Below, piece by piece: positions 1 to 64,000 of a DNA stretch of 64,000 bases (the stretch's first letter is position 1; each line of letters opens with the position of its first letter). The stretch is from assembly GCA_963800565.1 (NCBI GenBank), contig CAWDBM010000008.1:308111-372110 (forward strand). The letters are read 5' to 3'. The notes beneath the pieces were generated by a model. It saw only the letters and a list, made by a program, of their open reading frames with translations, was not told where the DNA came from and did not search any database. This stretch comes from an uncultured Acidobacteriaceae bacterium (GTDB lineage Bacteria > Acidobacteriota > Terriglobia > Terriglobales > Acidobacteriaceae). The position numbers and the translations under genes are program-made.

Positions 1-114
1 CTGACCCCGAACCAGACGGGCGTGCGCTACTTCTGCTCGTTCGCGGATGCTGTCGTGCGCTACAGCGCGGCTGCCATCGCGACCTGCGACACCACCGTCC
101 AACCATTGCAGTAA
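1..114 (+). CDS. pilA: type IV pilin paralogue, 3' fragment (5' end lies outside the window)
   Basis: Frame 1 is open from base 1 to TAA at 112-114. It translates LTPNQTGVRYFCSFADAVVRYSAAAIATCDTTVQPLQ, near-identical to the C-termini of the pilins at 454-930 and 1287-1763. Confidence 0.85.
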   Translation: MTPNQTGVRYFCSFADAVVRYSAAAIATCDTTVQPLQ

Positions 115-156
115 GTTTAGTTTGGCAAAGTACCTGGGGGAGGGTACCAGCCTTAA

Positions 157-190
157 AGAAGCAGAGGAGAAATCCTCTGCTTTTTTATTT
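157..190 (+). terminator. intrinsic terminator after pilin copy 1
   Basis: 8-bp stem gcagagga (161-168) / tcctctgc (173-180) with loop gaaa, followed by tttttt at 181-186. Confidence 0.8.
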
Positions 191-453
191 TTCTCTTCTT
201 TCACGCCCGCCGTCTGATGCGCGCCAACCACCGAGCGCCCGCTCCGTGTGGAATCTCCCGGCAAGCCAACAACGCACCTGGAAATTATCCCTTCTGCGAG
301 ATGGCCGGGATTGAAAAGCTATCGCGCTAAGAACTGTGCGCCGGTGGGCATCTTACTTTGGTCACTTAAGACTCCGCCTTCCACGGTCGATAGCTCAAGC
401 GAGTCAACCATTTCGACCGGGACCGCTCCAGCGGAGAAAAGGAACATTTTCAG

Positions 454-930
454 ATGCGGAAACAAAAGGGCTTCTCGCTTATCGAATTGCTGATTGTGGT
501 CGCGATTATTTTGATTATCGCCGCGATTGCCATCCCAAACCTGCTGCGCGCACGTATTGCAGCGAACGAATCGTCCGCAGTAGCATCCATTCGCACCGTT
601 AACACGGCGCAGATTTCCTACAACTCCGCCTATCCCACGGTCGGCTTCGCCGCCGGCCTGTCGAACCTGGCAGGCACCACCTGCGCGCCCCCGAGTTCGA
701 CCGGCGCCTGCTTGATCGATACGCAACTGGCCTCGGGAACCAAGAGCGGATACACGTTCTCGCTGGTGGGCTCGGGCGGCACTCCCGCCGGCTCCTATCA
801 ATCGATCGCAACGCCCCTGACGCCAAACCAGACGGGGGTACGGTACTTCTGCTCGTTTGAGGATGCTGTCGTACGCTACAGCGCGGCCGCCATCGCGACC
901 TGCGACACCACCGTTCTCCCCCTGCAGTAA
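454..930 (+). CDS. pilA: type IV (T4a-like) pilin, prepilin with N-terminal methylation motif
   Basis: MRKQKGFSLIELLIVVAIILIIAAIAIPNLL gives a short basic leader, G|FSLIE cleavage/methylation motif with Glu at +5, and a hydrophobic alpha1 helix. Four Cys lie in the C-terminal half. GGA-rich RBS upstream. Confidence 0.92.
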   Translation: MRKQKGFSLIELLIVVAIILIIAAIAIPNLLRARIAANESSAVASIRTVNTAQISYNSAYPTVGFAAGLSNLAGTTCAPPSSTGACLIDTQLASGTKSGYTFSLVGSGGTPAGSYQSIATPLTPNQTGVRYFCSFEDAVVRYSAAAIATCDTTVLPLQ

Positions 931-978
931 TTTTAGGTTTCGCAAAGTACCTGGGAAAAGCGGCAAACCTTTAGCGCA

Positions 979-1008
979 GCGGAGGGAGAGATCCCTCCGC
1001 TTCTGTCT
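979..1008 (+). terminator. intrinsic terminator after pilin copy 2
   Basis: 9-bp stem gcggaggga (979-987) / tccctccgc (992-1000) with loop gaga, then T-rich ttctgtctt. Confidence 0.7.
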
Positions 1009-1217
1009 TGCGTGTTCCACCGCGCTTCGTCTCCCGAATGACCGCATAGAACTAACGCATAGAGCTGACACGATTTGGCAGGACAAGCCAAGATCGATTT
1101 GTCAAAGTTTGTCACAACGGCATGCCCACACCCGCGAGCATAACCGACAGTCACCTCATTTCGCGAATAAACTCTTTGTTTGCAGGGGTATGCCTATCTG
1201 TGGGCACGCATGGGTAC

Positions 1218-1233
1218 TGGCTCTTCGAATGCA
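1218..1233 (+). promoter_or_regulatory. candidate sigma-54 (-24/-12) promoter for pilin copy 3
   Basis: TGGCTCTTCGAATGCA has GG at 1219-1220 and GC at 1231-1232 (12-nt register of the TGGCAC-N5-TTGCA consensus). It is intergenic, about 54 nt upstream of ATG 1287. Confidence 0.5.
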
Positions 1234-1286
1234 ATTGAGGGTTCTACTGCTATTTATCTCGGATGTTGAAAGGCGAAAAGGGAGAA

Positions 1287-1763
1287 ATGAAAAAGCAAAA
1301 GGGTTTTTCATTAATCGAGTTGTTAATTGTGGTGGCGATCATCCTGATCATTGCCGCGATCGCGATTCCGAATCTGTTGCGGGCGCGGATCGCGGCCAAC
1401 GAATCATCCGCCGTGGCATCGCTTCGTACCCTGAATACTGCGCAGATCTCTTACAACTCGGGTTACCCGACAGTAGGCTTTGCGGCCGGCCTTTCGAACT
1501 TGGCGGGCACCAGTTGTTCACCGCCCAGCTCCACCGGCGCTTGCCTGATCGATACCCAGTTGGCATCGGGCACCAAGAGCGGATACGCGTTCTCGATGGT
1601 CGGTTCCGGAGGCACGCCCGCTTCGACGTATACCGCGATCGCTTCGCCGCTAACTCCGAACCAGACCGGCGTTCGCTACTTCTGTTCCTTCGCGGACGCA
1701 GTGGTCCGATACAGCGCCACAGCAATCGCCACCTGTACCACCGCTGTGTTGCCATTGCAATAG
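1287..1763 (+). CDS. pilA: type IV pilin paralogue
   Basis: MKKQKGFSLIELLIVVAIILIIAAIAIPNLL. ATG 1287 is preceded by gggaga; the upstream ATG 1263 in the ORF track would add a non-pilin extension. About 85-90% identical by eye to the 454-930 product. Confidence 0.92.
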   Translation: MKKQKGFSLIELLIVVAIILIIAAIAIPNLLRARIAANESSAVASLRTLNTAQISYNSGYPTVGFAAGLSNLAGTSCSPPSSTGACLIDTQLASGTKSGYAFSMVGSGGTPASTYTAIASPLTPNQTGVRYFCSFADAVVRYSATAIATCTTAVLPLQ

Positions 1764-1822
1764 GATCTGATCTTTCCGGGTAAGCAATTTAACAGAGGAC
1801 ATTCGAGACCGGCCGCAAGAAA

Positions 1823-1849
1823 GCAGAGGACAGTCCTCTGCCTCTTTTT
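1823..1849 (+). terminator. intrinsic terminator after pilin copy 3
   Basis: Stem gcagagga (1823-1830) / tcctctgc (1834-1841), then ctcttttt. Confidence 0.75.
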
Positions 1850-2022
1850 GGCGGGGACTTGCTGGTTCGCGCACAGTCATCCACGCCAGACCTCAGCAAG
1901 TCGAGTGACACAAAATGTCAACTCTCCGAGCAAAGGCCTGGCGAAAACCGGTGGCGCTGGAAATGTCTGGTGAATTCTATTGCATTTTCAAAGAGATGCA
2001 TTTTCGCGATCTTAAGAAAGTC

Positions 2023-2038
2023 CGGCACGAGAAATGCA
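2023..2038 (+). promoter_or_regulatory. candidate sigma-54 promoter for pilin copy 4
   Basis: CGGCACGAGAAATGCA has a perfect GGCACG -24 element (GG 2024-2025) and a TGCA -12 element (GC 2036-2037) at correct spacing. About 87 nt upstream of ATG 2125. Confidence 0.55.
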
Positions 2039-2124
2039 ACAGTTGTCTGGGGATTGCTTGGACGTGCTCTCCGGGACCGTCAATGGGGAGCACCCAAAGG
2101 ATGATCGAGCAACTAGGAGACGCG

Positions 2125-2601
2125 ATGCGCAGCAGCAAGGGGTTTTCGCTTATCGAACTGTTAATCGTTGTAGCTATCATCCTGATCATTGCGGCGATTG
2201 CGGTCCCAAGCTTTCTGCGCTCGCGCATTGTCGCCGCGGAATCATCGGCCGTAGCGTCGGTCCGCACCCTGAACACCGCACAGATTTCCTACAACTCGGC
2301 GTATCCAACCGTAGGGTACGCGTCGACCTTGGGGGCTCTCGGTGGCACCAGTTGCACTCCGCCAAATTCAGCGGGCGCCTGCCTGATTGATTCGGTCCTG
2401 GCCGCCGGTCAAAAGAATGGCTACCTCTTCGCGGTCGCGAATGTAACCGGCACGCCGAACGCGACCTATAACGTCATCGCTAGTCCGGTCGTATGGGACT
2501 ATTCGGGAATGCGCTATTTCTGTTCTTACGAAGACGCCGTGGTGCGAGCTAGCGTGACGGTGATCACAGTTTGCGATAACACCGTCGCGCCGCAAAATTA
2601 G
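2125..2601 (+). CDS. pilA: type IV pilin paralogue (most divergent copy)
   Basis: MRSSKGFSLIELLIVVAIILIIAAIAVPSFL. ATG 2125 is preceded by aggaga at 2115-2120. The longer ORF from 1915 has no pilin-like N-terminus. The four Cys are conserved but the variable region differs. Confidence 0.9.
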   Translation: MRSSKGFSLIELLIVVAIILIIAAIAVPSFLRSRIVAAESSAVASVRTLNTAQISYNSAYPTVGYASTLGALGGTSCTPPNSAGACLIDSVLAAGQKNGYLFAVANVTGTPNATYNVIASPVVWDYSGMRYFCSYEDAVVRASVTVITVCDNTVAPQN

Positions 2602-2846
2602 ACGAATAGGCGCTTCCCCTGTCCGCTGTCGATTCTCAATAAAGGCGCTGGTCGAGATCCCGCTTTACCTTGGTAACCTGCCTGCGTCGCTTGACGCTCT
2701 TCAAGGTTCACGCATTGCCTATAATCTCTTCATTAGAACTAGAACGAATCAGAGAGTTGGAATCGAAGAACTAGACGCCGAATTCCACGATTCGATTTAA
2801 CTCCACGCAAACTCCGTTTAAGGAGCTGGGCAGTTCGCGCATCGTC

Positions 2847-3830
2847 ATGGCAGCGATTGAGATTCTCGATCTCGAAAAAAGTTATCTGGTTGGATTCTGG
2901 CGCAAGCGCCCGAAGCTTGCGCTACGCCCCCTGCGCCTCACGGTCGAAGAGGGCGAGGTTTTCGGCTTTTTAGGTCCCAACGGCGCGGGCAAGACCACGA
3001 CTCTCAAATTGCTGATGGGATTGGTATTCCCCACGGCGGGCACGGCGCGCATTCTGGGGAAACCCTTGGATGATCCAGCGGTGAAATCGCAGATTGGATT
3101 TCTGCCGGAACAGCCTTATTTCTACGATCACCTTACCGCACGCGAATTGCTCAACTATTATGGGCAGCTCTCTGGAGTTCCGGCGAAAGGTCGCTCGGCG
3201 CGCGTGGAGCAGATGCTGGAGCGAGTGGGATTAAGCGATTCGGCCGGCGTGCAGTTGCGAAAGTTCTCCAAGGGCATGTTGCAGCGGGTGGGGCTGGCGC
3301 AGGCGATTCTGCATGGTCCGAAGCTGGTGTTTTTAGATGAACCGATGTCGGGGCTTGACCCGATGGGTCGCCGCGAGGTGCGGGATCTCATCCAGCAACT
3401 GCGCTCGGAAGGCAAGACAGTGTTCTTTTCGACCCACATTCTGTCGGACGCCGAGGCGCTTTGCGACCGCGTGGCCGTGATCCACCAGGGTGAGTTGCGC
3501 GGCGTCGGAGCAGTCGCGGATTTGACCTCGGGAACGCAAGGCAAAATCGAGATTATTTTTTGTGCTTCCGTGGTGCCGCCGGGCTTGATCAGGCTCGGTG
3601 CCGTGGCCAGGATCAGCGGCGACATGGTCAATGCCGTGTTGCCAGAGCAACAGCAGGATGCGGCACTCGAACTTTTACGGCGCGAACGCCTCAGGCTGAT
3701 TTCGCTGGCGCCGGTGCGCAACTCGCTGGAGGAATATTACATTCAGAAATTGGAGCCGACCGGCGTCGAGAAAGAGGCATCGAAACTGGAAGCGCTGATG
3801 GAAGAAAGCCGGAAAGGAGTCGGCGTGTGA
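2847..3830 (+). CDS. ABC transporter ATP-binding protein
   Basis: Walker A GPNGAGKTT, signature-like FSKGMLQR, Walker B LVFLDEP and H-loop STHIL. Confidence 0.92.
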   Translation: MAAIEILDLEKSYLVGFWRKRPKLALRPLRLTVEEGEVFGFLGPNGAGKTTTLKLLMGLVFPTAGTARILGKPLDDPAVKSQIGFLPEQPYFYDHLTARELLNYYGQLSGVPAKGRSARVEQMLERVGLSDSAGVQLRKFSKGMLQRVGLAQAILHGPKLVFLDEPMSGLDPMGRREVRDLIQQLRSEGKTVFFSTHILSDAEALCDRVAVIHQGELRGVGAVADLTSGTQGKIEIIFCASVVPPGLIRLGAVARISGDMVNAVLPEQQQDAALELLRRERLRLISLAPVRNSLEEYYIQKLEPTGVEKEASKLEALMEESRKGVGV

Positions 3831-4603
3831 ACTCGCGCGTCGGTCATATCGCCTTCAACACTTTTCGTGAGGCAGTGCGCGACCGGGTTCTTTATAACCT
3901 GATCGCTTTTGCTCTGCTGCTCTCGGGCGCGGCGATTCTGGTGGGAGAAATCTCCATCGACATTGAGCGCCTGGTGGTGGTGAACCTGGGGCTGACGGCG
4001 GTCTCGCTCTTCGGAGTGGTCATTGCCATCTTCATAGGGATTGGTCTGGTCTCGAAAGAGATCGAGAAACGCACGCTTTACACAGTGTTGTCGCGGCCGG
4101 TAGCGCGCTGGGAATTCGTTGTCGGGAAGTTCTTCGGATTGACCGGAACGCTGGTCGTCAATACTTTGTGCATGGCGCTGGGCGTGTTTCTGGCTCTGCT
4201 TTACGTGGCGCATAAGTTCGAGAAACTGGACGAGTGGGTGCTCGTCGCCCTCTACTTCATCGTGCTTGAGTTTCTCATCGTGTGCGCGCTGGCGTTGTTT
4301 TTCTCGTCGTTTTCGACGCCGTTGATGTCGGCGGTATTCACCTTTGCGCTGTTCGTGATTGGGAGCCTGGCGGAAGATCTGCGCGGATTTGCCCGGATCA
4401 CGCATGGACTGGGCGGTCGGCTGGCGACGGGCATTGCTTATCTGGTGCCCAATTTTTCCGCATTGAACGTGATCAGCCAGGTGGCGCACGGCGACCCCGT
4501 GCCAGGACGCCTGATTCTCTATAACACCGCGTACGCCCTGCTGTATTCGGCGATGGCCATCTCGGGAGCGGTGCTGATCTTTCAGCGCCGGAACCTGAAA
4601 TGA
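3827..4603 (+). CDS. ABC-2 type transporter permease
   Basis: GTG 3827 overlaps the ATPase stop (GTGTGA) and follows ggaaaggag. The product is polytopic and hydrophobic (about 6 TM). The 5' part of ORF 3560-4603 lies inside the ATPase gene. Confidence 0.8.
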   Translation: MNSRVGHIAFNTFREAVRDRVLYNLIAFALLLSGAAILVGEISIDIERLVVVNLGLTAVSLFGVVIAIFIGIGLVSKEIEKRTLYTVLSRPVARWEFVVGKFFGLTGTLVVNTLCMALGVFLALLYVAHKFEKLDEWVLVALYFIVLEFLIVCALALFFSSFSTPLMSAVFTFALFVIGSLAEDLRGFARITHGLGGRLATGIAYLVPNFSALNVISQVAHGDPVPGRLILYNTAYALLYSAMAISGAVLIFQRRNLK

Positions 4604-5532
4604 AAAGGAGTGCAACGGGGCGCGTCAATCTGGTGGCGCTCACTGTTCTTCTCTTCTCTCTGGCCGGCGCCATGGCTACGCTCTACGCCATGGACCGTAC
4701 GCGGTGCGAACCGCGGGCCGAAGACGAGCTTTATATCAGCTCCCCCAGAGTGCTGCGGCGGATGAGCCTGGGTTACACCGGCCTGCTTGCCGATATTTAT
4801 TGGACGCGCGCGGTGCAGTATTTCGGCGAACAACATCATGGAGACTCCGGCGATTTTCGCCTGCTGGCGCCGCTGCTCGAAGTGACGACTGCGCTGGATC
4901 CGAAGCTTTTGCCTGCCTACGAGTTTGGAGCCAACTTTCTAGCGCCGAAACCGCCGAGCGGCGCGGGTTTGCCCGGCGCGGCGCTCTCGCTGACGAAATA
5001 CGGGATCGCGCATAACCCGGATCAGTGGCGGCTCTACTACAACCTCGGATTCCTCTACTACACCGAATTCAAGGATTACGCCAAAGCGGCGGAGGCGTTC
5101 AAGCAAGGCGCGGCTTTGCCCGTGACCAACGAATTCATGCCGATTCTTGCGGCACGAATGGCGCAACATGCGGGAGAGTTCGACACCGCGCGATTATTGT
5201 GGGTCACGACTTATCAGGGCACCAAACATGGGAGCATACGGCAGAATGCCGCTGAACATCTGCTCGCTCTGCAAGTCGATGAGGAAGTCACGCAGCTAGA
5301 GCATGTCGTCGAACGCTATCGCCAACAGACAAGACGGCTCCCCGAGAACATGGGTGATCTGGAGCGCGCGGGATTCATTCGTGGAACACCAGCCGATCCA
5401 AAGGGAAATCCTTACCAATTGATGCCCGATGGCCGGATCGAAGTGCAGAACCCGAAGATCCTCTACTTCATCACGAAAGGCCTTCCACCCGGAGCGTCGC
5501 CTCCGCAGCCACCCCGGGAGGGCAGCAATTAG
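4600..5532 (+). CDS. membrane-anchored hypothetical protein with TPR-like helical repeats
   Basis: ATGA overlap with the permease stop. N-terminal TM LVALTVLLFSLAGAMATLYA, then helical repeat-like sequence (YYNLGFLYYTEFKDYAKAAEAFKQG). Confidence 0.7.
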   Translation: MKRSATGRVNLVALTVLLFSLAGAMATLYAMDRTRCEPRAEDELYISSPRVLRRMSLGYTGLLADIYWTRAVQYFGEQHHGDSGDFRLLAPLLEVTTALDPKLLPAYEFGANFLAPKPPSGAGLPGAALSLTKYGIAHNPDQWRLYYNLGFLYYTEFKDYAKAAEAFKQGAALPVTNEFMPILAARMAQHAGEFDTARLLWVTTYQGTKHGSIRQNAAEHLLALQVDEEVTQLEHVVERYRQQTRRLPENMGDLERAGFIRGTPADPKGNPYQLMPDGRIEVQNPKILYFITKGLPPGASPPQPPREGSN

Positions 5533-5640
5533 CAATTAGCATCCAGTATCTAGCTTTCGTTTCAAAATATTGCTGATCATCGTTTCGCTAATTGCTAAGT
5601 GCTAATTGCTAAATGCTAAGTGCTAAATCGGTAAATGCTA
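5524..5640. repeat. intergenic tandem-oligomer inverted repeat (gcaattag / gctaattg units)
   Basis: Left arm agcaattagcaattagca (5524-5541). Right arm cgctaattgctaagtgctaattgctaaatgctaagtgctaaatcggtaaatgctaagc (5586-5640) holds reverse-complement units repeated 6-7 times. Confidence 0.8.
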
Positions 5641-6291
5641 AGCGCTGACCTCTTCCGCAATCTCTGGAATTTCCTGCGCGAATCTACACCCTCACGCCGG
5701 CGCCGACGCTATGGCGACATGGAGTACGACTGGGAGCATCGCGTCAATACCACAAGCGGCACGGTAGGCTGGCGAGCCCGGCTCCTGGGAGCCTTTCACT
5801 CCCCCTATCAACCGACGGAGCCGGCTTTATTTCACGAGATGATGGCGAGCCTGCCGATCGCCTTCGATCAAGTCACCTTCATCGATATCGGATCGGGCAA
5901 AGGCCGAACGCTGCTGATGGCGTCGGAATATCCTTTCAGAAAAATTGTGGGCGTGGAGTTGATTCGCGACCTGCATCGCGCGACCGAGGAGAACATACGC
6001 GCCTACAAGTCCGCAACGCAGCGCTGCACGCAGATCGAGGCGGTGTGCGCGGATGCATGTGACTTCCCTTTTCCCGTCGAGCCGCTGGTGCTCTATCTAT
6101 TCAATCCGCTGCCGGAGGCGGGTTTGAAACGCCTGGTTGCCAATCTCGAAAAAAGTTTGGCGGAGAATCCGCGCGCATTGTATGTGCTCTATCACAACCC
6201 GCTGCTGGAGCGGGCGATCGCGGAGCGGTCAACTTTTAAAAAAGTTGGCGGGACGGAGCAATATTCGATTTATCTCTGGGGACAGGACTGA
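5635..6291 (+). CDS. class I SAM-dependent methyltransferase
   Basis: Motif I FIDIGSGKGRTLL, then VGVEL and an acidic post-I region. Start is uncertain: ATG 5635 sits inside the repeat arm and ATG 5719 is the alternative. Confidence 0.75.
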   Translation: MLSADLFRNLWNFLRESTPSRRRRRYGDMEYDWEHRVNTTSGTVGWRARLLGAFHSPYQPTEPALFHEMMASLPIAFDQVTFIDIGSGKGRTLLMASEYPFRKIVGVELIRDLHRATEENIRAYKSATQRCTQIEAVCADACDFPFPVEPLVLYLFNPLPEAGLKRLVANLEKSLAENPRALYVLYHNPLLERAIAERSTFKKVGGTEQYSIYLWGQD

Positions 6292-6462
6292 GTAGCTCTC
6301 TTGTAATGTCGTCGAACTAGCGGGACTCGGCGACCGGCAGCGACGACGCTTTTCCCGGGTATAGGCGATCAAATTCCGGGTCGTCATGAAGAGTCACGAG
6401 GTCTGGGTCGCGGCGAGCCCTCCACTTCCGCGCTTCCCATTCCGCATCTAGAATAGAGAGGC

Positions 6463-7137
6463 GTGTCGCGAAACAATCATCTGCTGGTTTCGGCATTATG
6501 GGTTGGAGTCTTGTGTTGTTTGCTTCCCGTGAAATCTCAGGCGCAGGATATCCATCAGCTCGCGCAGGCGGTCGACAACCACTACAACCATCTGCGCAGT
6601 CTGCAATCGGACTTTACCGAGATCTATCGCGGCGAAGGGCCGGAGCGGGTGGAGTCGGGGACCCTGTGGTTGAAAAAGCCGCGCAAGATGCGCTGGGAGT
6701 ATCGTTCTCCAAAAGAGAAGCTGTTTATCAGCGACGGCGGAGTTGTGTGGTTTTATATGCCGGAGGAACGGCAGGTCAGAAAGACGACTCTCAAGAAACT
6801 GGATGACCTGCGATCGCCGCTGGCCTTCTTGCTCGGAAAAACGAAACTGGAGAAGGAATTGACCGGGCTTTCGAAGGTGGTGGACGGCGCTCCCTTGGAC
6901 GCGCGGAACACGCTGCTGCGGGGGGTTCCACAGGGTATGGCGGGCCAAGTGAGCGAGGTGCAGTTGGAGATCACGCCGTCTGACCAGATTATCCGCATCG
7001 TATTAATGGATGCGGACGGGGCGGAGACCGAGTTTCGCTTTGCCGGCTGGAAAGAGAATGTGGATATGAGTGACAGCCGGTTTCAGTTCACACCTCCGGC
7101 GGGAATTGAGACGGTTGAAGGGGAGCTGGGGCCGTAG
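6463..7137 (+). CDS. lolA: LolA-like outer-membrane lipoprotein carrier protein
   Basis: GTG start, signal peptide LLVSALWVGVLCCLLPVKSQA, then the typical LolA pattern FTEIYRGEG..ESGTLWLKKPRKMRWEY...LFISDGGVVWFYMPEERQV. Confidence 0.8.
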   Translation: MSRNNHLLVSALWVGVLCCLLPVKSQAQDIHQLAQAVDNHYNHLRSLQSDFTEIYRGEGPERVESGTLWLKKPRKMRWEYRSPKEKLFISDGGVVWFYMPEERQVRKTTLKKLDDLRSPLAFLLGKTKLEKELTGLSKVVDGAPLDARNTLLRGVPQGMAGQVSEVQLEITPSDQIIRIVLMDADGAETEFRFAGWKENVDMSDSRFQFTPPAGIETVEGELGP

Positions 7138-7290
7138 AAAATCGGGTGATCGAGAGTCAAACCCGACCCCCGGTTACTTGCGTACTAAACGCACGGACAA
7201 GTTGCAGTAAGCGCTTTGGGCACAGAATGTTACACTTCGTTTAACGTAGTTCCGGCTTACGCCCCCGAGCCCGGAAACAGGCACAGCATC

Positions 7291-8502
7291 ATGGCAGAAT
7301 TCCTGGTCAAAGTCGCCGACGAACAGGGCCATCTGCGGCAGCAGGTGGAGCATGGCTATTCCGAGGCCGAGGTGCACGACCGCTTCGCCCAGCAGGGCTA
7401 CCTGGTGTATTGGGTCAAGCCGCGGACATTGCTGAGCGCTCGCGGAGGGCAGTTTGGGCAGCGCAGCGGAAAGCTGCGGCAGTCCACATTCCTGATTTTC
7501 AACCAGCAGTTTCTGACCCTGATCAAAGCCGGTCTGCCGATCCTGACGGCGCTCGATCTTCTGATCAAGCGGCAACGCGATAAATCTCTGCTGCGGCTGC
7601 TGGAGAATGTTCGCGAGCGGGTAAAGGGCGGCGAGTTGCTCTCCGACGCCTTCGCCGCGCAGCAGGTCTTTCCAAAGATGTACACGACCACGCTGCTGGC
7701 GGGCGAAAAGAGCGGCAACATGGAAGAGGTACTCAGCCGCTACATCACCTATCAGCGGATGGTGCAGACCTTCCGCAAGAAGCTGCTGGTTTCGCTCGTG
7801 TATCCGGCACTGCTGGTTTCGATGGTGACGATCATGCTGGTTTTTCTGATCACCTTCGTGGTGCCGAAGTTTGCCGACCTGTTCAATAACCTGGGAGCGA
7901 CATTGCCGGCGATCACCGTCTTCATGCTGACGATCGGCGTGAACGCGCAGAAGTACGGATGGATTGTAGCGCTGGTTTTGATCGTTGGCGGCTTTCTGCT
8001 GTGGCGCTGGAAGCAAAGTGACAAGGGCGCCGAACGCATCGATCACTTTCTGCTGGGTCTGCCGCTGATCGGCGAGATTCGCCTGAAGTACCAAGTGGCA
8101 AATTTTTCGCGCATTTTGGGCACGCTCCTGCAAGGCGGCTTGCCCTTGGTGCCTGCGATGGAGACGGCTGCCGAATCGTTGAGCAGTCGCCAGATGTTGA
8201 ATGGGGTCAACGCCGCAGCCGAGCGGGTGAAAGAAGGTCAAAGCCTGGCGCACGCGCTGGAGACGCAGAAGCTCTTCCCCGATCTGGCGGTCGAGATGTT
8301 GGAGGTTGGCGAATCGACGGGTGCCTTGCCGGCAATGCTGGCGTCGGTGGCCGAGTTCTACGAAGAGGACGTCCAGACCGCGCTGGGCGCGGCGATGGCA
8401 CTGATTGAGCCGTTGATTCTAGTGGTGATGGCGGTGTTTGTGGGCGGGATATTGATTTCGCTTTATATGCCGATCTTTACTTTGGGAGCAAATGTGCATT
8501 AG
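7291..8502 (+). CDS. pilC: type IV pilus assembly platform protein PilC (GspF family)
   Basis: Two GspF-type repeats (FNQQFLTLIKAGLPILTAL... and ANFSRILGTLLQGGLPLVPAM...) and three TM segments. ATG 7291 (MAEFLVKV) is preferred over the upstream ORF start 7216. Confidence 0.9.
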   Translation: MAEFLVKVADEQGHLRQQVEHGYSEAEVHDRFAQQGYLVYWVKPRTLLSARGGQFGQRSGKLRQSTFLIFNQQFLTLIKAGLPILTALDLLIKRQRDKSLLRLLENVRERVKGGELLSDAFAAQQVFPKMYTTTLLAGEKSGNMEEVLSRYITYQRMVQTFRKKLLVSLVYPALLVSMVTIMLVFLITFVVPKFADLFNNLGATLPAITVFMLTIGVNAQKYGWIVALVLIVGGFLLWRWKQSDKGAERIDHFLLGLPLIGEIRLKYQVANFSRILGTLLQGGLPLVPAMETAAESLSSRQMLNGVNAAAERVKEGQSLAHALETQKLFPDLAVEMLEVGESTGALPAMLASVAEFYEEDVQTALGAAMALIEPLILVVMAVFVGGILISLYMPIFTLGANVH

Positions 8503-8507
8503 GAGCA

Positions 8508-8614
8508 GGTTTCAAAGTTTCAGAGTTTCAAGGTTTCGAAGACAAAAATCAGAGACGAATCGAATTTTGGAGCACGGCAACTTTGAAACCTTGAAACTCT
8601 GAAACCTTGAAACC
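8508..8614. repeat. intergenic tandem-oligomer hairpin (gtttcaaR units)
   Basis: Left arm ggtttcaaagtttcagagtttcaaggtttcgaag (8508-8540). Right arm caactttgaaaccttgaaactctgaaaccttgaaacc (8579-8614) is its imperfect reverse complement. Lies between pilC and pilB. Confidence 0.85.
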
Positions 8615-8641
8615 TGGCCCCACAAGAAGCGGTAAACTGGT

Positions 8642-10339
8642 ATGGCAATGGCGGATAAGAAGACAGCAGTGGTGAGCGGCGGAAATGGTGGAAAGCTGGC
8701 GCCCGGGAAACTGGTGCCCGAAGTGGCCCCCGTTACCGACGAACTGGTGCATGCGCGCGATATCGCGCGGCGCTACCGCTGCGAATTTATCGATCTGAGC
8801 GATTTCCAGCTGCACCATGATCTGTTTGAAAAGATTCCGGTGCACCTGATGTTCCGCTATAACTTCGTGCCGCTCGATGAAACTCCAGACGGGCGCCTGG
8901 CGATTGCCATCGCCGATCCCAGCCAGCTGATGATGATCGACGAGATCAGCCTGCTGCTCGGCAAGCGCATCCTGACCAAAGTTTCAACGCTCAAGCAGAT
9001 CTCCGACATCCTGAAGAAGACCGAGCAGTCTAAGCGCGTGCTCGAAGACGCGAGCGAGGGATTCACGCTCGACGTGATCCGCGAGGACGAGGCCGGGAAC
9101 GACGAAACCATTTCCATCGACAAGCTGACGGCGACGGCGGGCGCGGACATGAGCCCCATCATCCGCCTGGTCGATACCACGATTTTCACCGCCCTTCAGC
9201 GGCGGGCAAGCGACATACACATCGAGACGCGCGACGATTCGGTGTACATCAAGTTTCGTATTGACGGCGTGCTCACCAACGCCATGCCGCCGATCGGCAA
9301 AGAGCATCACTCGACCATCATTTCGCGCATCAAGGTCATGAGCGAGCTCGACATCTCCGAGCGCCGCGTGCCGCAGGACGGCCGCTTCCGCGTGAAATAT
9401 AACGGACGCGCCATCGACTTCCGTGTTTCGATTATGCCGTCGATTCACGGCGAAGACGCGGTGCTTCGCGTGCTCGATAAAGAGTCGATGAGCGAAAAGT
9501 TTAAGAAGCTCACGCTCGAAGTGGTTGGGTTCGACGAAGATGATTTGCGCCGCTTCCGCCGTTACATCAAGGAACCCTACGGCATGGTGCTGGTCACCGG
9601 CCCGACTGGCAGCGGCAAAACGACCACGCTTTATGCGGCGGTCAATGAGATTAAAACCGACGAAGATAAGATCATCACCATCGAAGATCCGGTCGAGTAT
9701 CAACTGCGAGGGATCACGCAGATTCCGGTCAACGAGAAAAAGGGACTAACCTTTGCGCGCGGCCTGCGATCGATTCTGCGCCACGATCCGGACAAAATCA
9801 TGGTCGGCGAAATTCGCGACAACGAAACGGCGCAGATCGCAATCCAATCGGCGCTGACCGGCCACCTCGTATTCACGACCGTCCATGCCAACAACGTGGT
9901 CGACGTGCTCGGGCGTTTCTTGAACATGGGAGTCGAGCCTTACAACTTCGTTTCGGCGCTGAACTGCATTCTGGCGCAGCGACTGGTCAGGGTGATCTGC
10001 GATTCCTGCCGTACGGCAGTGCATTATCCGGATGAAGCGCTTGAGGCGAGCGGCCTCGATCCGCAGGTGTGGTCCCAAGTGCCTCTCTACGAGGGCCAGG
10101 GCTGCATCGAGTGCGCGGGCACGGGGTTCCGTGGCCGTACCGCAATCCATGAACTTCTGGATTTGACGGATCGCATCCGCGAGATGATTCTGGAGCGGCG
10201 GCCCACGTCGGAGATACGCAAAGCTGCCCGCGAAGACGGGATGCGCTTTCTGCGCGAATCGGCGCTCGACAAGGTGCGTGGTGGATTTACCACTCTGAAA
10301 GAGATCAACAAGGTCACCTTTATTGAGACCATGCGTTGA
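8642..10339 (+). CDS. pilB: type IV pilus extension ATPase PilB (GspE family)
   Basis: Walker A GPTGSGKTTT, Asp box IITIEDPVEY, Walker B DKIMVGEIRD, His box TGHLVFTTVHAN and a tetracysteine motif CDSC...CIEC. Confidence 0.95.
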   Translation: MAMADKKTAVVSGGNGGKLAPGKLVPEVAPVTDELVHARDIARRYRCEFIDLSDFQLHHDLFEKIPVHLMFRYNFVPLDETPDGRLAIAIADPSQLMMIDEISLLLGKRILTKVSTLKQISDILKKTEQSKRVLEDASEGFTLDVIREDEAGNDETISIDKLTATAGADMSPIIRLVDTTIFTALQRRASDIHIETRDDSVYIKFRIDGVLTNAMPPIGKEHHSTIISRIKVMSELDISERRVPQDGRFRVKYNGRAIDFRVSIMPSIHGEDAVLRVLDKESMSEKFKKLTLEVVGFDEDDLRRFRRYIKEPYGMVLVTGPTGSGKTTTLYAAVNEIKTDEDKIITIEDPVEYQLRGITQIPVNEKKGLTFARGLRSILRHDPDKIMVGEIRDNETAQIAIQSALTGHLVFTTVHANNVVDVLGRFLNMGVEPYNFVSALNCILAQRLVRVICDSCRTAVHYPDEALEASGLDPQVWSQVPLYEGQGCIECAGTGFRGRTAIHELLDLTDRIREMILERRPTSEIRKAAREDGMRFLRESALDKVRGGFTTLKEINKVTFIETMR

Positions 10340-10454
10340 GGCAGAGTAACAGGTTACTCTCTGCATGACCGGGTTCCTGTTCCGGCATCCCCGGAGGTAA
10401 CTACTCTCCTCGTGACGGTTGGGAATATCATCAGACAGTAGCCGCATTGTAAAT

Positions 10455-11351
10455 ATGGCCTCCACATCCAAACACGTACGCCGACCGACGCTCGCTTGTG
10501 AAATCGCGGCCGATCGCGTGCTGGCCGGCCGTGCCTCCGACGCGGGGCGCATGGTCGAGATAGCGGCGGCTCGGGAGCTAGCTCCGGGCACGGTTGTGCC
10601 GGATTTGATGGAAGCGAATCTGCGCGATGGCGGCGCTATCCGGCAGGCGATCGAAAGCGCATTGGCCAGCGTCGGCAGCCGCTCGCGGGATGTGATTGCG
10701 ATTCTGCCCGACACCTCTGTTCGCGTGGTCCTGCTTGATTTTGAGACTCTGCCCTCGAAGCGCGATGAAGCGGAGGCCGTAGTTCGCTTCCGGCTAAAGA
10801 AGTCGTTGCCCTTTGATCCCGCCAACGCCCGCATTTCTTATCACGCGCAATCGACGGGCAAAGGCGTTCGGGCCGTAGCCGCCGTTGTTCTCAACACGGT
10901 TCTTGAGGAATACGAATCGGCATTTCGCGATGCCGGTTATAACCCGGGGATGGTGATGCCCTCGATGCTGGCGGCGCTCGGAGCGGCGGATGCCGAACGT
11001 CCCACACTCGTGGTGAAAGTCGACGCGCGCACGATCAGCATCGCGATTCTCGATCAGGAGCAACTGTTGCTCTTCCGCACCCTTGAAAATGTGCGCGGCG
11101 TGACCATTACCGGCGATCAACTGGCGGAGGAGGTTTATCCGTCGGTCGTATTTTTCCAGGACACCTACAGCCTGAATATCGAGCGCATCTACGTGGCAGG
11201 CCAATCCGAGTCTGGAGGCGCCGCGTCGGCGTTGAAAAATCAGTCGGGGGCGACCGTGGAAGAACTGGTGGCGGCAACGCAGATCGCCTCGACGACAGGA
11301 ACGGTTCCGCGATGGCGCATGGCGGGAGTTGTGGGAGCGCTGATTTCGTAG
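10455..11351 (+). CDS. pilM: PilM-like type IV pilus assembly protein (actin-like ATPase fold)
   Basis: Sits immediately 5' of PilN/PilO-like genes. Sequence (DVIAILPDTSVRVVLLDFETLPSKRDEAEAVVRFRLKKSLPF) resembles PilM. ATG 10455 chosen. Confidence 0.65.
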   Translation: MASTSKHVRRPTLACEIAADRVLAGRASDAGRMVEIAAARELAPGTVVPDLMEANLRDGGAIRQAIESALASVGSRSRDVIAILPDTSVRVVLLDFETLPSKRDEAEAVVRFRLKKSLPFDPANARISYHAQSTGKGVRAVAAVVLNTVLEEYESAFRDAGYNPGMVMPSMLAALGAADAERPTLVVKVDARTISIAILDQEQLLLFRTLENVRGVTITGDQLAEEVYPSVVFFQDTYSLNIERIYVAGQSESGGAASALKNQSGATVEELVAATQIASTTGTVPRWRMAGVVGALIS

Positions 11352-11353
11352 GA

Positions 11354-11412
11354 GCGCTATTGGCTGTTCGCTCTTGGCTTTTAGCTAAAGGCGAATAGCG
11401 AATAGCGTTTTT
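11354..11412. repeat. tandem-oligomer hairpin / likely terminator (cgctatt / gaatagc units)
   Basis: cgctattggctgttcgctcttggctttt pairs imperfectly with aaaggcgaatagcgaatagcg, followed by ttttt at 11408-11412. Confidence 0.7.
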
Positions 11413-11425
11413 GGATTTCTGATTT

Positions 11426-12004
11426 ATGCGTTTAGATATCAATCTCGCAACCCGGCCTTATGAAGATGCGCGCCAGTTTTGGCTGCGCTGGGGCTTGGGA
11501 GTCGGCGCGCTTGCCGCCTTCACCCTGTTCCTTCTCTTGTGGACGGTGAGTGAGTGGAGACACGCGGGCAGAGATCGGCAGGAGATTGCTCGTCTGAACG
11601 CGCAGATTAAGGAGCGCGACGACGAACGGATGCAGGCGCAGCTCTTTCTCGACCAGGCCGCGAATCGCAGCACGCGCGACCAATCACAGTTTTTGAATGG
11701 ACTGATTCAGCGCAAGGCGTTTTCCTGGACGCGCGTATTCGAAGATCTTGAGCAGGTCATGCCTTCGAACCTGCATGTGGTTTCGCTGCGGCCGGAATTG
11801 AACGAGCAGGGACAGGTCGAACTAAACATGAAAGTGTTGGGCGATACGCGCGAAGCGGCGGTGGACTTGGTCCATCGCATGGAAGGCTCAAAGCACTTCC
11901 AGTCCGCGCAACTGGTGGCGGAAAACCAGGAAGCGCAAGCCGGCGTAGGCGCAACGGTGGTTTCGATTTACGTTCCTGATGTGGCTGAGAGGAGCAGCAA
12001 GTAA
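11426..12004 (+). CDS. pilN: PilN-like fimbrial assembly protein
   Basis: MRLDINLATRPYE N-terminus (INL motif), a single TM and a coiled-coil periplasmic part. Positioned after pilM. Confidence 0.7.
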   Translation: MRLDINLATRPYEDARQFWLRWGLGVGALAAFTLFLLLWTVSEWRHAGRDRQEIARLNAQIKERDDERMQAQLFLDQAANRSTRDQSQFLNGLIQRKAFSWTRVFEDLEQVMPSNLHVVSLRPELNEQGQVELNMKVLGDTREAAVDLVHRMEGSKHFQSAQLVAENQEAQAGVGATVVSIYVPDVAERSSK

Positions 12005-12543
12005 TGCCCGACCTGGGAACTTCACGGCGCAAGTTGAAGATTGCGATTGGGGCGATGTTGGCCGTCGATGTGATCGCCGCGGCGGTGCTGTTTTCGCCGC
12101 TCGTCGGTTCGGCGGATTCTCGGCGGTTCCAAATCAATGAACTCAAAGCCGAACTGACGAGGAAGACGCGCGACGTGATGCCGCTGCGCCACATCGACCA
12201 GAAGCTCGTGGCGGCGAAGGGCCAGATCGGCGGATTTTACAAAGACCGCTTTGCCGCGAAGGATTCCGATCTCACCAAAGAACTCGGGAAGCTGGCGGCG
12301 GAAAATGGAATACGCATCCAACAGGCAAGGTACAAGGAGGAAGAAGCGGAAACCTCGGGAATAGTGCCGGTCGAAATCGAAGGAAGTTTTTCCGGCGACT
12401 ACCTGCAACTGGTGCGCTTCATCAATACGCTGGAGCGGTCGAAGATGTTTTTTGAAGTGGATAGCGTCGACCTGGCGGGCGAGAGCACAGGACCGGTCAA
12501 GCTGGGGATTACGATCCACAGTTATTTGCGGTCGAGTACATGA
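12004..12543 (+). CDS. pilO: PilO-like pilus assembly protein
   Basis: TAATG overlap with pilN. N-terminal TM plus coiled coil, then a ferredoxin-like C-terminal region. Call rests on synteny. Confidence 0.6.
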   Translation: MPDLGTSRRKLKIAIGAMLAVDVIAAAVLFSPLVGSADSRRFQINELKAELTRKTRDVMPLRHIDQKLVAAKGQIGGFYKDRFAAKDSDLTKELGKLAAENGIRIQQARYKEEEAETSGIVPVEIEGSFSGDYLQLVRFINTLERSKMFFEVDSVDLAGESTGPVKLGITIHSYLRSST

Positions 12544-13124
12544 AACTGGGAACTGAAAATCGGAAACAGTTGATATGGCTGGGCGTGCTGGTTGCCATCG
12601 CACTGGTATCGCTGGGGCGCGAGTTTTGGCCTTCGTCGCCGACGGCGCCACCCGCGGCGTCAACCAGCGCGGCGCCTGCTAAACCGGTGATGCGTCGCAC
12701 GGCCTCCGGAAAAATGGTGGCCGTCGTTGCACCGCGTCTCGATCCAACGCTCGATTTGAACCTACTGCGGCAGAGCGAGGAGATCAAGTACGCGGGCAAC
12801 GGAAGGAATATTTTTGTTGCGGGCTCGGTAGCGCAAATCGAACCGGTGAGGAAAAATCCAGCTCTGGACCAGCGAGCCGGCGGCCTTCAAGCCCCGCCGC
12901 CGATTCCGCCGCCGCCACCGATCAACCTCAAATTCTTCGGCTTTGCCAATCGTCCGGGAGAGACGAAAAAAGTCTTCCTGTCGCAGGGTGAAGACATTTT
13001 TATCGCGTCCGAGGGCGAGATTGTCGACCGGCGTTACCGTGTTCTGCACATCTCGCCAAACTCGGTGGACGTCGAAGACGTGCTCTACAACAACCGCCAG
13101 AACCTGCCTTTAACGCAGGGATGA
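12540..13124 (+). CDS. PilP-like protein (TM anchor, Pro-rich linker, beta-rich C-terminal domain)
   Basis: ATGA overlap with pilO. Contains PPPIPPPPPI and then FFGFANRPGETKKVFLSQGEDIFIASEGEIVDRRYRVLHI. Call rests on position. Confidence 0.5.
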   Translation: MKLGTENRKQLIWLGVLVAIALVSLGREFWPSSPTAPPAASTSAAPAKPVMRRTASGKMVAVVAPRLDPTLDLNLLRQSEEIKYAGNGRNIFVAGSVAQIEPVRKNPALDQRAGGLQAPPPIPPPPPINLKFFGFANRPGETKKVFLSQGEDIFIASEGEIVDRRYRVLHISPNSVDVEDVLYNNRQNLPLTQG

Positions 13125-13130
13125 AAATAG

Positions 13131-13219
13131 GGTTTGTAATCGATAATCTTGTAATTTGAAGGCGACGTATGCGGCAGGGTTTCAAATCACCGAATTACAA
13201 AATTACAAAATTACAAAAT
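13131..13219. repeat. tandem-oligomer hairpin (ttgtaat / attacaaa units)
   Basis: Left arm ggtttgtaatcgataatcttgtaatttgaa (13131-13160). Right arm ggtttcaaatcaccgaattacaaaattacaaaattacaaaatc (13178-13220). Confidence 0.8.
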
Positions 13220-14206
13220 CGTCAGCGCGGATACATGATGATCACGCTGATGCTGGCCCTGGCGCTGATTACAATTGGCTTGCTGGCCGTGCTGCCCGAG
13301 ATCAAACAGCAGATTGTCCGCGATCGCGAAGATGAGTTGCGGCATCGGGGCACGGCGTACATGCGTGCCATTCAACACTTCTATAAAAAGTTTGGCCGCT
13401 ATCCCACGCGGGTTGAGGAACTCGAAAACACCAACAACCTGCGCTTCCTGCGCAAGCGCTATACCGATCCCGTCAACATCGACAAGACCACGGGCAAGGA
13501 AAAAGACTTCAAATTTCTGCACCAGCAGGACATCAGCCTGAACAGTGGAATGGTCCTCGGGCAAACTCCGGGAACGAATCTGCAAGGCGGAGCGTCGGGT
13601 CTGATGGGCGGAGGCGCGCCAGGACAAGGCGGATTCGGCAGTGCCGGCGCATTTGGCGGAGGGCAGGGCGGAGTCGGCGGATTCGGGTCGCAACCGGGCG
13701 GACCGCAACAGCCGGGCAATCAAAATTCCGCCAGCGGCAATTCCGCGAATGTTGCGTCGGGCGGTTCGTCCGACACCTCTTCTTCCGGGAGCTCCGACGC
13801 GAGTGGGTCGTCTTCCTCTGGATCGGCGTCCTCGAACTCCATCAACAGCTCCAACCTTGGCGGGCCAACATTCGGAGGCGGGCCGATTCTCGGCGTAGCC
13901 AGCACCAGCAAACAGAAAAGCATTCACGTCTTCTACACCAAGAACCATTACAACGACTGGCTGTTTATTTACCTGCCCATGGCCGATCGCGGAGGCCTGC
14001 TGAATGGTCCCGTTAATCCTACCGGTGGCGTCACTTCCGGAATTCCAGGCGCAGTCACTCCCGGAATGCCCGGAATGCCTGGCGGAATGCCCGGACAAGG
14101 CGGATTTGGACAAAGTTCCTTTGGAACGGGAGGCAGCCAGGGATTGGGCGGCCAGAGTCCGCAGTCTCCAACTCCGCAAACTCCTTCTCAGCCGCCGCAG
14201 CAGTAG
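13169..14206 (+). CDS. GspG/pseudopilin-like protein with long Gly/Ser/Pro-rich low-complexity regions
   Basis: QRGYMMITLMLALALITIGLLAV followed by RGTAYMRAIQHFYKKFGRYPTRVEELE, which resembles the GspG alpha-beta core. The rest is G/S/P/Q-rich. Start uncertain (13169 versus ATG 13235). Confidence 0.6.
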   Translation: MRQGFKSPNYKITKLQNRQRGYMMITLMLALALITIGLLAVLPEIKQQIVRDREDELRHRGTAYMRAIQHFYKKFGRYPTRVEELENTNNLRFLRKRYTDPVNIDKTTGKEKDFKFLHQQDISLNSGMVLGQTPGTNLQGGASGLMGGGAPGQGGFGSAGAFGGGQGGVGGFGSQPGGPQQPGNQNSASGNSANVASGGSSDTSSSGSSDASGSSSSGSASSNSINSSNLGGPTFGGGPILGVASTSKQKSIHVFYTKNHYNDWLFIYLPMADRGGLLNGPVNPTGGVTSGIPGAVTPGMPGMPGGMPGQGGFGQSSFGTGGSQGLGGQSPQSPTPQTPSQPPQQ

Positions 14207-14241
14207 ACGTTCCCATGTCCTATAAAATCTTCGGCAAAGAG

Positions 14242-14268
14242 AAAAGCCCCGCAGAGAGCAGGGCTTTC
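14242..14268. terminator. hairpin between convergent genes, best as terminator of the minus-strand erpA-like gene
   Basis: aaagccc (14243-14249) pairs with gggcttt (14261-14267). On the minus strand the hairpin is followed by ttttctctttg. Confidence 0.6.
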
Positions 14269-14302
14269 AAAAAACCTTAAAATCAGCTCAGACGTTGCAG
14301 CT

Positions 14303-14689
14303 TTACACGTTGAACGACGAGCCGCAGCCGCAGGTGCTCTTCACGTTCGGGTTCTCGAACTTGAAGCCCGCGCCTTCGAGCGTCTCAATGTAATCGACGT
14401 GCGCGCCGCCCAGATACATCAATGACGTCGCATCGACGTAAACCTTCAGGCCGTCGAAGTCGAAAACCTTATCCATCATGCCAGCGCCGTTTTCGAAGGC
14501 CATGGAATATTGAAAGCCGGAGCAACCGCCGCCAACTACCGACAACCGCAATCCCGTTGGCACCGGCGTCTGCGAGGCCATGATTTCTTTGACCTTGGCA
14601 ATCGCGGCAGGGGTTAAGACGGGTGCCGCGGTTTTCGGCTGCACATTGGGCTGTCCATGTTGTACATCGGGTGTCGTGGTAGTCGCCAT
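14303..14689 (-). CDS. erpA: iron-sulfur cluster insertion protein (HesB/IscA/ErpA family)
   Basis: Conserved Cys pattern CSGFQY ... CGCGSSFNV at the C-terminus. Confidence 0.9.
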   Translation of the reverse strand: MATTTTPDVQHGQPNVQPKTAAPVLTPAAIAKVKEIMASQTPVPTGLRLSVVGGGCSGFQYSMAFENGAGMMDKVFDFDGLKVYVDATSLMYLGGAHVDYIETLEGAGFKFENPNVKSTCGCGSSFNV

Positions 14690-14949
14690 CGGTTAATCTC
14701 CTTGGTATCGATTCATTATAACAAAGGTCGCAACCGGCTCTGCAAGGCCTTTTCGCGAGGGGTGCGCCTTCGCGTGTATAGCCATTAGATGCCTCGGGCA
14801 AAGAAGAAGTCGCGGCCACCCCTTGCCAAGGGGTCTATAATGGTTGCCAGCAGGGGGCCGTACCCGAACGTTAGCGAAAACCACGTGGTTTTGCTGCGGC
14901 GACACAAGGCACTTCGGGAATTGGCTCGATCTCAAGTCCGGGGTGGCAT

Positions 14950-15231
14950 ATGTCTCCTATGTTCGGGCTGCTAGTCGCGTGGGGCGTACTGACGGGGGTG
15001 CTCATCATCCTCCTGATCTACCGCAGCACCCTCACCATGCACGAAGATGATTCCATTTTTCTGCATGAAACCGAATCCCAAATGCATAAAGACCAGGTGG
15101 AAGTGCTGGCCAAGATGAACAAGATCACACCCATCGTCAAGGTGCTCGGCGCCTTGTCCGGAGTCATGATCCTGGTCATTGCGGGACTATTTATTTATCA
15201 AGGGCTGAGTAACTCGACCACTCTGCAATAG
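14950..15231 (+). CDS. small two-TM membrane protein, hypothetical
   Basis: Two hydrophobic helices (LLVAWGVLTGVLIILLIY and VLGALSGVMILVIAGLFIY). No family recognised. Confidence 0.5.
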   Translation: MSPMFGLLVAWGVLTGVLIILLIYRSTLTMHEDDSIFLHETESQMHKDQVEVLAKMNKITPIVKVLGALSGVMILVIAGLFIYQGLSNSTTLQ

Positions 15232-15348
15232 CCATTCCGCTCGCGGATCCGCGGATTTTGCAGCTTGTGGGGAACACGCCAGCGCGGCGACGACGTGTCG
15301 CCCTGTGTATTGGTGAACCCTTCTTGCGATAAAATCCGCGTTCGGAAC

Positions 15349-16593
15349 ATGATCACCGACCCTCCTGCCACTCAACATGCCATCGCGATTGTCGGAGGCG
15401 GTCCAGCGGGCGCGCTGGCCGCCGCGCTGCTCGGCGCGGAAGGCAGGAATGTTCTGCTTTTCGACGAAAAACTGGCGTGGGAGAAACCCTGCGGCGGCGG
15501 AATTACGTACAAAGCCTTGCAGCGCTATCCGTTTCTGGCCGGCGCGGAAAGCGGGGGCAATCTTGTTGGACACTGCGAACTGATCAGCCCGTCCGGTCAG
15601 CGTGTGCGTTTTCAGTTGCAACATCCGGTGGCGATCTTCTCGCGATTAGCCCTTAACGGATTATTGCTGGATCGAGCCCGATGTGCCGGGCCGAGCGTGC
15701 AGATAAGAAACGAGCGCGTCACGCGGATCGAACGCGTTGGCAAAGACTGGCACCTGTTCACACCTCAGCGCGAATACCAAACCTCTTACCTGATATTTGC
15801 TGCGGGCGCGCGCAATCCTTTTCGAGCCCAGTTTATCTCGCCTATTTCGCCGAGCGACCTTATGGTCACCGCCGGCTATTTCATTCCCAGTGAAAGTTTC
15901 TCGGGCGATGGCTCTTCCCTGCTGCGGATTCAGTTTTTACGGGACATCACCGGCTACATCTGGGTGTTTCCACGCGCCGATCATGTCTCCGCCGGAATCG
16001 CCGGCAAGATGGGCGAAATCTCTACCGGCGATTTGCGGCGCATTCTGGAAAAATGGCTCGTCGAAAATCGCTTTCATCTGGATGGCGCGCGCTTTTATTC
16101 GCATATCCTCCCGTCATTTCGCGCGCAGACTTTTGAGACGCTCGAAGTCTGCGGCGATGGCTGGACAATGATCGGCGACAGTGCCGGCCTGGTCGATCCG
16201 ATTACTGGTGAAGGTCTCTATTACGCGCTTCGATCGGCGGAGTTGTGCGCCGACGCCCTACTGGCCGGACAACCTGACGGATATCAGAGTCAACTGGCAG
16301 AAGAGATATTGCCGGAATTGCGACTCGCCGCTCGCTTGTCACAGCGTTTTTACAACGGGCAAGTCTTCGGCGACCGCGTGCTGGAACGAATGGTGGCTTT
16401 GACCGCGCAAAGCGCTAGCTTCCGCGAATTGATGAGCGACCTTTTCGCGGGGATTCAAGGCTATGGCGATTTGCGGGCGCGGCTCTATCGAATTTTGCCG
16501 GCGGTGCTGAAGGAAGGCTTGGCTGGAACCTTCGGCTGGACTTGGAATAAAACCGGTGGCTCGGAATACGCTGCCGATCCGTTGGCTGAATAA
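15349..16593 (+). CDS. geranylgeranyl reductase family FAD-dependent oxidoreductase
   Basis: Dinucleotide-binding motif IAIVGGGPAGALAA and GDSAGLVDPITGEGLYYAL. ATG 15349 chosen. Confidence 0.85.
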   Translation: MITDPPATQHAIAIVGGGPAGALAAALLGAEGRNVLLFDEKLAWEKPCGGGITYKALQRYPFLAGAESGGNLVGHCELISPSGQRVRFQLQHPVAIFSRLALNGLLLDRARCAGPSVQIRNERVTRIERVGKDWHLFTPQREYQTSYLIFAAGARNPFRAQFISPISPSDLMVTAGYFIPSESFSGDGSSLLRIQFLRDITGYIWVFPRADHVSAGIAGKMGEISTGDLRRILEKWLVENRFHLDGARFYSHILPSFRAQTFETLEVCGDGWTMIGDSAGLVDPITGEGLYYALRSAELCADALLAGQPDGYQSQLAEEILPELRLAARLSQRFYNGQVFGDRVLERMVALTAQSASFRELMSDLFAGIQGYGDLRARLYRILPAVLKEGLAGTFGWTWNKTGGSEYAADPLAE

Positions 16594-16646
16594 GCACTCC
16601 GAAGTATCAATGCTGTTTGCGACCTATCGCGCCCGTTGCGAAGTCG

Positions 16647-16717
16647 TTAACCACAAAGGCCACGAAGGTTTCAGTCTTAGCTTTCCTTCGTGAACCTTCG
16701 TGGCCTTAGTGGTTTAA
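16647..16717. repeat. long hairpin between convergent genes (bidirectional terminator candidate)
   Basis: ttaaccacaaaggccacgaaggtt (16647-16670) pairs with aaccttcgtggccttagtggtttaa (16693-16717). Confidence 0.8.
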
Positions 16718-16735
16718 GCTTCTGTCGCGCTCGAC

Positions 16736-17203
16736 TCAGGCAGCCTTCGCTTTCATCCCATTGATATCGTCGAGCAGTACTTTCTCGTGGCCATCGGGAT
16801 TAACTTTTTCATACACCTTGACAATAGTGCACTTCGGGTCGACCACAAAAGTCGTGCGGTCCCAGAACTTCATCCCTTTCCACTCAGACTGGCCGAGGCC
16901 AAGCGCCTTCATGAGGGTGGAATTGGTGTCGGAAAGCAGTTCGATGGTAAAGGCAAATTTGTGAGAGAAGTTCTTGTGCGAGGTCACGTCATCGGAGCTG
17001 ACACCAAGAACTTTGATTCCGGCAGCGTCGAAATCGGCCTTGCTCGCCGTAAATGCCTTGCCTTGGACGGTGCAGCCGGGAGTGTCATCCTTCGGATAGA
17101 AGTAAACCACCAGCCATTGGCCTGCAAAATCGGAGAGCTTGACTGTCTTGCCGTCCTGATTGGGCAGAGAGAAATTCGGAAATGGATTACCTGCAGCGAG
17201 CAT
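16736..17203 (-). CDS. bcp: thioredoxin-dependent peroxiredoxin (Bcp, AhpC/TSA family)
   Basis: Peroxidatic-Cys motif YFYPKDDTPGCTVQ. Confidence 0.9.
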   Translation of the reverse strand: MLAAGNPFPNFSLPNQDGKTVKLSDFAGQWLVVYFYPKDDTPGCTVQGKAFTASKADFDAAGIKVLGVSSDDVTSHKNFSHKFAFTIELLSDTNSTLMKALGLGQSEWKGMKFWDRTTFVVDPKCTIVKVYEKVNPDGHEKVLLDDINGMKAKAA

Positions 17204-17265
17204 AGGGAGAGTCCTTTCTAAGTTGTTTCGTAATTGTACGAGATTGGCAAGGAGCGCAAAAGCAG

Positions 17266-17353
17266 CCCCTAGCTCTTAGCCGTTAGCTTCGCCCGACCAT
17301 CGATCGGGTTGAGAGTATCGGGCTAAAAGCTAAGGGCTGATGGCCAAGAGCCG
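17266..17353. repeat. tandem-oligomer inverted repeat (gctcttagc / gctaaRRgc units)
   Basis: cccctagctcttagccgttagcttcgcccga ... tcgggctaaaagctaagggctgatggccaagagc, with an inner hairpin cccgaccatcgatcggg. Confidence 0.65.
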
Positions 17354-17358
17354 ATTTA

Positions 17359-25746: not shown

Positions 25747-26423
25747 GCGGCTACCTCCAGAGACTCGTCCGCTCCGTAACCCAGCCGGCGAAAACCGTGC
25801 ATCCAGTGGTGGGCTCGATGTTCTCGGCTTCGCAGCGCGTGACCGAGCAAGAAATGCGGCCGGCGAATGAAGACATTCTTTCTCGTTCTTCTTCTGCCGA
25901 GCAGCAATCTGAGTCGACGGCGTCACAGCCAAAGAGAGCATTGGAGGCCGACTACGCGTCGATACTCTTGCCGCCCCACCCACAGGCCGCTGCGGAGCGG
26001 AAGCCCGTCTCGCCCGAAGAACGATTTTCATTCCAGCCACTAATGCCGACACCGCCAAGCGAAGATTCCCCGACAACCAACCGTACGCAGGACCGCAACG
26101 CTGTCGAGAGAATCACACAATCGACCGAGCCCACCGAGAAATTTTCCCCATCATCCGCTGCGGCCCTCCCCGCGCGATCTAAGCTCTCACCTGTCTCAAG
26201 CCAGACACTCAATCCCGTTGGCGGAATTCCAACCAGGCAGACGCGAAGTTCGTTCGATCGCGTCGAGCATCGCACCGCGCAAGCGCCCGAAGAAATTCAA
26301 ATTCACATTGGCCGCATCGAGGTAACTGCGGTTCAGCAGGCGCCGGCTCGCGCACCGCTCAAACCTGCCCGCAAACGAGAAAGCCTTGATGACTACCTGA
26401 GGCGGCGGGATCGGAGGGCTTGA
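25743..26423 (+). CDS. hypothetical eCIS protein, candidate tail-length/tape-measure-like factor
   Basis: ATGA overlap with the upstream gene. N-terminus MSGYLQRLVRS, a low-complexity S/P/E/Q-rich centre, and C-terminal IQIHIGRIEVTAV. Confidence 0.65.
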   Translation: MSGYLQRLVRSVTQPAKTVHPVVGSMFSASQRVTEQEMRPANEDILSRSSSAEQQSESTASQPKRALEADYASILLPPHPQAAAERKPVSPEERFSFQPLMPTPPSEDSPTTNRTQDRNAVERITQSTEPTEKFSPSSAAALPARSKLSPVSSQTLNPVGGIPTRQTRSSFDRVEHRTAQAPEEIQIHIGRIEVTAVQQAPARAPLKPARKRESLDDYLRRRDRRA

Positions 26424-27697
26424 TGAGCACTGCCCTTGCCATCCCCGGCGTTACTGCCGTCCTGCAGTACTACCTGAACAGCGTTTACAACAACGCCAGT
26501 TCGGTGCTGGGTAGCGTGTCGGTCTCATCAGTCGCTCCGGACATCGTGCAGACCACGCTGGGCAGCAGTTCGAGCGCTGCACCCCAGGTCAATTTGTTTT
26601 TGCATCAGGTCACACCGAATGCGGCCTGGCGCAATGTCGGACTGCCGTCGCTCGCCGCCGACGGAGCGACGGTCTTGAAGAATCCTCCGCTCGGACTCGA
26701 CCTGCATTATCTGCTCACCGCATACGGCTCCGAAAATAATCAGGCGGAAGCGCTGCTTAGCTACGCCGTTTCTTTCCTGCATGAGAATCCCGTCCTGCCG
26801 CGCGGCCAGATCACCGCTGCTCTGGAAGCACTGCCGACGACTTCATTCAACACCGGATTGCTCGCATCCGGGCTGGCGAGCCAGATCGAGATGATCAAAA
26901 TCACCCCCGCCACCTTGGGTCGCGAAGAAATGGCGTGGCTTTGGACTGCATTAAAAGCAGATTACCGGCCCACCTTTCCATTTCAAGTTTCGGTCGTTCT
27001 GATTCGACCGCAGAATCCGGCGGTATCGGCGCTGCCGGTCCTCACGCGCAACATTTCGGCGCAGGCAGGATTGCTTTCCGCGTTTCCAACCCTGACTGAA
27101 GTAAATCCGCCGAAAGGTCAGCCTGCGGCCTGTTTGGGCGATGTAGTCACGATTGACGGCGCCAACCTTACCGGAGCTGCCAGCGTTTTGCTGATCAATT
27201 CCCGGCAGGGAATTCAGCAGATGATCTCCGCGTTGCTCAACGCCGGAGCCACATCTTTTCAGTTCGCAGTTCCCAATCCCAGCCTGCCGCCTCCACAGCC
27301 GAACCCCACCGATCTTCCCGCGGGAATTTATCTTTTGTCGACGCAGGTAACCTCAGGGCCAGACTCTCTGAGCACCAACGGCTTACCTTTAGCGATCGCT
27401 CCGCAAATCAATTCGTCCTGGGCACCAGGCACGCTGGCCTCCGGCACGACCACGGTGACGGTTCCCTGCGCCCCCTACGTGCGTCCCAGCCAGGACGTCT
27501 CGTTGCTGATCGGCGGGCAGCAGGCTTCCGCCGACGCTTTTGCCACTCCCACGAATTCGCCTTCCTTTACCTTCCCGGCGCTGCAACCGACGCCCAAGGT
27601 ACCAGTCCGGCTGCGAGTCGACGGCGTCGACAGCCCGATTATCGATATGACCAAGACTCCGCCGGTGTTGACAGGGCCGGCGGTGCAGGTGACGTGA
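26423..27697 (+). CDS. DUF4255 (Afp16/Pvc16-like) tail terminator/cap protein with C-terminal extension
   Basis: VNLFLHQVTPNAAWRN ... PPLGLDLHYLLTAYG ... matches the DUF4255 pattern. The extra roughly 200 aa has an IPT-like segment (EVNPPKGQPAACLGDVVTIDGANLTG). The TGATG junction makes ATG 26423 the likely start. Confidence 0.85.
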   Translation: MSTALAIPGVTAVLQYYLNSVYNNASSVLGSVSVSSVAPDIVQTTLGSSSSAAPQVNLFLHQVTPNAAWRNVGLPSLAADGATVLKNPPLGLDLHYLLTAYGSENNQAEALLSYAVSFLHENPVLPRGQITAALEALPTTSFNTGLLASGLASQIEMIKITPATLGREEMAWLWTALKADYRPTFPFQVSVVLIRPQNPAVSALPVLTRNISAQAGLLSAFPTLTEVNPPKGQPAACLGDVVTIDGANLTGAASVLLINSRQGIQQMISALLNAGATSFQFAVPNPSLPPPQPNPTDLPAGIYLLSTQVTSGPDSLSTNGLPLAIAPQINSSWAPGTLASGTTTVTVPCAPYVRPSQDVSLLIGGQQASADAFATPTNSPSFTFPALQPTPKVPVRLRVDGVDSPIIDMTKTPPVLTGPAVQVT

Positions 27698-29697
27698 TGG
27701 CGACGCCAGTGACCACAAGAGCGCTAAAGACCGATTGGCTTGAAGAGAACCTGGCTTATCTGGGCGAGGAGTTTGCGCGCCTGCGACGTCAACTTGGATC
27801 GAACGAGGCATCGCCGCCGGCAGACGTCGATAACGCGAACCCGCGAATCCACTCGGAAGAACCGCCGACGGAAGAGCCGCCGACGATTGATCGGCTCACG
27901 AAGATTTTCGGCTTGAGCCAGTTCGAGCGCGATCTTCTGCTGCTCTGCGCCGGCGTTGAAATGGATTCGAAAATGGCTGCCCGGTGCGCCGAAGCGCATG
28001 GCAATCTTCAGAAAACATACGTCACCTTTGGCTTGGCAATGGCTTGTCTCTCCAACCCGCACTGGAGCGCTCTGACTCCCTCGTCTCCCCTGCGTCATTT
28101 TCGTTTGCTGGAATTGGAGGCAGGCCGTAATCTCGCCTCCTCTCCGATGCGTATCGACGAGCGCATTCTTCACTACCTGGCGGGAATAAACCTGGTGGAT
28201 CAGCGTTTGCAATCGCTTCTTGGCGTCACTCCTGATCCTGTGTGGATCGCGGAAGAGCATCGAGCAATCGCCGTCCAGGCAGCACGAATGATTGCGAGTT
28301 ATGCCGAGGCGAATTATGCGCAAGAAGGTTGCTCCCAATACTCTCCGATCGTGCACGTCTGCGGCGACGATCCGGTGGGACACGAAGACGTTGCTGCTCT
28401 AGTGGCGCAAAACCTGAGTCACCGGCTGTTCACGCTCCGTACGGACTCTCTCCCGCCAGTGGGACCGGAGCTCGATCAGATTGCGTCATTATGGGAGCGC
28501 GAATCACTGCTGGTGCCGGCGGCTCTGCTGCTGCAAACCGATGCGACAGGACTCACGCCATCCGCAAGCCACCTGATTGAGCGCCTTCCGGGACTCGTCT
28601 TTCTAAGCAGCCGCGAGCCGGTTCGTTTAAACCGCGCCTTTCTCCGTTTCGACATCAACAAACCGGGGCCGACGGAACAGAAACAGCTTTGGCAAAAAGC
28701 GTTGGGCCCAGCGGCACCGAACTTCAACGGCACGCTCGACGACTTGGCCGAGCAGTTCCGCCTCAGCGCAAGAATGATTTTCTCCACGGGTGCGCTTATG
28801 AGTTCGTCCGCTCTTATGAATTCCGAGACGAGCGAAATTCATTCCGCGGAGTTGTGGAACGCCTGCCGTTCGCTGGCGCGCCCCAAGCTCGAAGATTTGG
28901 CGCAACGAATTGTGCCACGCGCCGGTTGGGACGATCTCGTCCTCCCCGAATTGCAAAAACGCACGCTGCGCCAGATGACCGCACAGCTGCGACATCGCAT
29001 GAAGGTATATGAGACGTGGGGCTTCTCCGCCAAGGGCCGCAGAGGCCTGGGAGTAAGCGCGCTCTTCTGCGGCGAAAGCGGAACCGGCAAGACGCTGGCC
29101 GCCGAGGTGCTCGCCTGCGAACTCGGACTCGATTTATATCGCATCGATCTCTCCGCCGTGGTCAGCAAATACATTGGCGAAACGGAAAAGAATTTGAAGC
29201 AGGTCTTCGACGCGGCCGAGGAGGGCGGCATTCTTCTGCTCTTCGACGAGGCCGATGCGCTCTTTGGCAAGCGCGCTGAAGTCAAAGATAGCCATGACCG
29301 TTACGCCAACATCGAAGTTGGCTACCTGCTGCAGCGCATGGAGGCATACCAGGGATTAGCGATTCTGACCACGAACATGAAGTCGTCGCTGGATCGCGCT
29401 TTTCAGCGACGACTGCGTTTCACCGTGAATTTTCCTTTTCCTGACGCAACACAGCGCGAGGCGATATGGGGCCGGGCATTTCCGGCGTCGACTCCGACCG
29501 AAGGGCTGAATCTGAAAAAGCTCTCGCAACTCAACGTAGCCGGAGGAAACATTCGCAACATCGCATTGAACGCAGCCTTTCTTGCGGCGGAGATGGGAAA
29601 GCCGGTAGCAATGTCGCATCTGGCCGAAGCCGCAAAGCTGGAGGCGCAGAAGATCGAGCGCTCGCTCTCCGAAGCGGAAATCAGGGGTTGGGCATGA
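27697..29697 (+). CDS. AAA+ ATPase (Afp15/Pvc15-like)
   Basis: C-terminal AAA module: Walker A GESGTGKTLAAEVLA, Walker B LLLFDEADALFGKR, and TTNMKSSLDRAFQRR. The roughly 400-aa N-terminal region is unassigned. Confidence 0.92.
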   Translation: MATPVTTRALKTDWLEENLAYLGEEFARLRRQLGSNEASPPADVDNANPRIHSEEPPTEEPPTIDRLTKIFGLSQFERDLLLLCAGVEMDSKMAARCAEAHGNLQKTYVTFGLAMACLSNPHWSALTPSSPLRHFRLLELEAGRNLASSPMRIDERILHYLAGINLVDQRLQSLLGVTPDPVWIAEEHRAIAVQAARMIASYAEANYAQEGCSQYSPIVHVCGDDPVGHEDVAALVAQNLSHRLFTLRTDSLPPVGPELDQIASLWERESLLVPAALLLQTDATGLTPSASHLIERLPGLVFLSSREPVRLNRAFLRFDINKPGPTEQKQLWQKALGPAAPNFNGTLDDLAEQFRLSARMIFSTGALMSSSALMNSETSEIHSAELWNACRSLARPKLEDLAQRIVPRAGWDDLVLPELQKRTLRQMTAQLRHRMKVYETWGFSAKGRRGLGVSALFCGESGTGKTLAAEVLACELGLDLYRIDLSAVVSKYIGETEKNLKQVFDAAEEGGILLLFDEADALFGKRAEVKDSHDRYANIEVGYLLQRMEAYQGLAILTTNMKSSLDRAFQRRLRFTVNFPFPDATQREAIWGRAFPASTPTEGLNLKKLSQLNVAGGNIRNIALNAAFLAAEMGKPVAMSHLAEAAKLEAQKIERSLSEAEIRGWA

Positions 29698-29951
29698 GCC
29701 GCATTCATTTGAACATCGACCGCCTGGTGCTGAACGGACTGGGGCGCGGCGAAGCAGCGGCCCTGGCGGAAACGCTGCGCAAACAGTTGTCCGAAATTCT
29801 CGCCGACCCCGCGACAAGAGCGCAGTGGGCGCGATCGCATCGCACACCGCTTCTGAAGCTGGGACGAATGCCGCTCGAATCCGGGAATGCTGGGGCGAGA
29901 AAATTTGGCGCCCGTATGGCGGGAGCGGTTGGGAAGGGCTTGAAGCCATGA
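29694..29951 (+). CDS. small hypothetical protein (85 aa) coupled to the ATPase and DUF4157 genes
   Basis: ATGA overlaps at both ends (29694-29697 and 29948-29951). Begins MSRIHLNIDRLVLNGLG. Confidence 0.6.
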   Translation: MSRIHLNIDRLVLNGLGRGEAAALAETLRKQLSEILADPATRAQWARSHRTPLLKLGRMPLESGNAGARKFGARMAGAVGKGLKP

Positions 29952-31585
29952 GTAGCGCTACATTCGCGGAGAAAAACTCGGCCGAATCCGCTTCGAAAGC
30001 GAAGGTTGCGGCCAAGACCGCGCCCAGCGATTTGCGCATCGGACCCACGAATGATTCCTTCGAGCAGGAAGCGGATCGCCTAGCCGATCAAGTCATGAGT
30101 AGCGAATCGCCGGCACCGGACTGGTCCGTGACGCGAATGAGTGTCAGCGCACCGCTGCAAAGAAAATGTTCCTGCGGCGGCTCCGGCGGCGCGAGCGGCG
30201 AATGCGACGAGTGCAAGAAGAAAGAAAAAGAAAAACAGACGGTGCAACGAAAGGCGTCGGGTTCAACTGGATACACAGTGGCTCCGCCGATTGTGCATGA
30301 AGTGCTCAATTCTCCCGGCCAACCACTGGACAGGGCAACGCGTGATTTCTTCGAGCCGCGGTTTGGGCACGGCTTCGGGAAGGTGCGGATCCATGTCGGC
30401 GACAAAGCCACCGAATCCTCGCGCTCGGTTCAAGCCCGGGCGTTTACCGTTGGATCGAACATCGTCTTTGGCGGAGGTCAATACCGTCCGCAGAGCCACC
30501 AAGGGCGTTCACTGATCGCCCACGAATTAGCACACACCTTGCAACAGCGTCCGACGGTTGCCAGAAGCATTCTTAAGGACGATTCTTCAAAGACTTCTAC
30601 TTCTGGAACTGGCGGAGTTTCTCCGCTTTTTAATCCTTTCCTTGGCCTACCTCTGGCGATCCCCTCTCTAAACAGCCCGCCTCCGACGCCTGCTCAACTG
30701 GCTGCGCAACTGCATAAGCTGATCGATGGCGCGACGTGGAAGGAGATACGCAAGCGGGTATACCCGAAGGAATCAGCGGCTGGAATCCAGCGCGCAAAAC
30801 AGCGCAAGACGGGTGCTCTGCCGGACCTGACTGGGGTCGGCCGCATCGCGGGCCTTGAGCACTTTGCCGGGGCTGTCCGCAATATCCAACATCACTGGGG
30901 CACTTCGCCGGACAATCGAGTGAAGATGCTGGGCGCGGCGGCGAACGCTGAACTCACCGCCGCGGAGGTTCCAGGATTCCTTGCTCTTCACAAACAGGCA
31001 ATGGAATTTAAGGGGTTCTTCAGGCCGTCTGAATGGAGCTTCACCATCAGCGAAGCGCTGGTGACCGGGGCATCCCTCAGCAACGATGACGCAGCTGGGG
31101 TTGCCAATACCACATTGCATGAGAGTCGCCATGCGGAACAGGACTTTCTGGCAGCGCGGTTTGCGGCCGGCGTAAAGAAGCAGGACGCAACACAGATCGC
31201 GGCCGACCAAAACATCCCAAAAGTGATCGCCGACAAAGCTGTGGCAAAGAAGTTTGACGCCAACACGAGCCCAGCTGTGGCCGCCATGGGCGATAAGATG
31301 TTCACGGCGGGCGTAACCGAACACGCTAAGAACCAAGCCATCAGCAACGACGACGGCCTGAGCGACCTGGCCACCAAGCGCGGCGATGCCGAGACCGCGG
31401 TGAAGAATCTCGAGGCGAGCGCAACTCCCGCCACAATCGCCGAGGCCACCGCCAAGCGGGACGCGCTCAATGCACAGATCACCGTGGTAGAGCAAAAGTA
31501 CACCGCCTATCGCAACATTCCGTACGAAGCCGACGCCCACGAGGTCGGAGATGCCGCCGAACAGGCATTCAAGGGGTGGCCATGA
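29948..31585 (+). CDS. DUF4157-domain protein with distinct HExxH C-terminal domain; second putative eCIS cargo/toxin
   Basis: GQPLDRATRDFFEPRFGHGFGKVRIHVGD...AFTVGSNIVFGG...LIAHELAHTLQQ (HELAH at 30521-30535). C-terminal LHESRHAEQ (HESRH at 31118-31132). Confidence 0.85.
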   Translation: MSSATFAEKNSAESASKAKVAAKTAPSDLRIGPTNDSFEQEADRLADQVMSSESPAPDWSVTRMSVSAPLQRKCSCGGSGGASGECDECKKKEKEKQTVQRKASGSTGYTVAPPIVHEVLNSPGQPLDRATRDFFEPRFGHGFGKVRIHVGDKATESSRSVQARAFTVGSNIVFGGGQYRPQSHQGRSLIAHELAHTLQQRPTVARSILKDDSSKTSTSGTGGVSPLFNPFLGLPLAIPSLNSPPPTPAQLAAQLHKLIDGATWKEIRKRVYPKESAAGIQRAKQRKTGALPDLTGVGRIAGLEHFAGAVRNIQHHWGTSPDNRVKMLGAAANAELTAAEVPGFLALHKQAMEFKGFFRPSEWSFTISEALVTGASLSNDDAAGVANTTLHESRHAEQDFLAARFAAGVKKQDATQIAADQNIPKVIADKAVAKKFDANTSPAVAAMGDKMFTAGVTEHAKNQAISNDDGLSDLATKRGDAETAVKNLEASATPATIAEATAKRDALNAQITVVEQKYTAYRNIPYEADAHEVGDAAEQAFKGWP

Positions 31586-32094
31586 CACGAAGCGGGTGCG
31601 AACGGTGGCCATCTATCACTGCGGGCGCAGATCGGCCCGCGGGGGCGATCATGGCTGGAGAATTTTCGATGATGGAACTGATTCGGGAACTGATCCGCTT
31701 TCTTTCGCAGGATCCTTTGGCGGTCGACGAGGTCACGGCGAGGATTGGGCCGATCGTGCGCGATCCGGGCATCCCTATGCCAATCGAACTGCGACCAGCC
31801 CTAGCGGGTGTGTGCTCGGCGTATCTCACGCGCTACCCAGAGTCGGGCCTTCCCTACGTGCTAACCGTGGAGCCTACGCGGGATGCCGCTCCGACAGTGG
31901 GCGCTTTGCAGGCCGTTTTCGGCGACTATCGCCGCGCGCTGACCGGCCGCGGCATGCCGTACGAGATCGTGTTCTCCACGCCGGCCGAGGGCACGAACTG
32001 GCGCATTGTGCTCATTGCGAGATTGGAGCCCGTCAGCGATCAGATCGAAAGCACATTGGTCACTAGCATCGCGTTGCGGCGGGATCCAACTTAA
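31582..32094 (+). CDS. hypothetical protein downstream of cargo 2 (possible immunity/chaperone)
   Basis: ATGA overlap with the DUF4157 gene stop. No motif recognised. Alternative starts are GTG 31576 and ATG 31651. Confidence 0.5.
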   Translation: MTRSGCERWPSITAGADRPAGAIMAGEFSMMELIRELIRFLSQDPLAVDEVTARIGPIVRDPGIPMPIELRPALAGVCSAYLTRYPESGLPYVLTVEPTRDAAPTVGALQAVFGDYRRALTGRGMPYEIVFSTPAEGTNWRIVLIARLEPVSDQIESTLVTSIALRRDPT

Positions 32095-32153
32095 AGGCCG
32101 TCATTCAGAGGTGCCGTGATCCAAATGATGATTCTAGAGAGAACAGGAAATTC

Positions 32154-32816
32154 ATGAGTTCCTCCCCCATTTCGCCCCGCCTCGTCAAAGGTGGCATCGT
32201 CACCATGGATCCGGACACGACCGCCCTGCAGAGCGTCATCGCGCTGCAATACAACCCAGATACGTTGACGCGCACGCTGCAAATCCAGGCCGTACAAGGC
32301 GCTCAGGATGGCACTCGCGTCGATGCGCTGCGCCTGCGCGGTCCGGCCGTCGAAACCATCAAGTTGGAAGCGGAGCTTGATGCGACCGACCAATTGGAGT
32401 TTCCGAAACAGTATCCGCTAGCGGTGCAGTACGGCCTACAGCCGCAACTGGCGCAACTCGAGATGCTCATCAATCCCACGGTCGAGACGTTGATGTCGGA
32501 CGACAGCATGGCCAACAGCGGCACGCTCGAAATAATCCCGCTGGAACAGCCGCTCACGCTGTTCGTGTGGAGCAAGAGCCGAGTAGTGCCCGTTCGGCTT
32601 ACAGACTTCTCCATCACCGAAGAAGCGTTTGATCCAAACCTGAATCCCATCCGCGCCAAGGTGAGCCTTGGCCTGCGAGTGTTGAATGTCGATGACCTTG
32701 GCTTCTCGCATCCCGGCGGCCGGATGTTCATAAGTTATCTGACTAACAAGGAGCAATTGGCGTCGCAGGCAGCCACGGTCGCGATTTCTGTCCTCGGGCT
32801 CGGAGGACTGCCATGA
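32154..32816 (+). CDS. CIS tube-family protein (tube initiator, Afp5/Afp7 N-domain-like)
   Basis: GGIVTMDP....VIALQYNPDTLTRTLQ resembles the F-x-F-NPE-sl motif of contractile-injection tube/initiator proteins. Positioned immediately 5' of a LysM-like gene and the hub. Confidence 0.65.
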   Translation: MSSSPISPRLVKGGIVTMDPDTTALQSVIALQYNPDTLTRTLQIQAVQGAQDGTRVDALRLRGPAVETIKLEAELDATDQLEFPKQYPLAVQYGLQPQLAQLEMLINPTVETLMSDDSMANSGTLEIIPLEQPLTLFVWSKSRVVPVRLTDFSITEEAFDPNLNPIRAKVSLGLRVLNVDDLGFSHPGGRMFISYLTNKEQLASQAATVAISVLGLGGLP

Positions 32817-33184
32817 ACAATCCGCTTCAGGCGCTCATTCAACTCGGTGTTGTACCTACTGTAACTTTCCCCGCGGACAGCCGTTATTACGGTTCGAACA
32901 CGCTTTCTTATGTTTCGCCGAGCGGGCAGATGATCACGTATCTGGCGCGGCGTTTCGTGCCGCAGCCCGGCTCGCCTAACTTTTCTACGGTGGCGCAGCA
33001 CACGGTGAAGCAGGGAGATCGCCTCGATCTCATCGCGGCCAAGTATCTCGGCGACCCGCTGATCTTCTGGCTGATCTGCGATGCCAATGGCGCGATTCAG
33101 CCCGAGACGCTGGTCGCAACTCCGGGAACAGTGTTGAACATCACCATGCCTCAGGGCGTGCCGGGAGTGTCGAATGCTGGATAG
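32813..33184 (+). CDS. LysM-like (P2 gpX-like) baseplate protein
   Basis: HTVKQGDRLDLIAAKYLGDPLIFWLICDANG...GTVLNI fits the LysM consensus. ATGA overlap upstream. Confidence 0.7.
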   Translation: MNNPLQALIQLGVVPTVTFPADSRYYGSNTLSYVSPSGQMITYLARRFVPQPGSPNFSTVAQHTVKQGDRLDLIAAKYLGDPLIFWLICDANGAIQPETLVATPGTVLNITMPQGVPGVSNAG

Positions 33185-34316
33185 CGTGCAGCTCACCCTG
33201 ATGATGGGGCCGTTCGTTCCGATGACAGTGCCGCGCGCCGTTCTCGATGCGCTCGATGAAGTCGAAGTCACGGTCAACGACACCACCACCAGCGGCTTTC
33301 AGTTGACATTCCTCATCGACAAGCAGTCGCCGTTGCAGATTCTTTTTCTGCTTACCGGTGGGTTGCCGCTGTTATTCATGCGCGTGGTTCTCGTCGCCAC
33401 TATCAATGGCAGCGCGAATGTTTTGATCGACGGCGTGGTTACGAACAACCACATTGCTCCCGGCGACAAAGGTTCGAATTCTACGTTGACGATCACCGGA
33501 GAAGATCTCACCGCCTTGATGAATCAATCAAATTGGAGCGGGTTTCCCTTCCCTGCCTGCCCAGCGGAGGCCCGCGTAGCGTTGCTAGTGGCGAAATACT
33601 CTGTGTTCGGCGTCATTCCGATCATCATTCCGAGCGTCATGATCGATGTTCCGCTGCCGATCGACCAGATTCCCAGCCAGCAGGGAACCGACCTCAGTTA
33701 CATTCGCCTGCTCGCCGACCGCGTAGGTTACGTTTTCTATATCGACCCCGGGCCCGCTCCCGGCGTGAGCAAGGCGTATTGGGGACCGCAGATTAAATGG
33801 GGCCCGATCCAGCCCGCGCTAAGCATCGATATGGATGCTTACACCAACGTCGAGAGCCTGCACTTCAATTTTGATCAGCAGCAAAACAAAATTCCCATCG
33901 TCTACATCTACAACCAGGAGACTGGAGTATCGATTCCCATCCCCATCCCGCCGATTACGCCGTTGAATCCACCCCTGGGCGCGATTCCTCCCCTGCCTTC
34001 GAACATTCCCCCTGACCTCACATCAGTGCGCGACGATCTTTCGAAGCGGCCCATTCCGCAAGCGATCATGATCGGCCTGGCGGTGGCGTCGCAGTGGGCC
34101 GACGCGGTGACAGGCGAGGGCAGCCTCGACGTCACGCGCTATGGCGGAGTCCTGAAGGCGCGGCAACTAGTCGGCGTGCGCGGAGCGGGACCGGCCTTCG
34201 ACGGTCTCTACTACGTCAAGAGCGTGACGCACAAAATCAAGCGCGGCCAATACAAACAGAACTTCAAGCTCAGTCGAAATGGCTTGATGTCGACAGTACA
34301 AACGGTGTCACCATGA
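33174..34316 (+). CDS. baseplate hub protein (gpD / VgrG gp27-like)
   Basis: TDLSYIRLLADRVGYVFYIDPGP and the overall layout resemble late-control-D/VgrG N-domains. Followed by a spike gene. Confidence 0.7.
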   Translation: MLDSVQLTLMMGPFVPMTVPRAVLDALDEVEVTVNDTTTSGFQLTFLIDKQSPLQILFLLTGGLPLLFMRVVLVATINGSANVLIDGVVTNNHIAPGDKGSNSTLTITGEDLTALMNQSNWSGFPFPACPAEARVALLVAKYSVFGVIPIIIPSVMIDVPLPIDQIPSQQGTDLSYIRLLADRVGYVFYIDPGPAPGVSKAYWGPQIKWGPIQPALSIDMDAYTNVESLHFNFDQQQNKIPIVYIYNQETGVSIPIPIPPITPLNPPLGAIPPLPSNIPPDLTSVRDDLSKRPIPQAIMIGLAVASQWADAVTGEGSLDVTRYGGVLKARQLVGVRGAGPAFDGLYYVKSVTHKIKRGQYKQNFKLSRNGLMSTVQTVSP

Positions 34317-34867
34317 GCTCAACGGCGAACGTACCGGGCGGCAATCCAACTCGTTACTACGGCAAGTATCGCGGCCTGGTGATTGAAAACATCGACCCGG
34401 AGCAGATCGGGCGCGTGCTGCTTCAAGTGCCCGACGTGCTGGGAGAAATTCCTTCCAGCTGGGCGATGCCTTGCGTCCCCGCCGCGGGCATCCAAGCCGG
34501 CTGCTTCGTCGTGCCGCCAATCGGTTCGCAGGTCTGGGTAGAGTTCGAGCAGGGCGATCCGGACTATCCGATCTGGACAGGCGGTTTCTGGGGCCTCGTA
34601 GCCGACGTGCCCATCTTTGCCACCGCTCCGCCGGCGATTCCGCCGGGGCAGAACATCGTTCTGCAAACCACTGGGCAAAACATGGTGATGGTAAGCGATG
34701 CTCCGCCATCGCCCGTGACCGGCGGCATCGTGCTGAAGAGCGTGAGCGGAGCAATGATCGTGGTCAATGAGACGGGAATTTATATCAGCAACGGCCAGGG
34801 CGCGATGATCACGCTGGTCGGGCCGACAGTAGACATCAACATCGGCGCGCTCACGGTGCTCGGATAA
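34312..34867 (+). CDS. baseplate spike protein (gpV / gp5 OB-fold-like)
   Basis: YYGKYRGLVIENIDPEQIGRVLLQVPDVLG...SWAMPCVP...PPIGSQVWVEFEQGDPDYPIWTGGFW is the classic gpV/VgrG-spike motif. ATGA overlap with the hub gene. Confidence 0.88.
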
Positions 34868-34938
34868 AGGTACTCAGATGAAGCTCGCATTGCAGGTGGT
34901 GAAGCTTTCAGGTTTTCAGACTCGGAGGTGATTGCGCT

Positions 34939-35259
34939 GTGCCCGGACCGATTTTGCATATGGGAGCGACTGTGATGTGCGCGCACGGTGGCCAAGCCAT
35001 CCCGACGGTTCCGAGCCCTGTGGTCATGGTTTCGGGCATGCCGATTGCGACCATCGCCGCACCCTATGCCGTCGCGGGCTGCGCATTTATTCCGCCCGCT
35101 GGCAACGGGCCCTGCGTCACGGCGCAGTGGATAGTGGGCGCGGTGCAAGTGCTGTCGCAGGGACAGCCGGTCGCGATCATGACTGGAGTCGCATCATGCG
35201 TTCCAACCGGCACACCGCTGCTGCCGGTGGCAGCACAAACCATGGTGCTGGCTACATGA
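34939..35259 (+). CDS. PAAR-like / DUF4280-like spike-tip protein
   Basis: GTG start. GATVMCAHGGQA...VMVSGMPIATI...GCAF...GPCVTAQW...VLSQGQPV is a small Cys/Gly-rich beta protein next to the spike. Confidence 0.7.
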   Translation: MPGPILHMGATVMCAHGGQAIPTVPSPVVMVSGMPIATIAAPYAVAGCAFIPPAGNGPCVTAQWIVGAVQVLSQGQPVAIMTGVASCVPTGTPLLPVAAQTMVLAT

Positions 35260-35312
35260 ATCGGTGACGAGATTTACAACCGCAAATGCGGTTGCGCATG
35301 AAGGAAGATGCC

Positions 35313-35681
35313 ATGGCTACGTATCCCAGCTTTCCCTACCAATTCGATGGACGCGGGCGCACCCAGCAGGCGGCGTTGGCCGATTTCATCAACCACCTGG
35401 TTGAGCAGGTGCTCTTTACCTCACCGGGCGAGCGCGTAAACCTGCCTGACTTCGGCAGCGGACTTTTGCAATTACCCTTCGCGCCCAACAGCCTGGAGAT
35501 GGCCGCGGCCACGCAGTTCTCGGTTCAGGCGGCGCTCCAGAAATGGCTCAGCAATTACGTGAAGGTGCAGTCGGTGGTCGCGACCGCGCAGGATGAGGTG
35601 CTGACGGTGACCGTTACTTACTCTCCGCTCAACACCGACGTGACGCAGGTGCAGACCTTCGTCTATGGGAGCAGTTCATGA
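35313..35681 (+). CDS. baseplate wedge protein (GPW/gp25 family)
   Basis: FPYQFDGRGRT....INHLVEQVLFTSPGERVNLPDFGSGL. ATG 35313 follows gaaggaag. Confidence 0.88.
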   Translation: MATYPSFPYQFDGRGRTQQAALADFINHLVEQVLFTSPGERVNLPDFGSGLLQLPFAPNSLEMAAATQFSVQAALQKWLSNYVKVQSVVATAQDEVLTVTVTYSPLNTDVTQVQTFVYGSSS

Positions 35682-38600
35682 TTTATTCGTGCTGCAACGA
35701 GAATCGCAAAAGTGCGGTTCTGAATAATCCGGGCACCATCAACACGACTCCATCGGTCGATGCCGCAGGCACCGGATACATCGTCGGCGACGTGCTCACG
35801 ATCGCGCAGGTTGGGTCCAGCGGAACCGCCACGGTGACCGTTACCGCAATCTCCGCAGGCGGCGGTGTTACCACCGTCTCGCTGGTACAGAACGGAACCA
35901 AATACAGCATAGCAGTGGGAGTGCCGACAACTGGCGGCAGCGGCTCGGGCTGCACCCTGAATATTTCTGGTACACCCAACGGCGTCAACTACCTCGAAGT
36001 GCTTGACCATGATGCCATCCCGCTCGGCCTGCCACGGCAACAGATTCTGATGATTCATTGCTTGCGGCCGGCGCCCTCCACGTTGACGACGGACAATATC
36101 CTGATCGCCGGCGGCGAGAGCATCACGGGTATCGTCGCCAATTGGGTTACGCCTGCAACCGCTCCGCCGCCGAGTTGGACAGCTCCGCAACAAAACTATT
36201 TCACATCACTTCCCGATGCTCCGAATGTGCTGCTCGTGCAAACAAGCGTCGCCGGCGATTTCTCTCCTTACACATTGCGGCTGGTCAACGATATCGGGCA
36301 CGCCGAGGAAGATCCGTTCCAGGTCACGGACGTTCTGACTGGGTTCGATCCGCAACTGGCTGAGGGTCAGTTCTCGTTCAAGGTGGAATGCGGCCCGAAT
36401 TTCGATTGCGCTCCTCAATCTCCCGACTGCCCTCCGCAGCTTCCGCCGCCGCCGCCGATCAATTATCTGGCCAAGGATTACGGCAGCTTCCGCAGCATCA
36501 TGCTCGATCGGCTGAGTCAACTCCTGCCGAACTGGAACGCCACCAGTGAAGCGGACATGGGCATCGCTCTGGCAGAGTTGATTTCCTATGTCGGCGACCG
36601 CCTGAGTTATCAGCAGGACGCGATCGCGACCGAAGCTTATATCGAGACTGCGCGCAGCCGAATTTCACTGCGCCGGCATGCGCTTCTCGTCGACTATCAC
36701 GTGCACGACGGTTGCAATGCGCGAGCCTGGATTCAGGTCAATGTCTCAGGCAATACGGGTGACAAGATTTTTATGGATCGCACGGTCACCCGCTTCTACA
36801 CAGCGGCGCCCGGCATCTCTATCAGTCTCGACGATCTCGCAGATCGAGAAGCGGCGCTCCGCGGTGGAGTGCAGTTCTTCGAGCCGATGTGGGATCAGAT
36901 TCTCAACCCGGAACTCAATCAGCTGTCTTTTTACACCTGGGGCGACGAGAACTGCTGCCTGCCTCAGGGCGCGACGGAAGCCACGCTGCTCGGCTCGTTC
37001 CCGACTCTCCAACCGGGCGACGTACTCATCTTTCAGGAGATGATGGGACCGCAAACCGGCGACGCGGCAGACGCGGATATTCGTCACCGCTGCGCGCTAC
37101 GGTTGACCGAAGTCGCAACTCAGGACGCGAGCGGTAATCCGCTAGTCGATCCACTCTTCGAGAATGGAACGGGGAAGCCGATTGAAAGTCCGGCGCAAAA
37201 GCCCACGCCGGTCACAGAAATTCAGTGGTCCCATGATGACGCCCTTCCCTTTCCGGTGTGCATCTCGTCAACCTACGTCGACGCTGACGGCGATACGAAA
37301 CCGCTGACGAATCTAAGTTTGGTCTTCGGCAATGTGGTGTTAGCCGATCATGGCCTGTCGTTGGATGGTGTGCCCCTTGGCAATGTCCCCGCGCCGCGAA
37401 TTTACCTGCCACCGAATCCGGCCGCCGATCGCTGCCAGAATCCTCTTCCCACGCCCGTGCCAGCGCGCTTCCGGCCCCAGATTCCCGATAGCCCACTGAC
37501 GCAGGCGGTTCCGCTCACGCAAGTTTCCATCGGCGAACTGGGCAATCCGCAGACTGCGGGCGTCGTGCAATTAGCGGATACGGGCTTTGTCAGCCTGACA
37601 AATTCCGAGGGATTTGCCTGCCTCCCGCTCGAGGCGACTAACGCTGCCGGTTGGCCGCAGTTGTTTGGAGTGAAGGTTGCGCCGAATTTGGGACATCCCG
37701 GCAACTTCGATCTGGCAGTCGTGTATGACCCGTCGGAGGGAGGCTCCGGAGTTTTTCAGCTCGCGACGGTGGAGGCGTTCACCGACCTCTCTTTAAATTC
37801 GGCAGATCCGAATTACGTCGTCACTCAAATCAACGGCACATCCCAGTTGATTCAAGTGCTTCCTCCGCCGGGAACTACTCCCGCGGGATTTCCCGCGACG
37901 CCAACTCTGCTGTCGAATTCAGGGCCAGTCGACCTCGAAGACCTGAGCAGTCACACGTATCTCTCGCTGCAACCTCTCAGTCCATCCAACTGGCCGGCGC
38001 TATTTGGAGTAGCGGCTCAAGCCAGTAGCAATCCCACATATTTTGACCTCACCGTGGTTTACAACCCGCCCTCGGCCGTCGGCGCCGTCACGCTTCCTGT
38101 GACGCTGGAGAAATTCACCAACCTCTCGCTATCGACGTCTGCAAGCCAGGTCAACGGCAATTCAAATTTGATCACGCTCGAAAGCTTCGCCAGCACCGCG
38201 GACTCCAGCCTGTCGGCTTACGACATGATGAATTTCGACCCGAGCCAGGCCGTGCCCGCAATCACCTTGAGCGGAACTTTGAACAGCAACACCGCGACGT
38301 GGAATCCTGAACAGGATCTATTGGAGAGCGGCGAGTGGGACAAAGTTTTTGTGGTGGAGATTGAATACACCGGCGCGGCTACGCTGCGCTTTGGCGATAA
38401 CACCAACGGCCTTGCTCCCGATACGGGCACGGTTTTTGTCGCCGACTATCGCATCGGCAACGGCACAGCAGGCAACGTGGGCGCCGACAGCCTTACGCAG
38501 TTGGTAGCGGGCGATGCACGAATCCAAACGTGCCGCAATCCTCTGCCCGCAACCGGAGGGACGGCTCCGGAAACGAACGATCAGATTCGGCGGCGCGCGC

Positions 38601-39217
38601 CACAGGCGTTTCTCACTCAAGAGAGAGCAGTCACCATGGCCGATTACGCGGCCGTGACTGAACAGAATTCTCAAGTCGATCAGGCAGTCGCCACCCTCCG
38701 CTGGACGGGGAGTTGGTACACGGTGTTCGTCGCGGTTGAGCCGCAAGGCGCAGGCAATCTTACCCCGACGCTGCAAAAGACACTGAAGAAATACGTCGAG
38801 CGCTATCACCTTGCCGGGCAGGATCTCGAACTCGATTCTCCACAATATGTTCCTTTGCAGATCACGCTCAACATTTGCGTCGATCCCAATTACTTCCAGA
38901 GCTACGTGGAAGAGTCTCTGCAACAGGTGTTAGGCAGCGGCATCTCGTCGAGTGAACAGAAAGGGCTTTTCTATCCTGACAATTTTACTTTTGGCCAGAC
39001 CGTGTACTTGAGTCCAATCTACGCGGCCGCCCGGTCTGTGGCGGGAGTGGTCGCCGTGACCGCGACGACGTTTCAGCCGCAGGGGGTGAATGCGACGACG
39101 CAATATCTCGACGCCGGCGAGATAAAGCTCGGACCGCTCCAAATCGCGCGCCTGGCCAACGATCCCAGCTATCCGAATCATGGGCAGTTGACACTGGTGC
39201 TCGAGGGCGGCAAATGA
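35678..39217 (+). CDS. large baseplate J-like protein (gp6/gpJ, Afp11-like)
   Basis: C-terminal YRIGNGTAGNVGADSLTQLV...NPLPATGGTAPETNDQIRRRAPQAF...AVTMADY is the Baseplate_J signature. 1179 aa, with an N-terminal CC pair. Confidence 0.85.
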   Translation: MIYSCCNENRKSAVLNNPGTINTTPSVDAAGTGYIVGDVLTIAQVGSSGTATVTVTAISAGGGVTTVSLVQNGTKYSIAVGVPTTGGSGSGCTLNISGTPNGVNYLEVLDHDAIPLGLPRQQILMIHCLRPAPSTLTTDNILIAGGESITGIVANWVTPATAPPPSWTAPQQNYFTSLPDAPNVLLVQTSVAGDFSPYTLRLVNDIGHAEEDPFQVTDVLTGFDPQLAEGQFSFKVECGPNFDCAPQSPDCPPQLPPPPPINYLAKDYGSFRSIMLDRLSQLLPNWNATSEADMGIALAELISYVGDRLSYQQDAIATEAYIETARSRISLRRHALLVDYHVHDGCNARAWIQVNVSGNTGDKIFMDRTVTRFYTAAPGISISLDDLADREAALRGGVQFFEPMWDQILNPELNQLSFYTWGDENCCLPQGATEATLLGSFPTLQPGDVLIFQEMMGPQTGDAADADIRHRCALRLTEVATQDASGNPLVDPLFENGTGKPIESPAQKPTPVTEIQWSHDDALPFPVCISSTYVDADGDTKPLTNLSLVFGNVVLADHGLSLDGVPLGNVPAPRIYLPPNPAADRCQNPLPTPVPARFRPQIPDSPLTQAVPLTQVSIGELGNPQTAGVVQLADTGFVSLTNSEGFACLPLEATNAAGWPQLFGVKVAPNLGHPGNFDLAVVYDPSEGGSGVFQLATVEAFTDLSLNSADPNYVVTQINGTSQLIQVLPPPGTTPAGFPATPTLLSNSGPVDLEDLSSHTYLSLQPLSPSNWPALFGVAAQASSNPTYFDLTVVYNPPSAVGAVTLPVTLEKFTNLSLSTSASQVNGNSNLITLESFASTADSSLSAYDMMNFDPSQAVPAITLSGTLNSNTATWNPEQDLLESGEWDKVFVVEIEYTGAATLRFGDNTNGLAPDTGTVFVADYRIGNGTAGNVGADSLTQLVAGDARIQTCRNPLPATGGTAPETNDQIRRRAPQAFLTQERAVTMADYAAVTEQNSQVDQAVATLRWTGSWYTVFVAVEPQGAGNLTPTLQKTLKKYVERYHLAGQDLELDSPQYVPLQITLNICVDPNYFQSYVEESLQQVLGSGISSSEQKGLFYPDNFTFGQTVYLSPIYAAARSVAGVVAVTATTFQPQGVNATTQYLDAGEIKLGPLQIARLANDPSYPNHGQLTLVLEGGK

Positions 39218-39334
39218 ACCGGCGATCGAGTTCGAGGATGACGCGAGAACAACGCGCGAACTCGCAATCACCCGCAACCGCAATTGCTCGAAGCGGGAAC
39301 AGGACTTGAACGAAACTTTGAACGGAACGAAGAC

Positions 39335-42226
39335 ATGAGTTGCACGGGAAACTGCAATTGCGATTGCGGCTGCTGCGCCGGAACCAGCGTCCAGACGCCC
39401 CAGCTCGAGACGAATCTGCCGGGGCTGCCAGCGATCTCCTACCGTGCGGGAACGTGGGCCACGTTCAAGGAATCGATGCTGGCGCGGCTTTCCAGTTCGG
39501 ACTATCCCGCGCTCACCACGCTCAAAACTCGCGAAGATGACGATTTCACAATCGCCTTTCTCGACGCCACCTCGGTAGTACTGGACATCCTCACCTTCTA
39601 TCAGGAGCGCCTGGCGAACGAAAGCTACCTGCGAACTGCCGGCCAATTGCGATCGCTCGTCGAACTCTCGCGATTGATCGGCTATCAGCCCGCACCTGGC
39701 GTCTCAGCCTCGGTCTATGTTGCATTTACTTTGAAGGCCGCGCCTGGCCAGGCGCCTGATCCATCCGCTCCAGCGATCGTTATTCCCCAGAGCACGCAGA
39801 TGCAGAGTGTGCCAGCGCAGGGGCAGACGCCGCAAACCTTTGAAACCTCCGGCCCCATTCCTGCCAAGCCCGACTGGAACGCGCTGCCAGTTCAAACCGG
39901 CGCGCCCTGGGCGCCGCAACTCGACGACATGAGCGTCTATCTTCAGAGCACCGCCACGCAGTTGCAACCGGGCGATCTGATTCTCATTGTGGGCGATGAG
40001 AGGGCAAATCCAGACAATCCATCCAGCGATCGGTGGGATGTGCGCATGGTCACGACCGTCACGGCGGATGGCCAGAACAATCGCACGTACGTGGAGTGGA
40101 GCGAGGGGCTAGGAGATAAGTCCGCACACGTCAATCCCGCACAGAAGCACCCGAAGTTTTACGCCTTCCGCCAGCGCGTCAGCCTCTTCGGATATAACGC
40201 GGTCAGCCCGGTGATGCTCGCTAAAAAAACATTGGATGCTTTACAGGCCGATCACCTGGTTAATAGTGCCACTCCGCCCGACTGGGAGTTCGCTCCCCCC
40301 AGCTCGGGCGCGTTGATTGATCTGGATGCGGTGTACGGCAAAATCATTTTTGATAGCTGGATCGCCCTGGTGCGGCCCGACGCAAATACCGCGCGGTCGC
40401 CGGCCGGCGTTGTCACCCTCTACCAAGTCAAGTCGGTCAGCGCGATCGCGCGATCGGACTATTCCGTCAGTGCGAAGATCACGCGCGCGGCCGTCGATAC
40501 GGGTACCGAGCTTACTAACTACTACTCCGCGACGCGCCAGACGTCCGCGCTCGCGCAGAGCGAAGAGCTTGACGTTGCCGAGCAACCGCTGACCTATCCG
40601 CTCTACGGGTCAACGATCGATCTTCAAGATCTTCGCCCCGATCTGGCGCAAGCCACGGTGGTAGCGCTGTTCGGCAACCGGCAAAAACTGAGCGTCAATG
40701 TGGATGGATTGAGTTTCGCCCCCGATGACGGCTCGGCATCGCTAACTCTAAATCCTGGCGACTCAGTAACTCTCACCGACCCGACTCCGCTGCTTACAAT
40801 AAGCGCGGGCGCGTGGACGAGCGGCTCGGGCACACTCACGCTGAGCGTGGAAGATGCCGCTGGGCGTCCCGGCACAGTGCAGGCCGATTTGACTGATTTT
40901 GCCCTCGCGCCACCGGCAAAAAGCGACCCTGAAGTCAGCGAATGCGCGCTGGTGCAAACCATCACTACCCCCACCGACCCTTATCCCCACACGCTCATAA
41001 CCTTGCAAGCGCCGCTCCAGAACTGCTACAGCCGCCCGGCGACTATGGTCAATTTCAACGTGGTCATGGCCACCAATGGCCGGTCGGTAAGCGAGGTGAT
41101 GGGAAACGGCAGCGCCTCTACTCCCAATCAGAGTTTCACACTGAAGCAGTCTCCACTTACATACGTGCAGGCCGCAACTACCACCGGAAGGCAAAGCACA
41201 CTGCAAGTGCAGGTCAGCGGAGTGGACTGGACAGAAGTCCCCACGCTCTATCAGCAACCGTCCTCGGCGCAGGTCTTCGCAACTCTGAACGAGTCGGACG
41301 GCACTACAGACGTCCTCTTTGGCGACGGCGTGGAAGGCGCGACGCTGCCAACCGGTCAAAACAATCTTCAGGCGAACTACAGAATTGGATCGGGCTCGGG
41401 CGGCAATGTCAGCGCCGGAAGTTTGACAACTTTAGTCGATCGGCCGCTCGGAGTTAGTGGCGTCACTAATCCTCAAAACGCAGCTGGCGGACAGGATCCG
41501 CAATCCGTCCACGACATCCGCAGCAATGCTCCGCAGACGGTTCTCACTCTCGGTCGCGCGGTCTCAATCACGGACTATCAGAACTTCGCTTCGACTTATG
41601 CCGGTGTCGCCAAGGCTTACGCTATCTGGATTCCGTCCGGCCCTGCGCGCGGCGTTTTTCTGACAGTCGCTGGCGTAGACGGCGAAGCCTTAACGTCATC
41701 GACTCCTACGCTCGCTTATCTAACCGCCTCTTTGAAGAGTTACGGCAATCCGCTGATCCCCATCACGGTCGTGTCATATCTCGAGACCATCTTCAGCCTC
41801 TCGGCGGATTTGCAATACGATCCGGCCCACAGTCAGCCGGCGGTTGAGGCGCAGGTTTTGCAGACGCTGACGCAAACCTACAGTTTTGCCAATCGAGATT
41901 TCGGCCAAGGCGTGTCGGGGGATGAAGTAGCGACGGTAATCCAGGGAGTTCCAGGCGTGATCGCCGTAAACGTGACGTCCCTTCAAATCGTCGCAACGAC
42001 TTCGGCCGGAGATCTCGCAAGCCAGGGTGGAGCGTTCACCATCACCGAACTGAACAACTGGTTGCTGAAGGAGATCACGCCGCCGCTGCCGCGACCGGCT
42101 TCGGGTTCGCCGACGCGCATCTGTCCGTATGTGCCAATACCGAGTCTCACGGCGGCACCGCAACCGGCAGAGATTTTGGTGCTCGATCCCGATCCCACGG
42201 CTGTGACCTTGGGGGTGATGTCATGA
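39335..42226 (+). CDS. second baseplate J-like paralogue (gp7/Afp12-like role)
   Basis: YRIGSGSGGNVSAGSLTTLV...NPQNAAGGQDPQSVHDIRSNAPQTV...AVSITDY. N-terminus MSCTGNCNCDCGCCAG is Cys-rich. ATG 39335 chosen. Confidence 0.8.
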   Translation: MSCTGNCNCDCGCCAGTSVQTPQLETNLPGLPAISYRAGTWATFKESMLARLSSSDYPALTTLKTREDDDFTIAFLDATSVVLDILTFYQERLANESYLRTAGQLRSLVELSRLIGYQPAPGVSASVYVAFTLKAAPGQAPDPSAPAIVIPQSTQMQSVPAQGQTPQTFETSGPIPAKPDWNALPVQTGAPWAPQLDDMSVYLQSTATQLQPGDLILIVGDERANPDNPSSDRWDVRMVTTVTADGQNNRTYVEWSEGLGDKSAHVNPAQKHPKFYAFRQRVSLFGYNAVSPVMLAKKTLDALQADHLVNSATPPDWEFAPPSSGALIDLDAVYGKIIFDSWIALVRPDANTARSPAGVVTLYQVKSVSAIARSDYSVSAKITRAAVDTGTELTNYYSATRQTSALAQSEELDVAEQPLTYPLYGSTIDLQDLRPDLAQATVVALFGNRQKLSVNVDGLSFAPDDGSASLTLNPGDSVTLTDPTPLLTISAGAWTSGSGTLTLSVEDAAGRPGTVQADLTDFALAPPAKSDPEVSECALVQTITTPTDPYPHTLITLQAPLQNCYSRPATMVNFNVVMATNGRSVSEVMGNGSASTPNQSFTLKQSPLTYVQAATTTGRQSTLQVQVSGVDWTEVPTLYQQPSSAQVFATLNESDGTTDVLFGDGVEGATLPTGQNNLQANYRIGSGSGGNVSAGSLTTLVDRPLGVSGVTNPQNAAGGQDPQSVHDIRSNAPQTVLTLGRAVSITDYQNFASTYAGVAKAYAIWIPSGPARGVFLTVAGVDGEALTSSTPTLAYLTASLKSYGNPLIPITVVSYLETIFSLSADLQYDPAHSQPAVEAQVLQTLTQTYSFANRDFGQGVSGDEVATVIQGVPGVIAVNVTSLQIVATTSAGDLASQGGAFTITELNNWLLKEITPPLPRPASGSPTRICPYVPIPSLTAAPQPAEILVLDPDPTAVTLGVMS

Positions 42227-44478
42227 CTACGACAAGTCAGGGCGCTATGGGACAGCGATTGTTCGACCTGATGCCCGCTTTGTACCGCTTGCGAGACGCG
42301 CAAATCGCGCAGTCAAGAAATTTATTGACGGCCGCGGAGCAGGCGCAGTTGGCGGCGTTGCGGGCGCTTACGCCTCCGCTGCCTCCGGTCGAACAGCAGC
42401 AGTTGGATGCGCTGTTGGCCAAGGCCGCTCGCGGTCCCCTGCAATCGTTGCTCATGCTGATTGCAGAGCAGTTGGCAATTGTGGGCGAAGATCTGGATCA
42501 GCTCTACGACAACCAGTTCATCGAAACCTGCGCTCCCTGGGTGATTCCGTACATCGGCGATTTAATCGGCTACCAGGCGGTGAATGGAGTGGCTCCGGCT
42601 GTCGCGAGCCCGCGCGCGGAAGTAGCGAACACAATTTCGTTCCGGCGGCGCAAGGGCACTGTGCTGGTTCTTGAACAGTTGGCGCGCGACGTTACCGGCT
42701 GGGGCGCGCACGCCGTCGAGATGTTCAAGATTTTGGCGGATACGCAATACATGAATCATATTCGCCCGTTCAACCTTTACTCTCCCGACCTCCGGCGGTG
42801 GCAGCCCGGCGAATACATGAACACTGGCTTCGATCGCACCGCGCACAGGGTCGACGTGCGGCGCATAGCGGTCGAGCGCGGCCGTTACAACATCCAGAAC
42901 ATTGGAATTTTCTTGTGGTCGCTGAATGCGTACAGCCTCACCATGCTGCCGGCGACTCCCGTGCCCGGCAATCCGCAGTGTTTCCGCTTCAGCCCGCTCG
43001 GCTGTGACATGTCGTTGTTCAATAATCCGATTTCGCAGGGCGCCGACATTACCGCTCCGGCCGAGCCGCAAAATGTTCCCGACCGTTTGCGACGGCATGT
43101 TCTTTGCCAGGACATCCAGAACATTTTGAACGGCGAGACAGCGGTGCATTACGGCGTGGACCTGAGCCTGGTCCTAAGCGTTGACGACGCACTGCAATCG
43201 ACCATTCAGGTCTGCGATCTGTCGGGCGCCGATGGCAGTTGGGCCAACCTTCCCTCCGCCGGAGGTCCAGTCGCTGTCGATCCTCACCTCGGCCGCATCG
43301 CGGTACCCCCGCCCACTGCCGGCTCTGCGCACCAGGTGCAGGCTTCGTTCTATTACGGCTTCAACGCGGACATGGGCGGCGGAGAATATCCGCGCTCCGC
43401 AACTTTCACCGCGTCACCGGAGCAAGCCCTCATAAGAGTGCCAGGCGACTATCCCACGCTTGACGCCGCGCTTACCGCGCTCGGCGGTGATGGAGTCATC
43501 GAGATCACCGATAGTGGAATCTATTCTGAACCGACCGGCCTTAGCGTTGCCGTGAATGCCAGCGGACACATCGAACTTCGCGCCGCCGACGGCTGCCGGC
43601 CAACATTATTCTTAGGCGCAGAATTCTCGATCACAGGAGGCGCCAACGCTTCGCTAGATCTCAACGGCCTCGTCATTGCTTACGCGCCCTCTGGCGCTGC
43701 CGTTCCGTCCGCGCTGATCCACGCTCCAAATGGCGGAGTCAACCAACTTACCCATCTTGGTCTCACGCATTGCACGCTCGTTCCCGGCTGGGCTTTGACG
43801 ACGTCAGGCGCACCTGAGCCCGCCTACGCCAGCTTGCCTACGCTGCTCGCGGAGACCTCTGGACTGGAGGTAGTGATTCAGAATTCGATCGTCGGCGGAT
43901 TGTGGGTCAACGTAGAAGCCACAGCCAATCTCACGAACAGCATTATGGATGCGACCAGCATGTCGAACGTCGCCTACGCGGCCACCGTCGATTCAGCGAC
44001 GCAACGTCCTCAGCCTGGCGGCGCGCTGACCATGAACGGCTGCACCGTGATCGGGAAAGTTTATGTGTCGCTGCTCAGCCTGGCTTCGGACAGCATCTTC
44101 TGGGCGGAGCTTTCTGCGACAGACTCAGCGGCGACTCCGCCGCTGTGGGATGCGCCTTTGTGGACGACGCGCAAGCAGCAAGGCTGCGTGCGCTTCAGCT
44201 ATCTGCCCGCCGGAGCCATCGTGCCGCGGCAATTCCAATGCGTTGAGCAGGCCGAAGGAATCCCGCAGCCGCTTTTCTACTCGCAGCGTTATGGCGACCC
44301 AGCATACGTCAAACTTTCGCCGCTCACCGATGACACCATCCGTCGGGGGGCCGATGCCGGCGGAGAAATGGGAGCGTTTCATTTCCTGCTCGCTCCCTTG
44401 CGCGACACCGATCTTCGCGTCCGCATGCAGGAATATCTTCCCGTCGGTCTTGAATTCGGAGTCTTTTACGAGAACTGA
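42223..44478 (+). CDS. P2 gpI-like baseplate/tail protein with beta-helix C-terminal part
   Basis: N-terminal RLFDLMPALYRLRDAQ resembles the tail-protein-I family. The central and C-terminal parts have parallel beta-helix-like repeats (NSIVGGLWVNVEATANLTNSIMDAT). Confidence 0.7.
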   Translation: MTTTSQGAMGQRLFDLMPALYRLRDAQIAQSRNLLTAAEQAQLAALRALTPPLPPVEQQQLDALLAKAARGPLQSLLMLIAEQLAIVGEDLDQLYDNQFIETCAPWVIPYIGDLIGYQAVNGVAPAVASPRAEVANTISFRRRKGTVLVLEQLARDVTGWGAHAVEMFKILADTQYMNHIRPFNLYSPDLRRWQPGEYMNTGFDRTAHRVDVRRIAVERGRYNIQNIGIFLWSLNAYSLTMLPATPVPGNPQCFRFSPLGCDMSLFNNPISQGADITAPAEPQNVPDRLRRHVLCQDIQNILNGETAVHYGVDLSLVLSVDDALQSTIQVCDLSGADGSWANLPSAGGPVAVDPHLGRIAVPPPTAGSAHQVQASFYYGFNADMGGGEYPRSATFTASPEQALIRVPGDYPTLDAALTALGGDGVIEITDSGIYSEPTGLSVAVNASGHIELRAADGCRPTLFLGAEFSITGGANASLDLNGLVIAYAPSGAAVPSALIHAPNGGVNQLTHLGLTHCTLVPGWALTTSGAPEPAYASLPTLLAETSGLEVVIQNSIVGGLWVNVEATANLTNSIMDATSMSNVAYAATVDSATQRPQPGGALTMNGCTVIGKVYVSLLSLASDSIFWAELSATDSAATPPLWDAPLWTTRKQQGCVRFSYLPAGAIVPRQFQCVEQAEGIPQPLFYSQRYGDPAYVKLSPLTDDTIRRGADAGGEMGAFHFLLAPLRDTDLRVRMQEYLPVGLEFGVFYEN

Positions 44479-44490
44479 GAGGAACCAGCC

Positions 44491-52837: not shown

Positions 52838-54433
52838 ATGAGCACTGCCACTCTAGCCCTCGATCAGGACGTCTGGCGGCCCAAGTACAACCCTTGGCTG
52901 ATCGCCGTCGTCGTCGCCCTCGCCGCCTTCATGGAGGTGCTCGACACTAGCATCGCCAACGTCGCCCTGCCCTATATGGCCGGGAATCTGGGCGCGAGCA
53001 ACGACCAGAGCACGTGGGTTCTGACTTCCTATCTCGTCTCGAACGCCATCATCCTGCCGATCAGCGGTTGGCTCGCCGGCGCACTGGGACGTAAACGCTT
53101 TTTTATGTCCTGCCTGGCCATCTTTACCGTGAGTTCTTTGCTGTGCGGTCTGGCGCCGAGTCTCGGATTTCTCCTTCTCTTCCGCGTCTTGCAGGGTTTC
53201 GGCGGCGGCGGACTTCAACCGATGGCTCAGGCGATTCTCGCCGATACATTTCCACCGCAGCAGCGCGGCCTGGCATTTGCGCTCTATGGCATCACGGCGA
53301 TCATGGCGCCGACCATTGGCCCAACACTCGGCGGTTGGATCACGTTTAACTATTCCTGGCGATGGATTTTTTTCATCAATCTGCCCGTCGGCATTATCAC
53401 CTGGCTTCTGGTGCGGCGCTTTGTCGAGGATCCTCCTTATCTAGCTAAGATAAAAGCGGCTGGCGTGAAGTTGGACTACATCGGCATCGCACTGCTAGCG
53501 CTTGGCGTCGGCGCCTTGCAAGTGCTGCTCGATAAGGGCCAGGAAGATGATTGGTTCGGGTCGCGCTTCATCACGACTTTAATCGTGACATCGACCGTGT
53601 GCCTGATCTCGCTGGTGATCTGGGAGTGGTATCACAAAAGTCCGATCATCGACATGCATATGTTCAAGAACTTCAATTTCGCGAGCGCGAGCCTCATGAT
53701 GTTCACGCTCGGCATCCTCCTATTCAGCAGCCTGGTTCTGATGCCGCAATTTCTACAGACGCTTTTGGGATACACCTCCCAACTGGCGGGCCTTGCTCTT
53801 TCCGCCGGAGGCCTCGTCTTGCTGATTGAAATGCCCATCATGGGCCAACTGACCACGAAGATCCAGGCGCGCCGCCTCATCGGTTTTGGCTGGCTCGCAC
53901 TGTCGATTGCGATGTTCTATTCCACCAAGCGAATCGACTTGCAGATCAGCTTCAGCGCCGCCACCTGGCTGCGCATTGCGCAGGTGATTGGTCTCGGATT
54001 CCTCTTCGTCCCAATTACGCTGGCGGCCTATGTCGGAATCGCGCCCGAGAAAAATAACGCCGTCGCCGGCATCATTAATTTCATGCGCAATATGGGAAGC
54101 AGCGTGGGTACGTCGTTAGTCACCACCTTGATTGCGCGGCGCTCGCAATTCCATCAGGCGAGATTGGTGGAAACGGTGAGGGTCGACAATCCTAATTTTA
54201 TGAATTCCGCGAATGGCTTGGCTCGACACCTGGCGACTTCGGGCGTGGGCAGGCACGAGGCACAGATCACCGCCTATGCCCAGATTTATCAATCAGTCCA
54301 GGCGCAGGCGGCGAGCCTGGCATACATCGATACGTTCATGGTTCTTGCCGTTTTTTCCGGAATCATGTTTCTTTTGTCCTTCGCTTTGAAGAAGAATGAT
54401 CCTGGCGGTGGCGGCGTAAGAGTCGCGGAGTAA
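52838..54433 (+). CDS. emrB: DHA2-family MFS multidrug efflux transporter (EmrB/QacA-like, 14 TM)
   Basis: FMEVLDTSIANVALPYM, GWLAGALGRKRFF and LQGFGGGGL motifs. About 14 hydrophobic segments. Confidence 0.9.
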   Translation: MSTATLALDQDVWRPKYNPWLIAVVVALAAFMEVLDTSIANVALPYMAGNLGASNDQSTWVLTSYLVSNAIILPISGWLAGALGRKRFFMSCLAIFTVSSLLCGLAPSLGFLLLFRVLQGFGGGGLQPMAQAILADTFPPQQRGLAFALYGITAIMAPTIGPTLGGWITFNYSWRWIFFINLPVGIITWLLVRRFVEDPPYLAKIKAAGVKLDYIGIALLALGVGALQVLLDKGQEDDWFGSRFITTLIVTSTVCLISLVIWEWYHKSPIIDMHMFKNFNFASASLMMFTLGILLFSSLVLMPQFLQTLLGYTSQLAGLALSAGGLVLLIEMPIMGQLTTKIQARRLIGFGWLALSIAMFYSTKRIDLQISFSAATWLRIAQVIGLGFLFVPITLAAYVGIAPEKNNAVAGIINFMRNMGSSVGTSLVTTLIARRSQFHQARLVETVRVDNPNFMNSANGLARHLATSGVGRHEAQITAYAQIYQSVQAQAASLAYIDTFMVLAVFSGIMFLLSFALKKNDPGGGGVRVAE

Positions 54434-54474
54434 CAATGAATTGATGCAATGCCGAATGAATTAAGAACGCAGCT

Positions 54475-55371
54475 ATGCTGGAAATTAAACTCATTGTCTG
54501 TCCAATCGATTTCTCGGAGTTCTCGACCTGGGCATATCGTTATGCTCTATCGGTGGCCGAGCACTATCGAGCCAGACTGGTGGCGCTGAACGTCGTGGAG
54601 ATGTCGCGATATCCTTACGCCGACTACGCTGCGAGCGCAGGAGACTATGCGGAATTCTGCCGCACCCTTCGCGAGGGTGGCAATGAGCGGCTAAGGGAAT
54701 TTGTGGAGAAACACACCCGGAAAGAAATTAAGCCAGATCTGGTCGTGCACGAGGGAGCGGCTCCAGACTGTATTTTGTCGTTTGTGCAAACCCACAAAGC
54801 GGATTTGATCGTCATGGGAACCCACGGGCGGCGAGGCTATGATCGCCTGGTGTTGGGGTCGGTGACCAATCGAGTGATGCGCAGGACCCCGTGCCCTGTG
54901 CTGGCGGTATGCAATCCGCCGCGGGAGTTGCTTTCGGCGAATGTGGCCGCAGGCGAAGAGCGCCGCCACCACCTGAGCCGAATTCTTTTCTGTACAGATT
55001 TCTCCGAGAATTCAGAGCGGGCTTTACGCTGGGCCGTCTCGGCAACAGAAGAGTACAACGCCGAACTCACGTTGCTGCACGTGTTAGAGGACCTCCCCAG
55101 CGCGGCCAGCGTGGGGGACGCTACAGCGACAGCAACCAAGCAACTCGATAAACTGATTCCACAAGAGGCACGCAAGACGCTAAAGATTAAAACAGCGGTG
55201 CGCGTCGGAAAGCCATACCAGCAGATCATTCAACTCGCCGTGGAAGCGCAAATCGACATGGTGGCGATGGGAGTGCGCGGCCGTGGCGCATTGGATCTAG
55301 CGGTGTTTGGTTCGACAACCTATCGGGTACTGCAGCTGGGGCCATGCCCCGTGCTCGCCGTACACATTTGA
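54475..55371 (+). CDS. tandem-domain universal stress protein
   Basis: Two Usp repeats ending DLIVMGTHGRRGYDRLVLGSVTNRVMRRTPCPVLAV and DMVAMGVRGRGALDLAVFGSTTYRVLQLGPCPVLAV. Confidence 0.9.
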   Translation: MLEIKLIVCPIDFSEFSTWAYRYALSVAEHYRARLVALNVVEMSRYPYADYAASAGDYAEFCRTLREGGNERLREFVEKHTRKEIKPDLVVHEGAAPDCILSFVQTHKADLIVMGTHGRRGYDRLVLGSVTNRVMRRTPCPVLAVCNPPRELLSANVAAGEERRHHLSRILFCTDFSENSERALRWAVSATEEYNAELTLLHVLEDLPSAASVGDATATATKQLDKLIPQEARKTLKIKTAVRVGKPYQQIIQLAVEAQIDMVAMGVRGRGALDLAVFGSTTYRVLQLGPCPVLAVHI

Positions 55372-55413
55372 AAATTGAAACGCAAAGCGCGTGGACTTAG
55401 GTAGTTTGCAAAC

Positions 55414-56043
55414 ATGATAAAAATCATCACCATTGAACGCGAATACGGAAGCGGCGGCGGCGAGATCGCCCAACTTCTATCGAAGCAGCTGGGCTGGAAA
55501 CTTTGGGACCAGTTGCTGACAGAGGAAATCGCGCGGCTGGCTGACTGCCCCAAATCAGTCGTCGAGGGTCGAGAAGAAAAAACCGATCCTCTTTATTACC
55601 GGCTCTTCAAATCTTTTTTGCGCGGGAGTTATGAAGGCAGCCTCAATGCGCACAAACTCAAGCTGGTCGACAGCGAATGCATTTTGAAATTTACGGAGCA
55701 GGTAGTGCAGCACGCGGCCAAGACGGGAAACTCAATCATCGTCGGTCGAGGCTCGCAGCAGTTTCTCAAGAATCGACAAGACACGCTGCGCATATTTCTA
55801 TACGCGCCGAGAGAAGACAAAGTGCGTCGATTGATGGCTCGGGGCAAGAGCGCGGACGAAGCCGAACAGCTCGTCGACACAGTCGATCGCGAACGCATCG
55901 ATTTCATCCAAAAGTATTTCCACGTCGAATGGCCGGACCGCGTCGTTTACCAGTCGATGATTAATACAACCATAGGCGAGGAAGCAGTCGTTCGCATGAT
56001 CCTGGATGTCATGCAGACTCTCAACGCTAGAGTCTCTGCCTAA
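55414..56043 (+). CDS. cytidylate kinase-like family protein
   Basis: ITIEREYGSGGGEIAQLLSKQLGWKLWD is the typical N-terminus of the Cytidylate_kin2-type family. Confidence 0.8.
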   Translation: MIKIITIEREYGSGGGEIAQLLSKQLGWKLWDQLLTEEIARLADCPKSVVEGREEKTDPLYYRLFKSFLRGSYEGSLNAHKLKLVDSECILKFTEQVVQHAAKTGNSIIVGRGSQQFLKNRQDTLRIFLYAPREDKVRRLMARGKSADEAEQLVDTVDRERIDFIQKYFHVEWPDRVVYQSMINTTIGEEAVVRMILDVMQTLNARVSA

Positions 56044-57035
56044 ACGTCACGATTTTTCACGGCCACTTCGCTTGCTCCCAGCAGCATTTCGCGCCCGGAG
56101 CGCTCGGATGCCAGCCATATCTTCACTACCTCGAAGACAATCACCGTGGCATAGGTAACCGCCACCCAGACACAAACTTCTTCGATCGGCAAGCCTGACC
56201 AGGCGCCAATAAAAATGCCGACCATCTGACGATGCTGGAAGTTCCACCAGTGGTACGGCAAGGCCAGAGTGGCTTCCCAGAACATGCTGACCAGCAACAT
56301 AAAGAACAGGGTGAGGCTGAGGGCACGCCAATTGATGAAGCGACGCGCCACCGGGAAAAAACTCACGGCTGGCAGCAGGACTCCCGAACAGAGAAAGGTG
56401 AAGTAGCCCGGGAAGCCGACGCGATCATCCGCCAACGCGAAATGTTTTTTGTAAAGCCAAGCGGCGGCAATCAGGGCCAGGGCCAGCACCAGAGAAGTAG
56501 GATGGAAACGCAGCAGGCGGCGCACCTTGCGCGCTTCGCCGGGATAGTCCAGCACATTGTAGGCCGCCAGCCAGAACTCGCCGAGCCATACGTAGAGAAG
56601 AAGAACGGCCAGGAAACCTGTGAGATAGAAAACATATTCTTCGACGGGCACTGGCTTGCCCAAAGCTGGAGCAGGGATGCCGAGGGTCGCACCAGCATTC
56701 GGATAGCAGAAGAACCACTGCGCGAAAACGAAGTCCAGCAAGAATCCCAGCGGAACGAGGATAGCAATTGTTCGCCAGAAAGCCTTTTGCGGAATGCGCA
56801 AATCCTCACTAGGTAGAAACCAACCCGCGATCAGCACGATGGGAAAGATGAACAACAGAAGACTCATCGTGTAACCGTGTGGCGTTGAGTTCTGGTCGAC
56901 GGCCATGGGCGGAACAGGAAATTGAACCGTACGCAGAGTGAGGGTCGCCGGAATCACGACCATTGCCAACATCGCAATCACAATCCAGACACAAACCGTG
57001 GGGTTGGTCAGTCCGCGCGAGCGGGGTCCGGTCAT
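56040..57035 (-). CDS. polytopic membrane protein with two lycopene-cyclase-domain-like PxEE motifs
   Basis: PVPVEEYVFYLTGF and GLPIEEVCVWVAV resemble the hPhEEhhF motif of CrtYc/d-type lycopene cyclase domains. Start set at ATG 57035 so it does not run into the fpg-like gene. Confidence 0.6.
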   Translation of the reverse strand: MTGPRSRGLTNPTVCVWIVIAMLAMVVIPATLTLRTVQFPVPPMAVDQNSTPHGYTMSLLLFIFPIVLIAGWFLPSEDLRIPQKAFWRTIAILVPLGFLLDFVFAQWFFCYPNAGATLGIPAPALGKPVPVEEYVFYLTGFLAVLLLYVWLGEFWLAAYNVLDYPGEARKVRRLLRFHPTSLVLALALIAAAWLYKKHFALADDRVGFPGYFTFLCSGVLLPAVSFFPVARRFINWRALSLTLFFMLLVSMFWEATLALPYHWWNFQHRQMVGIFIGAWSGLPIEEVCVWVAVTYATVIVFEVVKIWLASERSGREMLLGASEVAVKNRDV

Positions 57036-57076
57036 AAATGGCCTCCGATAGCTTCCGGTTTGTGGAGTTTCCCATT

Positions 57077-57976
57077 CTAGCGGCGCTTGAGAGCTTCGAG
57101 TTCGTCCAGAGTACGCGGCCAGTCTGATCGCAAGAGCCGCGACAAGCTTCGATTGGCGAGAACCTTTCCACCAGTTTGGCAGCGGGCGCAATAGTTGGTT
57201 TCATTATCGGCGTAGCGAATCCGCTGAATCTTTTCTCCACACCTCGGGCAAGGTTCTCCGTAGCGTCCGTGAACTGCCATCTCCCTGCGGAATGCAGTCA
57301 CGTTTTCGGGAAAGCTCTTCTCCGCCTCCGCGCCCAGCCTGCCTATCCAAAGCCGCAGAGTATCGCGAGTCGCAGCGAATAACCTCTCCCATTCATCCAG
57401 TTTGATTTTTTGCGTAAGCGCGATGGGAGACAATTGCGCGGCGTGCAAGATTTCGTCCGAATACGCGTTGCCGATGCCGCTGAGTATCCGCGGATCGGTG
57501 AGCGCCCGCTTAAGCGTCCGGTTCTCAGCCGTCAGCGCTTTGCGAAACGAATCAAGATTGCTGCTGAGAACGTCGATTCCACCAGGGTCAACCGATTGCA
57601 AGCTCTCTTCGCCACTGAGGACATAAAGCGATGCGCGATGCTTGGTGCCGGCCTCCGTGAGCACAAGTGAGCCGTTCGGAAAATCGAAAGCTGCCAGGCT
57701 CTGGCGTCCCGCCAGTTTTGCTCCTCGCGGGCGCCAGTGTAGCCGCCCCGCGATCATCAAGTGCAGCACCAGCCAAACATCGCCGTCTACGCCAATGGCA
57801 ATGCGCTTGCCGATGCGCCGCAACTCACGCACCACGCGGCCTTCTACATCCTTAAGAGGCGGGTTCACAGTGCGCAGCAGAAAGGGGTTTGCCACGCGTA
57901 TCTGCTCGATTGGCTGGGCAACGATCCGCGGCTCAAGCGCGCTGATGTAGGCTGCGATATCCGGCAGTTCCGGCAC
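57077..57976 (-). CDS. Fpg/Nei-family DNA glycosylase/AP lyase
   Basis: N-terminal MPELPD (catalytic Pro2/Glu3), an H2TH region and a C-terminal zinc finger CPRCGEKI...YCARCQ. Confidence 0.9.
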   Translation of the reverse strand: MPELPDIAAYISALEPRIVAQPIEQIRVANPFLLRTVNPPLKDVEGRVVRELRRIGKRIAIGVDGDVWLVLHLMIAGRLHWRPRGAKLAGRQSLAAFDFPNGSLVLTEAGTKHRASLYVLSGEESLQSVDPGGIDVLSSNLDSFRKALTAENRTLKRALTDPRILSGIGNAYSDEILHAAQLSPIALTQKIKLDEWERLFAATRDTLRLWIGRLGAEAEKSFPENVTAFRREMAVHGRYGEPCPRCGEKIQRIRYADNETNYCARCQTGGKVLANRSLSRLLRSDWPRTLDELEALKRR

Positions 57977-58299
57977 GCTTAGTAGTTTGCAGGCCGCGAA
58001 CTCTCTTTTGCAACCAGGCTATACTCTAGACCGATCTCACCATTGCGTTCTTCGACTTCGCTGTTGTCAGATGCAACAAACGCAGCCCCGACCCGCAAGT
58101 AACTGATTTCAAATCGTCGTTTTCATCGGTCCCATTCAAATATGGAAACTCCGACCTTTTTGACTATTGCAAACCGCATCAAAGCGCTGTTGACAATTTC
58201 ATATCAAAATCTTGGCCCCGCAAAACGCGATCCACGCATTTTGCTGATTCCAGGATAGATAGACGGCAGCAATAGACTCCTCGCCCACCCGCTTCGGTA

Positions 58300-58315
58300 T
58301 GGCCAGGCGATTGCC
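58300..58315 (+). promoter_or_regulatory. candidate sigma-54 promoter upstream of the GcvH-like gene
   Basis: TGGCCAGGCGATTGCC has TGGC (GG 58301-58302) and TTGC (GC 58313-58314) in exact register. 53 nt upstream of ATG 58368. Confidence 0.55.
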
Positions 58316-58367
58316 TTTAAGAAAAGTGCTGAGTGGCTCGCTAGACGGCCCTCCGACGAGGTGACTT

Positions 58368-59048
58368 ATGACAGTCCTACTGGTTCTCTTCACATTCGTA
58401 GCCTTCTTACTAATCGACTATTTCCGCACCCGTAACACGGTCGCCACACCGATTACTATGACAAACGCAGCTGCGGCGGAACGTAACGCTCCGCCACGTC
58501 TTCAGCCGGCATTAGTCGGCGGTTTCGCGGTTCCAGAAAATGTCCGCTATCATCCCGGACACACCTGGGCATTGACCGAGAGCCCCAGCCTGGTGCGCGT
58601 GGGCATCGACGACTTCGCCACCAAGCTGATCGGCAAACTCGAGAACATCACGCTGCCGCAACGCGGACAATGGATTCGCCAGGGCCAAAAGATGTTCACC
58701 ATCTATCGCGACGGCTGCAACGTCGACATGGTTTCGCCCATCGAGGGCACGGTCGCTGACATTAATCCCGCGATCGAGCACGATCCAAAGCTCGCGCTGA
58801 ACGATCCCTACGGCGAAGGCTGGCTCGTAACCGTGCAAGCGCCCGATGCCAAGACTAGTTTCAAGAACCTGCTGGGCGGCGGGCTCGCCCGCTCCTGGAT
58901 GGACGAAGCAGCCAGACGCCTGCGCGTCCGCATGCCAGTAGCGCTCGGAGCCTTGGCCCAGGACGGTGGAGTGGCCATCAACGACATCTCCACCCACATC
59001 CCCGACCAGGAGTGGCTGCCCCTGGCGAAAGAATTCTTCCTGTCCTAA
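58368..59048 (+). CDS. membrane-anchored glycine-cleavage-H-like domain protein (no lipoyl-lysine)
   Basis: N-terminal TM, then YHPGHTWA...VRVGIDDFATKLIG...MVSPIEGTV..IN...DPYGEGWL. The position aligning to the GcvH lipoyl Lys (ESVKA) reads RDGCN. Confidence 0.75.
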   Translation: MTVLLVLFTFVAFLLIDYFRTRNTVATPITMTNAAAAERNAPPRLQPALVGGFAVPENVRYHPGHTWALTESPSLVRVGIDDFATKLIGKLENITLPQRGQWIRQGQKMFTIYRDGCNVDMVSPIEGTVADINPAIEHDPKLALNDPYGEGWLVTVQAPDAKTSFKNLLGGGLARSWMDEAARRLRVRMPVALGALAQDGGVAINDISTHIPDQEWLPLAKEFFLS

Positions 59049-59210
59049 GTGACGATCAGCGAGAGCGAGCCACCTCGCAATTCGCCGTAAAGAGGACCGT
59101 TGGAAACATCCGGCTGTCCGGATCCAAGGTTGAAAAACCAGGGAGCCGGGCGGTCGATGTTTTTGGGACAACGAAACCAAGAATGTCGGCGAACCCAATA
59201 CTTAACAATC

Positions 59211-59765
59211 TCAAAAGAATTGCGCCGATGAAATCCTGGTCATTGGAGTCGCGGCTTCTTGGCACGTCGTGCACAGCGAACCTTGCTTGAGGTCGATCCA
59301 CTCCACCGCATGCGACGGCGCCATGGCGCAGCTGTAATCTTCGCAGTGAGTCAGGCTCAGAGTGTGGCCGATTTCATGAACCGACTCCTTGATCACGCGT
59401 TGGCGAAACAGTTCGCGGTCAGGAGGAAGCCCGTAGAACTCCTGCCGCAACCGGTGCGCGGAGACGACGGCGCAGGGGCCTCCCATCTGCGCTTCGCCGA
59501 AAACAAACGTGAGAATCGGAATGTAAAGATCGACAGCAACAACTCCCAGCAGGCGCCAGGAGTCGGCAGTAAGAAAGCTCTGCATGCGATGCAGGATTTC
59601 CGACGAGTGATATTGCTGACGCTCGCCGTGGAAGGCGAACTCAGGATCCAACCGCACCGGAAGCACCTGACAAGAAACGTGAAACGTTTCTTCGACAGCG
59701 GGACGGAGCTCGTGCAGCAGCCCGTCGTCCACATTCCCGATCGGTAACAGGTGGAGGACCTTCAT
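59211..59765 (-). CDS. amzA: archaemetzincin-like zinc metalloprotease (M54)
   Basis: HEIGHTLSLTHCEDYSCAMAPSH...CTTC approximates the HExxHxxGxxxCxxxxCxM...CxxC archaemetzincin signature. Confidence 0.8.
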   Translation of the reverse strand: MKVLHLLPIGNVDDGLLHELRPAVEETFHVSCQVLPVRLDPEFAFHGERQQYHSSEILHRMQSFLTADSWRLLGVVAVDLYIPILTFVFGEAQMGGPCAVVSAHRLRQEFYGLPPDRELFRQRVIKESVHEIGHTLSLTHCEDYSCAMAPSHAVEWIDLKQGSLCTTCQEAATPMTRISSAQFF

Positions 59766-59769
59766 TGCG

Positions 59770-59847
59770 CCAGTTCTCAGTTCCCGGTTCTCGGCTCTCA
59801 GTATTTACTAGAAAAGAGAGAGCTGAGAACTGGAAACTGAGAACTAG
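59770..59847. repeat. tandem-oligomer hairpin (agttctc / gagaact units) between amzA and the response regulator
   Basis: ccagttctcagttcccggttctcggctctc (59770-59799) pairs with gagagctgagaactggaaactgagaactag (59818-59847). The right arm overlaps the regulator stop codon. Confidence 0.85.
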
Positions 59848-61214
59848 TTGGATCGTGCCTCGACCGGTGTGCGCGACCAACCGTATTTTTTCAGCTTGTG
59901 ATAAAGCGTGACCCGATCGATGTCGAGGATCTCAGCGGCGTGGCTCTGATTGCCACCACATTCCTCGACCACCCGCAGTATATGCGCCCGCTCCATGTCT
60001 TCGAGCTTCTTGCCCGCGCCGTTGGAGATGCTTGGCGACTTGAAAATGAAATCCTGTTCGTGCAGCTCCGGCTCGCGTCCGACCACCATGGCGCGCTCGA
60101 CGGCGTTCTCCAGTTCACGGACGTTGCCGACCCAGGACTGCTGCTGCAACTGATTCATCGCCGCCGGTGAAACGCGGGTGATGCGTTTATTCATGGCCAG
60201 AGAAAACTTGCGCACGAAATTGTCCACCAGCAGGGGAATATCTTCGCGGCGTTCGCGAAGCGGCGGCAGTTCGATGCGAAAGACGTTAAGCCTATAGAAA
60301 AGGTCTGGACGGAACTTGCCCTCCTCGATCAGCTTTTCGAGGTCTTTGTTGGTGGCGGCGACGCAGCGGAAATCCACCTTGATAAGTTGATTGCCGCCGA
60401 CGCGAGTGATTTCGCGTTCCTGCAAAACGCGCAGTAAATCGGTCTGCGTCTTTAAGCTGATGTCACCGATCTCATCAAGGAAAACCGTTCCTCCCTCGGC
60501 AATTTCGAATTTTCCTTTTTTGCGATATTGCGCGCCGGTGAACGCGCCTTTTTCGTGGCCAAAAAGTTCGCTTTCGAGGAGCGTCTCGGTCAAAGCACCG
60601 CAGTGAATAGCAACCAGAGGATGGAATCTGCGCGGGCTGGCGTGATGGATGGCACGCGCCACCAGTTCTTTTCCTGTACCACTTTCTCCCGTAATCAGCA
60701 CGGTAGCATCCGTCGGGCCCACCGTCTCAATGGCGTCGAAGAGTTTGCGCATAGGACCGCTTTGGCCAACGATCTCTCCAGGACGCGCGATATCGGCAAC
60801 AGTCTCACGCAGAAGCACATTTTCCTGCGTCGTGCGTTTATGCGCCAGCGCGTTCTTGATCAGATGCGCGATATCGTCGGGGTCGAGCGGCTTGGTCACA
60901 TAGTCATACGCGCCATTTTTCAGCGCCGTCACGGCAGTCTCGACCGACGCATATCCGGTCATCATAATCACGACCAGGTCCGGATCAATTTCGTGCATCC
61001 GGCGTTGCAGCTCGATCCCGTCGGTGCCGTGCATCTTGATATCGACGAGCGCGGCATCCCAGCGATGTTCCGCCAGGCGAGTCAGTGCGTCGTTGGCATT
61101 CTCGGCCGTGCCAACTTCGTAGCCTTCCTCGCGAAACCACTTGTCGAGCGAATCGCGCACGCTTAGTTCGTCATCTACGACCAGTAGTCTTCCCTGTGTA
61201 CTCACTTCGGTCAC
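59844..61214 (-). CDS. NtrC-family sigma-54-dependent response regulator
   Basis: Receiver (LLVVDDE...[12 protein letters not shown]), AAA+ core ([29 protein letters not shown]) and Fis HTH ([23 protein letters not shown]). Confidence 0.95.
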
Positions 61215-62902
61215 CTCGCCTTTATCGCAAAGCCCCCCGCCGCAACCTCCGCCAGCGTCGCGTCAGGAACCTGACTGCGCAGAGTCAGAATAAAAGTCGT
61301 GCCCTTTCCATACTCGGTTTCGACATCGATGCGCCCGTTATGCCGCTCCATAATCCCGCGAGCAATTGCCAATCCCAGCCCGGTTCCACGGCCATGCTCT
61401 TTCGTTGTCATGAAAGGTTCAAAGATATGTGGGAGCACGTCTGGAGCAATGCCCGTCCCATCGTCGCGTACCCGCACCTCGATTTCAGTTTTGTCGTCAG
61501 TGTGGCTAAGCTGATCCTCGATCCACAGAGTGCCACCCTCGGGCATGGCATCGATCGCGTTCATGACCAGTGCGATGAAGACTTGTTCCATCTGCGCCGG
61601 ATCGCAGGGTACCCTGGGCAGGTCGGTCGCCAGTTTCAGTTGCAATTCGATTCCTGCCAAGTCCAGTTGATGTCGCACCAGTTGTACGCAACGTTGAATC
61701 ACTGCGTTCAGGTCGGTCGATTGCACGTTCATGGGCGCGGTTCGCGAAAGCGACAGGAGGTTGTGGATGAGATCGCCGCAGCGCCGGCTTTCCGTGGCAA
61801 TCAGCTCCAGGCATTGCATCGCCTCATCCCGTTTTTCATGCTCGGTCTGCCCCGTCCCCACCCACTTTCGCAAGAGTTTGGCGTAGGTAAGAATGCCCGA
61901 TAGCGGGTTATTGACTTCGTGCGCCACTACCGCCGCCATCTTTCCGATCGACGCCATTCTCTCTACGTGCAGGACGTGATCGTGAGCGCGTTGCAATTCC
62001 GTAGTCTTTTGTTCAACCCGATCTTCCAGAGTCTTAGCCCAGTCGATGATTTCTTCATTGGCCACGCGCAACTGCAGGCTCATGTCGTTGAAGGAACGAG
62101 CCAGGTCGCCGACTTCGTCCTGCGATCGCACCTTGATCTGGTAACCGAGCTCGCCGCGAGCCAGGCGTTCCGTGCCGTTCTTGAGAGCCTTGATCGGCTT
62201 GTCCACCACTCGCCAGACAAACAACCAGCTCAGTGCCGCAACCACCATCAACGCCCCGCCCGTGTAATACGACATGCGAGCGCTGCTGACCGCAAGTTGC
62301 GCGTCCGCTTTTGCCAGCGAGAGATTGGTGTCGAGCACGCCCAGAACTTGCTGCTCCGCCGAATGCGCGTGGCAACTGGCGTTGGCGCAGTTGGGTTGAT
62401 TTTCGATGGGCGTAATGATCGCGAGCACCCGTTGACCGGCACTGCGATAAATGCGAAAGCGGTCGGGGCGATTCAGACGAGCCAGCGGTTGCGATTGCGT
62501 GTGGCAGCCATAGCAGGACTCAGCCCTCTTGTCGAGAATTTGGCTGACTTCCTTCGGATCCGTGGAATAGCTGATCCGCCCTTCCTGGTCAAGAATGCGT
62601 ACCTTCACCATCCCCGGCTCGTCCGCTATGGTTTGAATCGCACGGTACAGCCCCTGGCGATCGTCACGCAGCATGTAGTCGATGGTGGCGCGCCTGATCA
62701 GATCGCTGATCCGCTCGGCGTTGGCCAATTGGGCTGCTTCCAGGTCCTGGCGATGCAATCGGACAGTCAAGTACCCGAATAAAGCGAAAATGGCGACCAT
62801 GATCGCCAGCAGCGACCCGATTAATTTTGCGCTAATACTGTGCGTCAACCGCTTTGATCGCTCGCTTCGATGATCGCGGCGTCTTCGCTCAGTCTCCTGC
62901 AT
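61211..62902 (-). CDS. sensor histidine kinase with periplasmic domain carrying haem-c-type motifs, HAMP, HisKA and HATPase
   Basis: TM1 about aa 26-47 and TM2 about aa 195-217. Periplasmic CYGCH (62501-62515) and CANASCH (62369-62389). HAMP, H-box AHEVNNPLSGI and G-boxes DDGTGI / GTGLGLAI. 4-nt overlap with the regulator gene. Confidence 0.9.
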   Translation of the reverse strand: MQETERRRRDHRSERSKRLTHSISAKLIGSLLAIMVAIFALFGYLTVRLHRQDLEAAQLANAERISDLIRRATIDYMLRDDRQGLYRAIQTIADEPGMVKVRILDQEGRISYSTDPKEVSQILDKRAESCYGCHTQSQPLARLNRPDRFRIYRSAGQRVLAIITPIENQPNCANASCHAHSAEQQVLGVLDTNLSLAKADAQLAVSSARMSYYTGGALMVVAALSWLFVWRVVDKPIKALKNGTERLARGELGYQIKVRSQDEVGDLARSFNDMSLQLRVANEEIIDWAKTLEDRVEQKTTELQRAHDHVLHVERMASIGKMAAVVAHEVNNPLSGILTYAKLLRKWVGTGQTEHEKRDEAMQCLELIATESRRCGDLIHNLLSLSRTAPMNVQSTDLNAVIQRCVQLVRHQLDLAGIELQLKLATDLPRVPCDPAQMEQVFIALVMNAIDAMPEGGTLWIEDQLSHTDDKTEIEVRVRDDGTGIAPDVLPHIFEPFMTTKEHGRGTGLGLAIARGIMERHNGRIDVETEYGKGTTFILTLRSQVPDATLAEVAAGGFAIKAR

Positions 62903-64000
62903 GGCCTAATACGGGTGTAGAAACCATCGGTGCAGTCGCTGGTTCGCTGCGAAGCCGTGGCTTCACTCCGTGTCCTTCCTCTGGGAAAATCGGCAGGTAT
63001 CTCACTGCCACCGCGAACAACGCGAAGCCCATCGCGATGATCATGAGCGTGATCGAGAATTCCGTCCACTTCGGTACGTAGTGATGTCCCACGTAGGTCT
63101 CAAAGCCGATGAGCGCGATATTGAGCCGGTTAGTAATGAACCCCAGCACGGTAAAGATCGACGCCAGATATAACCACTGTGGCGACAACCGAGCTTTTTT
63201 GAAGCTCAATATGGCGATGGGAAGCACAAAGGTCAGAACAAGTTCGAGCCAGAGAAAATACGCTTCATAGCTCGGTTTGAAGATCTGGCGAAGCAACCCG
63301 CGATGAAAGTAGTCTTCGAAGCGGAGAAGCAAGTTGACCCAGAGAGCCACCAGCAACGCACCGCCGAGGGTGACCAACACTGGAAGTTCGAGTTGACGAC
63401 CGAATACTCTCGCGCTCTGCGTGGATTCGAAAATCGTCATCGCCAAACCGACGGCAACCGCCGACCCGAAAAAGAAGAACGGCAGCGCTGGCGAGTACCA
63501 GAACGGATGTAGCTTGCTCGGCATGATCAGATAAAGCGATCCAAGCGAACTCTGGTGCAGGGTCGAAAGCAGGATGCCCAACACGATCAGTACCGGGTAG
63601 ATCTTGTTAATCCACTTGATCGGAGCCTTCCAATTGACCGCTTCGAATACGTTGGGAAGGAATTCGAAAAACAACACCGTGGTGTAGGTCATCACGCACA
63701 TGCCCACCTCGAACATCACCGAATGCGGGTTCATATAGATGAGCTGATGCCAGATGTACCAGGGACGGCCCAGATCGAAGAGCAGGCCAACAATGAAGAG
63801 CACGTAGCCTAGGAATGCGGTCAACACCGCCGGCCGGACCACGCTGTGCAAGCGCTCGACATTGAACAGATAAACAGCGCCGCACATGATGAAGCCGCCC
63901 GCCGCCAGCATGACGCCGCATAGGCAGTCGAAGCCGATCCAGAGGCCCCACGGAAATTGATCCGTCATGTTTGACACCGCGCCCAGGCCGCGGAAGTATC
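62889..64000 (-). CDS. NrfD/PsrC-family polytopic quinone-interacting membrane subunit (5' end outside the window)
   Basis: ...YFRGLGAVSNMTDQFPWGLWIGFDCLCGV is a typical NrfD N-region. The frame stays open upstream of GVSN to the window edge, so the ORF-track start at 63977 is probably internal. About 8+ TM. Confidence 0.85.
   Translation of the reverse strand, partial: YFRGLGAVSNMTDQFPWGLWIGFDCLCGVMLAAGGFIMCGAVYLFNVERLHSVVRPAVLTAFLGYVLFIVGLLFDLGRPWYIWHQLIYMNPHSVMFEVGMCVMTYTTVLFFEFLPNVFEAVNWKAPIKWINKIYPVLIVLGILLSTLHQSSLGSLYLIMPSKLHPFWYSPALPFFFFGSAVAVGLAMTIFESTQSARVFGRQLELPVLVTLGGALLVALWVNLLLRFEDYFHRGLLRQIFKPSYEAYFLWLELVLTFVLPIAILSFKKARLSPQWLYLASIFTVLGFITNRLNIALIGFETYVGHHYVPKWTEFSITLMIIAMGFALFAVAVRYLPIFPEEGHGVKPRLRSEPATAPMVSTPVLGHAGD

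Follow-up and report, generated by a model that had tools for sequence, protein, structure and literature searches.

Variable cargo of an eCIS operon: a putative zincin-like effector domain and a strictly linked candidate inhibitor

Analysis of a 64,000-nt stretch of DNA (the window) and of related loci delimited, by sequence comparison, a cargo island of variable content in an operon for an extracellular contractile injection system (eCIS), with an ATPase/small-ORF pair on one side and a tube-like gene on the other. We consider it fairly probable that this island encodes a DUF4157 cargo with a zincin-like payload and a dedicated inhibitor partner, the cargo being loaded by the adjacent ATPase. 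The comparisons established that the genes are real, along with the domain architecture of the cargo, the modular swapping of its parts, the strict linkage of the two genes and the invariance of the payload's motif. That DUF4157 proteins serve as eCIS cargo, with toxin domains that vary at the C-terminus, is already known (PMC8213781, PMC11297309, PMC8894135); what the island holds is a new effector/partner family inside this known architecture. The eCIS locus comprises genes for sheath, tube, Pvc16_N, AAA+, CIS_tube, LysM, spike and Baseplate_J. The features referred to below are:

20132-22249, + strand, cargo 1, with DUF4157, Tse3_N and M35 aspzincin domains (Pfam; BLASTP against the 545-aa protein)
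27694-29697, + strand, AAA+ ATPase gene, Afp15/Pvc15/Alg15-like (Pfam AAA, E = 3.9e-24; WHD, E = 4.5e-18)
29694-29951, + strand, 85-aa ORF, MSRIHLNIDRLVLNGLG..., its ATG overlapping the TGA of the ATPase gene
29948-31585, + strand, gene for the 545-aa protein, with an ATGA overlap with the 85-aa ORF
29948-30322, + strand, N-terminal region, residues 1-125, polar and of low complexity, similar to cargo 1 and the L114 cargo
30323-30553, + strand, DUF4157/eCIS_core domain, residues 126-202 (PF13699, E = 7.7e-29)
30554-30694, + strand, Ser/Thr/Pro low-complexity linker, residues 203-249; homologue alignments end upstream of about residue 250
30695-31585, + strand, C-terminal domain, residues 250-545 (296 aa), and stop codon (homologues, AlphaFold model)
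31118-31138, + strand, HESRHAE, the second HExxH, with H391, E392, R394, H395 and E397 (conservation, model)
31508-31552, + strand, YRNIPYEADAHEVGD, residues 521-535, C-terminal helix motif (conservation among 120 representatives)
31582-32094, + strand, trailing ORF of up to 170 aa, with an ATGA overlap with the 545-aa ORF and a conserved core of ~141 aa from 31669
32154-32816, + strand, tube-like baseplate gene (CIS_tube; PF19266, E = 7.3e-8), the downstream border of the cargo island

The sequence-only reading had described the 85-aa ORF, the gene for the 545-aa protein and the trailing ORF as three genes linked by ATGA overlaps and forming one cassette. The ORFs and overlaps are present, but the start of the trailing ORF may be the ATG at 31651 or 31669 rather than that at 31582, since the conserved part of the 170-aa reading begins at about its residue 31 and the database calls a gene of 141 aa. 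A GGAG lies at 31656-31659, upstream of the ATG at 31669; in most other loci the homologue of the trailing gene overlaps the upstream stop codon. The grouping as a cassette did not hold. Among 64 related eCIS loci, picked via the structural tube-like gene, a homologue of the 85-aa ORF lies directly 3′ of the ATPase gene in 61, and the same arrangement was seen in L001, L003, L007, L018 and L020. This small-protein family, with the conserved pattern LHIERLVL ... G.QIA.AVY..IG, follows the ATPase whatever cargo gene comes next, and the DNA similarity shared with L114, the orthologous locus nearest to this one, spans the ORF. Because its homologue adjoins the ATPase across related loci, the 85-aa ORF was assigned to the backbone and not to the cargo; on this evidence it is a real gene, and it is translationally coupled to the ATPase. 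It matched nothing in Pfam or NCBIfam, and its sole match among PDB sequences was marginal and partial (E = 0.009). The ATPase itself, at 46-52% identity across the related loci, is a backbone gene and is presumed to be the cargo loader; Alg15 has been reported to act in loading (bioRxiv 10.64898/2026.05.27.728243). A scan of positions 27500-32400 found no internal promoter and two terminator-like sites against 5.4 expected by chance, hence no excess, and neither Rfam families nor tRNAs were found anywhere in the window. The DNA of the locus has a GC content of 58-60%, and long spurious ORFs are frequent on both strands.

The borders of the island are sharp. In blastn comparison with L114, similarity breaks at 29952 and resumes exactly at 32154, leaving an island (29952-32153) that contains the gene for the 545-aa protein and the trailing ORF. 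The L114 gene in the same position encodes a protein that is 50% identical to the 545-aa protein over residues 1-205 of the latter, but whose C-terminal domain is unrelated. The C-terminal domain was present in only one of the 64 loci and, given that these were selected on a structural gene, it is therefore cargo and not structure. That it might be a structural part conserved with the lineage, the outcome named beforehand as contrary to a payload, was accordingly rejected; on this distribution the domain is a variable payload. In 57 of the 64 loci, one to four DUF4157 genes separate the ATPase/small ORF from the tube-like gene; most DUF4157 cargo genes of the related loci lack a partner gene. 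The contrast drawn earlier with Afp/PVC is correct in that the cargo here is mid-locus, but such a position is normal for the lineage and not special to the locus studied.

The 545-aa protein has the features of DUF4157-class cargo: it contains PF13699 (formerly named DUF4157, currently eCIS_core) with a first HExxH, HELAH, at residues 193-197, and is encoded in an eCIS cluster with an AAA+ ATPase. As had been proposed, its N-terminal part is common to cargo 1 and its C-terminal part is not. BLASTP aligned residues 29-200 with cargo 1 residues 82-251 (53% identity); for both cargo 1 and the L114 cargo, the similarity is lost at about residues 200-219. Cargo 1, judging from these alignments, is paralogous in its N-terminal part and carries a different payload. 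Disorder-promoting residues make up 66% of the N-terminal region by composition count only, and this region is presumed, by analogy with AlgoCIS Cgo1/Cgo2, to be a loading sequence common with cargo 1. Taken with the L114 positional orthologue, the comparison bears out the polymorphic-toxin layout suggested earlier, in which a shared N-terminal part is joined to a replaceable C-terminal domain.

At least 157 homologues of the C-terminal domain were found at 50-71% identity, and 1,201 protein clusters matched it at E ≤ 1e-3. With 44-72% identity, it is conserved above the sheath, the ATPase and its own N-terminal part. The HESRH had been placed correctly, its codons (CAT GAG AGT CGC CAT) occupying exactly 31118-31132 and encoding residues H391-H395. 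All of the 120 aligned cluster representatives had H391, E392, H395 and E397, and 119 of them had R394; all five residues were invariant in alignment A1. In the C-terminal helix motif, Y521 was kept in 120, E527 in 119, D529 in 116 and G534 in 115 of the 120 representatives. H531 was kept in only 74, and is therefore unlikely to be a metal ligand; from their conservation, E527 and D529 are candidates for the third. The AlphaFold2 model of the domain (pLDDT 96.7) is largely helical and shows a zincin-like core, the HESRHAE motif lying on a predicted helix (135-164 of the model) that follows a small, three-stranded β-sheet, as in zincins.

The remote homology and structure searches proposed earlier gave no significant match. 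Neither Pfam (E ≤ 10) nor NCBIfam returned anything significant, no relative was found in the PDB by phmmer or by profile, and the best Foldseek matches of the model had E = 0.7 (PDB) and 0.1 (viral library); in none of these resources, then, did the domain significantly resemble any characterised family of peptidases, whether in sequence or in fold. The weak Foldseek lists were enriched in zincins (IrrE, M48, M35, minigluzincins, SprT), and some family members had sub-threshold DUF6782 and SprT-like matches. The domain occurs with and without DUF4157, and is also found fused to PG_binding_1, VanY, Ntox46 or EndoU; the fusions to the last two, which are recognised polymorphic toxin domains, occur in remote family members. 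Together with the model, the motif predicts a putative metallopeptidase of an undescribed zincin-like family, presumed to be a toxic payload.

By its conservation, the trailing ORF is coding, and it is strictly linked to the C-terminal domain. A homologue lay immediately 3′ of the domain in 22 of the 22 close loci having sequence downstream of it, inside and outside eCIS loci, which disposes of the possibility, raised with the earlier reading, that the ORF is non-coding in orthologues; the linkage was also seen in L195-L197. The family has 101 members, down to 35% identity, all stand-alone and 118-237 aa long. At 31-55% identity, the trailing protein diverges faster than the toxin domain. Its AlphaFold2 model has a pLDDT of 90.9, and it matched nothing in Pfam, among PDB sequences or, by Foldseek, among PDB folds. 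Signal or lipoprotein peptides were predicted in ∼14 of the 101 members, which suggests an inhibitor or immunity role over that of a loading chaperone. These exported or lipobox members still follow a DUF4157 protein sized like the family's cargo proteins; in L197 (a 247,040-bp contig) this protein has 534 aa and matches homologue P0087. The window's protein, unlike its lipoprotein relatives, has no signal peptide. A lipoprotein ORF that follows a remote Myxococcales homologue aligned with it end to end, although not significantly (hhalign E = 0.14). With a swapped C-terminal domain found in several N-terminal contexts and a small downstream gene travelling with it, the arrangement is that of a polymorphic toxin module, and the trailing protein is probably the cognate inhibitor or immunity protein (antidote) of the domain. 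The effector-domain/partner pair has proved mobile: it was found at orphan sites as well as in the cargo islands of distantly related eCIS.

The strict pairing with the C-terminal domain fits a chaperone as well as an immunity protein, and the trailing protein might instead be a cargo-specific chaperone or adaptor that keeps the effector soluble or hands it over to the AAA+ loader. Type VI secretion, with its well-known effector-specific adaptors, offers a precedent. Further, Danov et al. speculated on chaperone functions in eCIS loading (PMC11297309), and the window's protein is predicted to be cytoplasmic, the place of loading. However, exported and lipoprotein members would be unexpected for a cytoplasmic loading factor; one exported homologue (in L194) stands alone, with no adjacent toxin gene, and the pair is also found away from eCIS genes and with toxin-domain proteins lacking DUF4157. 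The position downstream of the toxin gene is, in addition, the usual one for immunity genes. Deletion analysis of AlgoCIS indicated that the N-terminal region is needed for loading, a step mediated by Alg15, no cargo-specific chaperone being reported (bioRxiv 10.64898/2026.05.27.728243). A chaperone role was thus judged unlikely.

It is rather improbable that the domain is a housekeeping or accessory peptidase of the producer, serving wall remodelling, release lysis or cargo processing, with the trailing protein as its regulator. The PG_binding_1 or VanY domains of some homologues, the muramidase-related Tse3_N in cargo 1 of the same locus, the unusually good conservation of the domain across phyla and the release of eCIS particles by cell lysis (PMC8213781) would agree with such a role, but the N-terminal region and DUF4157 are the same as in the other cargo, and remote relatives fuse the domain to the toxin domains Ntox46 and EndoU. 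The domain also lies in a variable island and is missing from 63 of the 64 related loci; its dispensability there disfavours an essential role in assembly or release. The same absence, the invariance of the HExxH residues in all the representatives, and the 101 homologues and confident fold prediction of the trailing ORF leave hardly any room for the C-terminal region being a non-enzymatic structural component of the eCIS or the trailing ORF a chance frame, even if the region is largely helical and long spurious ORFs are many in DNA of this GC content.

Under the preferred explanation, a cargo with a peptidase payload and its inhibitor, the polar N-terminal region would act as a loading signal, recognised by the adjacent AAA+ ATPase, which would pass the protein into the lumen of the tube; DUF4157 would have an accessory part. 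The payload would consist of the last 296 residues and be a zinc metallopeptidase, with H391 and H395 as metal-binding residues, E392 as the catalytic base and, as the likely third ligand, E527 or D529. The trailing gene product, a small cytoplasmic protein, would bind the peptidase and keep it blocked inside the producing cell up to the time of loading; it might also protect sister cells.

Somewhat more speculatively, this may be a widespread undescribed effector/immunity family (∼1,200 clusters at 50% identity, in many bacterial phyla), among the few eCIS payloads with dedicated immunity; the effector would be an antibacterial protease acting on the envelope, as suggested by the exported and lipoprotein forms of the partner and the PG_binding_1 and VanY fusions, and the 85-aa ORF a core gene of this eCIS lineage, nearly universal in it but so far unrecognised, that works with the AAA+ loader. 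We hold this broader reading tentatively, as a possibility. eCIS particles are under development as programmable protein-delivery tools, and for most of the natural payloads no activity is known. The payload domain described here is large, highly conserved and confidently modelled, with its predicted catalytic motif intact, and has a candidate inhibitor; it therefore offers a tractable system for asking what an eCIS metalloprotease cleaves, why immunity is needed for a few eCIS toxins but, it seems, not for most, and which target-cell compartment the cargo reaches. The cargo-swap site, from the small ORF to the tube-like gene, is cleanly defined and could help in engineering this eCIS lineage. 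The gain is incremental, since the general architecture, with its swappable payload, is already published; the protease/partner family is new.

The nearest characterised analogue is AlgoCIS Cgo1 (ALPR1_12695, Algoriphagus machipongonensis; Xu et al. 2022, PMC8894135). Both proteins have ∼500 aa, one HExxH in a central DUF4157 and another in the C-terminal domain; the N-terminal region is disordered in Cgo1 and, from its composition, may be so in the 545-aa protein. In both cases the eCIS cluster encodes a second DUF4157 cargo with a different C-terminal domain. Cgo1 and Cgo2, which both have this three-part layout, fill the tube lumen (PMC8894135), and the N-terminal region is required for loading (PROCIS preprint, bioRxiv 10.64898/2026.05.27.728243). 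Unlike the 545-aa protein, Cgo1 is followed by no conserved partner gene, either in the paper or in the Echinicola loci examined; in the latter, the cargo genes come after the baseplate and fibre genes instead of separating the ATPase from the tube-like gene. These loci were reached via the Alg1 sequence from a PDB alignment and by then walking downstream; none of the PDB searches started from the baseplate, tube-like and cap proteins had reached AlgoCIS chains. Homology between the C-terminal domains was rejected on a proxy, a 497-aa Cgo1-like protein of Echinicola shivajiensis (L111:17091-18584), Algoriphagus not being among the returned loci; there was no hmmsearch hit, and the hhalign probability was 0.4%. 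Since the toxicity of Cgo1 in E. coli is independent of either HExxH motif (PMC8894135), the intact motif here is no proof that any toxicity stems from proteolysis.

The eCIS-associated toxins (EATs) that carry DUF4157 at the N-terminus (Geller et al. 2021, PMC8213781; Danov et al. 2024, PMC11297309) likewise have a variable C-terminal toxin domain and are encoded, as is the 545-aa protein, within or adjoining eCIS operons. A few have adjacent immunity genes; the C-terminal domain here, unlike most tested EATs, has a strictly linked partner, and it matches no named toxin family. Geller et al. found no immunity genes adjoining most of the eCIS toxins tested (PMC8213781); this, and the lack of a partner for most related DUF4157 cargos, indicates that an immunity protein is not a general requirement of eCIS. 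T6EC12, a toxic, HExxH metalloprotease-like type VI effector whose immunity protein blocks the active site in modelling (bioRxiv 10.64898/2026.09.28.754971), is alike in having an HExxH centre in an otherwise unfamiliar scaffold and a cognate immunity protein, for which the window has a candidate. The two, compared by description only, differ in delivery system, and T6EC12 has HELSH with D312 and E341 close by, whereas E527 and D529 lie ∼130 residues downstream of HESRHAE. Afp/PVC payloads (Afp17/18, Pnf, Pdp1) are also loaded with the aid of an AAA+ ATPase through an N-terminal signal, but they lack DUF4157 and trail the locus, while the cargo here has DUF4157 and the ATPase-to-baseplate position seen in most of the related loci.

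In polymorphic toxin systems (Rhs, CDI, LXG), a conserved trafficking N-terminus precedes a replaceable C-terminal toxin, with the immunity gene directly downstream. The cargo gene and the trailing ORF follow the same order. Unlike the toxins of Rhs cages, two-partner secretion or type VII secretion, the cargo would be loaded into a phage-tail-like particle. Decayed remnants, as in polymorphic toxin systems, were also seen, in L027.

The genes surrounding the three ORFs are those of an extracellular contractile injection system (eCIS) locus, with the following layout:

Gene layout of the eCIS locus (window coordinates)
18972-20033: sigma-54 activator (Sigma54_activat, E = 1.3e-57)
20132-22249: cargo 1 (DUF4157 + Tse3_N + M35)
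22850: sheath
24488: tube
26420: Pvc16_N cap
27694-29697: AAA+ ATPase
29694-32094: three ORFs (85 aa, 545 aa and 170 aa)
32154: tube-like gene (CIS_tube)
32813: LysM
33174: VgrG-related, weak match
34313: spike
34939: PAAR-sized ORF without a Pfam match
35678 and 39284: two Baseplate_J proteins
44491: DUF6519/beta-helix protein

The sigma-54 activator immediately precedes cargo 1 and the sheath operon, which suggests that the eCIS locus is under sigma-54-dependent control; no sigma-70-like promoter was found in 27500-32400. The 600-bp gap between cargo 1 and the sheath gene (22250-22849) contains a 142-aa ORF (22335-22763, + strand, TTG start), a possible partner gene for cargo 1.

The three ORFs described in the sequence-only reading were found where it had placed them. 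The ATG of the 85-aa ORF (29694-29951) overlaps the TGA of the ATPase gene, and ATGA overlaps join this ORF to that coding for the 545-aa protein (29948-31585), and the latter to the trailing ORF (31582-32094, 170 aa). The HESRH motif is encoded exactly at 31118-31132, corresponding to H391-H395. The 545-aa protein contains PF13699 (DUF4157, now eCIS_core) at residues 126-202 (E = 7.7e-29). In cargo 1, residues 82-251 are 53% identical to residues 29-200 of this protein (E = 1e-45), while the C-terminal parts of the two proteins are unrelated, which is the polymorphic-toxin layout that had been proposed.

The C-terminal domain (residues 250-545) had no match in Pfam, NCBIfam or PDB sequences. 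Homologues were nonetheless numerous: at least 157 proteins showed 50-71% identity, most of them DUF4157 fusions, and nearly all ended with the domain. An exhaustive profile search of cluster representatives at 50% identity yielded 1,201 clusters with E ≤ 1e-3, of which 665 reached E ≤ 1e-10. The alignment of the domain (A1) revealed the invariant motifs HExRHAE and YRxIPxExDAHEVGDA. Among the 120 of 129 cluster representatives that aligned across the motif, H391, E392, H395, E397 and Y521 were present in all; R394 and E527 were each found in 119, D529 in 116 and G534 in 115. Residue H531 was kept in only 74 of the 120, and is therefore unlikely to be a metal ligand. The AlphaFold2 model of the domain (pLDDT 96.7, pTM 0.91) shows a helix followed by a three-stranded sheet, the long HExxH helix and a helical elaboration whose last helix carries E527 and D529. 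Foldseek searches with this model against PDB and a viral library gave no significant match; both lists of weak matches consisted mostly of zincins (IrrE/PprI, M32, BepA/M48, deuterolysin/M35, minigluzincins and SprT-like proteins), the core matches to these being local (70-80 residues, 2.5-3.7 Å). Sub-threshold matches to PF20573 (DUF6782, a putative metallopeptidase) were found in 16 of 32 members of the domain family, and one remote member matched SprT-like. We read the C-terminal domain as a new zincin-like family in which the catalytic residues are strictly selected; E527 or D529 is the predicted third metal ligand, and activity of the domain is likewise predicted.

The domain was also found behind PG_binding_1, DUF4157 plus PG_binding_1, and DUF4157 plus VanY. 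In two remote relatives it is internal: P0231 (1,111 aa) also carries Ntox46, and P0242 (1,263 aa) carries DUF4157 and a sub-threshold EndoU match. The PG_binding_1, VanY, Ntox46 and EndoU settings further support the idea that the domain is an effector. Both P0231 and P0242 look like multi-toxin proteins. A decayed module (L027:10001-10372) adjoins another DUF4157 gene; in it, the final ∼64 codons of the toxin domain continue without a frame change into the 3′ half of the partner gene. Remote homologues of the domain (∼34% identity) occur in Myxococcales (L024:6704-8565, L024:9671-11217 and L025); the ORFs after them code for proteins with lipoprotein signal peptides. The product of one such ORF could be aligned over its full length with the trailing protein, a C-terminal RDP motif included, though the match was not significant (hhalign E = 0.14).

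The trailing ORF had been proposed to code for an immunity protein or a chaperone, and its association with the domain proved constant. Among the 30 genomic loci fetched via the C-terminal domain, a homologue of the trailing ORF lay immediately downstream of the domain in all 22 close loci with downstream sequence, usually overlapping the upstream stop by 4-13 nt. The pairing is kept inside the eCIS loci of the window's lineage (L001, L003, L004, L007, L008 and L020), in an eCIS of a different type from Bacteroidota, in which the toxin protein has no DUF4157 (L011), and at orphan sites surrounded by unrelated metabolic genes (L016, L019, L022 and L197). All 101 members of the trailing-protein family are stand-alone and 118-237 aa long; at 31-55% identity, they diverge faster than the toxin domain, which retains 44-72%. 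In the 170-aa reading, conservation begins at about residue 31, and the gene as called in the database codes for 141 aa, so that the true start may be ATG 31651 or ATG 31669; the latter has a GGAG upstream (31656-31659). The model of the trailing protein (pLDDT 90.9) has an alpha/beta fold, for which no PDB fold match was found.

About 14 of the 101 family members have N-terminal signal peptides, several with lipoboxes (e.g. MIGRGAVLMLLGAC-S); those with Sec or lipoprotein signals include P0341, P0342, P0345, P0346, P0308, P0330, P0326 and P0349. In both of the two cases checked, P0345 (at the orphan site L197, 8001-8546) and P0330, the directly preceding gene codes for a DUF4157 protein (517-534 aa); that before P0345 matches P0087, which belongs to the C-terminal-domain family. 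For the exported homologue at L194:6001-6714, no toxin gene was found within 6 kb. The signal peptides suggest that some members protect the cell envelope. A cytoplasmic loading chaperone would be consistent with the constant pairing, as would an inhibitor or immunity protein. Exported and orphan copies, however, are expected for the latter and not for such a chaperone, and it is mainly for this reason that we prefer to consider the trailing protein a putative inhibitor/immunity protein.

Since loci fetched via the domain cannot reveal its variability, 80 loci were fetched via the tube-like gene (alignment A4); in 64 of them, both this gene and that of the ATPase were present. The number of DUF4157 genes between these two genes ranged from 0 to 4, with one to four in 57 of the 64 loci; L127, L171, L172 and L175 have none, indicating that an empty cargo island is possible. 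Just one of the 64 contained the C-terminal domain with its partner (L138, which is on one contig with L004). Within the genome collection, the orthologous locus closest to the window is L114 (Terriglobales), which codes for a tube-like protein 94% identical to that of the window. By blastn, the two are similar (70-76%) across the ATPase gene and the small ORF as far as window position 29952, and again from 32154 on. The protein encoded at the corresponding position in L114 shares residues 1-205 (50% identity, collinear from Met1) and continues with a C-terminal domain that is unrelated; no partner gene is present. The survey and this comparison define 29952-32153 as the variable unit, place the 85-aa ORF in the backbone, and make mid-locus cargo the rule in this eCIS lineage. 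Thus, while the polymorphic-toxin layout and the partner gene of the sequence-only reading stand, its inclusion of the 85-aa ORF in the cassette does not, and the rarity of the cargo position was overstated.

A homologue of the 85-aa ORF directly follows the ATPase gene in 61 of the 64 loci, whichever cargo gene comes next. The family (∼85-95 aa, with a conserved LHIERLVL) had no Pfam, NCBIfam or convincing PDB match; its loci are spread over a wide range of bacterial phyla, with one in a Methanosaeta genome. The family may represent a so far unrecognised core gene acting with the loader. Members include:

Members of the small-ORF family
window 29694-29951
L114:6695-6958
L001:7794-8057
L003:435-692
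L007:6435-6722
L018:9096-9380

DUF4157 is an eCIS core/marker domain, N-terminal in diverse toxins, as described by Geller et al. 2021 (PMC8213781), who found a few toxin/immunity pairs but for most of the toxins that they tested no detectable immunity gene. This work was extended by Danov et al. 2024 (PMC11297309). Cgo1 of AlgoCIS, like the 545-aa protein, has a three-part layout with a second HExxH in the C-terminal domain; Cgo1 occupies the lumen of the tube, and its toxicity in E. coli depends on neither HExxH motif (PMC8894135). Its loading is mediated by the N-terminal region together with Alg15, DUF4157 being dispensable (bioRxiv 10.64898/2026.05.27.728243). Homology to the Cgo1 C-terminal domain was rejected using as a proxy the 497-aa Cgo1-like protein of Echinicola shivajiensis (L111:17091-18584), whose AlgoCIS-type tube protein and Alg1 share 96% identity: there was no hmmsearch match, and the hhalign probability was 0.4%. 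By this proxy, the two share an architecture but not a payload family. In type VI secretion, T6EC12 is an analogous HExxH effector that has an immunity protein; its motif spacing is different (bioRxiv 10.64898/2026.09.28.754971). The finding is a new effector/partner family inside a published architecture, the function of which we infer. The mid-locus arrangement also occurs in an archaeal locus, L166 (Methanosaeta sp. PtaU1.Bin112), where the order is Pvc16, AAA+, small ORF, two DUF4157 genes and tube-like gene, the tube-like protein being ∼60% identical to that of the window.
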